NCBI GenBank assembly: GCA_963811595.1
Contig: CAWERW010000008.1
Coordinates: 374,965 to 438,964, forward strand
Direction of reading: 5' to 3'
Length of the DNA stretch: 64,000 bases
Source: an uncultured Solirubrobacteraceae bacterium
GTDB lineage: Bacteria; Actinomycetota; Thermoleophilia; Solirubrobacterales; Solirubrobacteraceae
Shown: positions 1-64,000 of the stretch, one piece after another
Position numbering within the stretch: position 1 is the stretch's first letter
How the letters are laid out: each line of letters starts with the position of its first letter
Notes under the pieces: generated by a model
Told to the model about the DNA's origin: nothing
What the model saw: only the letters and a program-made list of their open reading frames with translations
Database searches by the model: none
Made by a program: the position numbers and the translations under genes

Positions 1-1957
1 CCCGCCGCGTCGCCTTGACGACGAGCTGGAAGCGCTCGCGCCCGCGCAGGCGGAACAGCGGCGCCGGGCCGAGGACGTCGGCGCCCTCCACATCCACCGC
101 GTCCGCCACCCGCCCCGCCGCCGCTCGCGCCGCGGTGCCGTCCTCGGCCAGGCAGACGACCCGGATCAGGTCGGCGAACGGCGGGTAGCGCAGCGCCTCG
201 CGCCGCCCGAGCTCGCCGGCCACGAAGCCCGCCGAGTCGTGCTGCGCTGCCGCCAGGATCGCCGGCGCGTCCGGCGAGGCGGTCTGGACCAGCACGTGCC
301 CGCCGAGCGGCCCGCGCCCCGCCCGGCCGGCGAGCTGGGCGATCAGCGCGAACGTCCGCTCCTCGGCGCGGAAGTCGGGGAAGCGCAGGGTCGAGTCGGC
401 GTCGAGCACGACGCCGAGCGTGACGTCCGGGAAGTCGTGGCCCTTGGCGACCATCTGGGTGCCGAGCAGCAGCCCGGCGGGCGCAGCGTCGAAGCGCGCC
501 AGCAGCGACGGCACCGCGTCCTTCGTCCCCGCGGTGTCGGCGTCGAGGCGGAACACCGGCACGTCGAGTGCCTCGGCCAACTCGGCCTCGACGCGCTCGG
601 TGCCCGCGCCGTGGCGGGCGACCGCCAGCGAGCCGCAGGCGTCGCAGCGCTGCGGCACGGGCTCGCGGTGGCCGCAGTGGTGGCACGCCATCGCGCCCTG
701 GGCGCGGTGCAGCACCAGCGCGACGTCGCACTGCGGGCACTCCCAGACCTTGCCGCACGTCCGGCAGGTGAGGAAGTTCGACCAGCCGCGGCGGTTGAGC
801 AGCACGATCGACTTGCGCGCCTCGCCCAGCGCGCGCCGCGTGTCGGGGTGCAGCGGATGCGCGGTCTCGCGCATGTCGAGCACGCGCACGGGCGGCAGCG
901 GGCGCCCGTCGGCGCGCTCGCGCAGCTCCAGCCGCGGGAGCGCGTGCCAGGTCTCGGGCCGCGGCGTGGCCGAGCCGACCAGCAGCGCCGCGCCCGCCCG
1001 CCGCGCGCGCTCGGCCGCCACGCGCCGCGCGTCGTAGCGCGGGTCGCCCTCGTGCTTGTAGGAGCTGTCGTGCTCCTCGTCGACCACCACGAGGCCGAGC
1101 CGTTCGACCGGGGCGAAGACGGCCGAGCGCGGCCCGACCGCGATCCGCGCCTCGCCCGAGCGCAGCCGCCGCCACTCGTCGTAGCGCTCGCCCTCGCCCA
1201 GCGCGGAGTGCAGCAGCGCGACGGTGTCGCCGAAGCGCGCCTGGAAGCGCCCGACGGTCTGCGGCGTCAGCGCGATCTCGGGCACGAGCACGATCACGCC
1301 CTGACCGCGCTCGAGCGCGCGCGCCGCGGCACGCAGGTAGACCTCGGTCTTGCCCGAGCCCGTGACGCCGTGCAGCAGGTGCTCGCCCCCCATCTCGACC
1401 GCGGCGAGCGCAGCGGCTTGCTCGGCGGTCGGCTCGACCGCGCGGTCGGCCCGCGGCCGCGTGAGCGGCTCGCGCCGCTCCGCGCGCTCCGCGATCGCCA
1501 CGAGCCCGCGCTTCTCCAGCCGCCGCAGCGACCCCAGGTCCTCGCCCGCCAGTCGCGGCAGGCCCTCCAGCAGCGCGCGCTGGTTGTCCGTCAGCCGCTC
1601 GCCCTCCAGCGGCGCCGCAGTCCGCGCGGCCCACAGCCGGACCCGCGGCTTCCCGGGCGGCGGCAGCACGAGCGAGAGCGCGCGCGCCGGCGTCGAGGCG
1701 TACTCGGCGGCCATCCACAGCGCGAGCTCTACGAGGTCGGGCGGCACGGAGTCCTCGCGCACCGCGGTCGGGGCGACGAGCCGGTCGGCGGCCAGCTCGC
1801 TCTCGGCGGCCAGCCCGACCACCACGCCGTCGAGCTTCTGGTGGCCGAACGGCACCTTGACGACCGAGCCGACCACGAGCGGCGCGTCGGGCAGCGCGTA
1901 GTCGAACGGGCCAGACAGGCGGCGGGTCGTCGTCAGCGGCTCGACCTGGGCGATCAC
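1..1957 (-). CDS. priA: primosomal protein N' (PriA replication-restart helicase); the C-terminal end runs off the window
   Basis: Read by hand on the minus strand from GTG at 1957: VIAQVEPLTTTRRLSGPFDYALPD. Further on: NRRGWSNFLTCRTCGKVWECPQCDVALVLHR..MACHHCGH..CDACGS (the PriA Cys-rich Zn region) and LLGTQMVAKGHDFPDVTL.. (helicase C-terminal motif). Absent from the track because there is no stop in the window. Confidence 0.9.
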   Translation of the reverse strand, partial: MIAQVEPLTTTRRLSGPFDYALPDAPLVVGSVVKVPFGHQKLDGVVVGLAAESELAADRLVAPTAVREDSVPPDLVELALWMAAEYASTPARALSLVLPPPGKPRVRLWAARTAAPLEGERLTDNQRALLEGLPRLAGEDLGSLRRLEKRGLVAIAERAERREPLTRPRADRAVEPTAEQAAALAAVEMGGEHLLHGVTGSGKTEVYLRAAARALERGQGVIVLVPEIALTPQTVGRFQARFGDTVALLHSALGEGERYDEWRRLRSGEARIAVGPRSAVFAPVERLGLVVVDEEHDSSYKHEGDPRYDARRVAAERARRAGAALLVGSATPRPETWHALPRLELRERADGRPLPPVRVLDMRETAHPLHPDTRRALGEARKSIVLLNRRGWSNFLTCRTCGKVWECPQCDVALVLHRAQGAMACHHCGHREPVPQRCDACGSLAVARHGAGTERVEAELAEALDVPVFRLDADTAGTKDAVPSLLARFDAAPAGLLLGTQMVAKGHDFPDVTLGVVLDADSTLRFPDFRAEERTFALIAQLAGRAGRGPLGGHVLVQTASPDAPAILAAAQHDSAGFVAGELGRREALRYPPFADLIRVVCLAEDGTAARAAAGRVADAVDVEGADVLGPAPLFRLRGRERFQLVVKATRR

Positions 1958-1985
1958 GCCGCTGACGCTATTAGGCTGACCTGTC

Positions 1986-2822
1986 GTGAACCGCGTCCTG
2001 CTCGGCGACAACCTCGAGCTGATGCGGGCCGAGCCGGATGCGAGCGTCCAGCTCGCCTACCTCGACCCGCCGTTCAACACCGGCCGCGCCCAGACCCGGC
2101 GCACGCTGGCGACGACCGCCGCGGCCGACGGCGCCGGCGACCGGACCGGCTTCGGCGGCCGCCGCTACACGACCGAGCTGCTCGAGTCGTCCTCCTACCG
2201 CGACGCGTTCGACGACTACCTCGGCTTCCTCGAGCCGCGCCTGCGCGAGGTGCGGCGGCTCCTGCACCCCACGGGCACGCTGTACTTCCACATCGACTGG
2301 CGCGAGGCGCACTACTGCAAGCTGCTGCTCGACGAGCTGTTCGGCCGCGAGTGCTTCCTCAACGAGCTGATCTGGGCCTACGACTACGGCGCCAAGCCGC
2401 GCCGCCGCTGGCCGCCCAAGCACGACACGATCCTCGTCTACGTCAAGCACCCGACCGACTACTTCTTCGACGCCGAGGCGGTCGACCGCGAGCCGTACAT
2501 GGCGCCCGGGCTCGTGACGCCCGAGAAGGCGGCGCGCGGCAAGCGCCCGACCGACGTCATGTGGCACACGATCGTCTCCCCGACCGGGCGCGAGAAGACC
2601 GGCTACCCGACCCAGAAGCCCGAGGGCCTGCTGCGGCGCTTCGTCCAGGCCTCGAGTCGTCCTGATGACATCTGCATGGATCCGTTCGCCGGCTCGGGCA
2701 CGCTGGGCGTGGCGGCCGCGAAGCTGGGGCGGCGCTTCCTGCTCATGGACGAGAATTCCGAGGCGGTCGCCATCGCGAACACCCGACTGAAGGAGCCCTC
2801 GTGGACTACAAGCTCGAGCTGA
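1986..2822 (+). CDS. site-specific DNA methyltransferase, beta-class N4/N6 amino-MTase (PF01555-like), orphan
   Basis: N-terminal motif IV LAYLDPPFNTG and C-terminal motif I DPFAGSGTLGVAA; this order is typical of beta-class MTases. GTG start lies 28 nt from the divergent priA start. No restriction-enzyme partner is visible. Confidence 0.85.
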   Translation: MNRVLLGDNLELMRAEPDASVQLAYLDPPFNTGRAQTRRTLATTAAADGAGDRTGFGGRRYTTELLESSSYRDAFDDYLGFLEPRLREVRRLLHPTGTLYFHIDWREAHYCKLLLDELFGRECFLNELIWAYDYGAKPRRRWPPKHDTILVYVKHPTDYFFDAEAVDREPYMAPGLVTPEKAARGKRPTDVMWHTIVSPTGREKTGYPTQKPEGLLRRFVQASSRPDDICMDPFAGSGTLGVAAAKLGRRFLLMDENSEAVAIANTRLKEPSWTTSSS

Positions 2823-3172
2823 TCGCCGTCCCCGTCTCGGACCCCGATCGCGCCAAGGCGTTCTACACGGAGCAGGCCGGCTTCAACGCCGACCACGACC
2901 ACCGCGTCAGCGACGACCTGCGCTTCATCCAGTGCACGCCGCCGGGTTCGGCATGCTCGATCTCGTTCGGCACCGGCCTCGGCGACGCGTCGCCGGGCTC
3001 GCTGCAGGGCCTGCAGCTCGTCGTGTCCGACATCGAGGCGGCCCACGCCGAGCTCTCCGGGCGGGGCGTCGAGGTGTCCGACGTCCAGGACTTCCCGTGG
3101 GGCCGGTTCGTGTTCTTCTCGGACCCCGACGGCAACGGCTGGGCCGTCCAGGAGCTCGTTCCGCCGGCGTAA
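2801..3172 (+). CDS. VOC / glyoxalase-bleomycin resistance family protein
   Basis: 123 aa with ..FFSDPDGNGWAVQE.., typical of the VOC fold. GTG start is preceded by AAGGAG 6 nt upstream. Overlaps the MTase 3' end by 22 nt. Confidence 0.8.
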   Translation: MDYKLELIAVPVSDPDRAKAFYTEQAGFNADHDHRVSDDLRFIQCTPPGSACSISFGTGLGDASPGSLQGLQLVVSDIEAAHAELSGRGVEVSDVQDFPWGRFVFFSDPDGNGWAVQELVPPA

Positions 3173-3217
3173 TTCGCGTCCAGGGGGGTTGAAAGCCCGC
3201 CGACTTGACGCGACTCT

Positions 3218-3835
3218 GTGCAGATGCCGGAGTGGCTTCGCAGCGAGAAGTTCCATTTCATCGCCTTCGCCCTGCTCATGGGCCTGGTGGTGGGCGGCCT
3301 CGTGACCTACGCCCTCGGCTTCTCGTCCTCGGAGCCGAGCCGCATCTCGGAGCGCTCCGACGCGGAGGCGATCGCCAGCGACCAGGCGGCGGCGACGCCG
3401 ACCGCCACGCCGGCCGCCAAGGCGAAGGCCAAGCCCAAGGCAAAGGTCAAGGTCAAGGCCGAGCGCGCCCGGCGCCCGGCCCGCGGCGGCGGCGGCGGCG
3501 GGAGCACCGCGGCCGCGCCGGCCGCGACGTCGACGCCGGAGTCGAGCGAGGAGGGCGACGCCCCCGCCACGCAGGCGCCCGCGCGCGCGGCCCCGCGGCG
3601 CCAGGCGTCGAGCCCGCGCCGTCTCGTCACCCAGAAGCGGACCACGATCCAGCCGCAGCGGCGACCCGCCAGGCCTCCGGCCTCCACGCCGGCGCCGACT
3701 CCCGCCCCCGCGCCGCCCCCGCCGCCGCAGTCCACGCCCGCCCCGCAGCCCGAGCCGTCGCAGCCTTCCCCCACGCGCCCGCGGCCCGACCGCCCGGGCG
3801 GCGATGACGACGATCCGGGCGACAACGACGATTAG
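3218..3835 (+). CDS. hypothetical membrane-anchored Ala/Pro/Lys-rich low-complexity protein
   Basis: One N-terminal TM segment (FIAFALLMGLVVGGLVTYALGF), then KAKAKPKAKVKVKA and PAPTPAPAPPPPP tracts. No recognisable domain. Confidence 0.5.
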   Translation: MQMPEWLRSEKFHFIAFALLMGLVVGGLVTYALGFSSSEPSRISERSDAEAIASDQAAATPTATPAAKAKAKPKAKVKVKAERARRPARGGGGGGSTAAAPAATSTPESSEEGDAPATQAPARAAPRRQASSPRRLVTQKRTTIQPQRRPARPPASTPAPTPAPAPPPPPQSTPAPQPEPSQPSPTRPRPDRPGGDDDDPGDNDD

Positions 3836-4847
3836 CGCGCGCGGCCCCGGCCGCGTCAACCTGATCGGCGAGCACACGGACTACAACGGCGGCCTCGCGC
3901 TGCCGTTCGCCATCGACCGCGGCGTGACGGTGACCGCCGAGCCGCTCGACGGCGACCGGATCGAGGCGACCGCGCTCGACCTCGGCGAGACCGACGCGTT
4001 CACGCTCTCCGCGCCGGAGCCGTCCGAGGGCTGGCGGGCGTTCGTGCGCGGCGCGGTGGCGGAGCTCGCGGCGACCGGCATCGAGCTCGCGCCCGCGCGG
4101 ATCGCCTTCGAGGGCGACGTGCCGCAGGGCTCGGGGCTCTCGTCCTCCGCTGCGCTCGAGACCGCGCTGTGCCTCGCGCTGCTCGGCCTCGCGGGCGCCG
4201 AGGAGCCCGACCGGCTCGAGCTCGCGAAGCTGTGCTCGCGCGTCGAGAACGAGTGGGTCGGCGCCCAGACGGGGCTGCTCGACCAGATCGCGTCGCTGCT
4301 CGGCGAGGAGGGCCACGCGCTGCGGATCGACTTCGCGACGCTCGCAATCGAGCGCGTGCCGCTCGACCTCGGCGACTGGCAGCTCGTGACCGCCGACTCG
4401 GGCGCCACCCACACGCACGCCGGGGGCGGCTACAACGAGCGCCGCGCGGAGTGCCGCGCGGCCGCCGAGGCGCTCGGCGTCGAGCACCTCAGCGCCGCCG
4501 ATCCCGAAGCGGCCGCGCGGCTGGGCGGCGCCGAGGGCCGGCGCGCGCGCCACGTGCTGAGCGAGAACCGGCGCGTCGACGCGACGGTGGCGGCGCTGCG
4601 CGCGGGCGACCTGGAGGCGGTGGGGCGGCTGCTCGACGAGTCGCACGCGAGCCTGCGCGATGACTTCGAGGCCTCGGTGCCCGAGGTCGAGGCGACCGTC
4701 GAGCGGCTCAAGCGCGCCGGAGCGGCGGGGGCGCGGATGATGGGCGGCGGCTTCGGCGGGGCGGTGCTGGCGCTGTTAGGACCCGGCGGCGCGCGACCCG
4801 ACGGCGTCATCCCCGTCGTCCCCGGACCCGCCGCGCGGCTCCTCTGA
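3804..4847 (+). CDS. galK: galactokinase
   Basis: Galactokinase signature GPGRVNLIGEHTDYNGG and the GHMP kinase motif GSGLSSSAAL. Confidence 0.85.
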   Translation: MTTIRATTTISARGPGRVNLIGEHTDYNGGLALPFAIDRGVTVTAEPLDGDRIEATALDLGETDAFTLSAPEPSEGWRAFVRGAVAELAATGIELAPARIAFEGDVPQGSGLSSSAALETALCLALLGLAGAEEPDRLELAKLCSRVENEWVGAQTGLLDQIASLLGEEGHALRIDFATLAIERVPLDLGDWQLVTADSGATHTHAGGGYNERRAECRAAAEALGVEHLSAADPEAAARLGGAEGRRARHVLSENRRVDATVAALRAGDLEAVGRLLDESHASLRDDFEASVPEVEATVERLKRAGAAGARMMGGGFGGAVLALLGPGGARPDGVIPVVPGPAARLL

Positions 4848-5129
4848 CTCGTCGAGCTCGGCGGACAGCGGGCGCAGCAGCGCCCACGCGATGAACAGGA
4901 CGGCGACCGCCAGCATCCCGAGCCCGGCGTAGAGGTTCACGTTCACGTCGGCGGACTTCTCGATCGACGCGTCGGACTCGCCGAGCCCGAGTACGACGAG
5001 GATCAAGCCGTAGATCAGGAACAGGCCGCCGATGATGCGGCGCAGGTCGAACAGGTTGGCCGCCTTCGCGGCGCGCTCCGCGTCGACCTCGCCCTGCTCG
5101 CTCTGCTGGATGTCGGGATCTTCGGCCAC
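4776..5129 (-). CDS. small hypothetical membrane protein downstream of the symporter
   Basis: 117 aa with two hydrophobic segments (IIGGLFLIYGLILVVLGL; LYAGLGMLAVAVLFIAWALL). 10-nt gap after the symporter stop. Converges on and overlaps the galK 3' end. Confidence 0.5.
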   Translation of the reverse strand: MAEDPDIQQSEQGEVDAERAAKAANLFDLRRIIGGLFLIYGLILVVLGLGESDASIEKSADVNVNLYAGLGMLAVAVLFIAWALLRPLSAELDESEEPRGGSGDDGDDAVGSRAAGS

Positions 5130-5139
5130 GGTCGGTCTC

Positions 5140-6801
5140 CTAGAGGAAGAAGAGGCTCACGAGGACAGTCAGGCCGAGCGCGCCGACGGCGAGCAGCCAC
5201 GGCTTCCGGTACCAGGCCTGGTCCTCCTTCGAGAGGGCCTCCGCCTCGTTGGCCATGCCGCGGACGAGCCCCTGCAGCTCCTCGATCGGCTTCGGCTTCG
5301 TGAACAGTGTGACGATGACGCTGACGACCGCGTCGGTGACGAACGCCGCGATCGCGCCCCAGAAGGCGGCCGCTTGCGCGGACCCGAGGTCGATGAGCTC
5401 CCAGCTGTTCCCGTAGTGCGCGGCGGCGGCGCCGATGGTGCCCGCGATGAGGCCCCAGAAGCCCGCCCACGGCGTCATCCGCTTCCAGAACATGCCGATG
5501 ATGAACGTCGCGAACAACGGCGCGTTGAAGAAGCTGAACAACAGCTGGATGTAATCCATGATGTTGTCGTAGCCCGAGGCGATCAGCGCCGTGCCGATGC
5601 CGACGACGATGCCGCTGATCGTCGCGATGCGGCCGAAGCGGATGTAGTACTCGTCGCTCTGGCCGGACTTGACGTAGGGCTCCCAGAGGTCGTAGGTCAC
5701 GACCGTGTTGAAGGCCGAGACGTTGGCCGCGACACCGGCCATGAACGCCGCCAGCAGGCCGACCAGCGCGATGCCGAGCATGCCGTTGGGCAGGTACTCG
5801 TTCATCAGCAGCGGGATCGCGTTGTTGAACTGCTTGTCGGGGTCGTCGCCGCCGAGGCCCGGGATGACGGCCAGCGCGACGAGCCCGGGGATGATCGTGA
5901 TCGCCGGGATGAAGATCTTCGGGTAGGCGCCGATCAGCGGCGTGCGCTGGGCGGCGCTCAGGCTCTTGGCCGACAGCGCGCGCTGGACCTCCGCGAAGTT
6001 CGTCGTCCAGTAGCTGAACGAGAGCACGAAGCCGAGGCCGAACACGATCGGGACCCACGACGCGAGGAGCGGGTTGTCGACGTTGCCGACGCCTGTGCCC
6101 TTCCACGAGTTGAAGAGGTTGTCCTCGGAGTTGACCTCCATGACCCGTTCCTTCAGGCCGTCCCAGCCGCCGACGTCGTGCAGTCCGATCAGCGTCAGCG
6201 GCACCAGCGCGGCGAGGATCACGAAGAACTGCAGCACCTCGTTGTAGATCGCCGACGAGAGGCCGCCGAGCGTGATGTAGACGAGCACGACGGCCGCGGC
6301 GACGACGATGCCGATGATGATCGGCCAGCCGAGCATCAGCTTCAGCACCAGCGCGAGCGCGTAGAGGTTCACGCCGGCGATCAGCACGGTGGCGACCGCG
6401 AAGCTGAGCGCGTTGAAGACGTGCGTCGGCTTGTTGAAGCGCAGCCGCAGGTACTCCGGCACCGACCGCACCTTCGAGCCGTAGTAGAAGGGCATCATCA
6501 CGATGCCCAGGAAGACCATGGCGGGCACCGCGCCGACCCAGTAGTAGTGGACCGTGTAGACGCCGAACTGGGCGCCGTTGGCGGCCATGCCGAGGATCTC
6601 GAGCGCGCCCAGGTTGGCGGAGATGAACGCGAGGCCGGTGATCCACGCGGGCAGCGAGCGGCCCGACAGGAAGTAGTCGAGGCTCGTCTTGACGTAGCGC
6701 TTCGCCGCGAAGCCGATGCCGAGGACGGCGACGAAGTAGATGGCGAGGATCGCGTAGTCGACGAGGTTCGTGTCGAGCCGGATCTCCGATTGGGCGAGCA
6801 T
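5140..6801 (-). CDS. sodium:solute symporter family (SSF/SGLT-like) transporter, probably sugar-specific given the neighbouring galK
   Basis: 553 aa, polytopic, with an SSF-like sequence throughout (..YFLSGRSLPAWITGLAFISANLGALE..). Confidence 0.85.
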   Translation of the reverse strand: MLAQSEIRLDTNLVDYAILAIYFVAVLGIGFAAKRYVKTSLDYFLSGRSLPAWITGLAFISANLGALEILGMAANGAQFGVYTVHYYWVGAVPAMVFLGIVMMPFYYGSKVRSVPEYLRLRFNKPTHVFNALSFAVATVLIAGVNLYALALVLKLMLGWPIIIGIVVAAAVVLVYITLGGLSSAIYNEVLQFFVILAALVPLTLIGLHDVGGWDGLKERVMEVNSEDNLFNSWKGTGVGNVDNPLLASWVPIVFGLGFVLSFSYWTTNFAEVQRALSAKSLSAAQRTPLIGAYPKIFIPAITIIPGLVALAVIPGLGGDDPDKQFNNAIPLLMNEYLPNGMLGIALVGLLAAFMAGVAANVSAFNTVVTYDLWEPYVKSGQSDEYYIRFGRIATISGIVVGIGTALIASGYDNIMDYIQLLFSFFNAPLFATFIIGMFWKRMTPWAGFWGLIAGTIGAAAAHYGNSWELIDLGSAQAAAFWGAIAAFVTDAVVSVIVTLFTKPKPIEELQGLVRGMANEAEALSKEDQAWYRKPWLLAVGALGLTVLVSLFFL

Positions 6802-6856
6802 CGCTGCCCGACCCTTACCCGCTTGCTGCCTCCTCGAACACGCGGGGAGAACGCGT

Positions 6857-6885
6857 GCGCGCGAGCTCTCTATGAGCCCGCGCGC
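6857..6885 (-). terminator. GC-rich hairpin downstream of metK (candidate intrinsic terminator)
   Basis: GCGCGCGAGCTC-tctat-GAGCCCGCGCGC pairs at 11/12 bp, 12 nt after the metK stop. Only a weak T tract follows. Confidence 0.45.
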
Positions 6886-6896
6886 TCAGCAACACG

Positions 6897-8110
<1,214 letters not shown>

Positions 8111-8114
<4 letters not shown>

Positions 8115-9625
8115 GGGATCTCGAAGAACAGCTCCGCGGTCGTGTCGTCCTCCTCACGCTGGATCACGGCGCTGGCGGCGTGGACCGGGCGAAGGTCCTC
8201 GGCGGTCAACCCGGTCTGCTCGCCGAGCGTGAGGAGCTGGCGTACGTCGAAGAAGCCTAGCGAGTCGGCCGTGGGCGACAACGCGGGCACCGCTGACCGA
8301 AAGGCCGGGGTTTCCAGCAGGCGGGGGCTGCCGCGGCCGAGGAACGCCTCGACGGCCTCGGGCGCGGTGGCGATCACGGCGGTGCCGCCGGCCACCGCGT
8401 AGGTGGGCGCGAAGCCGTCGGAGACCGGCAGCGTGAAGACCTCGGCGCCGGCGATGTCGCGGCCGCGGAAGATCAGCGGCGCGTCCGGGTCCTCGGCGAG
8501 CACGCGGGCCACCGGGTCCTGCAGGCGGGCGAGCACCTCGCGCACGCCCTTGGGGTCGCGGGTGCGCGCGGCGAGGGCGACGACCGGAGCGGGTTCGCCG
8601 GGGCTGATCCAGGCGGCGAAGCCGCCGTGCAGGCGCGCCAGCAGGTCGCGGTCGAGGTCGAGCGAGGCCTCCTCCGCCAGCGTGCTCCGCACGGCCTCGG
8701 CCGCCGCGGCGCCGCCGGCGCGCTCGATGGCCGCGACGACCGCCGCCGCCTCCGGCGCAGCGACGAGCGCGATCGCCTCGGCCGGCACGCGCGCGGCCAG
8801 CGCGCGCGCGCCGTCCGCCGGCCCGGCGTCGGCGGCGGTCCTGCCACCGGTGCCGACGCTGCGCACGCGCACGCTCAGGCCGTCCTCGCCACCACCGGCG
8901 GCGGCGCCCAGCGCGCGCAGGCGCTTGTGGCTGAGCAGGGCGGCCAGCGCGCCCGCCACGCCGCCGCCCGGCGCGGCGCCCAGCGCGCGCGGCGCGACGT
9001 AGACCTGCGCGGGCCGCTCGGCGCCGGCCAGCGCGCGCTCGAACACGTCGGACTCCGCGAGCGCCGGCGCGTCGTCCTCGGCGGCGTCGATCGAGCGCTG
9101 GACCGCGAGCTCGGGCCCGGCGACGAGGTAGCCGCGCACGAACGCCGCCGCGTTGGACCCGAAGCGCCGCACCACGGTGCCCTTGTAGCGCGAGCCCGGC
9201 CGCGCGCCCGCCACGCGCTGCAGCAGCGCCTCGGCCTTGGGCTCGTCGCGCACGCGGGCGAGCACGAGCGAGCCGAAGCGCCCGCCCCCGAGCTCGACGA
9301 GCGCGACCGCCGCCTCCTCCCCCAGCCACGGCCGCACGTCGCGGCGCACGTCGAACGCGCCCGGCGCCGGCGAGATCGCCTGCAGCGCGGCGTCGCGCAC
9401 CCGCAGGTAGCCCGGGATGCGCGGGGCGAGCCGGGCGAGCTCGCGCGCCTCCGGGTCGCCGGGGTCGGTGCTCAGGCGCGCGTAGGCGAGCGCGGACGCG
9501 GGCACGAGCTCGGCCGCCGCGCCGCCCGGGCCGGGGTCGGCGAGCGTGTCGCGCACCGCGACCGCGAGGATCGCCACCAGCAGCACCGCGGCGCCCGCCA
9601 GCACCGCCGCGGAGCTGCGCGTCAT
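8111..9625 (-). CDS. membrane-anchored hypothetical protein (DUF3352-like by memory); paralogue of 57403..58971
   Basis: N-terminal TM segment [19 protein letters not shown]. Shares VPA..Y...(40-60 aa)...D[IV].PWLGE.A with the lipoprotein at 57403. Coupled by ATGA overlaps to der (upstream) and metK (downstream). Confidence 0.6.
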
Positions 9626-10941
9626 TCCTCCCGCCGGCGCTGCTTGCGCTCCACGAAGTCGATCACGAGCGGGATGCCCTCGAGGGCGTAGCGGTCACGG
9701 AGGCGATTCTCGACGAAGTAGGCGTAGTCGCGCGTCAGTCGGTTGCGGTGGTTGACGTGGATCGAGAAGCGCGGCGGCCGGGTCTCGATCTGCGCGGCGT
9801 AGAACAGCTTCAGGCGCCGGCCCTGCTTCTGGGGCGTCTCCCGGCTCGCGACCAGGTCGCCGAGGAAGCGGTTGAGCTCGGGCGTCGGGATGCGGTGCGA
9901 CGCTCGCTCGGCCAGCGACAGCGCCTCGACGAGGATGCGGCTGATGTGCCGCCCGGTCTTCGCCGACGTCGTCAGCACCTTCGGCCGCAGGCGCAGCTTG
10001 CGGTTGACCCGCGCGCGCTCGTGGTCGAGGTCGAAGTCGTCGCCGCTCGTGAGGTCCCACTTGTTGAGCACGAGCGCGGTCGCGCAGCCCGCCTTCATCG
10101 CCATCTCTGCGATCCGCAGGTCCTGGGACGTGACGCCGTCGGTGGCGTCGCACACCACGAGCGCGACGTCGGCGCGCTCCGCCGCCCGCTGCGAGCGCAG
10201 CGACGTGTAGTACTCGACCGACTCGTTGACCTTCGCCGCGCGCCGGATGCCGGCCGTGTCGACCAGCAGCAGCCGCCGCCCGTCGACCTCGATCGGCGTG
10301 TCGATCGCGTCGCGCGTCGTGCCGGCGATGTCGGAGACGATCACGCGCTCGCGCCCGAGGAACGCGTTGACCAGCGACGACTTGCCGACGTTCGGGCGCC
10401 CGATCACCGCGAGCCGGACGATGTCCTCCTCGTCCTCGGGCTCGTCGCCCTCGGGCAGCAGCTCGACGAGGCGGTCGAGCAGGTCGCCCGTGCCGAGCCC
10501 CTGCACCGCCGACACCGCGAACGGCTCGCCGAGGCCGAGCCCGTGGAAGTCGTGCACGAGCCCGAAGTCGCGCGGCGAGTCGATCTTGTTGGCGACCAGC
10601 ACGACCGGCAGGCCGCCCTTGCGCAGCATCTCGGCGACCTCCTGGTCGCCGGCGCGGTAGCCCGCCCGCGCGTCGACGACGAGCAGCGCGACGTCGGCGT
10701 CGGAGAGCGCCTCGCGCACCTGGTCCTGGATCGACACCGCGAGCGGGTCGGAGTCCTCGAGGTCGACGCCGCCGGTGTCGATCAGCGCGAACTGGCGGCC
10801 GTTCCAGTCCGTCGCGAGCTCCTTGCGGTCGCGCGTGATGCCGGAGCGCTCGTGCACGACGGCCTCGCGCGACTGCGTGAGGCGGTTGACGAGCGAGGAC
10901 TTGCCGACGTTCGGATAGCCGACGACGGCGACCTTCCTCAC
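9622..10941 (-). CDS. der: ribosome-associated GTPase Der/EngA
   Basis: Two G domains ([14 protein letters not shown] and [14 protein letters not shown]) plus a KH-like C-terminus. I place the start at GTG 10941 (AAGGA upstream, GTGA overlap with the cmk stop). The 129 Arg-rich codons upstream in the track ORF are spurious. Confidence 0.9.
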
Positions 10942-11558
10942 GTCGGGAGTTCCTTGGCCTCGACCGCGAGCGTGACGATCTGCTCGACGACCTGGTCGAG
11001 CGAGAGCCCGGTGGTGTCGACCGGCACCGCATCGGGGGCGGCCACGAGCGGCGCGTGCTCGCGGTTGCGGTCGCGCTCGTCGCGCAGCGCCTGGTCGCGC
11101 GCCACGACGTCGGGGTCGGTGCCGAGCTCCGCGGCGCGGCGGCGCGCGCGCTCGGCCGGGTCGGCGGTGAGGAACACCTTGACCTCGGCGTCCGGCGCGA
11201 CGACGGTCCCGATGTCGCGGCCCTCGGCGACCCAGTCGCCCTCGGCGAGGATGCGCTGCTGCTGCGCCACGAGCGCCTCGCGCACCGCCGGGTCGGAGGA
11301 CACGCGCGAGGCGGCCTCGGACACCCACGGCTCGCGGATCCGCTCGGTGACGTCCTCGCCGTCGAGCAGCACGCGCTCGCCGAGCTCGAGCTGCGCGGCG
11401 CGCGCGATCGCGGCGGCGTCGGCGCCGCCGTTCGCGGCGACGGCGATCGCCCGGTACATCGCGCCCGTGTCGAGATAGGTGAAGCCGAGCCGCTCCGCGG
11501 CGGCGCGGGCGACCGTCGACTTGCCGGCCCCGGCGGGACCGTCGATGGCGATGACCAT
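10938..11558 (-). CDS. cmk: cytidylate kinase
   Basis: [37 protein letters not shown]. Start trimmed to ATG 11558. Confidence 0.9.
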
Positions 11559-11584
11559 GGAGTGAGGGTAGTGTCGCGCCCGCC

Positions 11585-12415
11585 GTGAGCTACGACGTCG
11601 ACGTCGCGACCCACGAGCGGCCCGAGCCCGGCGAGCCGCCGGACGGCGTGACCGTCGACGGCCCGTTCGAGATCGAGCCGGCCGATCTGGCCGACGCGCT
11701 CGCGGCCGCCGTGCTCGCCCCGCGCTGGCTCGTGCAGGTCTCGGGGACGAAGCGCGAGACCGCTCGCAGGTTCGGCCGCGAGCTCGCCAAGGCGCACGAC
11801 GGCGCCGCCTACGACCGCCAGGAGGACGCGGTGTTCCAGCCGCGCGGGACGCCGAAGCGCGTGCCGGCGGGCAAGGCGGAGAAGAAGACGAACATCGTCT
11901 GCCTGGAGTGGACCGCACCCGACTGGGCGACTGCGCCGGCCGCGATGATCGACGCGATCGCGCGCCACGCCCGCGAGGCCCTGCCCCGCCGCTACGGCGA
12001 CTACGAGCCGCCGCAGGAGCGGTTCGAGGACCCGGCGGCGTTCGCGGCGTTCGCGCAGGACCACCGGACGTTCTGGTACGCGTCGCGGCCGTTCTTCGGC
12101 GGGCACGCGAACCCGCCGGGCGACCTGCAGCTCGAGGTGGACTGGCGGGTGCTGACGGCCGACGAGCGCTGGCGCGAGGCGGTCGTGGACCTGTTCGCCG
12201 CGGTCGCCGAGGCGACGAGCGCGACGCGCGGCGAGGCCTACGCGGAGCGGGGCTGGACGGTGTCGGCCAACAACCGCCTGTGGACCACGTACAGCCGCCG
12301 GGACCGCCGCGGCCCGGCGTGGATCGAGTGGGACGGCATGCTGACCCGCCACGGCGAGCTGCCGCGCCCGCGCCGCCCGTTGTTCAGCCGAGGAGCCGGG
12401 CGAGGTCGGCGCTGA
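11585..12415 (+). CDS. hypothetical protein with no recognisable domain, on the opposite strand inside the aro-cmk-der run
   Basis: 276 codons with strong GC3 bias and normal amino-acid composition (Trp/Tyr/Phe-rich, not an Arg-run artefact). GTG start lies 26 nt from the divergent cmk start. The 3' end overlaps the aroA 3' end by 32 nt. Confidence 0.6.
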
Positions 12416-13679
12416 AGCCCGGGTAGGAGACGGCGGCCGCCTCCATCCCCACGACCTCGACGCCCTCGCGCGACGCCAGCCCCGCGACCGCGCCGAGCAT
12501 CGCCAGCCGGTGATCGCCGTGGGCCTCCATCACGCCGCCGCGCAGCCCGCCCGTCCCGCGCACCGCGAAGCCGTCCACGGCCGCCTCGATGTCGGCCCCG
12601 AGCCCGCGCAGCCCGTCGACCACGGTGGCGATGCGGTCGCTCTCCTTGAGCCGCAGCTCGGCCGCGCCGCGCACGACGGTCTCGCCCTCCGCGAAGCAGC
12701 CGAGCAGCGCGACGAGCGGCAGCTCGTCGATGGCCAGCGGTACCTCGTCCGCCTCGACGACGGTCGCGCCCAGCGGCGCGTCGCAGACGTCGAGCTCGGC
12801 GACCGGCTCGGCCGCCGGGATGCCGTCCTGCGGCTCCTCCAGCGGGCCGACGACGACCGCGCCCATGCGCTGGGCGATGCGCAGGAAGCCCACGCGCGTC
12901 CAGTTCACCCCGACGCCCTCGAGCACGAGCCTGGAGCCCGGCACGAGCATCGCCGCCGCCGCGTGGAAGGCGATCGAGGACGGGTCGCCGGGCACGTCGA
13001 TGTGGTCGATCTCGAGCTCGTCCTGCGGGTGCACGGTCACCGTCGCGCCGTCGCGCTCGACGCGCGCGCCGGCCTGCAGCAGCATCCGCTCCGTATGGTC
13101 GCGCGTCGGGGCCGGCTCGGTGACGCTCGTTGCGCCCGACGCCAGCAGTCCCGCGAACAGCACGCAGGACTTGATCTGGGCGGAGGCGACCGGGAGCTCG
13201 TAGTCGATCCCCTCGAGCCGCCGCCCGCTGATCGTCAGCGGCGTGAAGCGGCCGTCGCGCGCGTCGAGATGCGCGCCCATGAGCGCCAGCGGCGCCGCGA
13301 TCCGGTCGACCGGGCGGCGGCGGATCGACTCGTCGCCGTCGAGGATCCACACGCCCTCGGCCTGCCCCGCGAGCCAGCCCGGCAGCAGCCGCAGCAGCGT
13401 GCCCGCGTTACCGACGTCGATCACGCCCGTCGGCTGCGCCGCCGCCCGCAGCCCCGGACCGCGGATCACGAGCTCGTCGTCGCGCCGCTCCACCAGCGCG
13501 CCCACCGCCTGCACCGCGCGCAGCGTCGAGAGCGTGTCCTCCGCCGCCAGGTAGCCGGTCACGCGCACGGGGTCGGAGGTCATCCCGGCCAGTAGCGCCG
13601 CGCGGTGGGAGATCGACTTGTCGGGCGGCGCGACCAGCGTGCCGCGGAGGCCGCTCTCCGCGGGGGCGAAGAACGTCAT
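12384..13679 (-). CDS. aroA: 3-phosphoshikimate 1-carboxyvinyltransferase (EPSP synthase)
   Basis: [22 protein letters not shown].., ..[12 protein letters not shown].., ..LRLKESDRI... Start trimmed to ATG 13679 (ATGA overlap with the tyrA stop). Confidence 0.9.
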
Positions 13680-14740
13680 GGGCGGGCCACCGTGAAGCCG
13701 AGCGCGCCGATCAGCCCCTCGGCCTCGCTCGCGTCGTCCGCGCCCGCGATCCACAGCGCGATCGAGCCCGTCGTGTTGTCGGCCGCCGGGTAGAGCGCCA
13801 TGTCGACGATGTTGACCTGCGCGCGCCCGAGCGCCAGCGCCACCTCGGCCACCACGCCCGGCCGGTTCGGGACCGACACGCGCAGCTCGACCACCTCGCC
13901 GCCGGCGAGGTCGGCCTCCAGCAGCCGCCGGCGGTCCTCGCGCGCCGCGTCGTTCCAGCCCTTCACCGCGCCCTCGTCGCGCGCCGCCAGGGCGTCGCGC
14001 ACGTCGCCGAGCCGCCGCAGGGTGTCGTCGATGGCGGCCACCAGCGCGTCGGCGTTGGAGAGGTAGATGTCGCCCCAGATCGCGCTCGACGCGCCGGCCA
14101 CGCGCGTGGCGTCGCGGAAGCTCGGGCCGGTCGGCGGCAGCCGCTCGGACTCGAGCGCGCGCGCCGTCTGCGCCACGAGCACGTTGGCGAGCACGTGCGG
14201 GAGGTGCGAGACCGACGCCATCAGCCGGTCGTGCGTCTCGGCGTCGATCGCGGCGGGTCGCGCGCCGAGGTCGGCGAGCAGCCGGTAGAGGCGCTCGTAG
14301 AGCACGCCCTCGGTGCGCGAGGTCGGCGTCAGGTACCAGGTGGCGCCGTCGAACAGCCCGGCGCGCGCGTGCTCGACCCCGGCGGTCTCGGCGCCGGCCA
14401 GCGGATGGCCGCCGATGAAGCGCCGGTCGTCGACGGCGCCGACGAGCTCGCGCTTGGTCGAGCCGACGTCGGTGACGACGCAGCCCGGCGCCGCCGCCGC
14501 CAGCGCCTCCCCCACCACGCCCGGCAGCGCGCGCACGGGCGCGGCGACGAAGGCCGCCTCGGCGCCCTCGAGCGCCTCGGCGGCCGAGCCGCACGCAGCC
14601 GTGATCGCGCCGTGCTCGACGGCGCGCTCGAGCACGCCCGGCGCGGGGTCGTAGCCGCGGACCTCGGCCCCCAGGCGCTCCCGGGCGGCGAGCCCCACGG
14701 ACCCGCCGACCAGGCCGACGCCGAGGACCGCGACGATCAA
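13676..14740 (-). CDS. tyrA: prephenate dehydrogenase with C-terminal ACT-like domain
   Basis: [15 protein letters not shown] Rossmann motif and ..[21 protein letters not shown]... TTG start at 14740 forms a TTGA overlap with the upstream stop. Confidence 0.85.
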
Positions 14741-15768
14741 GCGCGAACCGAGGAGAGCACCTTGCCGGCGACGGCCGCGGCGCGCTCGACCTGCTCGACG
14801 TACTCGGCGAACGTGTCGGCGACGAGCGCCTGCGGGCCGTCGCAGATCGCCTCCTCGGGCTGCGGGTGCACCTCGACGATGATCCCGTCCGCGCCCACGG
14901 CCGCCGCGGCCAGCGACAGCGGGGTCACGAGGTCGCGCCGCCCGGCCGCGTGGCTGGGGTCGACGATGACGGGCAGGTGCGAGAGCTCCTTGAGCACGGG
15001 CACGGCGGTCAGGTCGAGCGTGTAGCGGTAGGCGGTCTCGAACGTGCGGATGCCGCGCTCGCACAGCAGCACGTTCGGGTTGCCCTCCTTGAGGATGTAC
15101 TCCGCCGCCATCAGCAGCTCCTCGAGCGTCGCCGACGCCCCGCGCTTGAGCAGCGCCGGCCGCCCTGACCGGCCGATCTCGGCCAGCAGCGGGTAGTTCT
15201 GCATGTTGCGGGCGCCGATCTGGATGACGTCGGCCACCTCGAGCACGGGCTCGAGGTCGCGCGCGTCCATGCACTCGGTGACGATCGGCAGCCCGGTCTC
15301 GGCCTTGGCCTCGGCGAGCAGCCGCAGGCCCTCCTGGCCGAGCCCCTGGAACGCGTAGGGCGAGGTGCGCGGCTTGTAGGCGCCGCCGCGGAACAGCGAG
15401 CCGCCGGCCGCCTTGACGATGCGCGCGGTGCCGAGCGTCTGGTCGCGCGACTCGACCGTGCACGGCCCGGCGATCATCGAGAAGTGCTCGCCGCCGATCC
15501 GGCGGCCGTCGATCTCGACGACGGACGGCCTCTCCGAGCGGACCTGCGCCGACGCGAGCTTGTACGGCTTCAGGATCGGCACGACCTGCTGGACGCCGGG
15601 GGCGCCCTCGAGGCCGAGGCGCATCACGTGCTCGCGATCGCCGATCGCGCCGATCACGGTGACCTCCTCGCCGCGCGAGGGGTGGGCTCGTGCACCGACG
15701 GTCTCGATGCGGTCGATGACGGACTGGATCTCCTCCTCCGTCGCCGACGATTTCATCACGATCATCAT
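14737..15768 (-). CDS. 3-deoxy-7-phosphoheptulonate (DAHP) synthase, type I-beta with an N-terminal regulatory domain
   Basis: ..[34 protein letters not shown].. GGAG lies upstream of the ATG. Confidence 0.9.
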
Positions 15769-15970
15769 CTGGACTCCTCGAAATTACGCCACTGGACACT
15801 CTACGGACGTGCTTCGGCGCTCGGCAGACCGGCCCGGAGGCCGGTTGTTCACGACCGAGCGCCTAGAGAAATCGCCAGGCGGAACGGCTCGCGGCGCCGG
15901 CGTAGAGATACGCGGCGGAGAAGGAGGCGAGCTGTCCGGTGCTGGAGCGCATGGCGCGGAAGCGCCGAGC

Positions 15971-17068
15971 TTAGAGCAGCGCGCCGAGCGCGTCCAGGAA
16001 GCGCTCGTTCTCGGCCTCGGTGCCGACCGTCACCCGCAGCGCGCCGGCGCGGCCCAGCGAGCCGCCCGCGCGCACGAGGATGCCGCGTTGCGCGAGGCCG
16101 CGCATGATCTCGCTCTCGACCTCGGCGGGGTCGTCGTCCTCGCCCGCCGGGAGGTCGAACCAGACGAAGTTGGCCTGCGACTCGGCGGGCTCGATCCCGA
16201 GCCGCCGCAGCCCGTCCTCGAGCCCCATCCGCTCGGCGAGGTTGCGCTCCACGCGGCGGGCGACCTCGTCCTGGTGGTTGAGCGCCTCGAGCGCCGCGGC
16301 CTGGGCGGCGGCGTTGCAGAAGAACGGCTGGCGGACCTGGTCGACGGCGGTGCGGAAGGACTCCGACCCGCACAGCGCGAAGCCGACGCGCAGCCCGCAC
16401 AGTCCGTAGACCTTCGAGAACGTCCGCAGCAGCACGAGGTTCGGATGCTGCTTGAGCAGCGGGATCGACTCGTCGGGGTCCTGCAGGATGTTGAACTCGC
16501 AGTAGGCCTCGTCGAGGATCACCGCGACGTGGCTCGGCACGTCGGCCACGAACGCCGCGATGTCCGCGAGCGGCAGAGCGGTCGAGGTCGGGTTGTTGGG
16601 GTTGCAGACGACCACGAGCCGCGTGGCGACGGTGATCTCCTCGCGCATCCGCGCCAGGTCGTGCTTGTGCTCGGCGTCGACCGGGACCTCGATCGCGCGC
16701 GCGCCGGACGCGGCCGCCAGGTGCGGGTAGACCGAGAAGCTCGGCCACGCGTAGACGACCTCGGCGCCCGGCTCGAGCAGCGCGTCGCCGGCGGCCAGCA
16801 GGACGTCGCAGGAGCCGTTGCCGACCGCGATCCGGTTGGCGGGCACGCCGTAGCGGTCCGACAGCCGCGTGCGCAGCGCCGAGTTGGTGGGATCCGGGTA
16901 GCGGTTGACGCCGCTGAGGACGTTCGTGACCGCCTCGACGACCTCGGGGATCGGCGGATACGCGCTCTCGTTGGAGGCGAGCTTGGCCACCGGGCCCTCC
17001 GACGCGTAGCCGTCGGCGGCCGGATAGACCGGGATGCGGCGGACCTTGGAGCCGAACTCGAGCGGCAT
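15971..17068 (-). CDS. hisC: histidinol-phosphate / aromatic aminotransferase (class II)
   Basis: ..KLASNESAYPP..RYPDP..VVVCNPNNPTS..RTFSKVYGL... Context between chorismate mutase and tyrA matches the Bacillus-type aro supraoperon. Confidence 0.85.
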   Translation of the reverse strand: MPLEFGSKVRRIPVYPAADGYASEGPVAKLASNESAYPPIPEVVEAVTNVLSGVNRYPDPTNSALRTRLSDRYGVPANRIAVGNGSCDVLLAAGDALLEPGAEVVYAWPSFSVYPHLAAASGARAIEVPVDAEHKHDLARMREEITVATRLVVVCNPNNPTSTALPLADIAAFVADVPSHVAVILDEAYCEFNILQDPDESIPLLKQHPNLVLLRTFSKVYGLCGLRVGFALCGSESFRTAVDQVRQPFFCNAAAQAAALEALNHQDEVARRVERNLAERMGLEDGLRRLGIEPAESQANFVWFDLPAGEDDDPAEVESEIMRGLAQRGILVRAGGSLGRAGALRVTVGTEAENERFLDALGALL

Positions 17069-17080
17069 CTCAGATCCAGG

Positions 17081-17458
17081 CTACTGCGCGCCCGTGATGT
17101 CGAGGCGGAGCGCCGCCGCCTCGCCGAGGTAGACGTGCTGCGGCTCGTGATCCTCGTCGCCGTAGCAGTGGATGAGCACGCGGATGACGCGCGGCAGCGA
17201 CCCCGGCACCGGCACCTCGCGGGTGCACAGCAGCGGCACGGCGCTCAGGCCCATCTTGCGCGCGGCGACGGCGGGGAACTCGGCGTCGAGGTCGTCGGTG
17301 AGCGTGAAGATGCAGGAGACGAGGTCCTCGGCGGCGAGGTCGTTGCGCGAGAGGATCTCGCGCATCAGCTCGTCGGTGGCGCCGAGGATGGCGCCGGCGT
17401 CGTTCTCGGCCACGGAGGTGGCCCCGCGGAGGGCGTAGAGGCGCATCGGCCGCGGCAT
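17081..17458 (-). CDS. aroH: chorismate mutase, AroH class
   Basis: MRLYALRGATSVAEND..CIFTLTDDLDAEFPAVAAR..IRVLIH aligns with B. subtilis AroH from memory. The start may instead be the internal ATG 12 nt downstream. Confidence 0.8.
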   Translation of the reverse strand: MPRPMRLYALRGATSVAENDAGAILGATDELMREILSRNDLAAEDLVSCIFTLTDDLDAEFPAVAARKMGLSAVPLLCTREVPVPGSLPRVIRVLIHCYGDEDHEPQHVYLGEAAALRLDITGAQ

Positions 17459-17462
17459 TCAA

Positions 17463-18155
17463 TCAGCGACGCAGCCGCTCGACCTCGGCGGCCGTCAGGC
17501 GGCGGTGCCCGCCGGCGGGCAGGCTGCCCAGCCGCAGCGGCCCGAACGCGACCCGCTCGAGCGACTCGACGCGGTGCCCGATCGCTTCGCACATCCGCCG
17601 GATCTGGCGCTTGCGGCCCTCGTGGATCGTGATCTCGAGCTCGCCCGAGGAGATGCGGCGGACCTTGGCGGGCGCGGTGCGGCCGTCGTCGAGCTCGACG
17701 CCCTCGCGCAGCTTGCGCAGCGCCGGCTCGCGCACCGGCGGATTGCGGACGACGGCGCGGTAGGTCTTGGGCACCTCGAAGCTCGGATGCGTCAGGCGGT
17801 GGGCGAGCTCCCCGTCGTCGGTGAGGAGGAGCAGGCCCGTGGTGTCGGCGTCGAGGCGGCCCACGGGGTACAGCCGCCGGTCGGCGTGGACCAGGTCGAC
17901 GACCGTGCGGCGGCCGTGGGTGTCCTGGGAGGTCGAGACGACGCCCGCGGGCTTGTTGAGGATGTAGACCGCGCGCTCCTGCTCGGTCCCGCCGACCGGC
18001 CGCCCGTCGACGGTGATCGGCTTCGAGCCGTCGACGTCGCGCGCGGGGTCGCGCACGACATGCCCGGCGACCTTGACGCGGCCGTCGAAGATCAGCTGCT
18101 CGGCGGCGCGCCGGGAGGCGACCCCGGCGTGGGCGAGGTGCTTGGCGAGCCGCAT
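17463..18155 (-). CDS. rluB: pseudouridine synthase, RsuA/RluB family
   Basis: S4 domain (MRLAKHLAHAGVASRRAAEQLI) plus catalytic ..PVGRLDADTTGLLLLTDDGEL... Start trimmed to ATG 18155. Confidence 0.85.
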   Translation of the reverse strand: MRLAKHLAHAGVASRRAAEQLIFDGRVKVAGHVVRDPARDVDGSKPITVDGRPVGGTEQERAVYILNKPAGVVSTSQDTHGRRTVVDLVHADRRLYPVGRLDADTTGLLLLTDDGELAHRLTHPSFEVPKTYRAVVRNPPVREPALRKLREGVELDDGRTAPAKVRRISSGELEITIHEGRKRQIRRMCEAIGHRVESLERVAFGPLRLGSLPAGGHRRLTAAEVERLRR

Positions 18156-18177
18156 GGTGGTGCCACCATAGAAACCC

Positions 18178-19158
18178 GTGGACCTCCAACTCCTCGAGAG
18201 CACGCTCGCCGACGCCGGCGAGCCCGCCTTCCGCGCCCGCCAGGCGTGGCGCTGGACCGCGGGCGGGGCCGCCGGCTACGACGAGATGACCGACCTGCCG
18301 GCCGCGCTGCGCGACCGGCTCGCCGCCGAGGTCCCCTACTCCACGCTCACGCTCGCCCATGAGGCGCACGCGCGCGACGGCACCGTCAAGGCGCTCTTCC
18401 ACACCCACGACGGCCGCCCGGTCGAAGCGGTGCTCATGCGCTATCGCGACGGCCGCCGCTCGGTCTGCGTCTCCTCGCAGTCGGGCTGCCCGCTGACGTG
18501 CACGTTCTGCGCGACCGGCGCGATGAAGTTCGGCCGCAACCTGACCGCCTCGGAGATCCTCGACCAGGTCCTGCACTTCCGCCGCATCGAGCCGCTCAAC
18601 CACCTCGTCTACATGGGGATGGGCGAGCCGATGATGAACCTCGACAACGTGCTCGCCTCAGCGCGGCGCCTGCCCGACCTCGGCATCACCCACCGCCGCA
18701 CGGGCATCTCGACCGTCGGCTGGGCGCCCGGCATCCGCAAGCTGACCGAGTCGGACATGCCGATCCGGCTCGCGCTGTCCCTGCACGCGCCCGAGGACGC
18801 GCTGCGCTCACGGATCATGCCCGTCAACGAGCGCTACTCGATCGCGGAGGTGCTCGAGGCCTGCGAGGCGCACTACGCGCGCCGCAAGCGCAAGGTCTTC
18901 GTCGAGTACGTGATGCTCGCGGGCGTCAACGACTCCTACGCGCAGGCGGGCCAGCTCGCGCAGCTCCTGAACCCGCGGGTCTACAAGCTCAACCTCATCC
19001 CCTACAACCCGACGGACTCCGTCTACGACGGCTCCTCGCGCGGCGCGATCGACGCGTTCAAGGCCGCGCTCGAGGAGCACGGCCTGACCGCGACGGTCCG
19101 CCTCACCCGCGGCCGCGATATCGACGCGGCCTGCGGGCAGCTCGCAGCGAAGGGTTAG
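18178..19158 (+). CDS. rlmN: 23S rRNA (adenine2503-C2)/tRNA methyltransferase, radical SAM
   Basis: CPLTCTFCATG radical-SAM motif, ..GMGEP.., ..DIDAACGQL... Confidence 0.9.
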   Translation: MDLQLLESTLADAGEPAFRARQAWRWTAGGAAGYDEMTDLPAALRDRLAAEVPYSTLTLAHEAHARDGTVKALFHTHDGRPVEAVLMRYRDGRRSVCVSSQSGCPLTCTFCATGAMKFGRNLTASEILDQVLHFRRIEPLNHLVYMGMGEPMMNLDNVLASARRLPDLGITHRRTGISTVGWAPGIRKLTESDMPIRLALSLHAPEDALRSRIMPVNERYSIAEVLEACEAHYARRKRKVFVEYVMLAGVNDSYAQAGQLAQLLNPRVYKLNLIPYNPTDSVYDGSSRGAIDAFKAALEEHGLTATVRLTRGRDIDAACGQLAAKG

Positions 19159-21181
19159 CGCACCCTCACCCGCTGCGAGACGGTCGTCGCCCGGCCCTTC
19201 CGGTCGACGAAGGTGAGCAGGAGGCGGTAGCGCGCGTGGCGCAGGCGCGAGCGCGGGCGCACCGCGATCGCGACCCGGCCGCGCCGCACCGTGCGGCGCG
19301 CGGTCCCGTAGACGGTGCTCCCGCGCACGAGCCGCACCCGCACCGACGAGCGCGCGACGCGCGAGGCGAAGCGCACAGTGCAGGTGACCCGCACCTTGCC
19401 GGAGCGCGACGTCTTCGGCTTGCAGCGCACGGTGGCGTCCCGGCCGGCCGGGCCCTGGGGCCCGGTCGCGCCCTGCGGCCCTGAGGCCCTGCGGGCCGCT
19501 CCGGCCGTCGACCCCGTTGGTCCCCCTCGCGCCCGCGGCGCCGTTGGCGCCGTTGGCGCCGTTCGTGCCGTTCGTGCCGTCCGCCCGCCGGGCCGGCCGG
19601 GCCGGCAGGGCCCGCCGGGCCGGCAGGGCCCGCCGGGCCGGCAGGGCCCGTGCCGCCGCCACCCGTCGCCGCGGTCCCCACGCCGCTGAGGAACGCCGTT
19701 TGGGTGCCCGCCACCGTGTTGTCGAACAGCCGCAGGGTCGCCGATCGGGGGCTCGCGACGGTCGGCGCGAAGCGGACGTTGATCGCGCAGAAGCCCTGCG
19801 GCGGGATGCTGAACCCCGTGCAGCTGTCCGACGTCTTGAGGAACTCGTCCGGATCCGAGCCGGCGAACTCGGTCCGCCGCACCCGCAGCGCGTCCCCTCC
19901 GGTGTTCTGGATGTCGAGGGTCGCGAAGCCGCTGATCGTGTTGACCGCCGTGTTCCCCATCTCGCGGATGTCCCCCGAGGCGAACAGCACGGCCGGCCAC
20001 GGCGTCGTGTTGAGCAGCACCGACACCGTGTTCGCGGCCGGGCCGGCCGAGTTCGCCGTCAGGACGTCTGACCGGCCGTCCTCGTTGACGTCCGCGATGG
20101 CGAGCGCGGACGCGCCCGGCCCCACCGGCCAGGGGCCGTCCGCGATCGAGCTCAGCCCCCCGCCGTCGCCGCCCAGGAACACGTGCCCGACTCCGTCCGT
20201 CTCGGCACCCCCCAGGTCGAACCGCTTCATCGTGCCGAACAGGTCGCCCTGGGGGTCGGCGTTGAAGCGCCCGATCGCGAACCCCACGGGGCGGAAGATC
20301 CCGTCGGCGAACAGCTCCTGCTCGTCGATGTGGAACCCGCCGCCGCCGGTGCCGAGCAGCACCATCGAGTCGATGGAGGACCCCGAGCCCGAGGCGAGGA
20401 GGTCGAGATGGCCGTCACCGTCGATGTCTCCCGGCACGATCCGCCGCGGGCCCGTGTCGGCGACGGCCTGAGCCGGGCCGAACGACCCGTCGCCGAGCCC
20501 GAGCCGCAGGAACGTCCCCTCGGTGGCGATGTCGAGCTCGCCGTCCTCGTCGAAGTCCGCGAGCACGAGATCGCTCGCGGCGGTGGCCGGGAGCGGCGGG
20601 CCCTCGGGCGGCGAGAAGGTGTCGCCGTCCTTGAGCAGCACCGCCACGTTGATCGGGCCGGCGCCGCCTTCCCCGCGGTTGCCTACCACGAGGTCGCGCG
20701 AGTCGTTGGCGTCCAGCCGCCCCGCCGCGATCACGACCGGCGAGTTGCCGCGGCTCGCGATCGGCTCGAGCGGCTGGAACTCGCCGCCCTCGTCCTGGAT
20801 CAAGACGGTGACGGTGTCGTCGCCCCGGTCCGCGGTGGCGATGTCGCCCTGCCCGTCCCCGTCGAGGTCGGCGACGACGATCCCGTGCGGGTCGTCACCC
20901 ACGCCGACGGGCGGGCCGGTGGTGAAGCCGCCGAAGCCGTTGCCGTACGCGGGCGTGACGGTGTCGGCAGCACCGTTCGCGGTCGCGAAGTCGGTGTGCT
21001 GGTCGCCGTTGAGGTCACCGACGGCGATCGCCCGCGGCAGCGCGCCCACGCTGACCGGCGACGCCGGGCCCGCCTCGAAGCCGATGTGCCCCGGGAGGGG
21101 CGGAGGCGCGGGGGCGGCCGCGGACGGCGCCGCAGTCGCCAGCCACACCGCGACGAGGAGAAGGGGCAGAAGGCGCGGCAT
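19155..21181 (-). pseudogene. secreted FG-GAP/VCBS-repeat protein with a collagen-like GXY array and an Arg-rich C-terminal module; as sequenced it is split over three frames (two +1 breaks)
   Basis: Signal peptide MPRLLPLLLVAVWLATAAPSAAA and repeated D.NGDG..D FG-GAP motifs. The GXY array reads (GPA)7 in one frame, DGTNGTNGANGANGAAGARGTNGVDGRSGPQG in a second, and GPQGATGPQGPAGRD followed by the module ..KVRVTCTVRF..RYRLLLTFVD..RVRVR* in a third. Confidence 0.65.
19441..19650 (-). repeat. collagen-like GXY coding tandem repeats
   Basis: 18-nt unit gccggcagggcccgccgg x3 (19601-19654), and 9-nt units ccgttggcg x2 and ccgttcgtg x2 (19541-19576). Confidence 0.85.
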
Positions 21182-21257
21182 GGTGGAGCCTCCGATTCGG
21201 CGTATGCGCCACCCTATCCGCGCTCCGGGAGACGCGCAGGAAATCGGTGGAGCGCCG

Positions 21258-21830
21258 CTACGCGCTCGCGCCGGAGCGCTCGTCGCCCGCGCGCAGCAGG
21301 CGGTCGCGCAGCGCCGCCTGGTCCTCAGGGCTCGGGTCCCACTGCTCGAGCTCGGGGAGCTCCTCGATCGAGCGCAGGCCGAACAGCTTCAGGAACAGCG
21401 GCGTCGTCCGGTAGAGCACGGCGCCGAACGGCGAGCGGCCCGCCTCCTCGATCAGCCCGCGCTCGGCCAGCGCGGCGGTCGCCGACTCCGACGCGACGCC
21501 GCGGATGCGGGCCATCTCGGGCCGCGAGACCGGCTGCAGGTAGGCGACGACCGACAGCGTCTCGGCCTGCGCCGGGGTGAGCGTCGGCGTGCGCGGCTTC
21601 GAAAGCAGCCGGCGCGCGGCCTCCTCCGCCCCGGGATGGGAGGCGAGCGTCCAGCCGCCGCCGATCTCCTTGAGCACGACGCCGCGGCCGTGCAGGCCGT
21701 CGCGCAGCTCGGTCAGCGCGTCGAGCACCGCCCACTCGTCCTGCTGCGTGGCGTCGCGCAGGTCGTCGAGCGAGACGGGCTCGGGCGAGAGGAACAGCAG
21801 CGCCTCGACGATCTTGGCGAGCGGCGTCAC
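21258..21830 (-). CDS. scpB: segregation and condensation protein B
   Basis: IVEALLFLSPEPVSL..TLSVVAYLQPVSRPEMARIRGV... Confidence 0.9.
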   Translation of the reverse strand: MTPLAKIVEALLFLSPEPVSLDDLRDATQQDEWAVLDALTELRDGLHGRGVVLKEIGGGWTLASHPGAEEAARRLLSKPRTPTLTPAQAETLSVVAYLQPVSRPEMARIRGVASESATAALAERGLIEEAGRSPFGAVLYRTTPLFLKLFGLRSIEELPELEQWDPSPEDQAALRDRLLRAGDERSGASA

Positions 21831-22558
21831 GTCGCCTCCACCGTGATCGCGCCGAACGGCTCGGCCTGCTCCCAGCTCGCCTCGCCGCGCTTGTAGAGCT
21901 CGAGCAGCGCGAACAGCGTGACCGCGACCGTCACCCGGTCTGCGTCCTTGACGGCGTCGTCGAACGCGAACGTCCCGCCGCGCAGCAGCTCGCGCAGGTG
22001 CGCGACGCGCTCGCTCAGCGACACGCGCGGCATCGCCATGTGGCTGAGGTCGACGGGTGGGGGCGTGCGCAGCAGCCCGCCGAGAGCGGCGCCGAGCAGC
22101 GCCGGCTCGTAGGACGCCTCGGCCTTCTCGACCGACAGGCGGCGCAGCGCGTCGGGCAGCGGGGCGGCGCGATAGAGCAGCGCCTGGGCCTCGACCGTGC
22201 GCTCGCCCAGCCAGCCGGCGGCGCCGCGGAAGCGCGCGTAGCGCAGCAGCCGCTCGAGCAGCTCGTCGGCCGCCTCGGCGGGCGCGAGCTCGTCGAGCTC
22301 CTCGGTCTCCTCGCCCGGCAGCATCAGCCGCGACTTCAGCTCGAGCAGCGCCGCGATCAGGACGAGGAACTCGGTCGTCGCCTCGAGGTCGAGCTCGTCG
22401 CGCTCCTCCAGGTGGTCGAGGTAGGCGAGCACGACCTCGGCGAGCTCGATCTCCAGCAGGTCGAGCTCCTCGCGCAGGATCAGCGAGAGCAGGAGGTCGA
22501 ACGGCCCTGCGAAGACGTCGAGGTCGAGCTCCAGCCGGTGCACGGCGGTCGCTGGCAT
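21827..22558 (-). CDS. scpA: segregation and condensation protein A
   Basis: FAGPFDLLLSLILREELDLLEI..LVLIAALLELKSRLMLP. Confidence 0.9.
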   Translation of the reverse strand: MPATAVHRLELDLDVFAGPFDLLLSLILREELDLLEIELAEVVLAYLDHLEERDELDLEATTEFLVLIAALLELKSRLMLPGEETEELDELAPAEAADELLERLLRYARFRGAAGWLGERTVEAQALLYRAAPLPDALRRLSVEKAEASYEPALLGAALGGLLRTPPPVDLSHMAMPRVSLSERVAHLRELLRGGTFAFDDAVKDADRVTVAVTLFALLELYKRGEASWEQAEPFGAITVEAT

Positions 22559-22562
22559 CGCC

Positions 22563-23561
22563 TCAGGCTAGGGACTGGGGCGGACCGACGCCCGTCTTCT
22601 CGCGGGCGTCGGCGAGCGTCTCCGCCGCCATCGCGCGGGCGCGCTCGGCGCCGGCCGCCAGGATCCGCTCGAGCCCGGCCTCGTCGCCGCGCAGCGCGTG
22701 GTAGCGCTCGCGCACCGGCGCGAGGTAGTCGACGACGGCCTCGCCGACCGCGACTTTGAAGTCGCCGTAGCGGGAGTCGGCGAACTCGCGCTCGATGTCC
22801 TCGGCCGAGACGCCGCGGATGACCGCGAGCAGCTCGATCAGGTTCGAGATGCCGGGCTTGTCCGGGGCGCGCACGATGTCGGTCCCGGAGTCGGTGACCG
22901 CCCGCTTGAACTTCTTCACGATCGCGTCGGGCTCGTCGAGCACGTAGACGGTCCCCTGCTCGCTCGCCGCGGTCGTCGACATCTTCTTCGTCGGCTCCTG
23001 CAGGTCGCGGATCCGCGCGCCGACCGCGGGGATCCGCGCCTCCGGCACCACGAAGGTCTCGCCGAAGCGGCGGTTGAAGCGCTCGGCGGCGTCGCGCATC
23101 AGCTCGACGTGCTCGCGCTGGTCCTCCCCCACCGGCACCTCGTGGGCGCGATAGGCGAGCACGTCCGCCGCCATGAGGACGGGGTAGAACAGCAGCCCGG
23201 CGGACACGAGCTCGCGCTGGGCGAGCGACTTGTCGCGGAACTGGTGCATGCGCTGGAGCTCGCCGATCGGCGTCACCGCCGACAGCAGCCACGACAGCTC
23301 GGTGTGCTCCTTGACGTCGGACTGGCGGAACAGCACGCAGCGCTCGGGGTCCAGGCCGGAGGCGATCAGGAGCGCCTCGAGGTCGTACCCGCGCGCCCGC
23401 AGCTCGGCCGGGTCGTAGTCGACGGTGATCGAGTGGAGGTCGACGATGCAGTAGATCGCCGGGTCGCCGCGCTCCTGGCCGGCGACGTACTGCGTGATGC
23501 CGCCGATGTAGTTGCCCAGGTGCTTGCGGCCGGTCGGCTGGATGCCCGAGAAGATCCGCAC
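22563..23561 (-). CDS. trpS: tryptophan--tRNA ligase
   Basis: IFSGIQPTGRKHLGNYIG (HIGH-like region) and KKMSTT (KMSKS-like). Confidence 0.9.
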   Translation of the reverse strand: MRIFSGIQPTGRKHLGNYIGGITQYVAGQERGDPAIYCIVDLHSITVDYDPAELRARGYDLEALLIASGLDPERCVLFRQSDVKEHTELSWLLSAVTPIGELQRMHQFRDKSLAQRELVSAGLLFYPVLMAADVLAYRAHEVPVGEDQREHVELMRDAAERFNRRFGETFVVPEARIPAVGARIRDLQEPTKKMSTTAASEQGTVYVLDEPDAIVKKFKRAVTDSGTDIVRAPDKPGISNLIELLAVIRGVSAEDIEREFADSRYGDFKVAVGEAVVDYLAPVRERYHALRGDEAGLERILAAGAERARAMAAETLADAREKTGVGPPQSLA

Positions 23562-23625
23562 TGAGCCGGCGAAGATAGCGGCCCGCCCCGAGGGCGAGTG
23601 GGGCGGGCCGCGGCGGGAGCGTGCT

Positions 23626-24195
23626 CTACGCGGTGCGGGGCACCAGCGCGAGCAGCGCGTTCAGGACCTGCGTGAGCTGCGAGGCGGTGGGCCGCGACGA
23701 AGCCTGCGGGTCGAGGATGCCGGTGATCCCGCACAGCAGGTTGCCGAGGAGCGCCCCGGCGCCGGGGACGGCCTCGATCAGGACCTCGATCCGGCTCGTC
23801 GCGACGCGCAGGCCGAGCAGGTTGAGGTCGATCGGCTGCAGCACCAGGTCGAGGATCTGGCAGGCGCCCGGGGTCGGGTTGGGACGCTGCGACGCGCCGG
23901 CGGCCTCATGGCGCTCGAGCGCCACGGGGATCTGGACGTTCTTGCGCGTCACCTTGCGACCGCCGAGCCGGCCCTTGAGCGTGCCGACGGCGACCTGCTT
24001 GCCGCCGCTGCGGGCGAACTTCTGGATCGTGTATGTGCCGCTGAACTTCTTGCCGTTCTTGGCCTTGCCGGTCATGTCGACCTGCTGCGTGAGCGGCGTG
24101 CCGCTCGTCTGCGCCGCAGCCGGGCCGGCGCCGCCGATGAGCATCACTGCCAGTGCGGCGACGGCCGCGACTACGAGCATGCGGGACTTGGACAT
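23626..24195 (-). CDS. secreted hypothetical protein
   Basis: Signal peptide MSKSRMLVVAAVAALAVMLIGGAGPAAAQ, with GGAGG 7 nt upstream of the ATG. Conserved-looking core CQILDLVLQPIDLNLLGLRV..GNLLCGITGILD with two Cys. Confidence 0.6.
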   Translation of the reverse strand: MSKSRMLVVAAVAALAVMLIGGAGPAAAQTSGTPLTQQVDMTGKAKNGKKFSGTYTIQKFARSGGKQVAVGTLKGRLGGRKVTRKNVQIPVALERHEAAGASQRPNPTPGACQILDLVLQPIDLNLLGLRVATSRIEVLIEAVPGAGALLGNLLCGITGILDPQASSRPTASQLTQVLNALLALVPRTA

Positions 24196-24420
24196 CCCTT
24201 ACCTCCGATGGATTCGGTTGACCCCGGAGTCCTGCCCTCGGGTCCCGCGGCTCGAAAGTGGTCCGACGCCACACCGGATCTCTCTGGGGTGTACAACCGA
24301 AAAACGGTTCAACACGCATGTGGCGAAGCAGGGCGGCTGCGGCGCGGTTGCGGCGCGCGCGGGCTCACGCCCTCGCGCCGTCGCGCATCTGACCGGGGCG
24401 TCAGGCTGGCTTGACAGCGC

Positions 24421-25710
24421 TCAGCGCGAACTGCGGAGCAGCACCCTGCGCCGGGCCGTCGTGGTCGCCCGCCCGGGCGCCCGCACGGTGATCCGCAGCC
24501 GCAGCGCGAGCCGCCCGCGCCGGTCGAGCGCGCGCCTCGCGGCGCGGTTGAGCGGCACCCGCAGGCGCAGCGTCCCGGCCCGCGCCCGGCGCCGCAGCAC
24601 ACGGCCCGCGCGGCGGCCGCCGCGCGTCAGCCGCGCCTCGACCCGCGCCGGCCCGCGCGCGATCCGCAGCCTGACCCGCACCGCGCGCCCGCGCTGGCGG
24701 CGGGCCACCCGCAGCGAGCTGAACGCGCGCGCCGGGCGGCGTGCCACCGGCGTGCCTCCCACCGGCGCGCCTGTCGTCGCGCCGGGCACGTCGGCCGGCC
24801 CCCAGTACGGCTCGGCACCCGCGCCGAGGCGGCGCTCGCGGATGGCGGAGCAGTCAGTGACGGGTCTGCGCAGGTCGGGCACCGGGCCGGCGACGTGCAC
24901 GCCGTCGGGGGCCTCCCAGGCGAGCATCGTGCCGTCCGGCGACCACGTCGGGCTGGCGTACGGGCCGCCAGGGATCACGCAGCGCAGCACCGGCAGCGCC
25001 GGCGGCGGGTCGACGACCCCGAACAGGTGAATCTCGTTGCCGCCCGCGACCGCCGCGAAGCGGTCGCCGCCGCGGCTGATCTGGCCCTGGTCGAGCTCGG
25101 TCCCGTCGTCGTAGGAGAACCAGCCCTGGTTGTCGGACTCGCCGCGGCCGACGCGGTTGACCGCCACCGCCTCGCCCGACCCCGGGCCGGGGCGGAACAG
25201 CAGCGCGCGGCCGGAGCCGTACCACGACGGGTCGCGGCGGTCGCGCACCGCGCCGAGCTCGAGCGGGTCGGTCGTGCGGTCGGCGTAGGCGTAGGCGGCG
25301 ACCTCGCGGTCCTCGAACGAGCAGTTCGGGTCGAGCGGCAGGCACGCGCGGCGGCGGCCCGTGAACCAGTACGCGATCTTCAGCCCGTCGGGCGACACGC
25401 GCGGGTCGTAGGGGCCGCCGGCCACGAGCCAGTCGCCGCCGACCGCGGCGGTCGGCACGCCCACCGGCGCGCCGTCGGTCCGGAGCCGCACGAACGAGCT
25501 CCCGCGCAGCGCGACGATCAGCCCGTCGTCGGCCATCGACGGCGAGGCGTGGCCGCCACCGACCGTCAGCCGCCGCTCGGTCGCGCCGTCGGGCGTCGAG
25601 ATCCAGACGTCGCCGTCGCGGACGAACACGATCGAGTCCGCGAGCGCCGGCGCGGGGAGCGCGAGCACGAGCACGACGGCGAGCGCTGCTGCGTGGACGG
25701 GCCGCAACAC
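24421..25710 (-). CDS. secreted TolB-like (PD40/WD40-like beta-propeller) protein with an Arg-rich C-terminal module
   Basis: Signal peptide; repeated SPDG..IAY / SPDGTMLAW motifs. C-terminus: ..RVRLRIARGPARVEARLTRGGR..GRLALRLRITVRAPGRATTTARRRVLL. Confidence 0.7.
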   Translation of the reverse strand: MLRPVHAAALAVVLVLALPAPALADSIVFVRDGDVWISTPDGATERRLTVGGGHASPSMADDGLIVALRGSSFVRLRTDGAPVGVPTAAVGGDWLVAGGPYDPRVSPDGLKIAYWFTGRRRACLPLDPNCSFEDREVAAYAYADRTTDPLELGAVRDRRDPSWYGSGRALLFRPGPGSGEAVAVNRVGRGESDNQGWFSYDDGTELDQGQISRGGDRFAAVAGGNEIHLFGVVDPPPALPVLRCVIPGGPYASPTWSPDGTMLAWEAPDGVHVAGPVPDLRRPVTDCSAIRERRLGAGAEPYWGPADVPGATTGAPVGGTPVARRPARAFSSLRVARRQRGRAVRVRLRIARGPARVEARLTRGGRRAGRVLRRRARAGTLRLRVPLNRAARRALDRRGRLALRLRITVRAPGRATTTARRRVLLRSSR

Positions 25711-25726
25711 GCGGCCAATGTAGCCC

Positions 25727-27295
25727 TCAGAGCGGCTGGCGAATGACCGGCCGCTTCGCGGCGCCGGCCTCGTCGAGCCGGCGCACCGGCGTCGAGTAGG
25801 GCGCGTTGCGCGCGATCTCCGGGTCCTCGGCGCCCTCGCGGAGGATGTCGGCGATCACGTCGGCGAACGCGTCGAGCGTCTCCTTCGTCTCCGTCTCGGT
25901 CGGCTCCACGAGCAGCGCCTCCTCGACGAGCAGCGGGAAGTAGACGGTCGGCGGGTGGAAGCCGTGGTCGAGCAGGCGCTTGGCGAGGTCGAGCGTCTTG
26001 AGCCCGAGGTTCTTCTTCATCGGCGCGCCCGAGAGCACGAACTCGTGCATGCAGACGCGGTCGTAGGCGGCCGGCAGGTGCTCGGCGACGCCCTGCTCCT
26101 TGAGCCGCGCGAGCAGGTAGTTGGCGTTGAGCACCGCGGTCTCCGACGCCTCCTGCAGGCCGTCGCCGCCCAGCGACAGGATGTAGGCGTAGGAGCGCAC
26201 GAACACGCCGTAGTTGCCCTGGAAGCCGCGCAGGCGCCCGATCGACTTCGGCCGGTCGAAGTCGAGGTCGAACGTCGGGCCGTGGCCGTTCTCGGCCTCC
26301 CGCCGGACGACCTGCGGGCGCGTGAGGTACGGCTCGATGCGGTCCGAGACCGCGATCGGGCCGGCGCCCGGGCCCCCGCCGCCGTGCGGCTGCGTGAAGG
26401 TCTTGTGCAGGTTGTAGTGGACGATGTCGAAGCCCATGTCGCCCGGGCGCGTACGGCCCATGACGGCGTTGAGGTTCGCCCCGTCGTAGTAGAGCGTCGC
26501 GCCGACGCCGTGGACGATCTTCGCGATCTCCGTGATGTTCTCGTCGAACAGCCCGAGCGTGTTCGGGTTCGTGAGCATCAGGCACGCGACGTCATCGCCG
26601 GCCTTCGCGCGCAGGTCCTCGACGTCGACCCCGCCGCGCTCGTCGGTGCCGACCTTGACGACGTCGTAGCCGGCCATCGTCACCGTCGCCGGGTTCGTGC
26701 CGTGCGCGGTGTCGGGCGTGAGCACCTTCGTGCGGTGCTCGCCGCGGTCCTCGTGATAGGCGCGGGTGAGCAGCACGCCCGCGAGCTCGCCGTGCGAGCC
26801 GGCGCTCGGCTGGAGGCTGACGTGCGGGAGGCCGGCGATCTCGCCCAGCGCCTGCTGGAGCTCCCACATCAGCTGCAGCGCGCCCTGGGCGCGCCTCGGG
26901 TGCTGCGCGGGATGCAGGCGCGCGTTGCCGGGCAGCGCGGCGACGCGCTCGTGCAGCTTCGGATTGTGCTTCATCGTGCACGAGCCGAGCGGGTAGAAGC
27001 CGGTGTCGAGGTCGAAGTTGCGCTTGGAGAGCCGGTTGTAGTGTCGGACGATCTCGGGCTCGGCGATCTCCGGCAGCTTCGGCGGATCGGTGCGGCGCAG
27101 GTGATCGGGGATGAGGTTGTCCTGCTCGGGCACGTCGAGCTCGGGCGCCACGAACGCGCGGCGGCCGGGCTTGGACTTCTCGAAGATCGTGACCGCGCGG
27201 TCGCGCTGCATCGGCGTCTCGAACTGCGCGCCGGGCGAGGCCTGCGGCGACTCGCCCTGGCCGGGGTCGGTGTGGAGGCGGTTGTCGCTGATCAC
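25727..27295 (-). CDS. gcvPB: glycine dehydrogenase (aminomethyl-transferring) subunit 2
   Basis: ..YPLGSCTMKHNPK..HYNLHKTFTQPHGGGGPG... Confidence 0.9.
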   Translation of the reverse strand: MISDNRLHTDPGQGESPQASPGAQFETPMQRDRAVTIFEKSKPGRRAFVAPELDVPEQDNLIPDHLRRTDPPKLPEIAEPEIVRHYNRLSKRNFDLDTGFYPLGSCTMKHNPKLHERVAALPGNARLHPAQHPRRAQGALQLMWELQQALGEIAGLPHVSLQPSAGSHGELAGVLLTRAYHEDRGEHRTKVLTPDTAHGTNPATVTMAGYDVVKVGTDERGGVDVEDLRAKAGDDVACLMLTNPNTLGLFDENITEIAKIVHGVGATLYYDGANLNAVMGRTRPGDMGFDIVHYNLHKTFTQPHGGGGPGAGPIAVSDRIEPYLTRPQVVRREAENGHGPTFDLDFDRPKSIGRLRGFQGNYGVFVRSYAYILSLGGDGLQEASETAVLNANYLLARLKEQGVAEHLPAAYDRVCMHEFVLSGAPMKKNLGLKTLDLAKRLLDHGFHPPTVYFPLLVEEALLVEPTETETKETLDAFADVIADILREGAEDPEIARNAPYSTPVRRLDEAGAAKRPVIRQPL

Positions 27296-28665
27296 GCCGT
27301 CACCGCTCTGTCTCGGCCAGAGGCCTCGCCACCGCTTCGCTCGCGCTCCGCCGCAACCGCCGCGCCGAGCACCGTCGCGAGCCGGTCGATGTCCTCGCGG
27401 CCGCGCTGCTCGGTGATCGCGACCAGGAGCCCGTCGTCGTCGAGCGGCAGGCCGGGGTTGACGCCCTCGGCGGCGCAGCGCTCGATGACGGCGTCGACGG
27501 GCGCGTCGAGCTTGACCGCGAACTCCCTGACCACCGGCTGCTCGTGGAGCAGCTCGACGCCGTCGAGCTCCGCCAGCTGCGCGCGCGCGTAAGCGGTGCG
27601 CTGGAGCAGCAGCTCGCCGAGCTCGACGAGCCCGCGGCGGCCGAGCCAGCTCAGGTAGATGACGCCGGCCAGCGCGTTGAGCGCCTGCGCGGTGCAGATG
27701 TTGTGCGTGGCCTTCTCGCGCCGGATGTGCTGCTCGCGCGTCTGCAGCGTGAGCACGAAGCCGCGGCGGCCGTCGACGTCGGTGGTCTCGCCCGCGATGC
27801 GGCCGGGCATGCGGCGCAGGTAGGTCTCCTGGGCGGCGAAGAAGCCGAACGACGGGCCGCCGTAGTCGAGCCGGTTGCCGAGCGTCTGCCCCTCCCCCAC
27901 GGCGACGTCGACGCCGTAGGCGCCGGGCGGCTTGAGCACTCCGAGCGTCAGCGGGTCGCAGGCGACGATGATCAGCGCGCCGGCCTCGTGGGCGGCGTCG
28001 GTGAGGGCCTGGAGGTCCTCGACGGCGCCGTAGAAGTTCGGGTACTGCACGAGCACGGCGGAGACGTCGTCGCCGATCTCCGGGACCTCGGTGACGCCGT
28101 CGGCGAGCGGGATCTCCTCGACGCTCGTGCCCCAGCCGGCGGACGTGGTCACGAGCGTCTCGCGCGAGTGCGGATGCACGCCGGCGGAGACGAGGAAGCG
28201 GCTGCGCTTGTTGTGCAGCTTCGCGAGATAGGCGGCCGCGGCGAGCGCCGACGGGCCCTCGTAGACGGACGCGTTGGAGACCGGCAGGCCGGTCAGCTCG
28301 GAGATCGCGGTCTGGTACTCGAACATGACCTGCAGCCCGCCCTGGGAGATCTCGGGCTGGTAGGGCGTGTACGGCGTCAGGAACTCGCTGCGCGAGAGGA
28401 TCGAGTCGATCAGGCTCGGCACGTAGTGGTCGTACATGCCGCCGCCGATGAAGCTGATCTCGTCCTCGGTGCTGACGTTGCGGTCCGCGAGCTCGCGCAG
28501 CCGCGCGTAGACCTCCTGCTCCGGCTTGCCGGGCGGGAGGTCGAGCGGGCGGTCGAGCCGGACGCCCTCCGGCACGGCGTCGAACAGCTCGTCGATCGAC
28601 GCGACGCCGATGGCGTCGAGCATCTCCTGGCGGTCGGCGTCGGTGGCGGAGGTGTAGCGGCTCAT
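27292..28665 (-). CDS. gcvPA: glycine dehydrogenase (aminomethyl-transferring) subunit 1
   Basis: ..FIGGGMYDHYVPS..TPYQPEISQGGLQ..LQTREQHIRREKATHNICT... Confidence 0.9.
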   Translation of the reverse strand: MSRYTSATDADRQEMLDAIGVASIDELFDAVPEGVRLDRPLDLPPGKPEQEVYARLRELADRNVSTEDEISFIGGGMYDHYVPSLIDSILSRSEFLTPYTPYQPEISQGGLQVMFEYQTAISELTGLPVSNASVYEGPSALAAAAYLAKLHNKRSRFLVSAGVHPHSRETLVTTSAGWGTSVEEIPLADGVTEVPEIGDDVSAVLVQYPNFYGAVEDLQALTDAAHEAGALIIVACDPLTLGVLKPPGAYGVDVAVGEGQTLGNRLDYGGPSFGFFAAQETYLRRMPGRIAGETTDVDGRRGFVLTLQTREQHIRREKATHNICTAQALNALAGVIYLSWLGRRGLVELGELLLQRTAYARAQLAELDGVELLHEQPVVREFAVKLDAPVDAVIERCAAEGVNPGLPLDDDGLLVAITEQRGREDIDRLATVLGAAVAAERERSGGEASGRDRAVTA

Positions 28666-29051
28666 TACGTGAGGGTGGCCTCGTACGCGGACGCGTCCAT
28701 CAGCTCGTCCGCCTCCCCTACGTTAGAGAGGCGGATCTTGACCATCCATCCCTCGCCGTACGGGTCCTCGTTGACCTGCTCTGGGGAGTCGGAGAGCCCC
28801 TCGTTGACCTCGGTGATCTCGCCGGACAACGGCGCGACGACGTCGGAGACCGCCTTGACGGACTCGACCTCGGCGTACGGCTGGTCCTTCGTGACGGTGG
28901 TGCCGACCTCGGGCGGGTCGAAGAACACGACCTCGCCGAGCTGCTCCTGCGCGTACCAGGTGATGCCCATCGTGGCGGTGTCGCCGTCGATCCGCGCCCA
29001 GTCGTGCTCGGCGTGGTACTTGAGGTCCGGCGGGTACGAGGCCTCGGCCAA
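28665..29051 (-). CDS. gcvH: glycine cleavage system H protein
   Basis: ..HDWARIDGDTATMGITWYAQ..AEVESVKAVSDV.. (lipoyl-Lys motif). Confidence 0.9.
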   Translation of the reverse strand: MAEASYPPDLKYHAEHDWARIDGDTATMGITWYAQEQLGEVVFFDPPEVGTTVTKDQPYAEVESVKAVSDVVAPLSGEITEVNEGLSDSPEQVNEDPYGEGWMVKIRLSNVGEADELMDASAYEATLT

Positions 29052-29054
29052 GGT

Positions 29055-30131
29055 CTACTCCTTGCGGTAGAGGGGCTTCTCGCGGACTTCGGCGGTGCGG
29101 GGCTTGCCGCGAACGTCGATCTCGAACTCGGTGCCGGGCTCGGTCTTGCCGGCCGGCAGGTACGCCATCCCGATGCCGTAGCCGAGGCACGGGCTCTGCG
29201 TGCCCGACGTGACCTCGCCGCCGCCCGCGATCGGGTTGCCCTGGCGGGCGATGCCGGGGCCGGTGAGGGCGAACGGGACGAGCTTCTCCGGGGTACCGCT
29301 CGCGCGCGCCTCCGCGATCCTGTCCGCGCCGATGAAGCCCGTGTCCTCCTTGCAGCACCAGCCGAGGCCGGCCTCGATCGGGTTGCGGTCCTCGGACAGG
29401 TCGTTGCCGTAGAGGTGGAAGCAGACCTCGAGGCGGAGCGTGTCGCGGGCGCCGAGGCCGATCGGCGCGGCGCCGGCCTCGGTGAGCGCGTCCCACACGC
29501 GCACCGCGTCATCCGGCCGCACCAGGAGCTCGACGCCGTCCTCGCCCGTGTAGCCCGTCCCGGCCACGAGGACCTCGTCCGCGCCCGCGACCGTCAGCCG
29601 CGTCGTGCGGAAGCGCTTCGGCAGCTCACCGTCGGCGAGGCCCGCCACCAGGTCGCGCGCCTCCGGCCCCTGGACCGCGAGCATCGCGTAGTCGTGGAGC
29701 TTGTCGTCGACCTGGACGTCGAAGTCCTTGGCGTGCTTCTGGAACCACGCGAGATCCTTGTCGTGGTTGCTCGCGTTCGTGACCGTGAGGAAGTGGTCGG
29801 GGCCGAGGCGGTAGGTGAAGAGGTCGTCGAGCACGCCGCCGTCCGGCTTGGTGAGGACGGAGTACTGCGCGCCGTCCTCGGCGATCTTCGAGACGTCGTT
29901 GGAGAGGATGCGCTGGAGCAACTCCTCCGCGTCGGGCCCGTGCGTCTCGATCTCGCCCATGTGGCTGACGTCGAACACGCCCACCTTCGTCCGCACCGCG
30001 ACGTGCTCGGGGCGGATCCCCTCGTACTGCACGGGCATCTCCCACCCGGCGAACGGGACGAGCCGCGCCCCGGCGGCGGCATGGCGATCGTGCAGCGGAG
30101 TGCGCTTCAGCGTCTCGGTGCCGGAGGCCAT
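29055..30131 (-). CDS. gcvT: glycine cleavage system aminomethyltransferase T
   Basis: ..FAGWEMPVQYEGI..EHVAVRTKVGVFDVSHMGE... Confidence 0.9.
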   Translation of the reverse strand: MASGTETLKRTPLHDRHAAAGARLVPFAGWEMPVQYEGIRPEHVAVRTKVGVFDVSHMGEIETHGPDAEELLQRILSNDVSKIAEDGAQYSVLTKPDGGVLDDLFTYRLGPDHFLTVTNASNHDKDLAWFQKHAKDFDVQVDDKLHDYAMLAVQGPEARDLVAGLADGELPKRFRTTRLTVAGADEVLVAGTGYTGEDGVELLVRPDDAVRVWDALTEAGAAPIGLGARDTLRLEVCFHLYGNDLSEDRNPIEAGLGWCCKEDTGFIGADRIAEARASGTPEKLVPFALTGPGIARQGNPIAGGGEVTSGTQSPCLGYGIGMAYLPAGKTEPGTEFEIDVRGKPRTAEVREKPLYRKE

Positions 30132-30183
30132 CGCGGGCGGACCCTAGCAGCGCCCTGGCGCGGCTTTCGGGCTACATTGCCGG

Positions 30184-32037
30184 GTGATGAGAGCAGGGAT
30201 GCGCGGGCTGGTGGGGGCGCTCGTCGTGGCGGCCACGGCCGTCGGCGGCACGCCGGTGGCCGAGGCGGGAACGTACGACGTGGTGTCGTGTCGCGCACCG
30301 GGTGCGGGCGGCGTCAACAGTGCGTGGACGCCGTTCCTGAGCTCGCTCGACGGCTCGCAGCAGCCGGCGGGCTTCGACTTCGTCTACGACTGCCCCGGCG
30401 CGGGCAGCCAGGTGGTCGCGCGCAGCGCTGCGCGTGCGGGACAGGACGCGTTCTGGCTGCATTCAGCGAACCACCACTTCCAGGCTCCCCCCGGCACAGC
30501 CGTCACGAAGCTGGTCATCTGGCGCTGGGGCCAGCTCGTCAAGACCGATGGCGGCATGAGCGACTGGAGGGCCTTCGGGCAGACCGACGACGGGAGCCTT
30601 CCGTTCGAGGGATGCCTCATCCCGGCCAGCGCGAACGAATGCCAGTTCGGTTCGATCGAGGCGTCGGGGATCTCGAACGCGTCGCGTGCCGAGTACGCCG
30701 TCAACACGACCTTCCTGAACTGGGGCGTCAACTGCGAGCCGGGTGACGGCGCGTTCCGCTCGTGTCCGACCGCGCGCCAGTCCGACGGCTACCCGCTCGC
30801 CCAGATGATCATCTACGGATCGGCGATCACGGTCGACGACCCCACGCGCCCCACCCTCGGCGTCGGCGGCCCGCTCCTGGCGGGCGGGTGGCGCAAGCCG
30901 AACGAGGTCATGACCTACGACGCGCGCGACAACGCGTCGGTGCGAGCGGTGCGGCTCGAGATGGCCGGCAGGACGCGGCGCGACGCAGCGTCGTGCGACT
31001 ATCGCGCCCCGGCGCCGTGTCCCGCCCGCCGGGCCTTCACCCTGCGGGTGCCGGAGGGCACTCCGGACGGCGACCACGCCGCTCGCGTCGTGGCCGAGGA
31101 CGCGTCCGGCAACGAGACCGCCGTGGCACGCCGGATCGCCGTCGACGGCACGCCGCCCGGCGCCGTCCTCGAACGCGCGCGCGGCCGCACGATCGTGCTG
31201 TCGCTGAGCGACAACGCCTCCGGCGTCGCGAGCGCCACGCTCGAGGTCCGCCGCAACTCGACGGAGCCGTACCGCACGCTCAACGCGACCGTCGCCAACG
31301 GGCGCCTGCGGGCGCGGCTCGACCGCGGGAGCGCGTCGCGGATCGACATGCGCGTGACGGTCCGCGACGCGGCGGGCAACGTCGCCCAGGGCAACCCGAC
31401 CCGGCTCACCGCCACGAGCGCGAAGGTCGGCCGCGGCTTCCGCCGCGTGCGCTCCGGCCGCGTGAAGGTCCCCTTCGGCCGCCGCGCGACGCTGCGCGGC
31501 CGGCTCACGCTCTCCGCCGGTCAGTCGCTCGGCGGGCAGACGATCGTCGCGACCTCCGCGGTCCGCCGCCGCGGCGCCCCCGCGCGCCCCGCCGGCACGG
31601 CCGTGACCGACCGCCGCGGCCGCTTCTCGCTCCGCGTCCCCGTCGGCCCGAGCCGCACCTACCGGCTCGTGTTCGCGGGCTCTGGCGGAGCGCTCGGTTC
31701 CGCTCGCGGCGTCTCGGTGCGCGTGCCCGCGTCGAGCACGATCCGCGCCTCGCGCACGCGCCTCTCCGGCCCCGCCCGCGTCCGCTTCTCCGGCCGCCTG
31801 CGCAACCGCGGCCAGCGCATCCCCGGCCGCGGCCTCGTGCTCATCCTCCAGGGCTTCGACAACGGCCGCTGGAGCACGTTCGAGGACACGCGCACGAACC
31901 GCCGCGGCCGCTGGCGCGTCTCCTATCCGTTCAGCGGCGCGCCCGGCAGCTACCGGGTGCGCGTGCGCATCCGCAAGGCGTCGGGCTACCCGTTCGAGCT
32001 CGGCTACTCGCGGCGGCTGACGATCCGCGTGCGCTAG
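30184..32037 (+). CDS. large secreted hypothetical protein (Cys-rich N-terminal region, Ig/carboxypeptidase-regulatory-like C-terminal repeats)
   Basis: Signal peptide GLVGALVVAATAVGGTPVAEAG, one continuous frame. C-terminus: ..RGRFSLRVP..YRLVFAG.. and ..GRWRVSYPF..GSYRVRVRIR... The start could instead be ATG 30199. Confidence 0.65.
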   Translation: MMRAGMRGLVGALVVAATAVGGTPVAEAGTYDVVSCRAPGAGGVNSAWTPFLSSLDGSQQPAGFDFVYDCPGAGSQVVARSAARAGQDAFWLHSANHHFQAPPGTAVTKLVIWRWGQLVKTDGGMSDWRAFGQTDDGSLPFEGCLIPASANECQFGSIEASGISNASRAEYAVNTTFLNWGVNCEPGDGAFRSCPTARQSDGYPLAQMIIYGSAITVDDPTRPTLGVGGPLLAGGWRKPNEVMTYDARDNASVRAVRLEMAGRTRRDAASCDYRAPAPCPARRAFTLRVPEGTPDGDHAARVVAEDASGNETAVARRIAVDGTPPGAVLERARGRTIVLSLSDNASGVASATLEVRRNSTEPYRTLNATVANGRLRARLDRGSASRIDMRVTVRDAAGNVAQGNPTRLTATSAKVGRGFRRVRSGRVKVPFGRRATLRGRLTLSAGQSLGGQTIVATSAVRRRGAPARPAGTAVTDRRGRFSLRVPVGPSRTYRLVFAGSGGALGSARGVSVRVPASSTIRASRTRLSGPARVRFSGRLRNRGQRIPGRGLVLILQGFDNGRWSTFEDTRTNRRGRWRVSYPFSGAPGSYRVRVRIRKASGYPFELGYSRRLTIRVR

Positions 32038-34022
32038 GCGGGCGCCGCGGACGACGTCCGCTCCGCCCACACCGCGCAGAACGCCTCGACCACGACCGGG
32101 TCGAACTGCGTCCCCGCGTTGCGGCGCAGCTCCTCGAGCGCGCTCGCCGGCGTGACAGCCGCCGAGTAGGGGCGCTCGGAGGTCATCGCGTCGAACGCGT
32201 CGGCGACGGAGACGACGCGCGCGCCGACCGGGATCTCCTGCCCGGCGAGCTTGTCGGGGTAGCCGGTGCCGTCCCAGCGCTCGTGGCAGGCGCGCACCAG
32301 CCGCGCGACCGGGACGAGCGCCGGCGCGGCGGCGACGATGCGCTCGCCGATCAGCGTGTGGCGGCGGATGAACTCCCACTCGCGCGGGTCCAGCGGCCCG
32401 GGCTTCATGAGGATGGCGTCGGGGATCGCGACCTTGCCGATGTCGTGGAGCTCCGCGGCGTGGCGCACCTGCTCGGCCTCCTCGTCGGACAGCCCCAGCC
32501 GGCGGGCGGTCTGCTCCGCGAGCTCGGCGACGCCCTCGAGGTGCGCGAAGCGCTCCGGCGCGCGCTCGGTCAGCGCACGAACGAGCACGTCCTTGGACTG
32601 GCGCGTCGCCGACGTCCGGCCCGCGTTCTTCTGCGCGTACATGCGCTGGTCGGCGATCCGCAGCGCCTCGGTGGCGTCCTGCGCCTCGCGCGGGAGCACG
32701 ATCGAGCCGTAGGAGGAGGTCACGGTGAAGCCCTCGCCGTGCTCGGTCAGCGCTGACGCGGCGCCGGCGATGATCGGGTCCGCGACCTCGCTGCCCGGCT
32801 CGAACAGCGCGCAGAACTCGTCGCCGCCCATGCGGTACGCCAGGCCGCGGCCCGACAGGTACTTCGCCAGGTTCGCGCCCAGCCGCACGAGCAGCGCGTC
32901 GCCGGCCGGGTGGCCGAAGGTGTCGTTGTAGCGCTTGAACCCGTCGAGGTCGAACAGCACGAGCACGATCGGGTTGCCGTCGTCGGCCACCGGCAGCCGG
33001 GACGCCAGCTCGCGCGACAGCGCGCGCCGGTTGCCGAGCCCCGTCAGCGCGTCGGTCAGCGCCTCGCCGCGCGAGGTGTGCAGCATCGAGACGTTGTCGC
33101 GGAACGTCAGGACCAGCCGCGCCATGACCGCGACCAGGCACAGCCCCGCGAGCGCGACGGCGACCGCGTTGAGGTGGGCCAGCGCGCCGTAGATCAGCAG
33201 CGCCAGGGCGACCACGCCGAACGCGAGCGGCACGGAGATGAAGCGCAGGCCATCGGGCGTGCTCGGCTTGTGCACGACCGCCGGCTGCCAGGCGGCCAGC
33301 GCCACGAGCAGCAGCCCGGCGCTCCAGCCGATGTCGAACCACGTCGGCGCCGCGTAGGTCCCCTGGGCGGTCTGCACGAGGTAGAAGGAATCGGCGAGCC
33401 AGAACGTGAAGATGCCGATCGCGAGCAGCACCCACGTGCGGTCGAAGCGCCAGCCGGTGCTCGCCAAAGCGCCGACCGCGACGCCGATCAGCACGAGGTC
33501 GGTCAGCGGGTACGCGAGCGTGGTCGCCACGGCCAGCGGCTGGCCCTCGGCGGCGCCCAGCGCGGTCTCGAACACGATCGCGGCGCTCAGCGCGGTGACG
33601 GCCAGCGCGGCGATCGAGCCGTCCGTCCACAGCGTCGTCGGCACGTCGCGGGTTCGTGCCCGCACGAGCGCGAGCACGCCGGCCATCGCGAGGACCGGGA
33701 AGAGCAGGAAGCCGGCGTCCGCGGGCGACGGGATCGGCGGCGCTTCCATGTCGTAGAGGACCACCGTGTAGTAGAGGTTGCCGAGCGCCCATGCGAGCAC
33801 GCCGATACCGATCAGCAGCCACGCGGTCTGCTCGCGCCGCGCCTGCCAGGCGCCGCCGAGGCACAGCACGCCGGCGAGCACCTCGATCACGTTGTGCGCG
33901 TAGTCGCCGAACACCGGGCCGAGCTGGAGCCCGGGGATCGCGACGACCTGCAGCTCCAGGCACACGACCCAGGCGGCGAGCACTGCGAACACCGCCATCA
34001 CGGCGGAGCGCGAACGATCCAT
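32034..34022 (-). CDS. polytopic membrane sensor with GGDEF (diguanylate cyclase) and HD-GYP (c-di-GMP phosphodiesterase) domains
   Basis: About 8-9 N-terminal TM segments; ..LTGLGNRRAL..FDLDGFKRYNDTFGHPAGD..YRMGGDEFCALF..; then ..AAELHDIGKVAIPD..CHERWDGTGYP... Confidence 0.85.
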   Translation of the reverse strand: MDRSRSAVMAVFAVLAAWVVCLELQVVAIPGLQLGPVFGDYAHNVIEVLAGVLCLGGAWQARREQTAWLLIGIGVLAWALGNLYYTVVLYDMEAPPIPSPADAGFLLFPVLAMAGVLALVRARTRDVPTTLWTDGSIAALAVTALSAAIVFETALGAAEGQPLAVATTLAYPLTDLVLIGVAVGALASTGWRFDRTWVLLAIGIFTFWLADSFYLVQTAQGTYAAPTWFDIGWSAGLLLVALAAWQPAVVHKPSTPDGLRFISVPLAFGVVALALLIYGALAHLNAVAVALAGLCLVAVMARLVLTFRDNVSMLHTSRGEALTDALTGLGNRRALSRELASRLPVADDGNPIVLVLFDLDGFKRYNDTFGHPAGDALLVRLGANLAKYLSGRGLAYRMGGDEFCALFEPGSEVADPIIAGAASALTEHGEGFTVTSSYGSIVLPREAQDATEALRIADQRMYAQKNAGRTSATRQSKDVLVRALTERAPERFAHLEGVAELAEQTARRLGLSDEEAEQVRHAAELHDIGKVAIPDAILMKPGPLDPREWEFIRRHTLIGERIVAAAPALVPVARLVRACHERWDGTGYPDKLAGQEIPVGARVVSVADAFDAMTSERPYSAAVTPASALEELRRNAGTQFDPVVVEAFCAVWAERTSSAAPA

Positions 34023-34090
34023 GCGAACGTATCGGCCCGCTCGATCAGCGGCTTTACTGACGAATCAGCGCGGGAGCGTCGACCGGCGGA

Positions 34091-35170
34091 TCAGCGCAGG
34101 AACGGCGGGATGTCGATCTCGTCGTCCGAGATCTCCAGCGACGACCGCTGGCGATCGTCGATGCGGGGACCGCGGTCGGGCGTGCGGCGCCCCTCGCGGT
34201 CGGTGGTGAAGCCCCCGCCGCCGCGTGCGCGGTCGAAGCCGGTGGCGATCACGGTGACGCGGATCTCGTCGCCGAGCTCCTCGTCGATGACGGCGCCGAA
34301 GATGATGTTCGAGTTCGCGTCGGCGGCCGAGTGGATCAGCTCCGCGGCCTCGTTGACCTCGAACAGCCCGAGGTCCTTGCCGCCGGTGATGTTGAGCAGG
34401 ATGCCGGTGGCGCCCTCGACGGACTCCTCCAGCAGCGGCGACGAGATCGCGGCCTTGGCCGCCTCGGACGCGCGGCTCTCGCCGGCCGACGAGCCGATGC
34501 CCATGAGCGCGGAGCCGGCGTCGGCCATGATCGCGCGGACGTCGGCGAAGTCGAGGTTGATGAGGCCGGGGATCGTGATCAGGTCGGTGATGCCCTGGAC
34601 GCCCTGGCGCAGGACGTTGTCGGCCTCGCGGAACGCGTCGAGGATGCTCGTGCGCCGCTCGACGATCGAGAGCAGCTTCTCGTTCGGGATCACGATCAGC
34701 GTGTCGACCATCTCGCGCAGGCGGTCGATGCCCTCCTGCGCCTGGCGCGCACGCTGGGAGCCCTCGAACTCGAACGGCCGGGTGACGACGCCGACGGTCA
34801 GCGCGCCGATCTCGTTCTTGGCGATCTCGGCGATCACGGGCGCGGCGCCCGTGCCGGTGCCGCCGCCCTCGCCCGCGGTGACGAAGACCATGTCGGCGCC
34901 CTTCAGCGCCTCCTTGATCTCGTCGCGCGACTCAGCCGCGGCGCCCTGCCCGACCTGCGGGTTGGCGCCGGCGCCGAGGCCCTTGGTCAGGCCCGACCCG
35001 ATGTTGAGCTTGATGTCGGCATCGGTCATCTGGAGCGCCTGGGCGTCCGTGTTGCACGCGATGAACTCGACTCCGGAGAGCCCAGCATCGATCATGCGGT
35101 TGACCGCATTGGTACCGCCGCCGCCGACACCGACGACCTTTATGACTGCGAGATAGCTGCCAGCTTCCAT
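34091..35170 (-). CDS. ftsZ: cell division protein FtsZ
   Basis: [34 protein letters not shown].. and the C-terminal [11 protein letters not shown] peptide. Confidence 0.95.
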
Positions 35171-35238
35171 GGGTTCAGGTCCGGACCTCTAGTAGGAGTC
35201 GAGCGTTCCCCGCTGCTCGCCCGGGTTCGGATTTTCGC

Positions 35239-35268
35239 ACGTTACGGGCATTTCGGCGTTTCTGTCAA
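35239..35268 (-). promoter_or_regulatory. candidate ftsZ promoter (TTGACA-N18-TAACGT on the minus strand)
   Basis: Minus-strand read: cgcgTTGACAgaaacgccgaaatgcccgTAACGTgcg, about 70 nt upstream of the ftsZ ATG, within the relatively AT-richer 145-nt ftsQ-ftsZ spacer. Confidence 0.4.
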
Positions 35269-35315
35269 CGCGAGCATAGGACGGCAAGCCGTCTTGCAGA
35301 GGGCATAAGTCTCGA

Positions 35316-36080
35316 CTATGGGTCGAGAGTAGGGCTACTCTCGAGTGGAGCTTGAGGGTCAGTGGGCGCGGGTGGCGCGGGCTCGTTCTCGATCGGTCCG
35401 AGCCCGCCTGCGGCAACGCGTTCGGGCACCCGCAGGTCGAGGTAGGTGGCGCCCGCGGCGCTCGGATCGGCGAGCACCCGCGCGGCCGCCATCCACTTGC
35501 GCGAGGCGTCCGATCCGGAGCCGAAGACGAGGTCGGGACCGTTGCGCAGGTCGAGGGTCAGACCCCGCTCGCCCGACCACAGACGCTCGATCCGGCCCTT
35601 CAGCTCGGCGGGCGCGCGGCCCGCGACGCCGAGCGCGCCGAGCGTCCGGCGGTCGGTCACGCGCTCGCCCGCGGGGGCGCTGCGGACGCGCAGCGTGGGC
35701 AGGCCCGACGCCTTCATGCCTCGCAGCACGCGCCCGTCGCCGGAGGCGGCGACCTTGCTGCCGCCGCTCGTGATGGCGGCGACCGGCGCGCGCTCGCGCA
35801 CCTCGATCGACAGCTTGTGCGGGAAGCTCGCGTCGGTCTCGAGGCCCGCGATCGACGGGTACTCGGCGACGGCCGCGAGCAGCTGCTCCTCGCGCACGTT
35901 CAAGGTCGTCATGTCGAGCGCGGCGCTCTTGAGCGCCTGGCGGATCTGGGGCTCCTCGGCCGAGGCGAGGCCCGTGACGAAGACGTCCTGCACGCGGACG
36001 AGCTCCGAGTCGCGGAGCCACATCCACCCGCCCGCGAGCGCGCAGGCGCCCACGAGCACCCCGGCGACGATCTTCTTCAC
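35316..36080 (-). CDS. ftsQ: cell division protein FtsQ/DivIB (TM + POTRA)
   Basis: VKKIVAGVLVGACALAGGWMWL TM segment, then ..VRVQDVFVTG..L....V.....P..L.I.V.ER.P.A... GTG start at 36080 forms a GTGA overlap with the murC stop. The upstream Arg-rich part of the track ORF is discarded. Confidence 0.8.
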   Translation of the reverse strand: MKKIVAGVLVGACALAGGWMWLRDSELVRVQDVFVTGLASAEEPQIRQALKSAALDMTTLNVREEQLLAAVAEYPSIAGLETDASFPHKLSIEVRERAPVAAITSGGSKVAASGDGRVLRGMKASGLPTLRVRSAPAGERVTDRRTLGALGVAGRAPAELKGRIERLWSGERGLTLDLRNGPDLVFGSGSDASRKWMAAARVLADPSAAGATYLDLRVPERVAAGGLGPIENEPAPPAPTDPQAPLESSPTLDP

Positions 36081-37405
36081 GCTCCGGGGGTTCGACCCGG
36101 ACCGGCCAGCCTCCTGCCAAGCGCGTCGATGTCGCCGGCGCCGAGCGTGAGCAGGAGGTCGCCCTCGCGCAGCTCGGAGCGCAGGAACCGCTCGGCCGAA
36201 TCGAAGTCCGGCAGCCAGGCGACGCGGCGCCCGCCCGCGGCGTCGGCCGCCGCCTCGGCGACGAGCCGGCCGGTGACGCCGGGGTGGTCCTCGGCGCGCT
36301 CGCGCGCCGGGTAGATCTCGGTCACGACCGGCAGGTCGGCGAGCGCGAGCGCGGCGCCGAACTCGCGCGCCTGGTGCCGTGTGCGCGAGTACAGGTGCGG
36401 CTGGAAGACGGCGACGACGCGCCGCGGCGCGAGCGTGCGCGCCGCCTCGAGCGTCGCCCGCACCTCGGTCGGGTGGTGCGCGTAGTCGTCGACGACGAGT
36501 GCACCCGCGGGCGTCGTGCCGACGTGCTCGAAGCGCCGCCCGGCTCCGGAGAAGTCGCGCAGCGCGGCCGCGGCGGCCGCGACGTCGCCGCCGATCGCAC
36601 GCACCGCGGTCAGCGCCGCCGCGGCGTTGAGCGCGTTGTGGGCGCCCGGAACGGACAGTTCCACCTCGACGCCGTCGAGCGCGAAGCGCGACCCGCCGGG
36701 CGAGAGCGCGGGCGCCGCGTCGAACGGCCACACGCGCGGGCCGTCGGCCAGCGCGAGGAGCTCCGGCCGGTCCCACACCACCGCGTGCTCCGCCGCCCCC
36801 AGGAACTCGCGGAACGTCGCCTCGACGTCGCGGCGCGAGCTGTAGGTGGCGTGGTGGTCGAGCTCCGCGTTGGTGAGCACGGCGACCTGCCGCGCCAGCT
36901 TGAGCAGCGAGCGGTCGGACTCGTCGGCCTCGACCACGAGCCACTCCCCCGTCCCCCAGCCCGCGTTGGAGCCGGTCGAGCGCACCTCGCCGCCGACCAG
37001 GTAGCCGGGGTCGAGACCGGCGCCGCGCAGCGCGTGCACGAGCATGCTCGAGGTCGTCGTCTTGCCGTGGGTGCCCGAGACCGCGATCGTCGGGCGCAGC
37101 CGCGTCAGCTCGCCGAGCAGGTCGGCCCGGTGCAGCTCGCGAGCGGCGGCCGCGCGCTCGGGATTCTCCGGGCCGACGGCCGTCGAGTACACGACCTCGG
37201 CCCCGGCGGGCACGTTCGCTGCGTCGTGCCCGACGATCGGCTCGATGCCCGCCGCACGCAGCCGCGCCGCGTACGAGGAGCTGCCGGAGCGGTCCGAGCC
37301 CGTGACGGTCGCGCCGAGCTCGAGCGCCACCAGCGCGAGCCCGCTCATCCCGGCCCCGCCGATGCCGACGAAGTGCAGCCGCCTGTCATCCCATGGGCGA
37401 TCCAT
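36077..37405 (-). CDS. murC: UDP-N-acetylmuramate--L-alanine ligase
   Basis: HFVGIGGAGMSGLALV..AVSGTHGKTTTSSML... Confidence 0.9.
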   Translation of the reverse strand: MDRPWDDRRLHFVGIGGAGMSGLALVALELGATVTGSDRSGSSSYAARLRAAGIEPIVGHDAANVPAGAEVVYSTAVGPENPERAAAARELHRADLLGELTRLRPTIAVSGTHGKTTTSSMLVHALRGAGLDPGYLVGGEVRSTGSNAGWGTGEWLVVEADESDRSLLKLARQVAVLTNAELDHHATYSSRRDVEATFREFLGAAEHAVVWDRPELLALADGPRVWPFDAAPALSPGGSRFALDGVEVELSVPGAHNALNAAAALTAVRAIGGDVAAAAAALRDFSGAGRRFEHVGTTPAGALVVDDYAHHPTEVRATLEAARTLAPRRVVAVFQPHLYSRTRHQAREFGAALALADLPVVTEIYPARERAEDHPGVTGRLVAEAAADAAGGRRVAWLPDFDSAERFLRSELREGDLLLTLGAGDIDALGRRLAGPGRTPGA

Positions 37406-37427
37406 GGGGCGTCAGGCTAGTGGCGAG

Positions 37428-37874
37428 CTACCACCCGTTGCCGTTGCTGTCCGGCGTCGCGCGGCAACCGCCCTTGCCCGCGTTGGTGCAGGTGCGGTGC
37501 ACGTCGCCGACGGCGTCGAGCTCGATCGTGAAGGTCCCGCCGCCCCCGCTGGCGCGGGAATCGACCGAGACCGCGAAGGTCTTGTCGGTGCCACTCGCGG
37601 TGAGGCCGGGCGCGTCGGCGAGCGACGGCTCGAGATCGATCAGCGTGGCGGCGTCCGTGTCGTAGGTCTGGCGATCGGTGTTGTACGTCTCGAGCGCGAC
37701 GCGGGCGTTGCGCACGGCGGTCTTCGCCTCGGCGTCCTGCCCCTTGGTGCGCTGGTTGAGGAACGCGGGCAGCGCGATCGCAGCGAGCATCCCGATGATC
37801 ATGATCACCACGAGGAGCTCGACGAGCGTGAATCCGCGGGTCTCGCGGAAACGGTTGGGGAGGCGGAACGCCAT
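37428..37874 (-). CDS. type IV pilin-like / pseudopilin protein (prepilin-type N-terminal cleavage/methylation domain)
   Basis: MAFRLPNRFRETRG|FTLVELLVVIMIIGMLAAIALPAF is a class III signal peptide. GAGGAG lies 4 nt upstream of ATG 37874. The stop is only 22 nt upstream of the murC start. Confidence 0.8.
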   Translation of the reverse strand: MAFRLPNRFRETRGFTLVELLVVIMIIGMLAAIALPAFLNQRTKGQDAEAKTAVRNARVALETYNTDRQTYDTDAATLIDLEPSLADAPGLTASGTDKTFAVSVDSRASGGGGTFTIELDAVGDVHRTCTNAGKGGCRATPDSNGNGW

Positions 37875-37926
37875 TGACTCCTCAACGGCTCGTGAAGGGG
37901 AAAACTTGAGCCCGGGACCCTCCGCA

Positions 37927-38313
37927 TCAGCTTCCGGTCCAACGTCCCGCACCGAGCTCACGCGACACGCTGCGCGCCGCCTCGACCACCGCGGGGCCGA
38001 GACCGCGAGCGGGTCCGCGCGGCGGGATTCGGTCCGTGTCGCCGACCACGCCGATCGCGCCGACGGCGTGGCCCGCGGAGTTGCGCAGCGCGGCGGCGGT
38101 GAGCGTGCGCTGGGTGAACCGCGTCAGCGGCTCGGAGGTGAGATCGTCGACCACCGCGTCGGGCGCGTGGGCGAGCATCGCCTTGCCGAGCGCACTCGCG
38201 TGCGCCGGCAGCTGGGCGCCGACCTCGAGCACCTGGAAGACGGCGAGGGGCGTTGTCAAGGGCGTCGGCACGAAGGGTTGCCGGTGGGTCGTCACGCACG
38301 TCAACGGCGGCAT
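37927..38313 (-). pseudogene. IclR-family regulator remnant (effector-domain fragment, no HTH)
   Basis: ..VGAQLPAHASALGKAMLAH..LTRFTQRTLT.. and ..GHAVGAIGVVGDTDRI..GPAVVEAARSVSRELG resemble the IclR C-terminal domain. The roughly 90-aa N-terminal wHTH is absent (only 86 nt to the murG stop) and an internal stretch appears deleted. Confidence 0.45.
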
Positions 38314-38399
38314 TGAGGGGGGTCCGGCGGGGGTGCCGGTCGGAAGAGCCTCAACGCAGCACCCCGGTCGGAGGCCGCCGCGGCAGCCGAACCCGACCC

Positions 38400-39494
38400 C
38401 TACCCAGCCGCAGTTGACGTTCGCCGGTGCTCGGCGGCGGCCAGCACTTCGCGCGCGACCGCCTGCGCCGCGTCCGGCCGCGCCAGGGCGCGGGAGGCGC
38501 CGGCCATGGAACGCAGGCGATCCGGGTCGCCGACCAGCGCGTCCACTTCGGCCCGCAGCCGCTGCGGGCTCAGCTCGGCATCCGCCAGGATCGTGGCGGC
38601 GCCGGCGTCGGCCATCCAGCGCGCGTTGGTGGTCTGGTGGTCGGCGGACGCGTGCGGATACGGGATGAGGATCGCCGGCAGGCCGTACTGGGCGAGCTCG
38701 AACACCGAGCCACCCGCGCGCGCGACCGCGAGGTCGGCAGCGGCCAGCGCCGAGCCGAACGGGTCGACGTACTCGCGCAGGTGGTAGTGCTCGCCGGGCG
38801 CGCGCAGCTCGGCGAAGTCGCGGGTGCCGGGGACGTGGAGGACGTGGAAGGGGGCGTCGGCGAACGCCTCGATCGCGGCCAGGTTGATCGAGCGCGCGCC
38901 CAGCGAGCCGCCGAACACCAGCACGCAGGTGGCGTCGGACGGGATGCCGAACGCGGCGCGGGCGCCGTCGCGGTCCTCGACCGTCGGGGGGACGGGGCGG
39001 CCGGTGACGAGGTAGCGCTCGCCCTCGCGCCCCGCGATCGGGAACGCGAGGCAGACGCGCCGGGCGCGCGGCGCGAGCAGGCGGTTGGTGAGCCCGAGGT
39101 GCGAGTCGGCCTCGGTGAGCACGACGGGGATGCGCTTCGTGAGCGCGGCGAGCCCGACCGGGCCGGCGACGTAGCCGCCGCCGCCCAGCACCGCGTCGGC
39201 GCCGTGGCGGTCGAGGATCTTGCGGGCGGCGCCGACCGCCCCGGCCGCGCGGAACACCGCGCGCGCCGCCTTCAGCGGGTTCGAGCGCGAGATGCCCTCG
39301 ACGCGCAGCGGCTCGAGCGGGTAGCCCGCGGCGGGCACGAGCTGCGCCTCCGCCCGCTCGCCGCCCGCGAAGACGACCTGGGCGCCCTCAGCCCGCAGCG
39401 CGGCGGCGATTGCCAGCGCCGGTACGACGTGGCCCGCTGTCCCGCCGGCGGCGATCACGATCGTCGGCGGCCTTGCTGCGCTGGTTCCCGTCAC
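38400..39494 (-). CDS. murG: undecaprenyldiphospho-muramoylpentapeptide beta-N-acetylglucosaminyltransferase
   Basis: IVIAAGGTAGHVVPALAIAAAL.. ..GGSLGA.. MurG-like throughout. Confidence 0.9.
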   Translation of the reverse strand: MTGTSAARPPTIVIAAGGTAGHVVPALAIAAALRAEGAQVVFAGGERAEAQLVPAAGYPLEPLRVEGISRSNPLKAARAVFRAAGAVGAARKILDRHGADAVLGGGGYVAGPVGLAALTKRIPVVLTEADSHLGLTNRLLAPRARRVCLAFPIAGREGERYLVTGRPVPPTVEDRDGARAAFGIPSDATCVLVFGGSLGARSINLAAIEAFADAPFHVLHVPGTRDFAELRAPGEHYHLREYVDPFGSALAAADLAVARAGGSVFELAQYGLPAILIPYPHASADHQTTNARWMADAGAATILADAELSPQRLRAEVDALVGDPDRLRSMAGASRALARPDAAQAVAREVLAAAEHRRTSTAAG

Positions 39495-40644
39495 GCGATT
39501 TCACCGCGCGCAGCGTCACATGCCCGCCCTGGGCGACGTTGAGCAACAGCCCCATCGAGCACAGCAGCACGATCAGCGAGCTCGAGCCGGAGGAGATGAA
39601 CGGCAGCGGCACGCCCGTGAGGGGCGCGAGGCCGAGGACGGTGTAGATGTTGAGCAGCGCTTGGCACAGGATCAGGCTCGTGAGGCCGGCGGCGAGCAGC
39701 TTGGCGTAGGCGCCCCTGGCGGCCTTGGCGGTCCGCAGCCCCGCGTACCCGATCATGCCGTAGAGGGCGAGCAGGACGCAGATCCCCGCCACGCCCAGCT
39801 CCTCGCCGATGACGGCGAGGATGAAGTCGGTGTGGGCCTCGGGGAGATAGAAGATCTTCTGCACCGACTGCCCCGGCCCGAGCCCGAAGAACCCGCCCGA
39901 GCCGAGCGCGATCTGGCCCTGGACGGACTGGAACCCGATGGTGCCCGCGTGGTCCCACGGGTTGATGAACGCCGTCAAGCGCGCGCGCCGGTACGGCTCG
40001 AGGATCGCGAAGACGAGCACGAGGAAGGCGCCGACCGCCGCCACCAGCCCGAGCTGGCGCAGCGGCATCCCCGCCGCGACGAGCATCGCGGCGAGCGTGA
40101 AGCTGATCACGAGCGCGGTGCCGAGATCCGGCTGCGCGGCGATCAGCAGCACCGCCGCGGCGCCCACGCCCATCACCGGGCCGGCCGCGGTGCGGAGGTT
40201 GTGGGCGATCTTCGGCCGCGCGGAGATGACCGCCGCCGAGTGGAGGACGAGCGCCAGCTTCATCAGCTCGGCGGGCTGGAACTGGAGCGGGCCGGCCCCG
40301 ATCCAGCGGCGCGCGCCGTTGATCTTCACCCCGATCCCCGGGATCAGCACGAGCAGCAGCAGGACGAACGAGATCAGCAGCAGATACGGCGTGTAGCGGC
40401 GGACGTGCTCGAGGCCCTGGCGGGCGATCACCTGCATGGCGATCAACCCGACCGCGCCGTACGCGAGGTACTTGACGAGGTAGGCGGTGCCGTCGCCGTC
40501 GCCCTGCAGCAGCGTGCGGGCGCTCGACGCCGAGTACACCATCACCGCGCCGCCCGCGAGCAGGCAGAGCGTGGCGGTGAGCAGCAGCCGGTGCTCGAGC
40601 GGCTGCGGCTGCTGGCGTCTTTGCATCGGAGCTGGTTTCGACAC
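39388..40644 (-). CDS. ftsW: peptidoglycan glycosyltransferase FtsW (SEDS family)
   Basis: ..MVYSASS..FQPAELMKLALVL..PDLGTAL..LPEAHTDFILAVIGEELG... I pick GTG 40644 (GGAGG about 11 nt upstream); ATG 40626 is the alternative. The 3' tail overlaps murG by 107 nt. Confidence 0.85.
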   Translation of the reverse strand: MSKPAPMQRRQQPQPLEHRLLLTATLCLLAGGAVMVYSASSARTLLQGDGDGTAYLVKYLAYGAVGLIAMQVIARQGLEHVRRYTPYLLLISFVLLLLVLIPGIGVKINGARRWIGAGPLQFQPAELMKLALVLHSAAVISARPKIAHNLRTAAGPVMGVGAAAVLLIAAQPDLGTALVISFTLAAMLVAAGMPLRQLGLVAAVGAFLVLVFAILEPYRRARLTAFINPWDHAGTIGFQSVQGQIALGSGGFFGLGPGQSVQKIFYLPEAHTDFILAVIGEELGVAGICVLLALYGMIGYAGLRTAKAARGAYAKLLAAGLTSLILCQALLNIYTVLGLAPLTGVPLPFISSGSSSLIVLLCSMGLLLNVAQGGHVTLRAVKSRDGNQRSKAADDRDRRRRDSGPRRTGAGNRRRAAG

Positions 40645-40670
40645 GCCGCCGATGCCCTCCTGCCGGGTCT

Positions 40671-42026
40671 TCACCCCATGAGGGCGCGAAAGTGCTCGCC
40701 GCGCGCCTCGTAGTCGGCGTATTGGTCGAACGAGGCGCACGCGGGCGAGAGCAGCACGACCTCGCCGGGACCGGCGGCGGCGCGGGCGGCCGCGACCGCG
40801 CGCTCGAGGTCGCCGCAGTCGTGGAGCGGGACGCCGGTGCCCGCCAGCGCCGCCCGGATGGCGGGCGCGGTCTCCCCGATCAGGTAGACGGCGAGCGCGC
40901 GCTGCGCCACCGGGGCGGAGAGCGGCGCGAAGTCGGCGCCCTTGGCGCTGCCGCCCAGGATCAGGTGCAGGCCGCCCTCGAACGCCTCGATGCCGGCGAT
41001 CGCGGAGGCGACGTTGGTCGCCTTGGAGTCGTTGATGTAGAGCACGCCGTCGCGGGTGGCGACCTCCTCGAGCCGGTGGGCGACGCCGGCGAACGTCGCG
41101 AGCCCCTCGCGCACGGCGTCGGGAGCGAGCCCGCGGGCCAGCGCGACCGCGGCGGCCGCCATCGCGTTCTCGCGGTTGTGCGCCCCGCGGAGGCGGAGCT
41201 CGTCGTGGGCGATGAGCCGCGCGCCGTCCCACCACAGCGCCCCGTCGCGGTCGACGAGCCGCGCGCCGGGGTCGTCGCAGAGCCTTCCGCGTTCCCCCTC
41301 GGCGGCACGTACGAAGAAGACGCGCTCGCCCTCGCCGCCCACGTCGCCGGCGAGCTCCGCGGGCGCCACGGCCACGCTCCCGGGCGGCTGGCGGGCGAAG
41401 ACCTCGAGCTTGGCGGCCTTGTAGGCGTCGAACGTGCCGTGGCGGTCGAGATGGTCCTCGGCCAGGTTGAGCAGCACGCCGGCGTCGGGCGCGAACGCGA
41501 GCGTGTCCTCGAGCTGGAACGACGACGCCTCGCAGACCACGACCGTCGCCGGCGGCAGTTCCGTGCCCACGAGCGAGGTGAGCGCGGTGCCGACGTTGCC
41601 GACGACCACCGCCGGCCGGCCCGCGACCCGATGCAGGTGGCCGAGCAGCTCGACCGTCGTCGTCTTCCCGTTCGACCCCGTCACCGCGATCGTGTCGTTG
41701 GGGACGAGCCGCCAGCCCAGCTCGAGCTCCCCGAGCACCGGCACGCCTGCCGCGCGCGCGGCGGCGACGACCGGCGCCTGGGCCGGCACGCCCGGGCTCT
41801 TGACGACCGCGCGCGCCCCGGGCAGCAGCTCGAGCCCCGTCGCACCCGCGTGCACGGCCACGCCGGCCGCCTCCAGCTCGGCCCGCCGCGCCTCCGGCAC
41901 CGCGCCCGAGTCGCAGCCCACCACCTCCGCCCCGAGCGACCGCAGCGCGCGCGCCGCGGCCACCCCCGACCGGGCGAGCCCGACGACGAGGAACGGACCG
42001 TCGGGCAGAGGCGGGCGCGGGACCAC
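40671..42026 (-). CDS. murD: UDP-N-acetylmuramoylalanine--D-glutamate ligase
   Basis: VVGLARSGVAAARAL..IAVTGSNGKTTTVELL... Confidence 0.9.
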   Translation of the reverse strand: MVPRPPLPDGPFLVVGLARSGVAAARALRSLGAEVVGCDSGAVPEARRAELEAAGVAVHAGATGLELLPGARAVVKSPGVPAQAPVVAAARAAGVPVLGELELGWRLVPNDTIAVTGSNGKTTTVELLGHLHRVAGRPAVVVGNVGTALTSLVGTELPPATVVVCEASSFQLEDTLAFAPDAGVLLNLAEDHLDRHGTFDAYKAAKLEVFARQPPGSVAVAPAELAGDVGGEGERVFFVRAAEGERGRLCDDPGARLVDRDGALWWDGARLIAHDELRLRGAHNRENAMAAAAVALARGLAPDAVREGLATFAGVAHRLEEVATRDGVLYINDSKATNVASAIAGIEAFEGGLHLILGGSAKGADFAPLSAPVAQRALAVYLIGETAPAIRAALAGTGVPLHDCGDLERAVAAARAAAGPGEVVLLSPACASFDQYADYEARGEHFRALMG

Positions 42027-42212
42027 GCCGCCATTGTGGCGGCCGGTCAGGCGGCTTCCGGCGGTGGCGGTGCCTCCGGCGACGTCAACGGCGGCGGGGT
42101 AGGGAAGCGGGTTCGTACGCCCCCGGCGCCGAGTCCTCCCCGTTGATCCCGCTATGCGGGATGAATAGGGAGGACTTGCCGAAGCGGGACGGTGTCAGGC
42201 CTTATACGCGCC

Positions 42213-42521
42213 TCAGGCCGCCGCCTCCGCCGGCTCCGGCCGCAGCCTCGCCTCGGGGTCGGCGCGGCCGCCCTCGAACTCGAGGCCCTCCGCCTCGAGG
42301 CGGCGGCGGACCTCAGCCGGGTCGCCGAGCGCGGTGCCGCCGATACTGCCGTCGGTCTTGAGCACCCGGTGGGCGCCGGGCGTCTCGGCGCGGATGAAGC
42401 GCTGGTTGAGCGCCCGCGCGTGGCGGTCGGTGCCGCCGGCGGCGCGCGCGACGTCGCCGTAGCTCATCCAGCGGCCGCTCGGGATGGCGGCCACGATCTC
42501 GTCCAGCCGGTCCGGGTCCAT
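42213..42521 (-). CDS. MGMT-family / alkyltransferase-like (ATL) DNA-binding protein lacking the acceptor Cys
   Basis: [22 protein letters not shown]......[15 protein letters not shown] matches the MGMT DNA-binding domain, but the PCHRV site reads GAHRV. Confidence 0.7.
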
Positions 42522-42654
42522 CGTCGCTCTCCTGTCTCGGGGTCATGGCGCCCGACGCTACGGCCGCCGGCGCTGGATCCGGCCTGGTGGGCGTGTTTCG
42601 GCGCAGAATCGGCGCGCGCGGGGCGCGAAGCCGGCGCGGCGTGTGACACGTCCC

Positions 42655-43100
42655 TTCAGAACTACGACGACGTCGGGCTCCCGCCGGCGACGCGCTGCTC
42701 GTCCGCCTCCGCACGCGAGCTCGAGCGCGTCGATCGACACCGCGGCGCCGCCTACCGCCTCGGCGGCGACGAGTTCGCGTCCTGCTCGACGGGCGAGGCG
42801 ACGACACCGAGAGCGCGCTGGCCGCCGCGTAGTCGCGCTCACCGACCGCGACCACGGCTTCGACGTCGGCTGACTCGCACGGCGCCGCGCCGCCTGCCCG
42901 CCGAGGCCGACGACGCGCGCCGCACGCGCTACTCGCTCGCCGACCGGCCCTGTACCCGAGTAAGTTCGAGAGCCGCGGCGACGCGATCACCAGCAGACCT
43001 GCGACGCGCTGCTGAGGTGCTGCACGAGCGCAGCCCGACCGGCGACCACGTCGGCGACGTCGCCGAGCCGCACGCGGATCAGCGATACGACTCGGGCTAG
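42655..43100 (+). pseudogene. decayed fragment of a GGDEF/HD-GYP gene (paralogue of 32034..34022)
   Basis: Pieces are readable only by frame-hopping: PAGDALLVRL, AAYRLGGDEFA, LTDRDHGFDVG, PAEADDA, ALYPSKFESRGD. The 20 nt gccggcgacgcgctgctcgt are identical to the intact gene. No TM region, first half of GGDEF, or HD-GYP core is present. Confidence 0.5.
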
Positions 43101-43197
43101 AAGCGACAGCCGAAGACGCCGCGGCGGAGGCAAGCGGCCATCCGGACGACGACGTCGTCGGCGCGCTGCCCGCCGAGGTGACGCCCCGGCCGGCGCT

Positions 43198-44166
43198 TCA
43201 GCTCGTCAGCGACTGCTGATACAGCGTGAAGCCGATCGCGCTGCAGACAGCGGCGACGATCCAGAAGCGCAGGATGATCTTCGTCTCCGACCACGCGCGG
43301 AGCTCGAAGTGGTGGTGGATCGGCGCCATCAGGAACACGCGCTTGCGGAAGGCCTGGAACGAAGCGACCTGGATCAGCACCGACAGCGCCTCGATCACGA
43401 AGATGCCGCCGAGGATGATCAGCAGCACCTCGGTCTTGGTCATCACCGCGAGCCCCGCGATCGCGCCGCCCAGCCCCAGCGACCCGGTGTCGCCCATGAA
43501 GATCGAGGCCGGGAACGAGTTGAACCAGAGGAAGCCCACGCACGCGCCGACCAGGCACGAGGCGACCAGGGCGAGGTCGAACTGGCGCGTCGTGAACGTG
43601 ATCGCGATGTAGGCGAGCAGCACGATCGCCGCGCAGCCGGCCGCCAGCCCGTCGAGCCCGTCGGTCAGGTTGACCGCCGAGGTCGTGCCCGCCAGCACGA
43701 GGTAGATGAAGACCGGATACAGGTAGCCGAGGTCGATGCGGGCGTCGATGATGCGCAGATCGACGGTGTCGGGCAGCTCCGCCCAGCGCGTCGCGACGAG
43801 CCACAGCCCGACCGCGATCGCGACCGTGGCGACGAGCTTGGTGCGCGCGCGCAGGCCCAGCGACCGCCGCCTGATGATCTTCGTGAAGTCGTCGGCGAAG
43901 CCGAGCAGCGCACAGGCGAGGGCGACCCCGAAGACGCCGATCGCGCGCGGCGTGAACTCGGTCAGCAGCAGGAACGGGACCGCGATCGCGGTGAAGATGA
44001 TGATCCCGCCCATCGTCGGCGTGCCCGCCTTCGCGTGGTGCTCCTGCGGCCCCTCCTCGCGGATGTGCTGGCCGAACTCGCGCTCGCGCAGGAACGAGAT
44101 GAACTGCGGCGACAGGAAGATGCACATCAGCAGGGACGCCGTCCCCGCGATCAGGACCTCGCCCAT
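43198..44166 (-). CDS. mraY: phospho-N-acetylmuramoyl-pentapeptide transferase
   Basis: ..GTPTMGGIIIF..ADDFTKI..NLTDGLDGLA..FMGDTGSLGLGG... Confidence 0.9.
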   Translation of the reverse strand: MGEVLIAGTASLLMCIFLSPQFISFLREREFGQHIREEGPQEHHAKAGTPTMGGIIIFTAIAVPFLLLTEFTPRAIGVFGVALACALLGFADDFTKIIRRRSLGLRARTKLVATVAIAVGLWLVATRWAELPDTVDLRIIDARIDLGYLYPVFIYLVLAGTTSAVNLTDGLDGLAAGCAAIVLLAYIAITFTTRQFDLALVASCLVGACVGFLWFNSFPASIFMGDTGSLGLGGAIAGLAVMTKTEVLLIILGGIFVIEALSVLIQVASFQAFRKRVFLMAPIHHHFELRAWSETKIILRFWIVAAVCSAIGFTLYQQSLTS

Positions 44167-46973
44167 CAGCCCGCGGCCTGCAGCGCTTCGGTGACGACCT
44201 CGAGCCCGACGCCGCGCGAGCCCTTGACGAGCACGACGTCGCCGGCCATCACGAGCTCCGGCAGCAGCGCGGCCGCCTCCTGCGCGTCGAGCACGGCGTG
44301 CGACTCGCCGTCGAACGCGTCGAGCATCGCGGCCGCGCGCGGGCCGACGGTGACGAGCAGGTCGACCCCCGCCGTCGCGGCGTAGGCGCCGATCTCGCGG
44401 TGGTGCTCGCGCTCGGCAGGGCCGAGCTCGAGCATGTCGCCGAGCACCGCGACGCGGCGGCCCTCGGCATCGTGCGAGGCGAGATCATCAAGGGCGGCGC
44501 GCATGGACAGCGGGTTGGCGTTGTAGCAGTCGTTGATGACGACAGCCCCGATCCCGAGCGCGACGCGCTCCCCGCGCATCGACGAGAAGCGGACGTCGAT
44601 CTTGCCGCTCGGATGGACGCCGATGGCGTGCGCGGCGGCCAGGGCGGCGAGCGAGTTGAGCAGGTTGTGCTCCTGGCTGAACGGCAGCTCGAGCTCGACC
44701 CGCTCGCCCTGCGCGATCACGACGTGGTGGGTCGGCAGCGCATCGGGCACCACGCCGTACTTCAGCGACGAGCCCTCGAAGTGGACGTCGCCGCCGGGGC
44801 CGAAGGTGACGATCTCGAGGTCGTCGCGCAGCCACGGCTCGAGCAGCGGCTCGTCGGAGGGCACCACGCCGGTGCTGCCCGCGCGCATGCCGTCGAGCAG
44901 CTCCGCCTTGGCGGCGGCGACGCCCTCGAGCGAGCCGAGCTGCTCGAGGTGGACGGGGCCGATGTTCGTGATCACGCCGACGTCGGGCTCGCAGATCGCG
45001 GCGAGCTCGGCGATCTGCCCCGCCCCGCGCATCGCGAGCTCGAGCACGAGCACCTCGGTGCCCCACGGCGCCGCCAGCACCTCGAGCGGGAGCCCGATCT
45101 CGGTGTTGAAGTTCTCGCGCGAGGCCGCGACCTGGCGGTGCGGCGCGATCATCGCCGTGATCAGGTCCTTCGTCGACGTCTTGCCGACCGAGCCGGTGAC
45201 CGCGATCACGAACGCGGCGAGGTCCTGCCGCCAGCCGCGGGCGAGCGCGCCGAGCGCCGGCACCGGCGTCTCCGAGGCGATCACCGCGCCGCCGTCGCCC
45301 GCGAGCAGCTCGTCGACCCACTGCGGCGTCACCACCGCGCCCCAGGCGCCCGCGTCGAGCGCCTCTGCCGCGAACGCCCCGCCGTCGACGTTCTCGCCCG
45401 GGAGGCCGAAGAAGAGGTCGCCCGGCTGGACGCCGCGCGAGTCGATCACCGCGCGCGCGGGCCCGCCGGCGGCGCGCCCGCCGGCCTGCTCGCGCACGAG
45501 CTGCGCGCCGGCGGTCCCCGCCACGCGCTGGGCGCTCCAGTGCTTCATGCCTGTGCCTTGCGCCGCCGCCTGCAGCGCCTCGCGCGCCACGGTCACGTCA
45601 TCGAACGGCTCCTTGCGGCCGCCCTCGAACTCCTGCCCCTGCTCGTGGCCCTTGCCCGCGATCACGACGATGTCGCCTTCGCGCGCCATCGTCATCGCGC
45701 GGCCGATCGCGACCCGCCGGTCGACCTCGAGCTCGACCGCGCCCTCGCGGACGCCGGCCGCGACCTCGAGCACGATCGCCTCGGGGTCCTCGGAGCGCGG
45801 GTTGTCGGAGGTGATGATCGCGTGGTCGGCCAGCCGTGCCCCGATCTCCCCCATCAGCGGGCGCTTGCCCTGGTCGCGGTCCCCGCCCGCGCCGAACACG
45901 ACGATCACACGGCCCTCGGCGACCGCCCGCGCGGAGCGCAGGACGTTCTCGAGCGCCCCCGGCTTGTGCGCGTAGTCGACGACGACGGCGAACGGCTGGC
46001 CCTCGTCGACCGGCTCGAAGCGCCCCGGCACCTTCGGCGGCTCGGTGAGGGTGCCGAGCAAGGCGTCGATGTCGGCGCCCAATGCGCGCGCGGCCGCCCA
46101 CGCGCCCAGGGCGTTGAGGACGTTGAAGCGACCGGGCAAGCCGAGGCGAACAGACCATTCGCCTTCCTCACTGCGCAGTTTGAAGTCCGAGCCCGCCGCG
46201 TCGGAGCGGAGGTCGACGGCCCGGAGATCTCCGCGCTCGATCCCGAACGTCTGCGTGCCGGGGAACTCGCTCGCCAGCCGGCGCCCGTACTCGTCATCCG
46301 CGCAGGCGATCCGCACCTCCGGGCCGGTCTCGAACAGCTTGCGCTTGGCCAGGAAGTAGCTCTCCATGTCCGGGTGGAAGTCGAGGTGGTCCTGGCTGAG
46401 GTTCGTGAACACGGCGGCCGCGCAGTGGATCCCCTCCGCGCGCCGCAGCTCCAGCGCGTGCGAGGAGATCTCCATCGCGCACGCTGCGTCGCCGCCGTCG
46501 AGCATCTCCCGGAACGTGCGCTGGAGGTCGATCGCCTCCGGCGTCGTGCGCTGGACCGGGCGCGCCTCGCCGCCCACGATCGACGTGACGGTGCCGAGCA
46601 GCCCGGTCTGGATCCCCGCCGCCTCGAGCATCGCCCGAGCGAGCCACGCCGTCGTCGTCTTGCCGCTCGTGCCGGTGATGCCGACCACGCGCAGCTCGGC
46701 GGTCGGGTCGCCGTAGAAGCGCGCGGCGGCGTGGGCCATGGCGGCGCGCATGTCCTCGACCTGGACCTCGGGGACGCCGAGGCCGAGCTCGTGGCAGACG
46801 ACGAGCGCGGCCGCCCCGCGCGCGACCGCGTCAGGCGCGAAGTCATGGCCGTCGCGCGTGAAGCCGGGGACGCAGAAGAACAGCGTGCCTGGCTCCACCG
46901 CGCGGTTGTCGAAGGCGAGGCCGGTGATCTCGACGTCGTCCGGGCCGTCGCCGAGCAGCTCGCGCAGCGTCAT
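44166..46973 (-). CDS. murE-murF: fused MurE (UDP-MurNAc-L-Ala-D-Glu:meso-DAP ligase; 45549..46973) and MurF (UDP-MurNAc-tripeptide:D-Ala-D-Ala ligase; 44166..45548) in one ORF
   Basis: MurE part: ..VGITGTSGKTTTAWL..DYAHKPGAL..DNPRSEDP... MurF part: ..IAVTGSVGKTSTKDL..NDCYNANP... The junction ..REALQAAAQGTG-MKHWSAQRV.. has no stop codon. The other 677 upstream codons of the 1612-aa track ORF are antisense artefact. Confidence 0.85.
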   Translation of the reverse strand: MTLRELLGDGPDDVEITGLAFDNRAVEPGTLFFCVPGFTRDGHDFAPDAVARGAAALVVCHELGLGVPEVQVEDMRAAMAHAAARFYGDPTAELRVVGITGTSGKTTTAWLARAMLEAAGIQTGLLGTVTSIVGGEARPVQRTTPEAIDLQRTFREMLDGGDAACAMEISSHALELRRAEGIHCAAAVFTNLSQDHLDFHPDMESYFLAKRKLFETGPEVRIACADDEYGRRLASEFPGTQTFGIERGDLRAVDLRSDAAGSDFKLRSEEGEWSVRLGLPGRFNVLNALGAWAAARALGADIDALLGTLTEPPKVPGRFEPVDEGQPFAVVVDYAHKPGALENVLRSARAVAEGRVIVVFGAGGDRDQGKRPLMGEIGARLADHAIITSDNPRSEDPEAIVLEVAAGVREGAVELEVDRRVAIGRAMTMAREGDIVVIAGKGHEQGQEFEGGRKEPFDDVTVAREALQAAAQGTGMKHWSAQRVAGTAGAQLVREQAGGRAAGGPARAVIDSRGVQPGDLFFGLPGENVDGGAFAAEALDAGAWGAVVTPQWVDELLAGDGGAVIASETPVPALGALARGWRQDLAAFVIAVTGSVGKTSTKDLITAMIAPHRQVAASRENFNTEIGLPLEVLAAPWGTEVLVLELAMRGAGQIAELAAICEPDVGVITNIGPVHLEQLGSLEGVAAAKAELLDGMRAGSTGVVPSDEPLLEPWLRDDLEIVTFGPGGDVHFEGSSLKYGVVPDALPTHHVVIAQGERVELELPFSQEHNLLNSLAALAAAHAIGVHPSGKIDVRFSSMRGERVALGIGAVVINDCYNANPLSMRAALDDLASHDAEGRRVAVLGDMLELGPAEREHHREIGAYAATAGVDLLVTVGPRAAAMLDAFDGESHAVLDAQEAAALLPELVMAGDVVLVKGSRGVGLEVVTEALQAAG

Positions 46974-46984
46974 CGCGCCGCAGT

Positions 46985-47782
46985 CTACGGGCGCTCCTGG
47001 TCGTACAGCCGGAGCGCGAACTGCCCCGCGGGGTGCTCGCGCATCGCCCTCACCTCGTCGTCGAACGGCGCGGGCAGCTCGTCGGGCTGCGGGAGCGGCA
47101 CGCCGTAGCGCGGCGGCACGAGCACGGCCGCCGCCAGCGAGGCGAACGCGAGGTCGGCGGCGGTGAAGTGGTCGCCGCAGAGGAAGCGCCGCCCGTCGTC
47201 GAGGCGCGCAGCGACGCCGTCGAACTCCTCCCGCACGCGGTCGCGCGTCGAGGCGGCGCTCGCCTCGTCGGCGTCGGTCCGGCGCACGATCACGCGCCGC
47301 ATCAGCGGCAGCATCATGGGCAGCCCGGCGCGCTCCCAGCGCGGGACGCCGGGCGCGCCGTAGGCGCGGATGAGATCCGGTCGTCCGAGCATCCGGTGGT
47401 ACATCCAGGCGCGCGCGTCGGGCCCGAGCCGCGCGTCGAAGCGCGCCTCGAGCGCGGCCGCCAGCGGGTTGCGGTACAGCCCGAGACCGGCGCGCGAGTC
47501 CGCGAAGCGCACGATCTGGGCCGACTCGCGCAGCGAGCCCTTCGACGTGACGAGCACCGGCGCGGTCCAGCTCCTGCCCGCGCGCCGCACGTGCGCGCAG
47601 TGGATCACCGGCAGGTGGGGCTCCTCGCTGTAGGGCAGCTCGGCCAGCTCGAGCGCCCAGCGGGCCTTCTCGCAGAAGTGGCTGATCGGGATCGTGACGA
47701 GGCGGAGGTCCGACACGGGGACCTGAAACGCGTCGGCGAACGAAAGCTGGTGCGGGGTCAAGACCCCATATTCTCCGCCCAT
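46985..47782 (-). CDS. glutathione S-transferase family protein (start uncertain)
   Basis: ..VTIPISHFCEKARWALE.. (thioredoxin-like N-domain) and ..FLCGDHFTAADLAFASL.. (GST C-domain). ATG 47782 overlaps the divergent ATG 47781 (CATG); a TTG or GTG start a few codons downstream is equally possible. Confidence 0.65.
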   Translation of the reverse strand: MGGEYGVLTPHQLSFADAFQVPVSDLRLVTIPISHFCEKARWALELAELPYSEEPHLPVIHCAHVRRAGRSWTAPVLVTSKGSLRESAQIVRFADSRAGLGLYRNPLAAALEARFDARLGPDARAWMYHRMLGRPDLIRAYGAPGVPRWERAGLPMMLPLMRRVIVRRTDADEASAASTRDRVREEFDGVAARLDDGRRFLCGDHFTAADLAFASLAAAVLVPPRYGVPLPQPDELPAPFDDEVRAMREHPAGQFALRLYDQERP

Positions 47783-49026
47783 GCGGTGGCTGTGCGCTGC
47801 ACTGCTCGCGCTCCTCCTGGCCGCGCCGGCGAGCGCGCACGAGCTCGCGCGCATCGACGTGGGCGAGAACCGGGCGTTCGCGCTCGCCGGCGAGCGGACC
47901 CTGATGTGGGTCTACGACGGCGGGACCCTGGCGGTCCGCGAGCCCGACGGCACGCGGCGCGTCCTCTACCGGGCGCGCCGGTTCCGCGGCCAGCAGTCGC
48001 TGATCAGCGACGTCGCCGTCTCGGACTCGCAGCTCGCGATCCTGACCGAGGGCTACGACGCCGTGGGCGAGGGCGGCCAGGAATGGAGCAGCCTGCGCGT
48101 CGGGCCGTTCGACGGGCCCTACGAGGTGGTCGGAGGGAGCGAGGGCGGCGGCACCTCGATCGGCCCGATCGCGATCGAGCAGGCCGGCGCGGGGCTGGTC
48201 GTCACCAACCAGGAGCGCGACAACCGGCTCACGCTCGAGCTGCGGCCCGCGGACGGCGCGCCACCCGTGCGGCTCGGCGCGGGCGGGCGCGGGCTGGCCG
48301 TCAACGGGCGCTTCGCGGCCATGCGGACGTTCGACCGCGCCGCGGTGTACGACCTCGAGGCGCGCACGCGCGTGACGAGCGTGAAGATCGCCTCCGACCC
48401 GGCGTCCTCGCCGGGCCCGGTCGGCGTGACCGCGAGCGGCGTGCTCCTCCACGTCGACCCGGCCGGGCGGCTGCGCGCCGCGGGGACGGTACGCATGCGG
48501 GGCATCGAGGACATCGTCGCGGTCGTCGGCGAGCGCGCGTACGTCGTGCAGCGGATCGCGACCACGCCGTTCAACTCGCTCGACCGCCTGTGGTCGCTCG
48601 ATCTCGCGAGCGGCGAGGCGAAGCCGCTCACCGCCGCGCTCGACACCGCCCAGTTCCAGACCGACGGCACGCGGCTGCTCTACACCTCCGGCGGCTGCGT
48701 CGCGTACGGCGACCTGCCCGCCGAGGCGCCCCAGACCACGCCCGCCTGCCCGCGCGAGCGCCTCAGCTTCGACGTCAACGAGAGTGCAGCGCCGCCCGCG
48801 CGTGCGCATGTGGGTCAGCTGCCCGGGCGCGAGCGGCGACGCGCCGTGTACGGGCACCGCGCGGCTGACCTCGAAGGGGCGGCGGCTCGCCACCTGGCGC
48901 TTCCGCGCGAGAGGCGGGAGCAGGGCCACGCGTGTGTTGCGCGTGCGCCGCCCGCCCCGGCGCGCACGCCTGCGCATCACCGCCACGGACGGCACGCGCA
49001 TCACGCGCCGGATCGTCTTCCGCTAA
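47781..49026 (+). pseudogene. secreted hypothetical protein whose Arg-rich C-terminal module is in the +1 frame (break near 48780)
   Basis: Signal peptide MRWLCAALLALLLAAPASA. Sensible sequence in the starting frame runs to ..CPRERLSFDVNE; then that frame turns to Arg-rich nonsense running over the next gene. The next frame reads VQRRPRVRMWVSCPGASGDAPCTGTARL..RARLRITATDGTRITRRIVFR*. Confidence 0.55.
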
Positions 49027-49035
49027 TACAAGGCC

Positions 49036-49800
49036 ATGCCCTCAGTCCGCGTCTCCGCCCAGATCCAGCCCCAGCACTCCGACTGGCCCGCGATGCGCCG
49101 CGCGTGGGCCGACGCCGAGGCGCTCGGCGTCGACTGCCTGTTCAACTGGGACCACTTCTTCCCGCTGCGCGGCGAGCCCGAGGGCAAGCACTTCGAGTGC
49201 CTGACCGTGCTCGGCGCGATGGCCGAGGTGACCGAGCGCGTCGAACTCGGCTCGCTCGTGATCTGCAACGCCTACCGCAACCCCGAGTACCTGGCCGACG
49301 CCCACCGCACGCTCGACCACATCTCGGGCGGGCGCGCCATCCTCGGCATCGGCGCGGGCTGGTTCCGGAAGGACTTCGACGAGTACGGCTACGACTTCGG
49401 GACGGTCGGCACGCGGCTGACCGCGCTCGAGGAGGCGCTGCCGCGGATCGAGCGCCGGCTCGGCCGGCTCAACCCGCCGCCGCTCCGCGACATGCCGGTC
49501 CTCATCGGCGGCGGCGGCGTCAAGCGCACGCTCAAGCTCGTCGCCCGCCACGGCGACATCTGGCACGCGTTCGGCGACATCGACGTGTTCCGCGAGAAGA
49601 ACGCGATCCTCGACGAGCACTGCGCCGCCGAAGGACGCGACCCGGCGGAGATCGAGCGCTCGTGGAACGGGGCCAACGGGCAGTGGGACGAGTTCCGCGA
49701 GGCCGGCGTCACCCATTTCATCATCGGCATCACCGGCAGCGACTCCGGCTACGACCTCGGGCCGCTGCGCGAGCTCGTGCAGTGGCGAGACGCGCTGTGA
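49036..49800 (+). CDS. LLM-class (luciferase-like) F420/flavin-dependent oxidoreductase
   Basis: ..LGSLVICNAYRNPEYLA..LDHISGGRAILGIGAGW..LIGGGG.KRTL.LVARHGD.W... Confidence 0.8.
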   Translation: MPSVRVSAQIQPQHSDWPAMRRAWADAEALGVDCLFNWDHFFPLRGEPEGKHFECLTVLGAMAEVTERVELGSLVICNAYRNPEYLADAHRTLDHISGGRAILGIGAGWFRKDFDEYGYDFGTVGTRLTALEEALPRIERRLGRLNPPPLRDMPVLIGGGGVKRTLKLVARHGDIWHAFGDIDVFREKNAILDEHCAAEGRDPAEIERSWNGANGQWDEFREAGVTHFIIGITGSDSGYDLGPLRELVQWRDAL

Positions 49801-49875
49801 TCGACGAGAGCACCGCGAGGCGAAGCCGGTGACGAGCCGCCCGGTGCGGATCGAGCTGACGAAGCTGCGCGGCCA

Positions 49876-51639
49876 CTAGACCTCCGGAAGCCACACGCGC
49901 ATGGTGCAGAGGCCGCGGTTGCCCCACGCGTGGTAGGGGATGAAGGTGAGGGGCGCGCTCGACGCGCCCACGGCCTCGACGGCGACGGCGCTGCCGAGCA
50001 CCCCGCCGGGCACGTGCTCGGTGAGCGCATCCGTCGGCTCCGCCGCGACGGAATCCAGCTCGGTCCCGGCGGGCTGGTCCGTCGACTCGACGCAGTAGAC
50101 GAGCGGCCCGCGCTCGAGCGCCACGCAACCGCGGACGGCGTCGATGCGCGGGTCCGGGCGAGTCCAGCGGGCGCGGACGGGGAGCTCCAGGCGGACCTCG
50201 TCGCCCGCCTGCCACGGCCCCTCGGCCGTCGCGTAGCCGGCGCCCACGCGCCGCCGCTCGCCGCGGTCGACCAGCACCCCCTCCCCCGCCCAGGCCGGCA
50301 CGCGCAGGCTCAGCCGCCACGACCCCGGCTCCTCGACGCGCACGACCACCTCGCCGCTCCAGGGGTAGTCGGTCTGCACGCGCAACGCCGCCCTCGAGCC
50401 GCCGGCCAGCGGCGCGCGCACGGCGCACGAGACGAGCTGATGCAGCTGCACGCCGGTGCCGTCCGTCGTCGCGACGTAGCCGCCGAGGCTCGCGAGCGTG
50501 CGCGCGACGTTGGTCGGGCAGCAGGCGACGTGGAACCACGGCGCCCGCAGGCTCGACGCCGCGCGCGAGCTCTCGGCGTCCGGGTCGGGCGCCTCGCCCG
50601 GCACCCGCTGCTGGAGCGGGTTCGCGTAGAAGAAGCCGCTGCCGTCGAGCGCCGGCGAGGTGGCCACGACGTTGAGCAGCGTGCGCTCGGCGAGGTCGGC
50701 GTAGCGCGCCTCCCCCGTGGCCAGCAGCAGCCGCCACGCCAGCTGGACGGAGGCCACGCCCGCGCAGGTCTCCGAGTACGCGCGGTCGGGCGGCAGCTCG
50801 AAGTCCTCCCCGAACGACTCGCCGGCGTGCCGCGAGCCCATCCCGCCGGTCAGGTACGTGCGCCGCGCGATCGTGCGCTCCCACTGGCCGACGATCGCCG
50901 CGAGCAGCTCATCGTCGCCCGTCTCGGTCGCCACGTCGACGGCGCCGCCGGCCAGGTACAGCGCGCGCACGGCGTGGCCGCGGAAGGCCGGCGCCTCGCG
51001 GATCGGCATGTCGTCCTGGTAGTACGCGCGGCCGCGCTCGCCGTCGGCGAGCGCCGGGCGCCCGCGCCGCTCGACGAAGCGGCTCGCCTGGTCCAGGTAG
51101 CGCCGCTCGCCGGTCGCGCGATACAGCTCGACGAGCGCCATCTCGATCTCCGGATGTCCGCAGACCCCCTGGTTGCCGTCCGGCCCGAACGTCTCGCAGA
51201 CGTGGTCGGCCGCGCGCACCGCGATCTCCGTCAGCCGGTCCTCCCCGCGCGTGCGCAGCCGCGCGACGGCGGCCTGGATCAGGTGGCCATAGCAGTAGAG
51301 CTCGTGCCCCCATTCGAGGTCGGTGTAGCGGTGCTCGCGGCCGCGATGCCCGAAGCGCGTGTTGAGGTAGCCGTCCTCCTCCTGGGCGTGCGACGCCTCC
51401 GCCGCGATCTCCTCGATCACGTCGTCGAGCCCGCTGTCGCCGTCGCGGCCCGCCTCCCAGGCCATCGCCTCGACGAGCTTGTAGACGTCGGAGTCGGCGA
51501 ACTCGCGCCCGCGCTCGCCGTGCGGGTCGCGGAAGTTCTCGATCCAGCCGAGCCGCCGCTCCCAGCCGAGGCAGTGCGGGATGATCGCCTCCGCGTTGAG
51601 CGCCTGGCGATCGCCCCAGAAGCCGGGGCCGAGGCGCAC
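49876..51639 (-). CDS. glycoside hydrolase family 127 (DUF1680, beta-L-arabinofuranosidase-like); start uncertain
   Basis: ..WGHELYCYGHLIQAAVA.. and ..FHVACCPTNVARTLASL.. (CCxxN Zn/nucleophile motif). GTG 51639 is the first plausible start after the upstream stop at 51701, but it leaves a very short N-terminus. Confidence 0.75.
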   Translation of the reverse strand: MRLGPGFWGDRQALNAEAIIPHCLGWERRLGWIENFRDPHGERGREFADSDVYKLVEAMAWEAGRDGDSGLDDVIEEIAAEASHAQEEDGYLNTRFGHRGREHRYTDLEWGHELYCYGHLIQAAVARLRTRGEDRLTEIAVRAADHVCETFGPDGNQGVCGHPEIEMALVELYRATGERRYLDQASRFVERRGRPALADGERGRAYYQDDMPIREAPAFRGHAVRALYLAGGAVDVATETGDDELLAAIVGQWERTIARRTYLTGGMGSRHAGESFGEDFELPPDRAYSETCAGVASVQLAWRLLLATGEARYADLAERTLLNVVATSPALDGSGFFYANPLQQRVPGEAPDPDAESSRAASSLRAPWFHVACCPTNVARTLASLGGYVATTDGTGVQLHQLVSCAVRAPLAGGSRAALRVQTDYPWSGEVVVRVEEPGSWRLSLRVPAWAGEGVLVDRGERRRVGAGYATAEGPWQAGDEVRLELPVRARWTRPDPRIDAVRGCVALERGPLVYCVESTDQPAGTELDSVAAEPTDALTEHVPGGVLGSAVAVEAVGASSAPLTFIPYHAWGNRGLCTMRVWLPEV

Positions 51640-51700
51640 GTCGCCGATGCCCAGCGGCCGCAGGGCGCCCGCGCCGGGCGTGACGGGGGCTCCGGTCGCC

Positions 51701-53290
51701 TCAGCCAGCGAGCGCGCGCTCCACGATCGTGGTGCCGTCGATCCCGCGCGGGAGCGTGCCGAACACGCGGCCACGCGCGTCGCCGAGCCGGCCGGCGCAG
51801 AACGCGTCGGCGACCGCGGGCGGCGCGTGGCGCACCAGCAGGGAGGCCTGGAAGGCGACCGCGAGGTCCTCGACCGCACGGCGGGCGAGCCACTGCGCGT
51901 CGTCGCCGGCAAGCTCGCCCAGGCTCGCGGGCAGCGCATCGAGGTGGGCGTCGAGCCGCGCGTCGCCGCCGCGCGCGAGCTCGCACTCGGCGAGGAAGGC
52001 GGGCAGCCCCTCGGGCTCGCGCGCGAGCGCGCGCAGGACGTCGAGGCTCATGACGTTGCCCGAGCCCTCCCAGATCCCGTTCAGCGGCGCGTCGCGCAGG
52101 AGCTGGGGCATCGGGCTCTCCTCGACGTAGCCGTTGCCGCCCAGGCACTCGAGCGCCTCGACGGCGTGCGGCGTCGCGCGCTTGCAGATCCAGTACTTGA
52201 GCACCGCGGTGGCGAAGCGCCGGAGTCGGTTGTCCTCCTCGTCGTACGCGCGCGCGAGCCGCAGCGCGGTCGCGGTGGCCGCCTCCGACTCGATCGCGAG
52301 GTCGGCGAGCACGTTGATCATCAGCGGCTGGTCGGCGAGCTTCGCGCCGAACGCGGAGCGCCCGCGCGCATGGTTGACCGCCTCGGCGACGCCGCGGCGC
52401 ATCCCGGCGGCGCTGCCGATCACGCAGTCCAGGCGCGTGTGGGTGACCATCTCGATGATCGTCGGCACGCCGCGGCCCTCCTCCCCCAGCCGGCGCGCGG
52501 CGACCCCGCGGAACTCGACCTCGGAGGACGGCAGCGAGCGCGTGCCGAGCTTGTCCTTCAGCCGCTGCAGCTCGAAGCCCGGGCCGGGCTCGACCAGGAA
52601 GCACGTGAGGCCGGCGGGGAGCTGGGCCAGCACGAGGAAGACGTCGCACATCGGCGCCGAGCAGAACCACTTGTGGCCGGTGATCTCGTACACGCCCTCG
52701 CCGGCCGGCTCGGCGCGGGTCGTGTTGGCGCGCACGTCGGAGCCGCCCTGCTTCTCGGTCATCGCCATGCCGGAGAGCGCGCCGCGCTCGTAGTCCGGGA
52801 GCGTCAGCCGCGGCTCCCACTCCGCCGCCAGCGCGGGGTCGCGGCGCAGCGCGGGAATCGCCGAGTACGTCATCGAGACGGGGCACATCACGCCCGCGTT
52901 GGCCTGCGACCAGAGGCTGAAGAGCGCAGCTCTCGCCACATGCGCTCCCGGGCGCTGCTCGCGCCACGGCAGCGCATGGATCTCGCGCTCGACGGCGCCG
53001 CGCAGCAGCCAGTGCCACGACGGGTCGAGGTCGACCTGATCGACACGGCGCCCGTAGCGGTCGTGCGTGACGAGGCGGGGCGCGTTGCGCTCGGCGCGGC
53101 GGCCGTGCTCCTGCGCCTCCGCCGAGCCGGCGACCGCGCCGGTGTCGCGCGCGCGGTCGAGCGCCCAGGCGGCGCCCTCGCGCTCGAGCGCCTCCCGCAG
53201 CGGGAGGTCGGCCTCGAAGAAGTTGGTCCCCTCCAGCGGGGATGCCTGATTGGCGACCTCGTGGGTCGACCGGCTCCGCATCGTGTCCAC
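51701..53290 (-). CDS. AidB-like acyl-CoA dehydrogenase family protein
   Basis: ..HEVANQASPLEGTNFFEADLPLREAL.., ..MTEKQGGSDVRANTT..ITGHKWFCSAP.. resemble AidB / ACAD N-, middle and C-domains. Confidence 0.8.
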   Translation of the reverse strand: MDTMRSRSTHEVANQASPLEGTNFFEADLPLREALEREGAAWALDRARDTGAVAGSAEAQEHGRRAERNAPRLVTHDRYGRRVDQVDLDPSWHWLLRGAVEREIHALPWREQRPGAHVARAALFSLWSQANAGVMCPVSMTYSAIPALRRDPALAAEWEPRLTLPDYERGALSGMAMTEKQGGSDVRANTTRAEPAGEGVYEITGHKWFCSAPMCDVFLVLAQLPAGLTCFLVEPGPGFELQRLKDKLGTRSLPSSEVEFRGVAARRLGEEGRGVPTIIEMVTHTRLDCVIGSAAGMRRGVAEAVNHARGRSAFGAKLADQPLMINVLADLAIESEAATATALRLARAYDEEDNRLRRFATAVLKYWICKRATPHAVEALECLGGNGYVEESPMPQLLRDAPLNGIWEGSGNVMSLDVLRALAREPEGLPAFLAECELARGGDARLDAHLDALPASLGELAGDDAQWLARRAVEDLAVAFQASLLVRHAPPAVADAFCAGRLGDARGRVFGTLPRGIDGTTIVERALAG

Positions 53291-53300
53291 TGCGGAGAGA

Positions 53301-54962
53301 CTAACCCGGCGGGATGCGCAGGTAGGTCAGTGCGAAGGAGGTGATCTCCTTGAACGCCGGCCCCGCCACGAGGCCGCCGTAGATCTCGCCCTTCGGCTCG
53401 TCGACCATCACGGTCACGAGCAGCTTCGGGTGGCGCGCGGGCGCGAAGCCGACGAAGGAGGCGACGTACTTGTCCTTCGAGTAGCCGCCCGTCACCGGGT
53501 CGGGCTTCTCCGCCGTGCCGGTCTTGCCCGCCAGCTCGTAGCCCTTGATCGCCGCGCCCGTGGCCGTGCCGCCGGGCCCGAGCACGTCCTCGAGCATCTT
53601 GCGCACGGACGCCGCGTTGGCCTCGGAGATCACGCGGCGGCCCTTGTGCGGCGCGGCCTGGCGGCCGTTGACGCGCTCGACGATGTGGGCCGGGCGCAGG
53701 ATGCCGCCGTTGGCGATCGCGGCGTAGGCGACGGCCATCTGCATCGGCGTCACCGCGATGCCCTGCCCGATCGGGAGGTTGCCCATCGAGGCGCCGGAGT
53801 ACTTCGCGAGCGGCAGGACGATGCCGGCCTCCTCGCCCGGGAGGTCGGTGCCGGTCGGCTTGCCGAAGCCGAAGCGGCGCACCCACTGATCGAAGCGCTT
53901 GGCGCCGAGCCCGAGGCCGATCTTGATCGCGCCGACGTTGGAGGACTGCTCGAGGATCTCGCGCGTGTTGAGCGTGACGTGACCGCGCGGGTGCGACTCG
54001 CCGATCTCGCGGTCGTAGAGGCGGATCGTGGGCGGCAGGTTGAACTTCGTCTCCGGCGTGACCTCCTTCTCCTCGAGCGCGCCCGCGACGGTGAACGCCT
54101 TGAACGTCGAGCCGGGCTCGTAGGTGGCGCCGACCGCGCGGTTCTGGCGCGCGTAGTCGGGGGCGTGGCCGGGGTTGTTGGCGTCGACCCGCGGCCAGTT
54201 GGCGAGCGCGAGCAGCGCGCCGTCGCGCGGGTCCATGACGATCGCGGTGGCGCCGCGCGGGCGCCAGGTCTCGCCGACCTCGGCGAGCACCTCCTCGGCC
54301 TTGTCCTGGATCGCCTCGTCGACGGTCAGCGTGACCGTCGAGCCGGGCTTCGTGCGCTTGGTCTCGCGCAGCTCGATCGCCTCGCCGAGCGCGTCCTTGA
54401 CGAGCCGGCGCTCCCCGTCCCGGCCGCGCAGGAGGCCGTCCAGCGAGTACTCGAGGCCCGACAGGCCCTTGCCCTCGGTGCCGATCGTGCCGAGCAGCTG
54501 CGAGGCGAGGAAGTTGCGCGGGTAGGTCCGGCGCGCCTCGGGGATGAACTCGAGCCCCTCGATGTTCATGCGCTCGACGCGGCGCGCGCGGACGGCCGGC
54601 ACGCGGCGGGCGAGGTAGGCGAAGCCGGTGTCGCGGCGGGTGAGCTGGCGCAGCAGCTTGTCCTCGTCGACGCGCAGCGGCCGCGCGAGCTTGGCGGCCA
54701 CCTTCGCCGGGTCCTTGATCAGGTACGGCGTGGCGGCGACCGTCATCGCGGGCTGGGAGACCGCGAGCTCGATCCCGTTGCGGTCGGTGATCGCGCCGCG
54801 GCGGGCGGGGACCGTCACCTGGGCGGTCTGCTGGGTCGCCGCGGCCTTGCGCAGCGCGTCGGCCTTGACCACGCCGAGCCAGCCCGCGCGCACGCCGGCG
54901 AGGGCGAGCATGCCCAGGAAGACCGCGAAGAGGAGGCCGATCCGCCGCTCGATCAGCCGCAC
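53301..54962 (-). CDS. ftsI: peptidoglycan D,D-transpeptidase FtsI (class B PBP)
   Basis: N-terminal TM segment; ..RGAITDRNG..; SxxK = STFK; ..SSN..; ..KTGTA... Confidence 0.9.
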   Translation of the reverse strand: MRLIERRIGLLFAVFLGMLALAGVRAGWLGVVKADALRKAAATQQTAQVTVPARRGAITDRNGIELAVSQPAMTVAATPYLIKDPAKVAAKLARPLRVDEDKLLRQLTRRDTGFAYLARRVPAVRARRVERMNIEGLEFIPEARRTYPRNFLASQLLGTIGTEGKGLSGLEYSLDGLLRGRDGERRLVKDALGEAIELRETKRTKPGSTVTLTVDEAIQDKAEEVLAEVGETWRPRGATAIVMDPRDGALLALANWPRVDANNPGHAPDYARQNRAVGATYEPGSTFKAFTVAGALEEKEVTPETKFNLPPTIRLYDREIGESHPRGHVTLNTREILEQSSNVGAIKIGLGLGAKRFDQWVRRFGFGKPTGTDLPGEEAGIVLPLAKYSGASMGNLPIGQGIAVTPMQMAVAYAAIANGGILRPAHIVERVNGRQAAPHKGRRVISEANAASVRKMLEDVLGPGGTATGAAIKGYELAGKTGTAEKPDPVTGGYSKDKYVASFVGFAPARHPKLLVTVMVDEPKGEIYGGLVAGPAFKEITSFALTYLRIPPG

Positions 54963-54966
54963 GCGA

Positions 54967-55710
54967 CTAGCCGACCGGAGCGGCAGTTGGTGTCGTGCCG
55001 CCCGTGGCTGGATCGGTTTGGGTCGTGGCGGCGGGCGGTGTCGGCGCCGGCGTCACGATCGGCGCGGGTGTGGCGGTCGGTGCGGGAGCGACGGCGGCAG
55101 GCGTGGTGGTGGCCGTCGCCGGGTCCACCACCGGCGCTACGGGCGTCGTCGTCGCCGGCACGACGGCCGCCATCAGCGAGCCGGGCACGATGCCGCCGTT
55201 GGCCATCAGCTCCTTCGCCGCGTCGCTCGGCGCGCGCATGCGGCGCACGGCGCGGCTCGCGTCGCGGCCCGGGCGCACGCGCAGGTAGTGCACGGCACCG
55301 GCGGCGGGCGTGACCATGCCCCGCTTGTCCGCGGCGCTGCGGATGCGCTCGCCGGACGCGAGCCGGGCGATCGTCGCCTCCATGCTCGAGTTCTGGCGCT
55401 CGAGCGTCGTCGTCGTCTCGACCGCGCGCGAGATGCCGGAGTTGAGCTTGAGCAGCGACACCTGCATCGCGACGATCCCCATCAGCGCGACGCCGACGAA
55501 GCAGATCCACACGCGCCCGCGCAGGAGGCGGTCGATGAGGCGGTGGTCAGGGAGCGCGCGCAGGCGCTCGAAGACGCCGGTGACCGGCTTGGGCGCCGGA
55601 ACCGCTCGCGGCTTGGCGACCGGGCCGGAGACGCGGCGCGGGAGCCGCGGAGCGGGCGCGGTGCGCGCGCGGGCGGCGTGGCGGGCGGCGCGTGCGGTGG
55701 CGGCGGCCAT
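54967..55710 (-). CDS. ftsL: cell division protein FtsL-like (TM + coiled coil) with a Pro/Thr/Ala-rich tail
   Basis: ..VWICFVGVALMGIVAMQVSLL.. then ..LERQNSSMEATIARLASGERIRSAADKRGMVTP... ATG 55710 overlaps the rsmH stop (TGATG). Confidence 0.7.
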   Translation of the reverse strand: MAAATARAARHAARARTAPAPRLPRRVSGPVAKPRAVPAPKPVTGVFERLRALPDHRLIDRLLRGRVWICFVGVALMGIVAMQVSLLKLNSGISRAVETTTTLERQNSSMEATIARLASGERIRSAADKRGMVTPAAGAVHYLRVRPGRDASRAVRRMRAPSDAAKELMANGGIVPGSLMAAVVPATTTPVAPVVDPATATTTPAAVAPAPTATPAPIVTPAPTPPAATTQTDPATGGTTPTAAPVG

Positions 55711-56654
55711 CAGGCGGCGGTCTCCAGCTTGCGCGCCGCGCGCATCCGCGCGGACTTCGCGCGCGGGTTGTCGTTGATCTCGCCCGGCGTCGGCACGACG
55801 GAGCGGCGGAACACCGGCTCGGCCTCGGGCGTGCGGCCGCACGCGCAGACCGGCAGGTCGGGCGGGCAGATGCAGCCCTGCAGGCGGTCGGCGAGGAAGC
55901 GCTTGACGCGCCGGTCCTCGAGCGAGTGGAAGGAGATGGCGGCCAGCCGGCCGGTCGGGCGCAGCAGCTCCCACGCCAGCGGCAGCGCCTCGTCGAGCTG
56001 GTCGAGCTCGGCGTTGACGGCGATCCGGATCGCCTGGAACGTGCGCTTCGCGGGATGACCGCCGCCGAACCGGGCGGGCGCGGGGATCGCGGCGGTGATG
56101 GCGTCGACGAGCTCGAACGTCGTCGCGAGCGGCCCGCGCTCGCGGCGGCGCACGATCTCACCGGCGATCCGCTCGGCGTAGCGCTCCTCGCCGTACTGGC
56201 GCAGCGTGCGCGCGAGCTGGCGGCGCTCCCACGTGTTGACGACCTCGGCCGCGGTCAGGTCCTGCTCCGGGTCCATGCGCATGTCGAGCGGCGCGTCGTA
56301 GGCGTAGGAGAACCCGCGCGCGCGAGTGTCGACCTGCATCGAGGACATCCCGAGGTCGAGGTAGACGAGGTCGGCCTCGAAGCCCTCCTCGCGCAGCAGC
56401 TCGAGGCCGTGCGCGAAGTCGGCGCGGATGAAGCGCGTGCGGCACTCGACCTCGGCGGCGAGCTCGGCGAACGCCTCCTCGGCCAGCGGGTCGCGGTCGA
56501 TGCCCACCAGCAGCCCGGCCGGCCCGAGGCGCTCCGCGACCAGGCGGCCGTGGCCGCCCGCGCCGACCGTGCAGTCGACCGCGACCTGGCCCGGCTGCGG
56601 GTCCAGAGCCTCGATCAGCTCCCCGGCGAGGACGGGGACGTGCGTGCGTGGCAT
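55710..56654 (-). CDS. rsmH: 16S rRNA (cytosine1402-N4)-methyltransferase
   Basis: HVPVLAGELIEAL..VDCTVGAGGH..DLGMSSMQVD..FHSLEDR... ATG 56654 lies 1 nt after the mraZ stop; TTG 56672 is the alternative. Confidence 0.9.
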   Translation of the reverse strand: MPRTHVPVLAGELIEALDPQPGQVAVDCTVGAGGHGRLVAERLGPAGLLVGIDRDPLAEEAFAELAAEVECRTRFIRADFAHGLELLREEGFEADLVYLDLGMSSMQVDTRARGFSYAYDAPLDMRMDPEQDLTAAEVVNTWERRQLARTLRQYGEERYAERIAGEIVRRRERGPLATTFELVDAITAAIPAPARFGGGHPAKRTFQAIRIAVNAELDQLDEALPLAWELLRPTGRLAAISFHSLEDRRVKRFLADRLQGCICPPDLPVCACGRTPEAEPVFRRSVVPTPGEINDNPRAKSARMRAARKLETAA

Positions 56655-56655
56655 G

Positions 56656-57090
56656 TCAAGCAGGATGGCCAAGAGAGGAAGTGAGCTCAGGCGCCCGCGC
56701 CGTGAGGTCGGAGTCGTAGTCCTGCCAGGCCGCCAGATCCCACAGCTCCAGCGAGTCCCCCGCGCCCACGATCATCACCTGACGATCGATGCCGGCGTGG
56801 CTGCGATGCCCGGGCGGAAGCATCACGCGCCCCGCGGAGTCGAGCTCGACGTCGGCGGCGTTCCCGTGAAAGAACCGCCGCAGCTCGCGCGCCTCGGGCG
56901 AGAAGGGATTCAGCCCGGCGAGGGCTGCGGTCGTCATCGCCGAATAGGTCTGTTCGGGATACACGCTGATGCAGCGGTCCACGCCCTTGACCAGGAACAC
57001 CGGTCCCGCCAGCTGCGCGCGGAACTTCGACGGCACCGTCAGCCGGTGCTTCGCGTCCAGCGTGTGTTCGAAGTTGCCGTTGAAGGCCAA
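56656..57090 (-). CDS. mraZ: transcriptional regulator MraZ
   Basis: ..FEHTLDAKHRLTVPSKFR.. and ..VELDSAGRVMLP.. (two SpoVT/AbrB-like halves). TTG start at 57090. Confidence 0.9.
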   Translation of the reverse strand: MAFNGNFEHTLDAKHRLTVPSKFRAQLAGPVFLVKGVDRCISVYPEQTYSAMTTAALAGLNPFSPEARELRRFFHGNAADVELDSAGRVMLPPGHRSHAGIDRQVMIVGAGDSLELWDLAAWQDYDSDLTARAPELTSSLGHPA

Positions 57091-57182
57091 GGCTCATGAG
57101 GTCCGTAAGGAGGGAGTCGAGTCGATCCGAGGTGGCGGAGTGGGAGGAGCCCCGCCACCCCGGACCGGCTGTTCCGAGCGGG

Positions 57183-57236
57183 AAGGTACCCCACTCTGTC
57201 CCACTCTGCAACACAATTGTCGTCATTCGTCCCACT
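57183..57236 (-). promoter_or_regulatory. candidate Pmra promoter overlapped by three GTGGG (MraZ-box-like) direct repeats
   Basis: Minus-strand read: TAGTGGGAC ..N.. TTGCAG-AGTGGGACAGAGTGGGG-TACCTT. This gives -35 TTGCAG (57206-57211), a 17-nt spacer and -10 TACCTT (57183-57188). Two GTGGG boxes sit 10 nt apart inside the spacer and a third lies 31 nt upstream. Confidence 0.5.
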
Positions 57237-57402
57237 AAGCTTGAGCGATGTCCGTTCGAGGACCCTTTTTCCCTGCAAATAAGCGGCTTCCTGCGTGGGG
57301 CAGGTTGAGGTCCCAAACCGGGTTCTGAACGCAGGACGTCATGCACGGCGCGCGCCTGCACGACGAATTGCAGTCCGCTGGCCGCCGCCGTACCCTCGTC
57401 TG

Positions 57403-58971
57403 ATGCCTCGCTCCCGCCTCCTGGCCCTCCCCTGCCTGCTCCTCCTCGCCGTCCTGATCGCCGCGTGCGGCGGCTCGGGCGCCGGCGCCGCCGACGCCGA
57501 TCCCGCCACGGCGGTCCCGGCCGGCACGTCGATCTACCTCGAGGGCGTCGTGCGGCCCGAGGGCGACCAGCGCGACGACGTCCTCGACGCCGCCGGCAAG
57601 GTCCTGCGCACCGACGACCCGGAGCGCAAGGTGCGTGAGCTGCTCGACAAGGCGCTGAAGGAGTCCGACGGTCCCGCCGTCTCCTACGAGAAGGACATCG
57701 CGCCGTGGCTGGGCGAGAAGGCGGGCGTCTGGGTCGCGGGCGTCGACAAGCCGGATCCCGGCTACGTCGTGCTCGTCGCCGCCAAGGACACCGAGAAGGC
57801 GCAGGAGGCGATCGACAAGGGCGTCAAGGCCGACGGCGGCAAGGTCACGCAGCGCTCCTACGAGGACGTCGACTACCAGGTCGACGACGAGGGCGTGGCG
57901 GCCGGCATCGTCGGCGACTTCTTCACGGTCGGCACCGAGGCGGAGTTCAAGCGCACCGTCAAGGCCGCGGACGGCGACACGCTCGCCGACGCCGCGAAGT
58001 ACAAGGAGACCGTCGATGAGCTCGAGGAGGAGCGGCTCGGCCACTTCTACGTCGACCTCAAGCCGTTCATCGAGCAGGCGCTGAAGTCCGACCCCGAGGC
58101 GGCCGGCCAGCTCGAGCAGATCCGCGCGATCTTCCCCATCGACAAGCTCGAGCCGCTCGCCGGCGCCATGCTCGCCAACGGCGACCGGCTCGCGTTCGAC
58201 ACGATCATGCGCGGGCCCGGCGTGAAGTCGCTGCAGGCGTTCGGCCCGCTGTTCGGCACCGGCGAGACGCCGCTCGTGTCCGAGCTGCCCGGCGACGCGT
58301 GGTTCGCCTACGGCGCCCCGAACCTCGGCCCGACGCTGAAGTCCCTGTTCACGCGCGTGGCCGGCGCGCTGGGCGGCGCCGCGGCCGCACAGCAGCTCCA
58401 GCAGCAGTACGGCCTCAACCTCGAGCGCGACGTGTTCGGCTGGATCGGCGACGTCGCGATCTACGCGCGCGGGAACGACAAGGCGAGCCTCGAGGGCGGC
58501 ATCGTCATCAAGGCCACCAACCCCGACAACATGAAGGGCGCGTTCGGCAAGCTCGTCGGGCTGCTGCAGAGCGAGGGCGGCCAGCGCATCAGCCCGGTCA
58601 AGGTCGACGGGGCGACCGCCGCGTTCAAGACCGGCTCCACCGACCTCGGCAAGCCCGCGATCATCGCGCGCTCCGACGACCGCGTGGTGATCGCCGTCGG
58701 GGAGGCCGCCGCGGCGGACGGGCTCGCGCCGGCGGAGAAGCTCGGCGACTCCGAGCTCTACGCGTCCGCCAAGGGCGTGCTCGGCGACGACTTCGAGCCG
58801 ACGTTCCTGATGTCGATGCCCGACCTCGTCGCGGCCGTCGACGCCACCGGCGGCGCCGACGCGGAGTTCCAGCAGGCCAAGCCCTACCTCGAGGCGTTCA
58901 GCGTGATCGCCAGCGGCGGCAAGCTCGAGGACGACGAGCTGGAGTCGCGCCTCGCGGCCGGGTTGAAGTAG
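57403..58971 (+). CDS. lipoprotein, DUF3352-like (paralogue of 8111..9625)
   Basis: MPRSRLLALPCLLLLAVLIAAC|GGSG lipobox. ..AVPAGTSIYLEG.. and ..KDIAPWLGEKAGVWV.. are shared with the other copy. Start trimmed to ATG 57403. Confidence 0.7.
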   Translation: MPRSRLLALPCLLLLAVLIAACGGSGAGAADADPATAVPAGTSIYLEGVVRPEGDQRDDVLDAAGKVLRTDDPERKVRELLDKALKESDGPAVSYEKDIAPWLGEKAGVWVAGVDKPDPGYVVLVAAKDTEKAQEAIDKGVKADGGKVTQRSYEDVDYQVDDEGVAAGIVGDFFTVGTEAEFKRTVKAADGDTLADAAKYKETVDELEEERLGHFYVDLKPFIEQALKSDPEAAGQLEQIRAIFPIDKLEPLAGAMLANGDRLAFDTIMRGPGVKSLQAFGPLFGTGETPLVSELPGDAWFAYGAPNLGPTLKSLFTRVAGALGGAAAAQQLQQQYGLNLERDVFGWIGDVAIYARGNDKASLEGGIVIKATNPDNMKGAFGKLVGLLQSEGGQRISPVKVDGATAAFKTGSTDLGKPAIIARSDDRVVIAVGEAAAADGLAPAEKLGDSELYASAKGVLGDDFEPTFLMSMPDLVAAVDATGGADAEFQQAKPYLEAFSVIASGGKLEDDELESRLAAGLK

Positions 58972-58994
58972 GCGCGCGCTTGCGGCTGCCGGTG

Positions 58995-60062
58995 ATGCCG
59001 CCGGTGGCGCCGATGCTGGCCAAGGTCGCGGCCGGCATCCCGCCGGGGCAGCTCTACGAGCCCAAGTGGGACGGCTTCCGCTCGATCGTCTTCCGCGACG
59101 GCGACGAGGTCGAGATCGGCAGCCGCAACACGCGACCGATGGCGCGCTACTTCCCCGAGGTCGTGGCGGCCGCGAAGGCGAGCCTGCCGGAGCGCTGCGT
59201 GGTCGACGGCGAGATCGTGATCGCCTCGCCCGAGGGGCGGCTGGACTTCTGGGCGCTGCAGCAGCGTCTGCACCCGGCGGCGAGCCGCGTCGACCTGCTC
59301 GCGGCGCAGACACCGGCCAGCCTCGTCGCCTTCGACCTGCTCGCGCTCGGGGACGAGGACCTCACCGGCCGGCCGTTCGCCGAGCGCCGCGCGGCGCTCG
59401 AAGGTGCGCTGGCCGGCGCGCAGCCGCCCGTGCACCTCACGCCGCTGACCGACGACCCGGGCCTGGCGGGCGAGTGGTTCGAGCGCTTCGAGGGCGCCGG
59501 CCTCGACGGGATCATCGCCAAGGCGCCCGAGCTGACCTACCAGCCGGACAAGCGCGTGATGACGAAGGTCAAGCACGTGCGCACCGCCGACTGCGTGCTG
59601 GCCGGCTACCGGGTGCACAAGTCAGGGCCGGACGCGATCGGCTCGCTCCTGCTCGGGCTCTACGACGACGGCAGCTACCCGGTGTCGCAGTGGAGCGGCG
59701 CGTCCGGCGGGCTGCATTCGGTCGGCGTCGTCGGGGCGTTCCCGATGGCGAGGCGGCGCGAGCTGTTCGCCGAGCTGCAGCCGCTCGTCTGCGACTTCGA
59801 GGACCATCCGTGGAGCTGGGCGCGCGACCACATCCCCGCGCAGGCGGCGATGGGCAGCCGCTGGAACCCCGGCCGGTCGCTGTCGTTCACCCCGCTGCGG
59901 CCCGAGCGCGTGCTCGAGGTCCGCTACGACCACATGGAGGGCTCGCGCTTCCGCCACCCGCCACAGTTCGTGCGCTGGCGCCCCGACCGCGATCCCGAGT
60001 CCTGCGGCTACGCCCAGCTCGAGCGGCCGGTGGACCTCGACGTGGCCCAGATCCTCGGTTAG
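58995..60062 (+). CDS. ATP-dependent DNA ligase (stand-alone LigC-like adenylation + OB domains)
   Basis: PMLAK.., motif I YEPKWDGFR, ..VDGEIV.., ..LVAFDLL.., ..LDGIIAK.., ..TKVK... Start trimmed to ATG 58995. No Ku gene in the window. Confidence 0.85.
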   Translation: MPPVAPMLAKVAAGIPPGQLYEPKWDGFRSIVFRDGDEVEIGSRNTRPMARYFPEVVAAAKASLPERCVVDGEIVIASPEGRLDFWALQQRLHPAASRVDLLAAQTPASLVAFDLLALGDEDLTGRPFAERRAALEGALAGAQPPVHLTPLTDDPGLAGEWFERFEGAGLDGIIAKAPELTYQPDKRVMTKVKHVRTADCVLAGYRVHKSGPDAIGSLLLGLYDDGSYPVSQWSGASGGLHSVGVVGAFPMARRRELFAELQPLVCDFEDHPWSWARDHIPAQAAMGSRWNPGRSLSFTPLRPERVLEVRYDHMEGSRFRHPPQFVRWRPDRDPESCGYAQLERPVDLDVAQILG

Positions 60063-60071
60063 GGTCGGCGC

Positions 60072-61247
60072 GTGGCCGTCGCCACGCATGAGGCAGTGCC
60101 CGCGCGGGAGTGCGCGCAGCCCGCTCCCGCTCCCGCGGCCCGCGTCCAGGGCACAGCGGCGAGCCTGCTCGCGCTGCAGCGCACCGCCGGCAACCGCGCC
60201 GTGAACGCGATGCTCGGCGTCGCGCGCCAGGCGGCGGCGGCGCCCAAGCCGCGGCGGCTCCAGCGCCAGCCCGCGCACACGCCGACGCTCAGCGCGTGCT
60301 CGATCCGCTTCCACGTCAACTCGACGCGCGTGATCAGCACGCAGGAGCGGGACGCGTGCGTGGACCAGGCACGCGCCTACGTCTCCGCCGGCGGCCAGCG
60401 CAGCATCACCGCGCACGGCTACGCGAGCGAGGAGGGCGACCCGGAGCGCAACCGCGCCCTCGCCCGCCGGCGCGCGGAGGCCATCCGCGACCTGCTCGTC
60501 CAGCGCGGCGTGCCCGCCTCCGCGGCGACTCCGCAGGGCCACGGCGCCGACACGACCTATCCCGACCGGCCCTCCAACCGCCGCGTCGAGATCGCGCTCG
60601 CCGAGCAGATCGACTTCCCTGACGAGACGATCGAGGTGCCGCGCACCAAGTGCGGCCCGGACGTCACCCAGCAGGTCTCGGACGCGATCACGCTCACGCG
60701 CACCTCGTTCGCCGGCTGGTCCTCCGACCAGAAGGACGAGGCGTGCGAGGAGCTGCGCAGCGCCGACCACGGCGGGATCGCCTGGGACATCGTCGAGCTG
60801 CACAACAACGGCTGGATCCTCAACTACCGGCCGATGTGCGCGACGCAGGGCGCGACGCCACCGTGCGGCTCGACGGTCGAGGTCGCCGACCAGTGCTACT
60901 ACGCCGGCTCGGCCAACTACGTGATCTTCGGGACCATGTGCCGGCTCTGCAAGGACCACTTCTACGCGCAGGGCCGCGCCGGCTCGATGCCCGGCTACAC
61001 CGGCTGGATGGACTTCACCGAGGAGTCGATGACCGACCTCATCGACCTCTACAAGTCGAGCAGCGCGAACGTCGGCCCGTCCAAGGCGTGGGCGATCGCC
61101 GGCCGCGACGGCTGGCCCAACGGCGGCACGCCGCCGCCCGGCGACCGCGCGGGCTGCGCGCCCGCCTGCCCCGATCCGTACACCGGCTCGGCGTTCCGGG
61201 TGAACTGGTACCCGCGGATGTGGCACACCGGCGAAGTCGACCGCTGA
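60072..61247 (+). CDS. hypothetical effector-like protein: LQRTAGNRAV leader motif + OmpA/MotB-like PG-binding domain + Cys-rich C-terminal domain of unknown function
   Basis: SLLALQRTAGNRAVNAMLG ... PRRLQRQP; ITAHGYASEEGDPERNRALARRRAEAIRDLL..NRRVEIAL; C-terminal KCGPDVT..ELHNNGW..MCATQGATPPCGSTVEVADQCYY..CRLCKDHF... No signal peptide or TM segment. Confidence 0.7.
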   Translation: MAVATHEAVPARECAQPAPAPAARVQGTAASLLALQRTAGNRAVNAMLGVARQAAAAPKPRRLQRQPAHTPTLSACSIRFHVNSTRVISTQERDACVDQARAYVSAGGQRSITAHGYASEEGDPERNRALARRRAEAIRDLLVQRGVPASAATPQGHGADTTYPDRPSNRRVEIALAEQIDFPDETIEVPRTKCGPDVTQQVSDAITLTRTSFAGWSSDQKDEACEELRSADHGGIAWDIVELHNNGWILNYRPMCATQGATPPCGSTVEVADQCYYAGSANYVIFGTMCRLCKDHFYAQGRAGSMPGYTGWMDFTEESMTDLIDLYKSSSANVGPSKAWAIAGRDGWPNGGTPPPGDRAGCAPACPDPYTGSAFRVNWYPRMWHTGEVDR

Positions 61248-61254
61248 GCCGGGC

Positions 61255-61716
61255 GTGGACACCTCCTCGTTCTTCATCTACCCGAACGTCGACGAGGAGG
61301 CCGTCGCGCCCGAGGGCTTCTTCGCGGGCCGCGACGACCGCGAGTGGGACCGCCTGCTCGCGGCGACGGAGACGCGGCGCTTCCGCCCCGGCGAGATCGT
61401 GCTGCCGGAGGGCGTCGCCGACCGCGCGCTCTACCTGCTCGCCGACGGGCGGCTCGAGCTCGTCCGCGAGGGCACGCGCGGCGTGCTCGCCACGCTCGAG
61501 GCGCCCGCGAGCCTCGGCGAGGCGGCGTTCCTCGACGGCCGCCCGCGTCCCGTCGGCGTGCGCGCCGCCACGCACGGCGAGCTCGAGCGGCTGAGCTGGC
61601 AGGCGTTCGAGGGCCTCAGCGCGCGCGACCCGCAGCTCGCGCGCGACGTGCTGATCGACGTGGGCCGCGTGCTCGCCGCCCGCGTCCGCGCCGGAGCCGG
61701 AAACCTCGGCGTCTAA
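61255..61716 (+). CDS. stand-alone cyclic-nucleotide-binding (cNMP/Crp-effector-like) domain protein, no HTH
   Basis: ..RRFRPGEIVLPEGVADRALYLLADGRLELV.. ..LGEAAFLDGRPRPVGVRA.. fits the cNMP-binding beta-barrel. Confidence 0.75.
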   Translation: MDTSSFFIYPNVDEEAVAPEGFFAGRDDREWDRLLAATETRRFRPGEIVLPEGVADRALYLLADGRLELVREGTRGVLATLEAPASLGEAAFLDGRPRPVGVRAATHGELERLSWQAFEGLSARDPQLARDVLIDVGRVLAARVRAGAGNLGV

Positions 61717-63108
61717 GTGACCGCGTTCCCCAACTACACGCAGATCCCGAAGGGGATCTCGGTGCGCGGGTGGTGGGGCGTGCGGATCGGCTCGCTCGTC
61801 GCCGCGCTCGTCGTCGCCGCGCTGCTGATCGTCTCGCCCGACGACGGGCTGTTCGTGATGTGGAAGCTCGTGATCCCGCTGCTGCCGCTGGTGTTCCTGG
61901 TGGCGCCGGGCGTGTGGCGCAACCTCTGCCCGCTGGCGGCGAGCAACCAGACGCCGCGCGTGCTCGGGCTCACGCGCGGGCTGACCGCGCCGGCGTGGTT
62001 CAAGGAGTACGGCTACGTCGTCGCGATCTCGCTGTTCGTGCTGTTCGTCGTGCTGCGCAAGGCCGGGCTCGACGACAACGGGCCGGCGAGCGCCCTGCTG
62101 CTGCTCGGCGCGCTGACCGGCGGCTTCGTCGGCGGCATGTACCTGAAGGGCAAGAGCGGCTGGTGCTCGAGCATCTGCCCGCTGCTGCCGGTGCAGCGGA
62201 TCTACGGGCAGACGCCGTTCGCGCTCGTCGGCAACTCGCACTGCCAGCCGTGCGTCGGCTGCACGACCAACTGCTACGACTTCAACCCGAAGGCCGCCTA
62301 CCTCGCCGACCTGAACCAGGACCCGTACTGGGCGGGCTACCGGAAGTTCTTCGTCGCCGCCTTCCCCGGCCTCGTGCTCGCGTTCTTCGAGGTGCCGGAG
62401 GCGCCCGACGCGATCCCGGTCTGGGAGATGGTCGGGCAGGTCGCGCTCTACATGGCGGTCAGCGTCGCGTCGTTCGTGCTGCTCGACTCGTTCGTGAAGG
62501 TCACGACGCACAAGCTGACCACGCTCTACGGCGCGCTCGCCTTCAACGTCTTCTACTGGTACGGCGCGCCCGCGTTCGTGGAGGCGGTCACCGGCTCGCC
62601 GTCCCCGGACGCGGTGACGTGGGCGCTGCGGGCGGCGGTGCTCGCGCTGACGGTGGCGTGGGTGCTGCGCGGCTACCGCAAGGAGGAGCAGTTCGTCGCC
62701 GAGGCCGCCGCCAAGGCCGGCGGCCTCTCCCCCGCCGCCGGCCGCTCCCTCGCGCGCTCGCGCGTACTGAAGGCCGGCGCGCCGGAGGTGCTGTTCGAGG
62801 ACGGCTCGCGCGTGGTCGCGAAGCCGGGCGCGACCGTGCTCGAGATCGCCGAGGCGAACGGGCAGCAGATCGAGGCCGGCTGCCGGATGGGCGTGTGCGG
62901 CGCCGACCCGATCGCGATCAAGGACGGCATGGGCAACCTGAGCGCGATCTCCGACGACGAGCGCTCGACGCTCGAGCGCCTCGGCCACGCCGACAACACG
63001 CGCATGGCCTGCTGCTGCCGGGTCGAGGGGCCGGTGGAGGTCGCGCTGACGCCCGACAAGGCGAGCGGGCCGACGCCGAGCCAGATCCTGCGCATGTCGC
63101 TTCGACCG
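61717..63108 (+). CDS. NapH/NosR-like polytopic Fe-S membrane protein fused to a C-terminal 2Fe-2S ferredoxin-like domain (no in-frame stop before the window end)
   Basis: Read by hand from GTG 61717, immediately after the TAA of the previous gene. Multiple TM segments; NLCPLAAS; WCSSICPLLP (CX3CP); CQPCVGCTTNC (CX2CX2CX3C); C-terminal ..IEAGCRMGVCGADPIAIKDG..NTRMACCCRVEGPVEV... After about 63100 this frame becomes Arg-rich nonsense. Confidence 0.7.
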
Positions 63109-64000
63109 CTCGATCGAGCGCGTCGTCGTGCTCGGCAACGGGATCGCGGGCGTGACCGCCGCCGACCACGTGCGTCGTCGTCACCCCGAGTGCCGCGTCG
63201 ACCTCGTGGCCGACGAGCCGCACCCGCTCTACAACCGCATGGGCATCAACCGCCTGATCTACGGCCGCTCGGCGATGGCGGGGCTCTACCTCAACCCCGA
63301 CGCCTGGTACGACGAGCGCCGGATCGAGACGTGGCTGAACACGCGCGCCGTCGCGATCGACCGCGGCACGAGCGAGGTCGAGCTCGGCACCGGCGAGCGG
63401 CTCGGCTACGACCGGCTGATCCTCGCGCTGGGCTCGAGCGCGATGGTGCCGCGGATCGACGGCTTCGGCGGCCGCGGCACGTTCGTGGTCCGCAGCGCCG
63501 AGGACGCGCTCTCGATCCGCGCGTTCGCGCAGCGCGAGTGGTGCCGCGAGGCGCTGATCGCGGGCGGCGGCCTGCTCGGGCTCGAGGCCGGCTACGCGCT
63601 GCACAAGCTCGGCCTGCACGCGTCGATCCTCGAGCGCTCCGACCGGTTGCTGCGGCGCCAGCTCGACGGGCGCGCGTCGCAGTACCTGCAGCGCTACCTC
63701 GAGGGCCTGGGCATGGGCATCGTCACGCGCGCGGAGACCGCCGCGGCGCTGGGCGACGAGCGGCTGAGCGAGGTGCTGCTGCGCGACGGCCGCGCGCTGC
63801 CCGCCGACCTGCTGCTCGTGTGCGCGGGCATCACGCCCAACGTGACGCTCGCGCGCGAGGCCGGGCTCGAGGTCGGCCGCGGCGTCGCAGTCGACGACAT
63901 CATGCGCACGAGCGACCCGCGGATCTTCGCGGCGGGCGACGTCGCCGAGCACCGCGGGCGCGTGCACGGGCTGTGGCCGGCGGCGGTCGAGCAGGCCGAG
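63094..64000 (+). CDS. NAD(P)/FAD-dependent pyridine nucleotide-disulfide oxidoreductase (nitrite-reductase/rubredoxin-reductase-like); the 3' end runs off the window and the 5' end is frame-broken
   Basis: The next frame from about 63110 reads SIERVVVLGNGIAGVTAADHV..YDRLILALGSSAMVP..ALIAGGGLLGLEAGYAL..FAAGDVAEH... The only sensible ATG (63094) is in the preceding frame, which is the same frame as the upstream ORF. Confidence 0.75.
   Translation, partial: MSLRPLDRARRRARQRDRGRDRRRPRASSSPRVPRRPRGRRAAPALQPHGHQPPDLRPLGDGGALPQPRRLVRRAPDRDVAEHARRRDRPRHERGRARHRRAARLRPADPRAGLERDGAADRRLRRPRHVRGPQRRGRALDPRVRAARVVPRGADRGRRPARARGRLRAAQARPARVDPRALRPVAAAPARRARVAVPAALPRGPGHGHRHARGDRRGAGRRAAERGAAARRPRAARRPAARVRGHHAQRDARARGRARGRPRRRSRRHHAHERPADLRGGRRRRAPRARARAVAGGGRAGR

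Follow-up and report, generated by a model that had tools for sequence, protein, structure and literature searches.

An orphan candidate toxin combining a CIS-linked leader motif, an OmpA-like domain and a Cys-rich C-terminal domain

Why would a protein that resembles the cargo of an injection machine be encoded among housekeeping genes? The question is raised by one gene in a stretch of 64,000 nucleotides (the window) from an uncultured Solirubrobacteraceae bacterium, whose DNA has a G+C content of 73.6%. An earlier note, made from the sequence alone, had proposed that the product is an effector-like orphan with a leader typical of toxins from contractile injection systems (CIS). The analysis described here indicates that the protein is most likely a cell-wall-directed toxin with no injection machine nearby, and we lean, if only slightly, towards regarding it as an "orphan" member of the CIS-associated polymorphic toxin family that is without a DUF4157 domain. 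The features on which this reading rests are collected in Table 1.

Table 1. Positions of the gene, its parts and its two flanking genes within the window
Feature	Coordinates	Strand	Basis
Whole gene, 391-aa modular effector-type protein (leader, OmpA-like domain, Cys-rich CTD)	60072..61247 (including stop codon)	+	ORF and translation
Disordered N-terminal leader, residues 1-72	60072..60287	+	AF2 pLDDT 29-38, without hydrophobic segment
Leader motif LQRTAGNRA, residues 35-43	60174..60200	+	Direct reading of the sequence
PRRLQRQP linker, residues 60-67	60249..60272	+	Alignment with homologues
OmpA-like peptidoglycan-binding domain, residues 76-184	60297..60623	+	Pfam PF00691, Foldseek
Cys-rich CTD ("CGPDVT domain"), residues 185-391, predicted toxin/enzyme module	60624..61244	+	No library match; AF2
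Downstream 153-aa cNMP-binding-domain protein, conserved gene partner	61255..61716	+	Pfam cNMP_binding, E 9.7e-14
Upstream ATP-dependent DNA ligase, start codon approximate	58980..60062	+	Pfam DNA_ligase_A_M, DNA_ligase_A_C

The open reading frame is as the earlier note gave it, beginning with a GTG codon 9 nucleotides past the stop of the DNA ligase gene. Orthologues with an intact frame occupy the same syntenic position in two relatives, at 94% (P0001, locus L001) and 69% (P0004, locus L043) identity. The GC3 value of 0.97, these intact relatives and the dN/dS ratios against them (0.31 and 0.56, respectively) establish that this is a real gene under selection, and the ratio is below 1 in every domain. 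It is also the fastest-diverging gene of its locus, with 69% identity where its neighbors retain 75-98%. A search of contigs from GTDB species-representative genomes found no relative above 57% identity. The product is confirmed to consist of a disordered leader carrying LQRTAGNRA, an OmpA-like domain and a 207-residue C-terminal domain (CTD). As the note had stated, the protein includes no hydrophobic stretch resembling a transmembrane segment or signal peptide; the highest Kyte-Doolittle mean over 19 residues is 0.74.

The central domain had been read as OmpA/MotB-type, and both sequence and predicted fold place it in the OmpA-like family. Residues 80-161 match the Pfam OmpA model (PF00691) with an E-value of 4.3e-10 and 40.2 bits, compared with a gathering cut-off of 27.2, and NCBIfam returns partial matches to Pal and OmpA-type models. 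The AF2 model has pLDDT values above 90 over this region. When the full-length model is compared with the PDB by using Foldseek, the peptidoglycan-binding domains of OprF, Pal, OmpA and TagL are recovered with E-values of 3e-8 to 1e-5. These matches, which include 5u1h, 4g4w, 5n2c, 1oap and 3td5, have target-normalised TM scores of 0.74-0.85 and about 110 aligned columns, with rmsd values of 1.6-2.9. We take the canonical consensus of such domains to be GHTDxxGxxxYNxxLSxRRA, in which the peptidoglycan-binding Asp presumably sits in GHTD, and the DAP-binding residues to be Asp271 and Arg286 of A. baumannii OmpA. Compared by eye with this consensus, the protein reads GYASEEGDPERNRALARRRA, which retains the Arg and has Ser (GYAS), followed by Glu-Glu, in place of the Asp. 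Because Ser replaces the canonical Asp in this alignment to Pal/OmpA, peptidoglycan binding is not assured.

The leader contains a single element of predicted secondary structure, a short helix at residues 30-40. Residues 31-49 read SLLALQRTAGNRAVNAMLG, and the PRRLQRQP stretch follows. A six-frame scan of the window with the pattern [LIVMF]Q[RK]xxGNx[AGV] matched this leader once and revealed no second copy. The LQRxxGNxA motif is kept in the orthologues with 69-94% identity, and dN/dS in the leader is relatively high (0.39-0.75). By alignment, the leader region is homologous to the N-terminal regions of DUF4157-bearing relatives, in which the motif precedes the DUF4157 HExxH by about 170 residues. 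The PRRLQRQP sequence aligns with an "...L(Q/R)RQPAP" linker located after DUF4157 in long homologues (for example P0006, P0010 and P0035), which would fit the removal of a DUF4157 block that once separated leader and linker. A CPGRCSCGG Cys cluster is still present at the linker position in P0003 and P0004.

A DUF4157 domain (PF13699) is absent from the protein according to Pfam at E<=1, which returns only OmpA, and there is no HExxH motif. Similarly, a local HMM trained on 68 DUF4157 core sequences detects no such core in any of the six frames of the window. The protein consequently falls outside eCIS_core, which is defined by PF13699 with HExxH. The proposal that the leader is a DUF4157/eCIS signature is therefore upheld in part: the motif precedes HExxH in homologues, and its high-GC form is strongly enriched beside CIS genes (see below), but the protein itself is a relative of DUF4157 toxins rather than a DUF4157-type protein. 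Proteins with this leader can be grouped by the pattern given above, located within about 100 residues of the start in a disordered region, by variable C-termini and by linkage of the group to CIS. The protein shares the motif, its position and the disorder, and the CIS linkage is that of the group as a whole. A search of the literature with the leader and CTD motifs as text strings found no relevant papers.

The CTD matches nothing in Pfam (E<=1), NCBIfam, PADLOC or the PDB by sequence or profile. Its AF2 model (pLDDT 93.7, pTM 0.91) has no Foldseek match in the PDB (best E 2.9, TM <=0.21) or in BFVD, and it lacks sequence or fold similarity to solved peptidoglycan hydrolases of the lysozyme/SLT, CHAP/NlpC, amidase_2/3, M15 and M23 types. 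The earlier note could name no family for these approximately 200 residues, and the searches agree; judging from its sequence and model, the CTD appears to be a new, previously undescribed Cys-rich domain without a known fold relative. Near-universal residues are C194, C225, W238-D239, C256, C265, C275, N282-Y283, C293, Y327-K328, R359, C362 and C366, and every family-invariant residue is present in the protein studied here. Exactly eight cysteines are invariant, and co-loss analysis indicates that C290 is dispensable. Because this number is even and the domain co-occurs with Sec signals and a MauE-thioredoxin module, the eight cysteines look structural, perhaps forming four disulfides, and not catalytic.

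The CTD family comprises about 620 clusters at 50% identity (E<=1e-3) and is found in more than 10 phyla as well as in archaea. Among 87 close homologues, 64 carry PF13699 N-terminal to OmpA plus CTD or to the CTD, and OmpA is fused to the CTD in 41. Fusions with LysM (six) and PG_binding_1 (two) also occur. The CTD has thus been joined repeatedly and independently to peptidoglycan-binding modules, which lends real support to the earlier guess of a cell-wall-targeting effector. Other N-terminal partners are RHS "DPxGL" tips (P0210, P0214 and P0302), Sec signal peptides, a planctomycete-specific leader, the MauE-thioredoxin module and membrane anchors. One CTD is therefore attached to several unrelated trafficking modules, and in the wider family it behaves as a polymorphic-toxin domain.

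Several CTD genes are found in or near CIS loci. The product of one such gene, P0010, has 66% identity to the protein over OmpA plus CTD, and its gene lies within a CIS operon, flanked by genes for an AAA ATPase and for CIS_tube and baseplate proteins. Sequence comparison thus indicates homology between the protein and DUF4157-CTD proteins whose genes form part of CIS operons. In 19 of 34 loci from species-representative genomes, the CTD gene has one or more non-AAA CIS structural genes within 10 kb, and the set of CIS genes in those loci is often full. Full CIS loci contain the CTD gene in the cultured organisms Rhodanobacter sp. KK11 and Luteibacter sp. OK325. In two other cultured organisms, the CTD gene adjoins a single baseplate-type gene (Frankia sp. 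Cas4) or a CIS-type AAA ATPase gene only (Chryseobacterium defluvii). The distant members P0324 and P0310 are stand-alone genes in uninformative contexts. At seven loci (L006/L015, L013, L018, L022, L025, L030 and L036), a conserved small gene is located directly 3' of the CTD gene. Its product has a core of about 110 amino acids ending in ...FEELYI...FFDLN, and the gene looks like an immunity gene. Two of these immunity-like proteins have neither a signal peptide nor a transmembrane helix, which fits poorly with a purely periplasmic action.

Relatives of the leader were sought by motif scans of the retrieved loci and, in metagenomes, by using a degenerate DNA pattern for the high-GC form of the leader. 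Within the CTD family, LQRxxGNxA is present at residues 8-64 in 20 of 222 members. The related loci contain 12 matches in 903 k residues, compared with about 0.8 expected by our own estimate, and 8 of the 12 lie upstream of a DUF4157 core. In two Methanoperedens loci (L016 and L017), LQRTIGNQA leaders occur on four genes each, on one strand and within about 8 kb, and some of these genes are without DUF4157. The motif was thus observed in Methanoperedens, in Terriglobales and in high-GC soil bacteria.

The metagenome scan yielded 120 loci, and in 12 of these the leader ORF is beside CIS genes (sheath, tube, Pvc16_N, AAA or baseplate). The remaining 108 have no CIS gene on the contig, and these contigs are mostly short. 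eCIS are present in 1.9% of genomes (PMC8213781), from which we estimate a background of roughly 1e-4 for CIS genes on such fragments, compared with the 10% observed. High-GC CIS loci, moreover, encode a small protein with this leader as one of their conserved components. In its high-GC form, the leader is therefore genetically linked to CIS, independently of the CTD. Most of the metagenome motifs (83 of 122) lie within 100 residues of an upstream stop. The C-termini of 84 leader ORFs match eCIS_core (6), PG_binding_1 (4), OmpA (3), Peptidase_M15_4 (3) and Transglut_prok (2), with ribonuclease, EndoU and M35 domains among the others and no Pfam match at all for the majority. This is the pattern of polymorphic effectors, and the leader-only architecture is the norm, as 78 of the 84 are without eCIS_core. 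Two CTD proteins that have the leader only, P0187 and P0160, have no adjoining CIS genes on their short contigs. One locus, L012, has a possible CIS-adjacent CTD gene without DUF4157, whose ORF is short and might be a broken gene.

The surroundings of the gene are those of a housekeeping region. Its immediate neighbors encode DNA ligase, a DUF3352 protein, the cNMP-binding protein and a membrane redox protein, and the order mraZ, DUF3352, (ligase), target, cNMP is vertically conserved. The synteny beside the mraZ/dcw cluster is strict in three genomes with 69-94% identity, and it carries no mobile-element signature. Because the ligase gene, which is present at L001, is absent from the orthologous locus L043/L044, it is functionally untied to its neighbor. 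The 64-kb window contains no injection or secretion machinery and no immunity-like gene according to Pfam searches of 40 genes and iterated six-frame CIS HMMs. Specifically, CIS structural genes are absent from the 60 kb upstream and the 2.7 kb downstream. The same holds for CIS genes, DUF4157 cores and immunity-like genes within 10 kb on either side in the 94% relative L001 and on the short (5.9-kb) L043 contig of the 69% relative, so the orphan status proposed earlier extends to both.

The cNMP-binding protein had been suggested as a candidate to neutralize the toxin, which is unlikely. Its gene begins 7 nucleotides after the stop of the toxin-like gene, and both L001 and L043/L044 keep the two genes together. 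Where the toxin-like protein has 94% and 69% identity, the cNMP protein has 99% and 93%, so it is far more conserved than the protein it would neutralize. An HMM of the immunity-like family misses it and has no match anywhere in the window at E<=0.1. The gene immediately downstream is unrelated to that family; it is a conserved gene partner and probably not an immunity gene. A role in a defense system was also rejected, as matches of this neighbor to PycTIR-type effectors in PADLOC arise through the shared cNMP-binding fold only. PADLOC returns nothing for the toxin-like protein.

DUF4157 is a marker of eCIS toxins (PMC8213781, PMC11297309). The definition of eCIS-associated toxins (EATs) by Geller et al. 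2021 (PMC8213781), which is also that of Danov et al. 2024 (PMC11297309), asks for a gene no more than about 10 genes away from an eCIS operon and for DUF4157 either in the protein itself or at a distance of at most two genes; EAT14, for example, is a DUF4157-LysM-transglutaminase protein. The protein shares with EATs a disordered, non-Sec N-terminal region (pLDDT below 50 over residues 1-72), the optional peptidoglycan-binding module and the variable C-terminal toxin domain. Moreover, its direct homologues are DUF4157 proteins inside CIS operons, and LQRxxGNxA is common to it and to DUF4157 cargo-type leaders. In contrast to EATs, it is without DUF4157, its CTD is outside the annotated toxin domains, and neither an eCIS operon within 10 genes (in the window, and in L001 within 10 kb on either side) nor DUF4157 within two genes is found.

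The cargo proteins Cgo1 and Cgo2 of AlgoCIS, from Algoriphagus machipongonensis (PMC8894135), have the same order of parts: a disordered N-terminal domain, DUF4157 and an effector CTD, where DUF4157 is the part that the present protein is without. In this Bacteroidota system, the disordered N-terminal domain is needed for loading, DUF4157 and the CTD are dispensable, and leaders are reported not to be conserved between systems (preprint 10.64898/2026.05.27.728243). Because the N-terminal domain is the loading signal there and DUF4157 is dispensable, a leader-only cargo is mechanistically plausible, and the leader studied here occupies the position of the experimentally defined loading sequence in DUF4157 cargo. 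The Cgo proteins, in contrast, are encoded within the CIS cluster, and the likeness drawn here is one in the order of parts.

Two broader classes offer further comparisons. The polymorphic toxin systems described by Zhang, Aravind and colleagues in 2012 reportedly combine Rhs-, T6SS- or CDI-type C-terminal toxin cassettes with adjacent immunity genes. The use of the CTD on many unrelated delivery modules and the small downstream gene at seven loci correspond to this organization, whereas the present protein has no immunity-like neighbor or recognizable delivery machine nearby, and the CTD is not among the Tox/Ntox domains deposited in Pfam. Peptidoglycan-targeting effectors and lysins, such as T6SS amidase effectors and phage endolysins, pair a peptidoglycan-binding module with a catalytic domain. 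CTD proteins with OmpA, LysM or PG_binding_1 modules share this plan, as do other leader proteins with Peptidase_M15_4 or PG_binding_1. The CTD differs from the solved hydrolases in sequence and fold, and its activity on the wall is a candidate activity only.

Several observations weaken the case for a CIS toxin, among them that CIS genes are absent from the window and from the neighborhood of the L001 orthologue, that no DUF4157-less CTD protein at a genome locus is confirmed to be adjacent to CIS genes, and that the context of the gene is housekeeping and vertically conserved. An alternative, which we consider unlikely, is that a former toxin module became fixed beside the dcw cluster and now serves its own cell without delivery to others. 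Such a domesticated protein might be an autolysin or remodeling enzyme, or the executioner of a regulated death, given that the CIS of Streptomyces are cytoplasmic and function in development and death (PMC11126660; 10.1101/2025.11.06.686954). The strict synteny, the operon-like association with a cNMP-binding protein that is itself highly conserved, the lack of an immunity-like gene in the window, the purifying selection and the peptidoglycan-binding module would all suit this role. However, a wall-directed enzyme of the cell's own would be expected to have an export signal, and retention of a CIS-type leader motif under selection is unexpected if the motif is useless. Evolution faster than that of all neighbors is more typical of effectors, and the wider CTD family behaves as a polymorphic toxin. 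It is less probable still that the protein is a toxin released by cell lysis, membrane vesicles or an unrecognized exporter, with the LQRxxGNxA region acting as a pro-peptide, inhibitory segment or partner-binding site. The indifference of the CTD to its means of delivery, the many leader loci whose contigs have no CIS gene and the absence of CIS genes near this gene and its L001 orthologue agree with such a release. The excess of CIS genes on short random leader fragments, the conserved small leader protein of high-GC CIS loci and the placement of the leader where a loading sequence sits in DUF4157 cargo argue instead for a link to CIS.

The remaining alternatives concern the CTD and the fate of the gene. 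The earlier note suggested a papain/NlpC-like thiol hydrolase with Cys194 (in KCGPD) and His244 (in ELHNNGW) as its dyad. Cys194 is invariant in 209 of 210 non-gap rows and is located just before the first long helix, His is the commonest residue at position 244 (82% of 223 members), and the peptidoglycan-binding partners would suit an amidase or endopeptidase. This assignment is nevertheless very doubtful. Position 244 is Y, F, N, S or G in 18% of members, and the distant LysM/PG_binding_1 subfamily has Y or F throughout, yet the domain has no other invariant His. In addition, a Foldseek comparison of the confidently modeled CTD yields no fold of the papain, NlpC or CHAP type, whereas the same tool readily recognized the OmpA fold, and eight invariant cysteines with extracytoplasmic partners favor four disulfides with no free thiol. 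The CTD thus shows no sign of the invariant Cys-His pair on a papain-like fold that marks the papain/NlpC-P60/CHAP class. Finally, the gene might be a toxin remnant that is turning into a pseudogene, having lost its machine and its DUF4157 module, the latter apparently through an internal deletion that joined leader to linker. The lack of CIS and immunity genes nearby and the relatively high dN/dS of the leader point in this direction. Decay is nonetheless extremely improbable, since three diverged genomes have an uninterrupted frame, no domain has a dN/dS of 1 or more, the family-invariant CTD residues are all kept, GC3 is that of bona fide genes, and the leader-only form is the majority state.

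The reading that we favor, an orphan CIS-associated toxin, suggests the following mechanism. The protein would be synthesized in the cytoplasm, with neither Sec nor Tat signal, and its leader of about 72 residues with LQRxxGNxA would be recognized by a loading apparatus, perhaps an AAA+ ATPase of the Pvc15/Alg15 type. CIS delivery would use a phage-tail-like system encoded elsewhere in the genome, whose tube would take up the protein and release it upon contraction. Once the protein has left the cytoplasm, the CTD might form the four disulfides by oxidation of its eight invariant cysteines. The OmpA-like module would then dock on peptidoglycan, and the CTD would cleave or modify the cell wall, with Asp239, Asn282/Tyr283 and Lys328 as candidate catalytic residues. 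A more far-reaching joint reading, possible but doubtful as a whole, would make LQRxxGNxA a CIS cargo tag that extends across phyla of archaea and bacteria independently of DUF4157, in which case leader-only proteins dispersed over genomes would constitute a large unrecognized pool of effectors. It would also make the CTD a disulfide-rich peptidoglycan toxin of new fold with a new immunity family, and would add possible self-lysis by a cytoplasmic CIS, encoded beside the division cluster under the cNMP partner.

The recognition of cargo by CIS is poorly understood, and loading sequences have so far been described as disordered and not conserved. If the present reading is correct, a conserved leader motif, with or without DUF4157, could be used to find dispersed CIS effectors and to design cargo tags. 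Cultured carriers of the CTD (Rhodanobacter sp. KK11, Luteibacter sp. OK325, Frankia sp. Cas4 and Chryseobacterium defluvii) make the hypothesis testable. The CTD itself represents a new candidate anti-cell-wall activity, with about 620 clusters, three types of peptidoglycan-binding partner and a candidate immunity family.

The target gene starts 9 nucleotides downstream of the stop codon of an ATP-dependent DNA ligase gene, and its translation contains the N-terminal sequence SLLALQRTAGNRAVNAMLG and PRRLQRQP. No signal peptide or transmembrane helix was found, because the 19-residue Kyte-Doolittle mean is nowhere above 0.74; the ORF is as the earlier note described it. The sole Pfam match is to OmpA (residues 80-161, E 4.3e-10, exceeding the gathering score), NCBIfam yields partial Pal/OmpA-type matches and nothing else, and PADLOC has no match. 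In a full-length AF2 structure model, leader residues 1-72 have a pLDDT of 29-38, except for a short helix over the leader motif. Foldseek aligns this model with about 100 OmpA-like peptidoglycan-binding structures in the PDB (OprF, Pal, OmpA and TagL, E down to 3e-8), so the proposed central OmpA domain is real. All of these matches involve only residues 76-184, and they provide a positive control for searches with the Cys-rich C-terminal domain (CTD, residues 185-391). The CTD model, built from an 88-sequence alignment, is a confident one (pLDDT 93.7, pTM 0.91) and is largely helical with one small hairpin. With this model, Foldseek revealed no fold match in the PDB (best E 2.9, TM at most 0.21) and nothing in BFVD, and sequence and profile searches of the PDB were empty. 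The region is likewise unannotated in Pfam, NCBIfam and PADLOC, as expected from the initial view that it resembles no nameable family. As modeled, the target starts with a disordered leader, continues with an OmpA-like domain and ends in a new domain, whose "new fold" means that it has no Foldseek-detectable relative among solved structures.

A full-protein search found 87 homologues of the target, of which five (P0001-P0005, 63-94% identical) share its short architecture. In 64 of the 87, PF13699 (DUF4157, or eCIS_core) lies upstream of the OmpA+CTD or CTD unit. The RRLQRQPA segment of the target aligns with the linker located C-terminal to DUF4157 in long forms, and P0003 and P0004 retain an extra CPGRCSCGG cluster that also occurs in DUF4157 N-terminal regions. 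Thus, the target appears to derive from a long form by loss of the DUF4157 block, with the leader kept. The predicted kinship to DUF4157 toxins of extracellular contractile injection systems (eCISs) stands, but the target itself, with OmpA as its only Pfam domain, is not a DUF4157 protein.

One homologue, P0010 (66% identical), is encoded inside a contractile injection system (CIS) operon with the order sheath, gp19 tube, Pvc16_N, AAA ATPase, three eCIS_core genes (P0010 first), CIS_tube, Phage_base_V and gp25. In a survey that took a single genome from each GTDB species, 34 CTD loci turned up in more than 10 phyla, among their carriers Methanoperedens, Frankia sp. Cas4, Rhodanobacter sp. KK11, Luteibacter sp. 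OK325 and Chryseobacterium defluvii. When searched with iterated HMMs based on the CIS proteins of locus L002, 19 of these loci showed one or more CIS structural genes, AAA genes not counted, within 10 kb, and nine showed a nearly full set. DUF4157 is present in every CIS-adjacent CTD copy whose gene is complete. Among copies without DUF4157, only that of L012, a short ORF and possibly a broken gene, is CIS-adjacent; the leader-only CTD proteins P0187 and P0160, on short contigs, have no adjoining CIS genes.

The leader motif, [LIVMF]Q[RK]xxGNx[AGV], has a single occurrence across all six frames of the window, within the target, and its text string had no match in a literature text search. In six-frame ORFs of the first 42 homologous loci (903 k residues), there are 12 occurrences versus about 0.8 expected by our estimate; 11 of the 12 are near ORF starts, and eight lie about 170 residues upstream of the DUF4157 HExxHxxQ motif. 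Encoded as a degenerate DNA pattern, the high-GC form of the motif, ALQRxxGNR[A/V], matched at least 120 fragments in JGI metagenomes. All matches listed are inside ORFs, and 83 of 122 motifs among them lie no more than 100 residues from the upstream stop. CIS genes (sheath, tube, Pvc16_N, AAA or baseplate) adjoin the leader ORF in 12 of the 120 fragments among the matches listed, which are mostly 1-7 kb long; the background is about 1e-4, as we estimate from the 1.9% of genomes that carry an eCIS (PMC8213781). Most of 84 leader ORFs among the matches listed have no Pfam match. The others include eCIS_core (6), PG_binding_1 (4), T6SS_HCP (3), OmpA (3), Peptidase_M15_4 (3), Transglut_prok (2) and single matches to ribonuclease, EndoU, Aspzincin_M35, sulfatase and phosphodiesterase. 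Given this co-occurrence and the diverse or blank C-termini, the leader, as judged from sequence, marks a polymorphic effector set genetically tied to CISs, in which leader-only architecture is the rule. In AlgoCIS, the disordered N-terminal domain is reported to be needed for loading, whereas DUF4157 and the C-terminal domain are dispensable, which fits the leader-only architecture of motif-bearing ORFs (preprint 10.64898/2026.05.27.728243).

Several other leader-bearing genes were observed. Two archaeal loci, from Candidatus Methanoperedens, each carry four such genes, all on one strand in a stretch of about 8 kb. Their leaders are near-identical over about 85 residues (LQRTIGNQA, then PGDxYEQEADRVAEQV), the C-terminal domains differ, and the DUF4157 core is missing from two of the genes; the L016 cluster adjoins CIS AAA, Pvc16_N, sheath and tube genes. 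The three T6SS_HCP matches (alignment A5, L052-L171; best E 4.6e-22) place the leader on an Hcp-like tube protein, which is odd. A small, highly conserved protein ending in ALQRAAGNRAARRVLARWxKHPDPEQKGVMVPDxSAxEYxRFNPPKNE is encoded beside Pvc16_N, AAA and sheath genes in high-GC CIS loci, and looks like a core component of the cluster, not variable cargo.

The CTD family comprises 620 clusters at 50% identity (exhaustive phmmer, E<=1e-3), and the domain is nearly always C-terminal. The exceptions belong to a distant subfamily, found with a CTD-only profile, in which some members have an N-terminal CTD followed by LysM. Among 223 members, eight cysteines (194, 225, 256, 265, 275, 293, 362 and 366) are invariant, whereas Cys290 can give way to M, F or W, and the polar residues Asp239, Asn282, Tyr283, Lys328 and Arg359 are near-universal. 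The earlier suggestion of a Cys/His thiol-hydrolase dyad is unsupported, because His244 is conserved in only 82% of members and is Y or F in the distant subfamily, which also has GNR in place of GDR. Upstream delivery partners include RHS "DPxGL" tips, Sec signal peptides, a planctomycete-specific leader and a MauE-thioredoxin-Cys-rich membrane module. The even number of invariant cysteines and the Sec and thiol-oxidoreductase partners argue that the domain has four disulfides and acts outside the cytoplasm. Fusion to three independent peptidoglycan-binding modules (OmpA in 41 of 87, LysM in 6, PG_binding_1 in 2) argues for the cell wall as the probable target.

In loci from six phyla (L006/L015, L013, L018, L022, L025, L030 and L036), a small conserved gene begins at or overlaps the CTD-gene stop. 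Its product has a core of about 110 aa, ends in FEELYI...V(F/Y)FDLN and has no match in Pfam; it behaves like a candidate immunity family. Three copies have an N-terminal transmembrane helix. Two have neither such a helix nor a signal peptide, a poor fit to a purely periplasmic toxin.

The shortest leader-only relative, P0187, joins the leader directly to the CTD, and its gene lies 21 nucleotides 3' of a Peptidase_M14 gene. Bacterial Peptidase_M14 members include murein-peptide amidases, so this may be another hint of peptidoglycan. Locus L041 (uncultured Actinomycetes MAG, 73% GC) has three paralogous CTD genes without DUF4157 in one 14-kb stretch; these presumably have the MauE-thioredoxin-Cys-rich-CTD layout of P0177, P0179 and P0219. 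Each is followed by a gene for a secreted protein of about 230 aa; the one scanned by Pfam has RTX (HemolysinCabind) repeats, and the remaining two are its homologues.

Coordinates of the target, neighboring genes and related features
Sequence	Position	Strand	Feature
Window	60072-61247	+	Target, GTG start, 391 aa
Window	58980-60062	+	DNA ligase
Window	57403-58971	+	DUF3352
Window	8111-9625	-	DUF3352
Window	61717-c.63130	+	Membrane protein ORF
Window	63128-64000	+	Next ORF
Window	44166-46973	-	935-aa Mur protein
Window	37428-37874	-	148-aa protein
L043	2929-2969		DUF3352-target interval
L016	4428-11806		Leader-gene cluster
L017	4748-12650		Leader-gene cluster
L056	5168-5794		Small leader-bearing protein
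L059	790-1320		Small leader-bearing protein
L065	3368-3880		Small leader-bearing protein
L082	4646-5272		Small leader-bearing protein
L130	2869-3183		Small leader-bearing protein
L146	1538-3358		Small leader-bearing protein
L006	11193-11561		Gene downstream of CTD
L013	8767-9228		Gene downstream of CTD
L018	3566-3970		Gene downstream of CTD
L022	10616-11017		Gene downstream of CTD
L025	792-1256		Gene downstream of CTD
L030	10524-10982		Gene downstream of CTD
L036	10558-11046		Gene downstream of CTD
L049	2207-3813		P0187 locus
L041	2-1312		CTD paralogue
L041	1913-4402		CTD paralogue
L041	9593-11473		CTD paralogue

The gene order mraZ / DUF3352 - ligase - target - cNMP (a cNMP-binding-domain protein) recurs in the 94% relative; the 69% relative has mraZ / DUF3352 - target - cNMP. 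The ligase is a clean gene-sized indel, with 39 nucleotides in its place in the 69% relative. Identities to that relative are 98% for MraZ, 93% for cNMP, 91% for RsmH, 75% for DUF3352 and 69% for the target, whose dN/dS, below 1 in each domain, is 0.31 against the 94% relative and 0.56 against the 69% one. The target has a GC3 of 0.97 in a window of 73.6% GC. By these comparisons, the target gene is functional, evolves fast and is passed on vertically. It forms a tight pair with the cNMP gene, whose product is so much more conserved that it is unlikely to be a co-evolving immunity factor.

The cNMP protein may instead regulate a downstream redox module. The product of the long ORF directly after the cNMP gene is a multi-pass membrane protein that has Cys-rich motifs and, at its C-terminus, a 2Fe-2S ferredoxin-like CxxGxCGxC...C segment; at this position, the 94% relative has a single 713-aa gene, then a Rubredoxin_C-type oxidoreductase. 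Of the two DUF3352 paralogues in the window, the one at 57403-58971 heads the target's operon, a position kept in both relatives. The dcw cluster contains a 935-aa protein with two complete sets of Mur ligase domains, apparently a MurE-MurF fusion, and, between murG and murC, a protein of 148 aa whose N-terminus carries a methylation motif like that of type IV pilins (N_methyl, E 9e-8).

All 40 window genes scanned by Pfam are housekeeping genes, including PriA, MetK, Der, Cmk, aro genes, ScpAB, TrpRS, the glycine cleavage system, a GGDEF-HD protein and the full dcw cluster from FtsZ to MraZ. HMMs for CIS proteins, the DUF4157 core and the immunity-like family have no match within the 64-kb window, which agrees with the initial report of neither injection machinery nor an obvious immunity gene. 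The main rival explanation, which we regard as unlikely, is that the target was domesticated beside the dcw cluster as an endogenous cell-wall or lysis factor, possibly independent of any CIS. The main thrust of the earlier reading holds: the target is an orphan of the effector type with kinship to DUF4157/eCIS toxins, its OmpA domain is real, and its CTD is unannotated. In the best model, to which we give slightly better than even chances, the leader would direct loading into a CIS encoded elsewhere in the genome, and OmpA would then guide action on peptidoglycan by the disulfide-stabilized CTD. The target would belong to the known CIS-associated polymorphic toxins, as a form that combines leader-only architecture with a new toxin domain.
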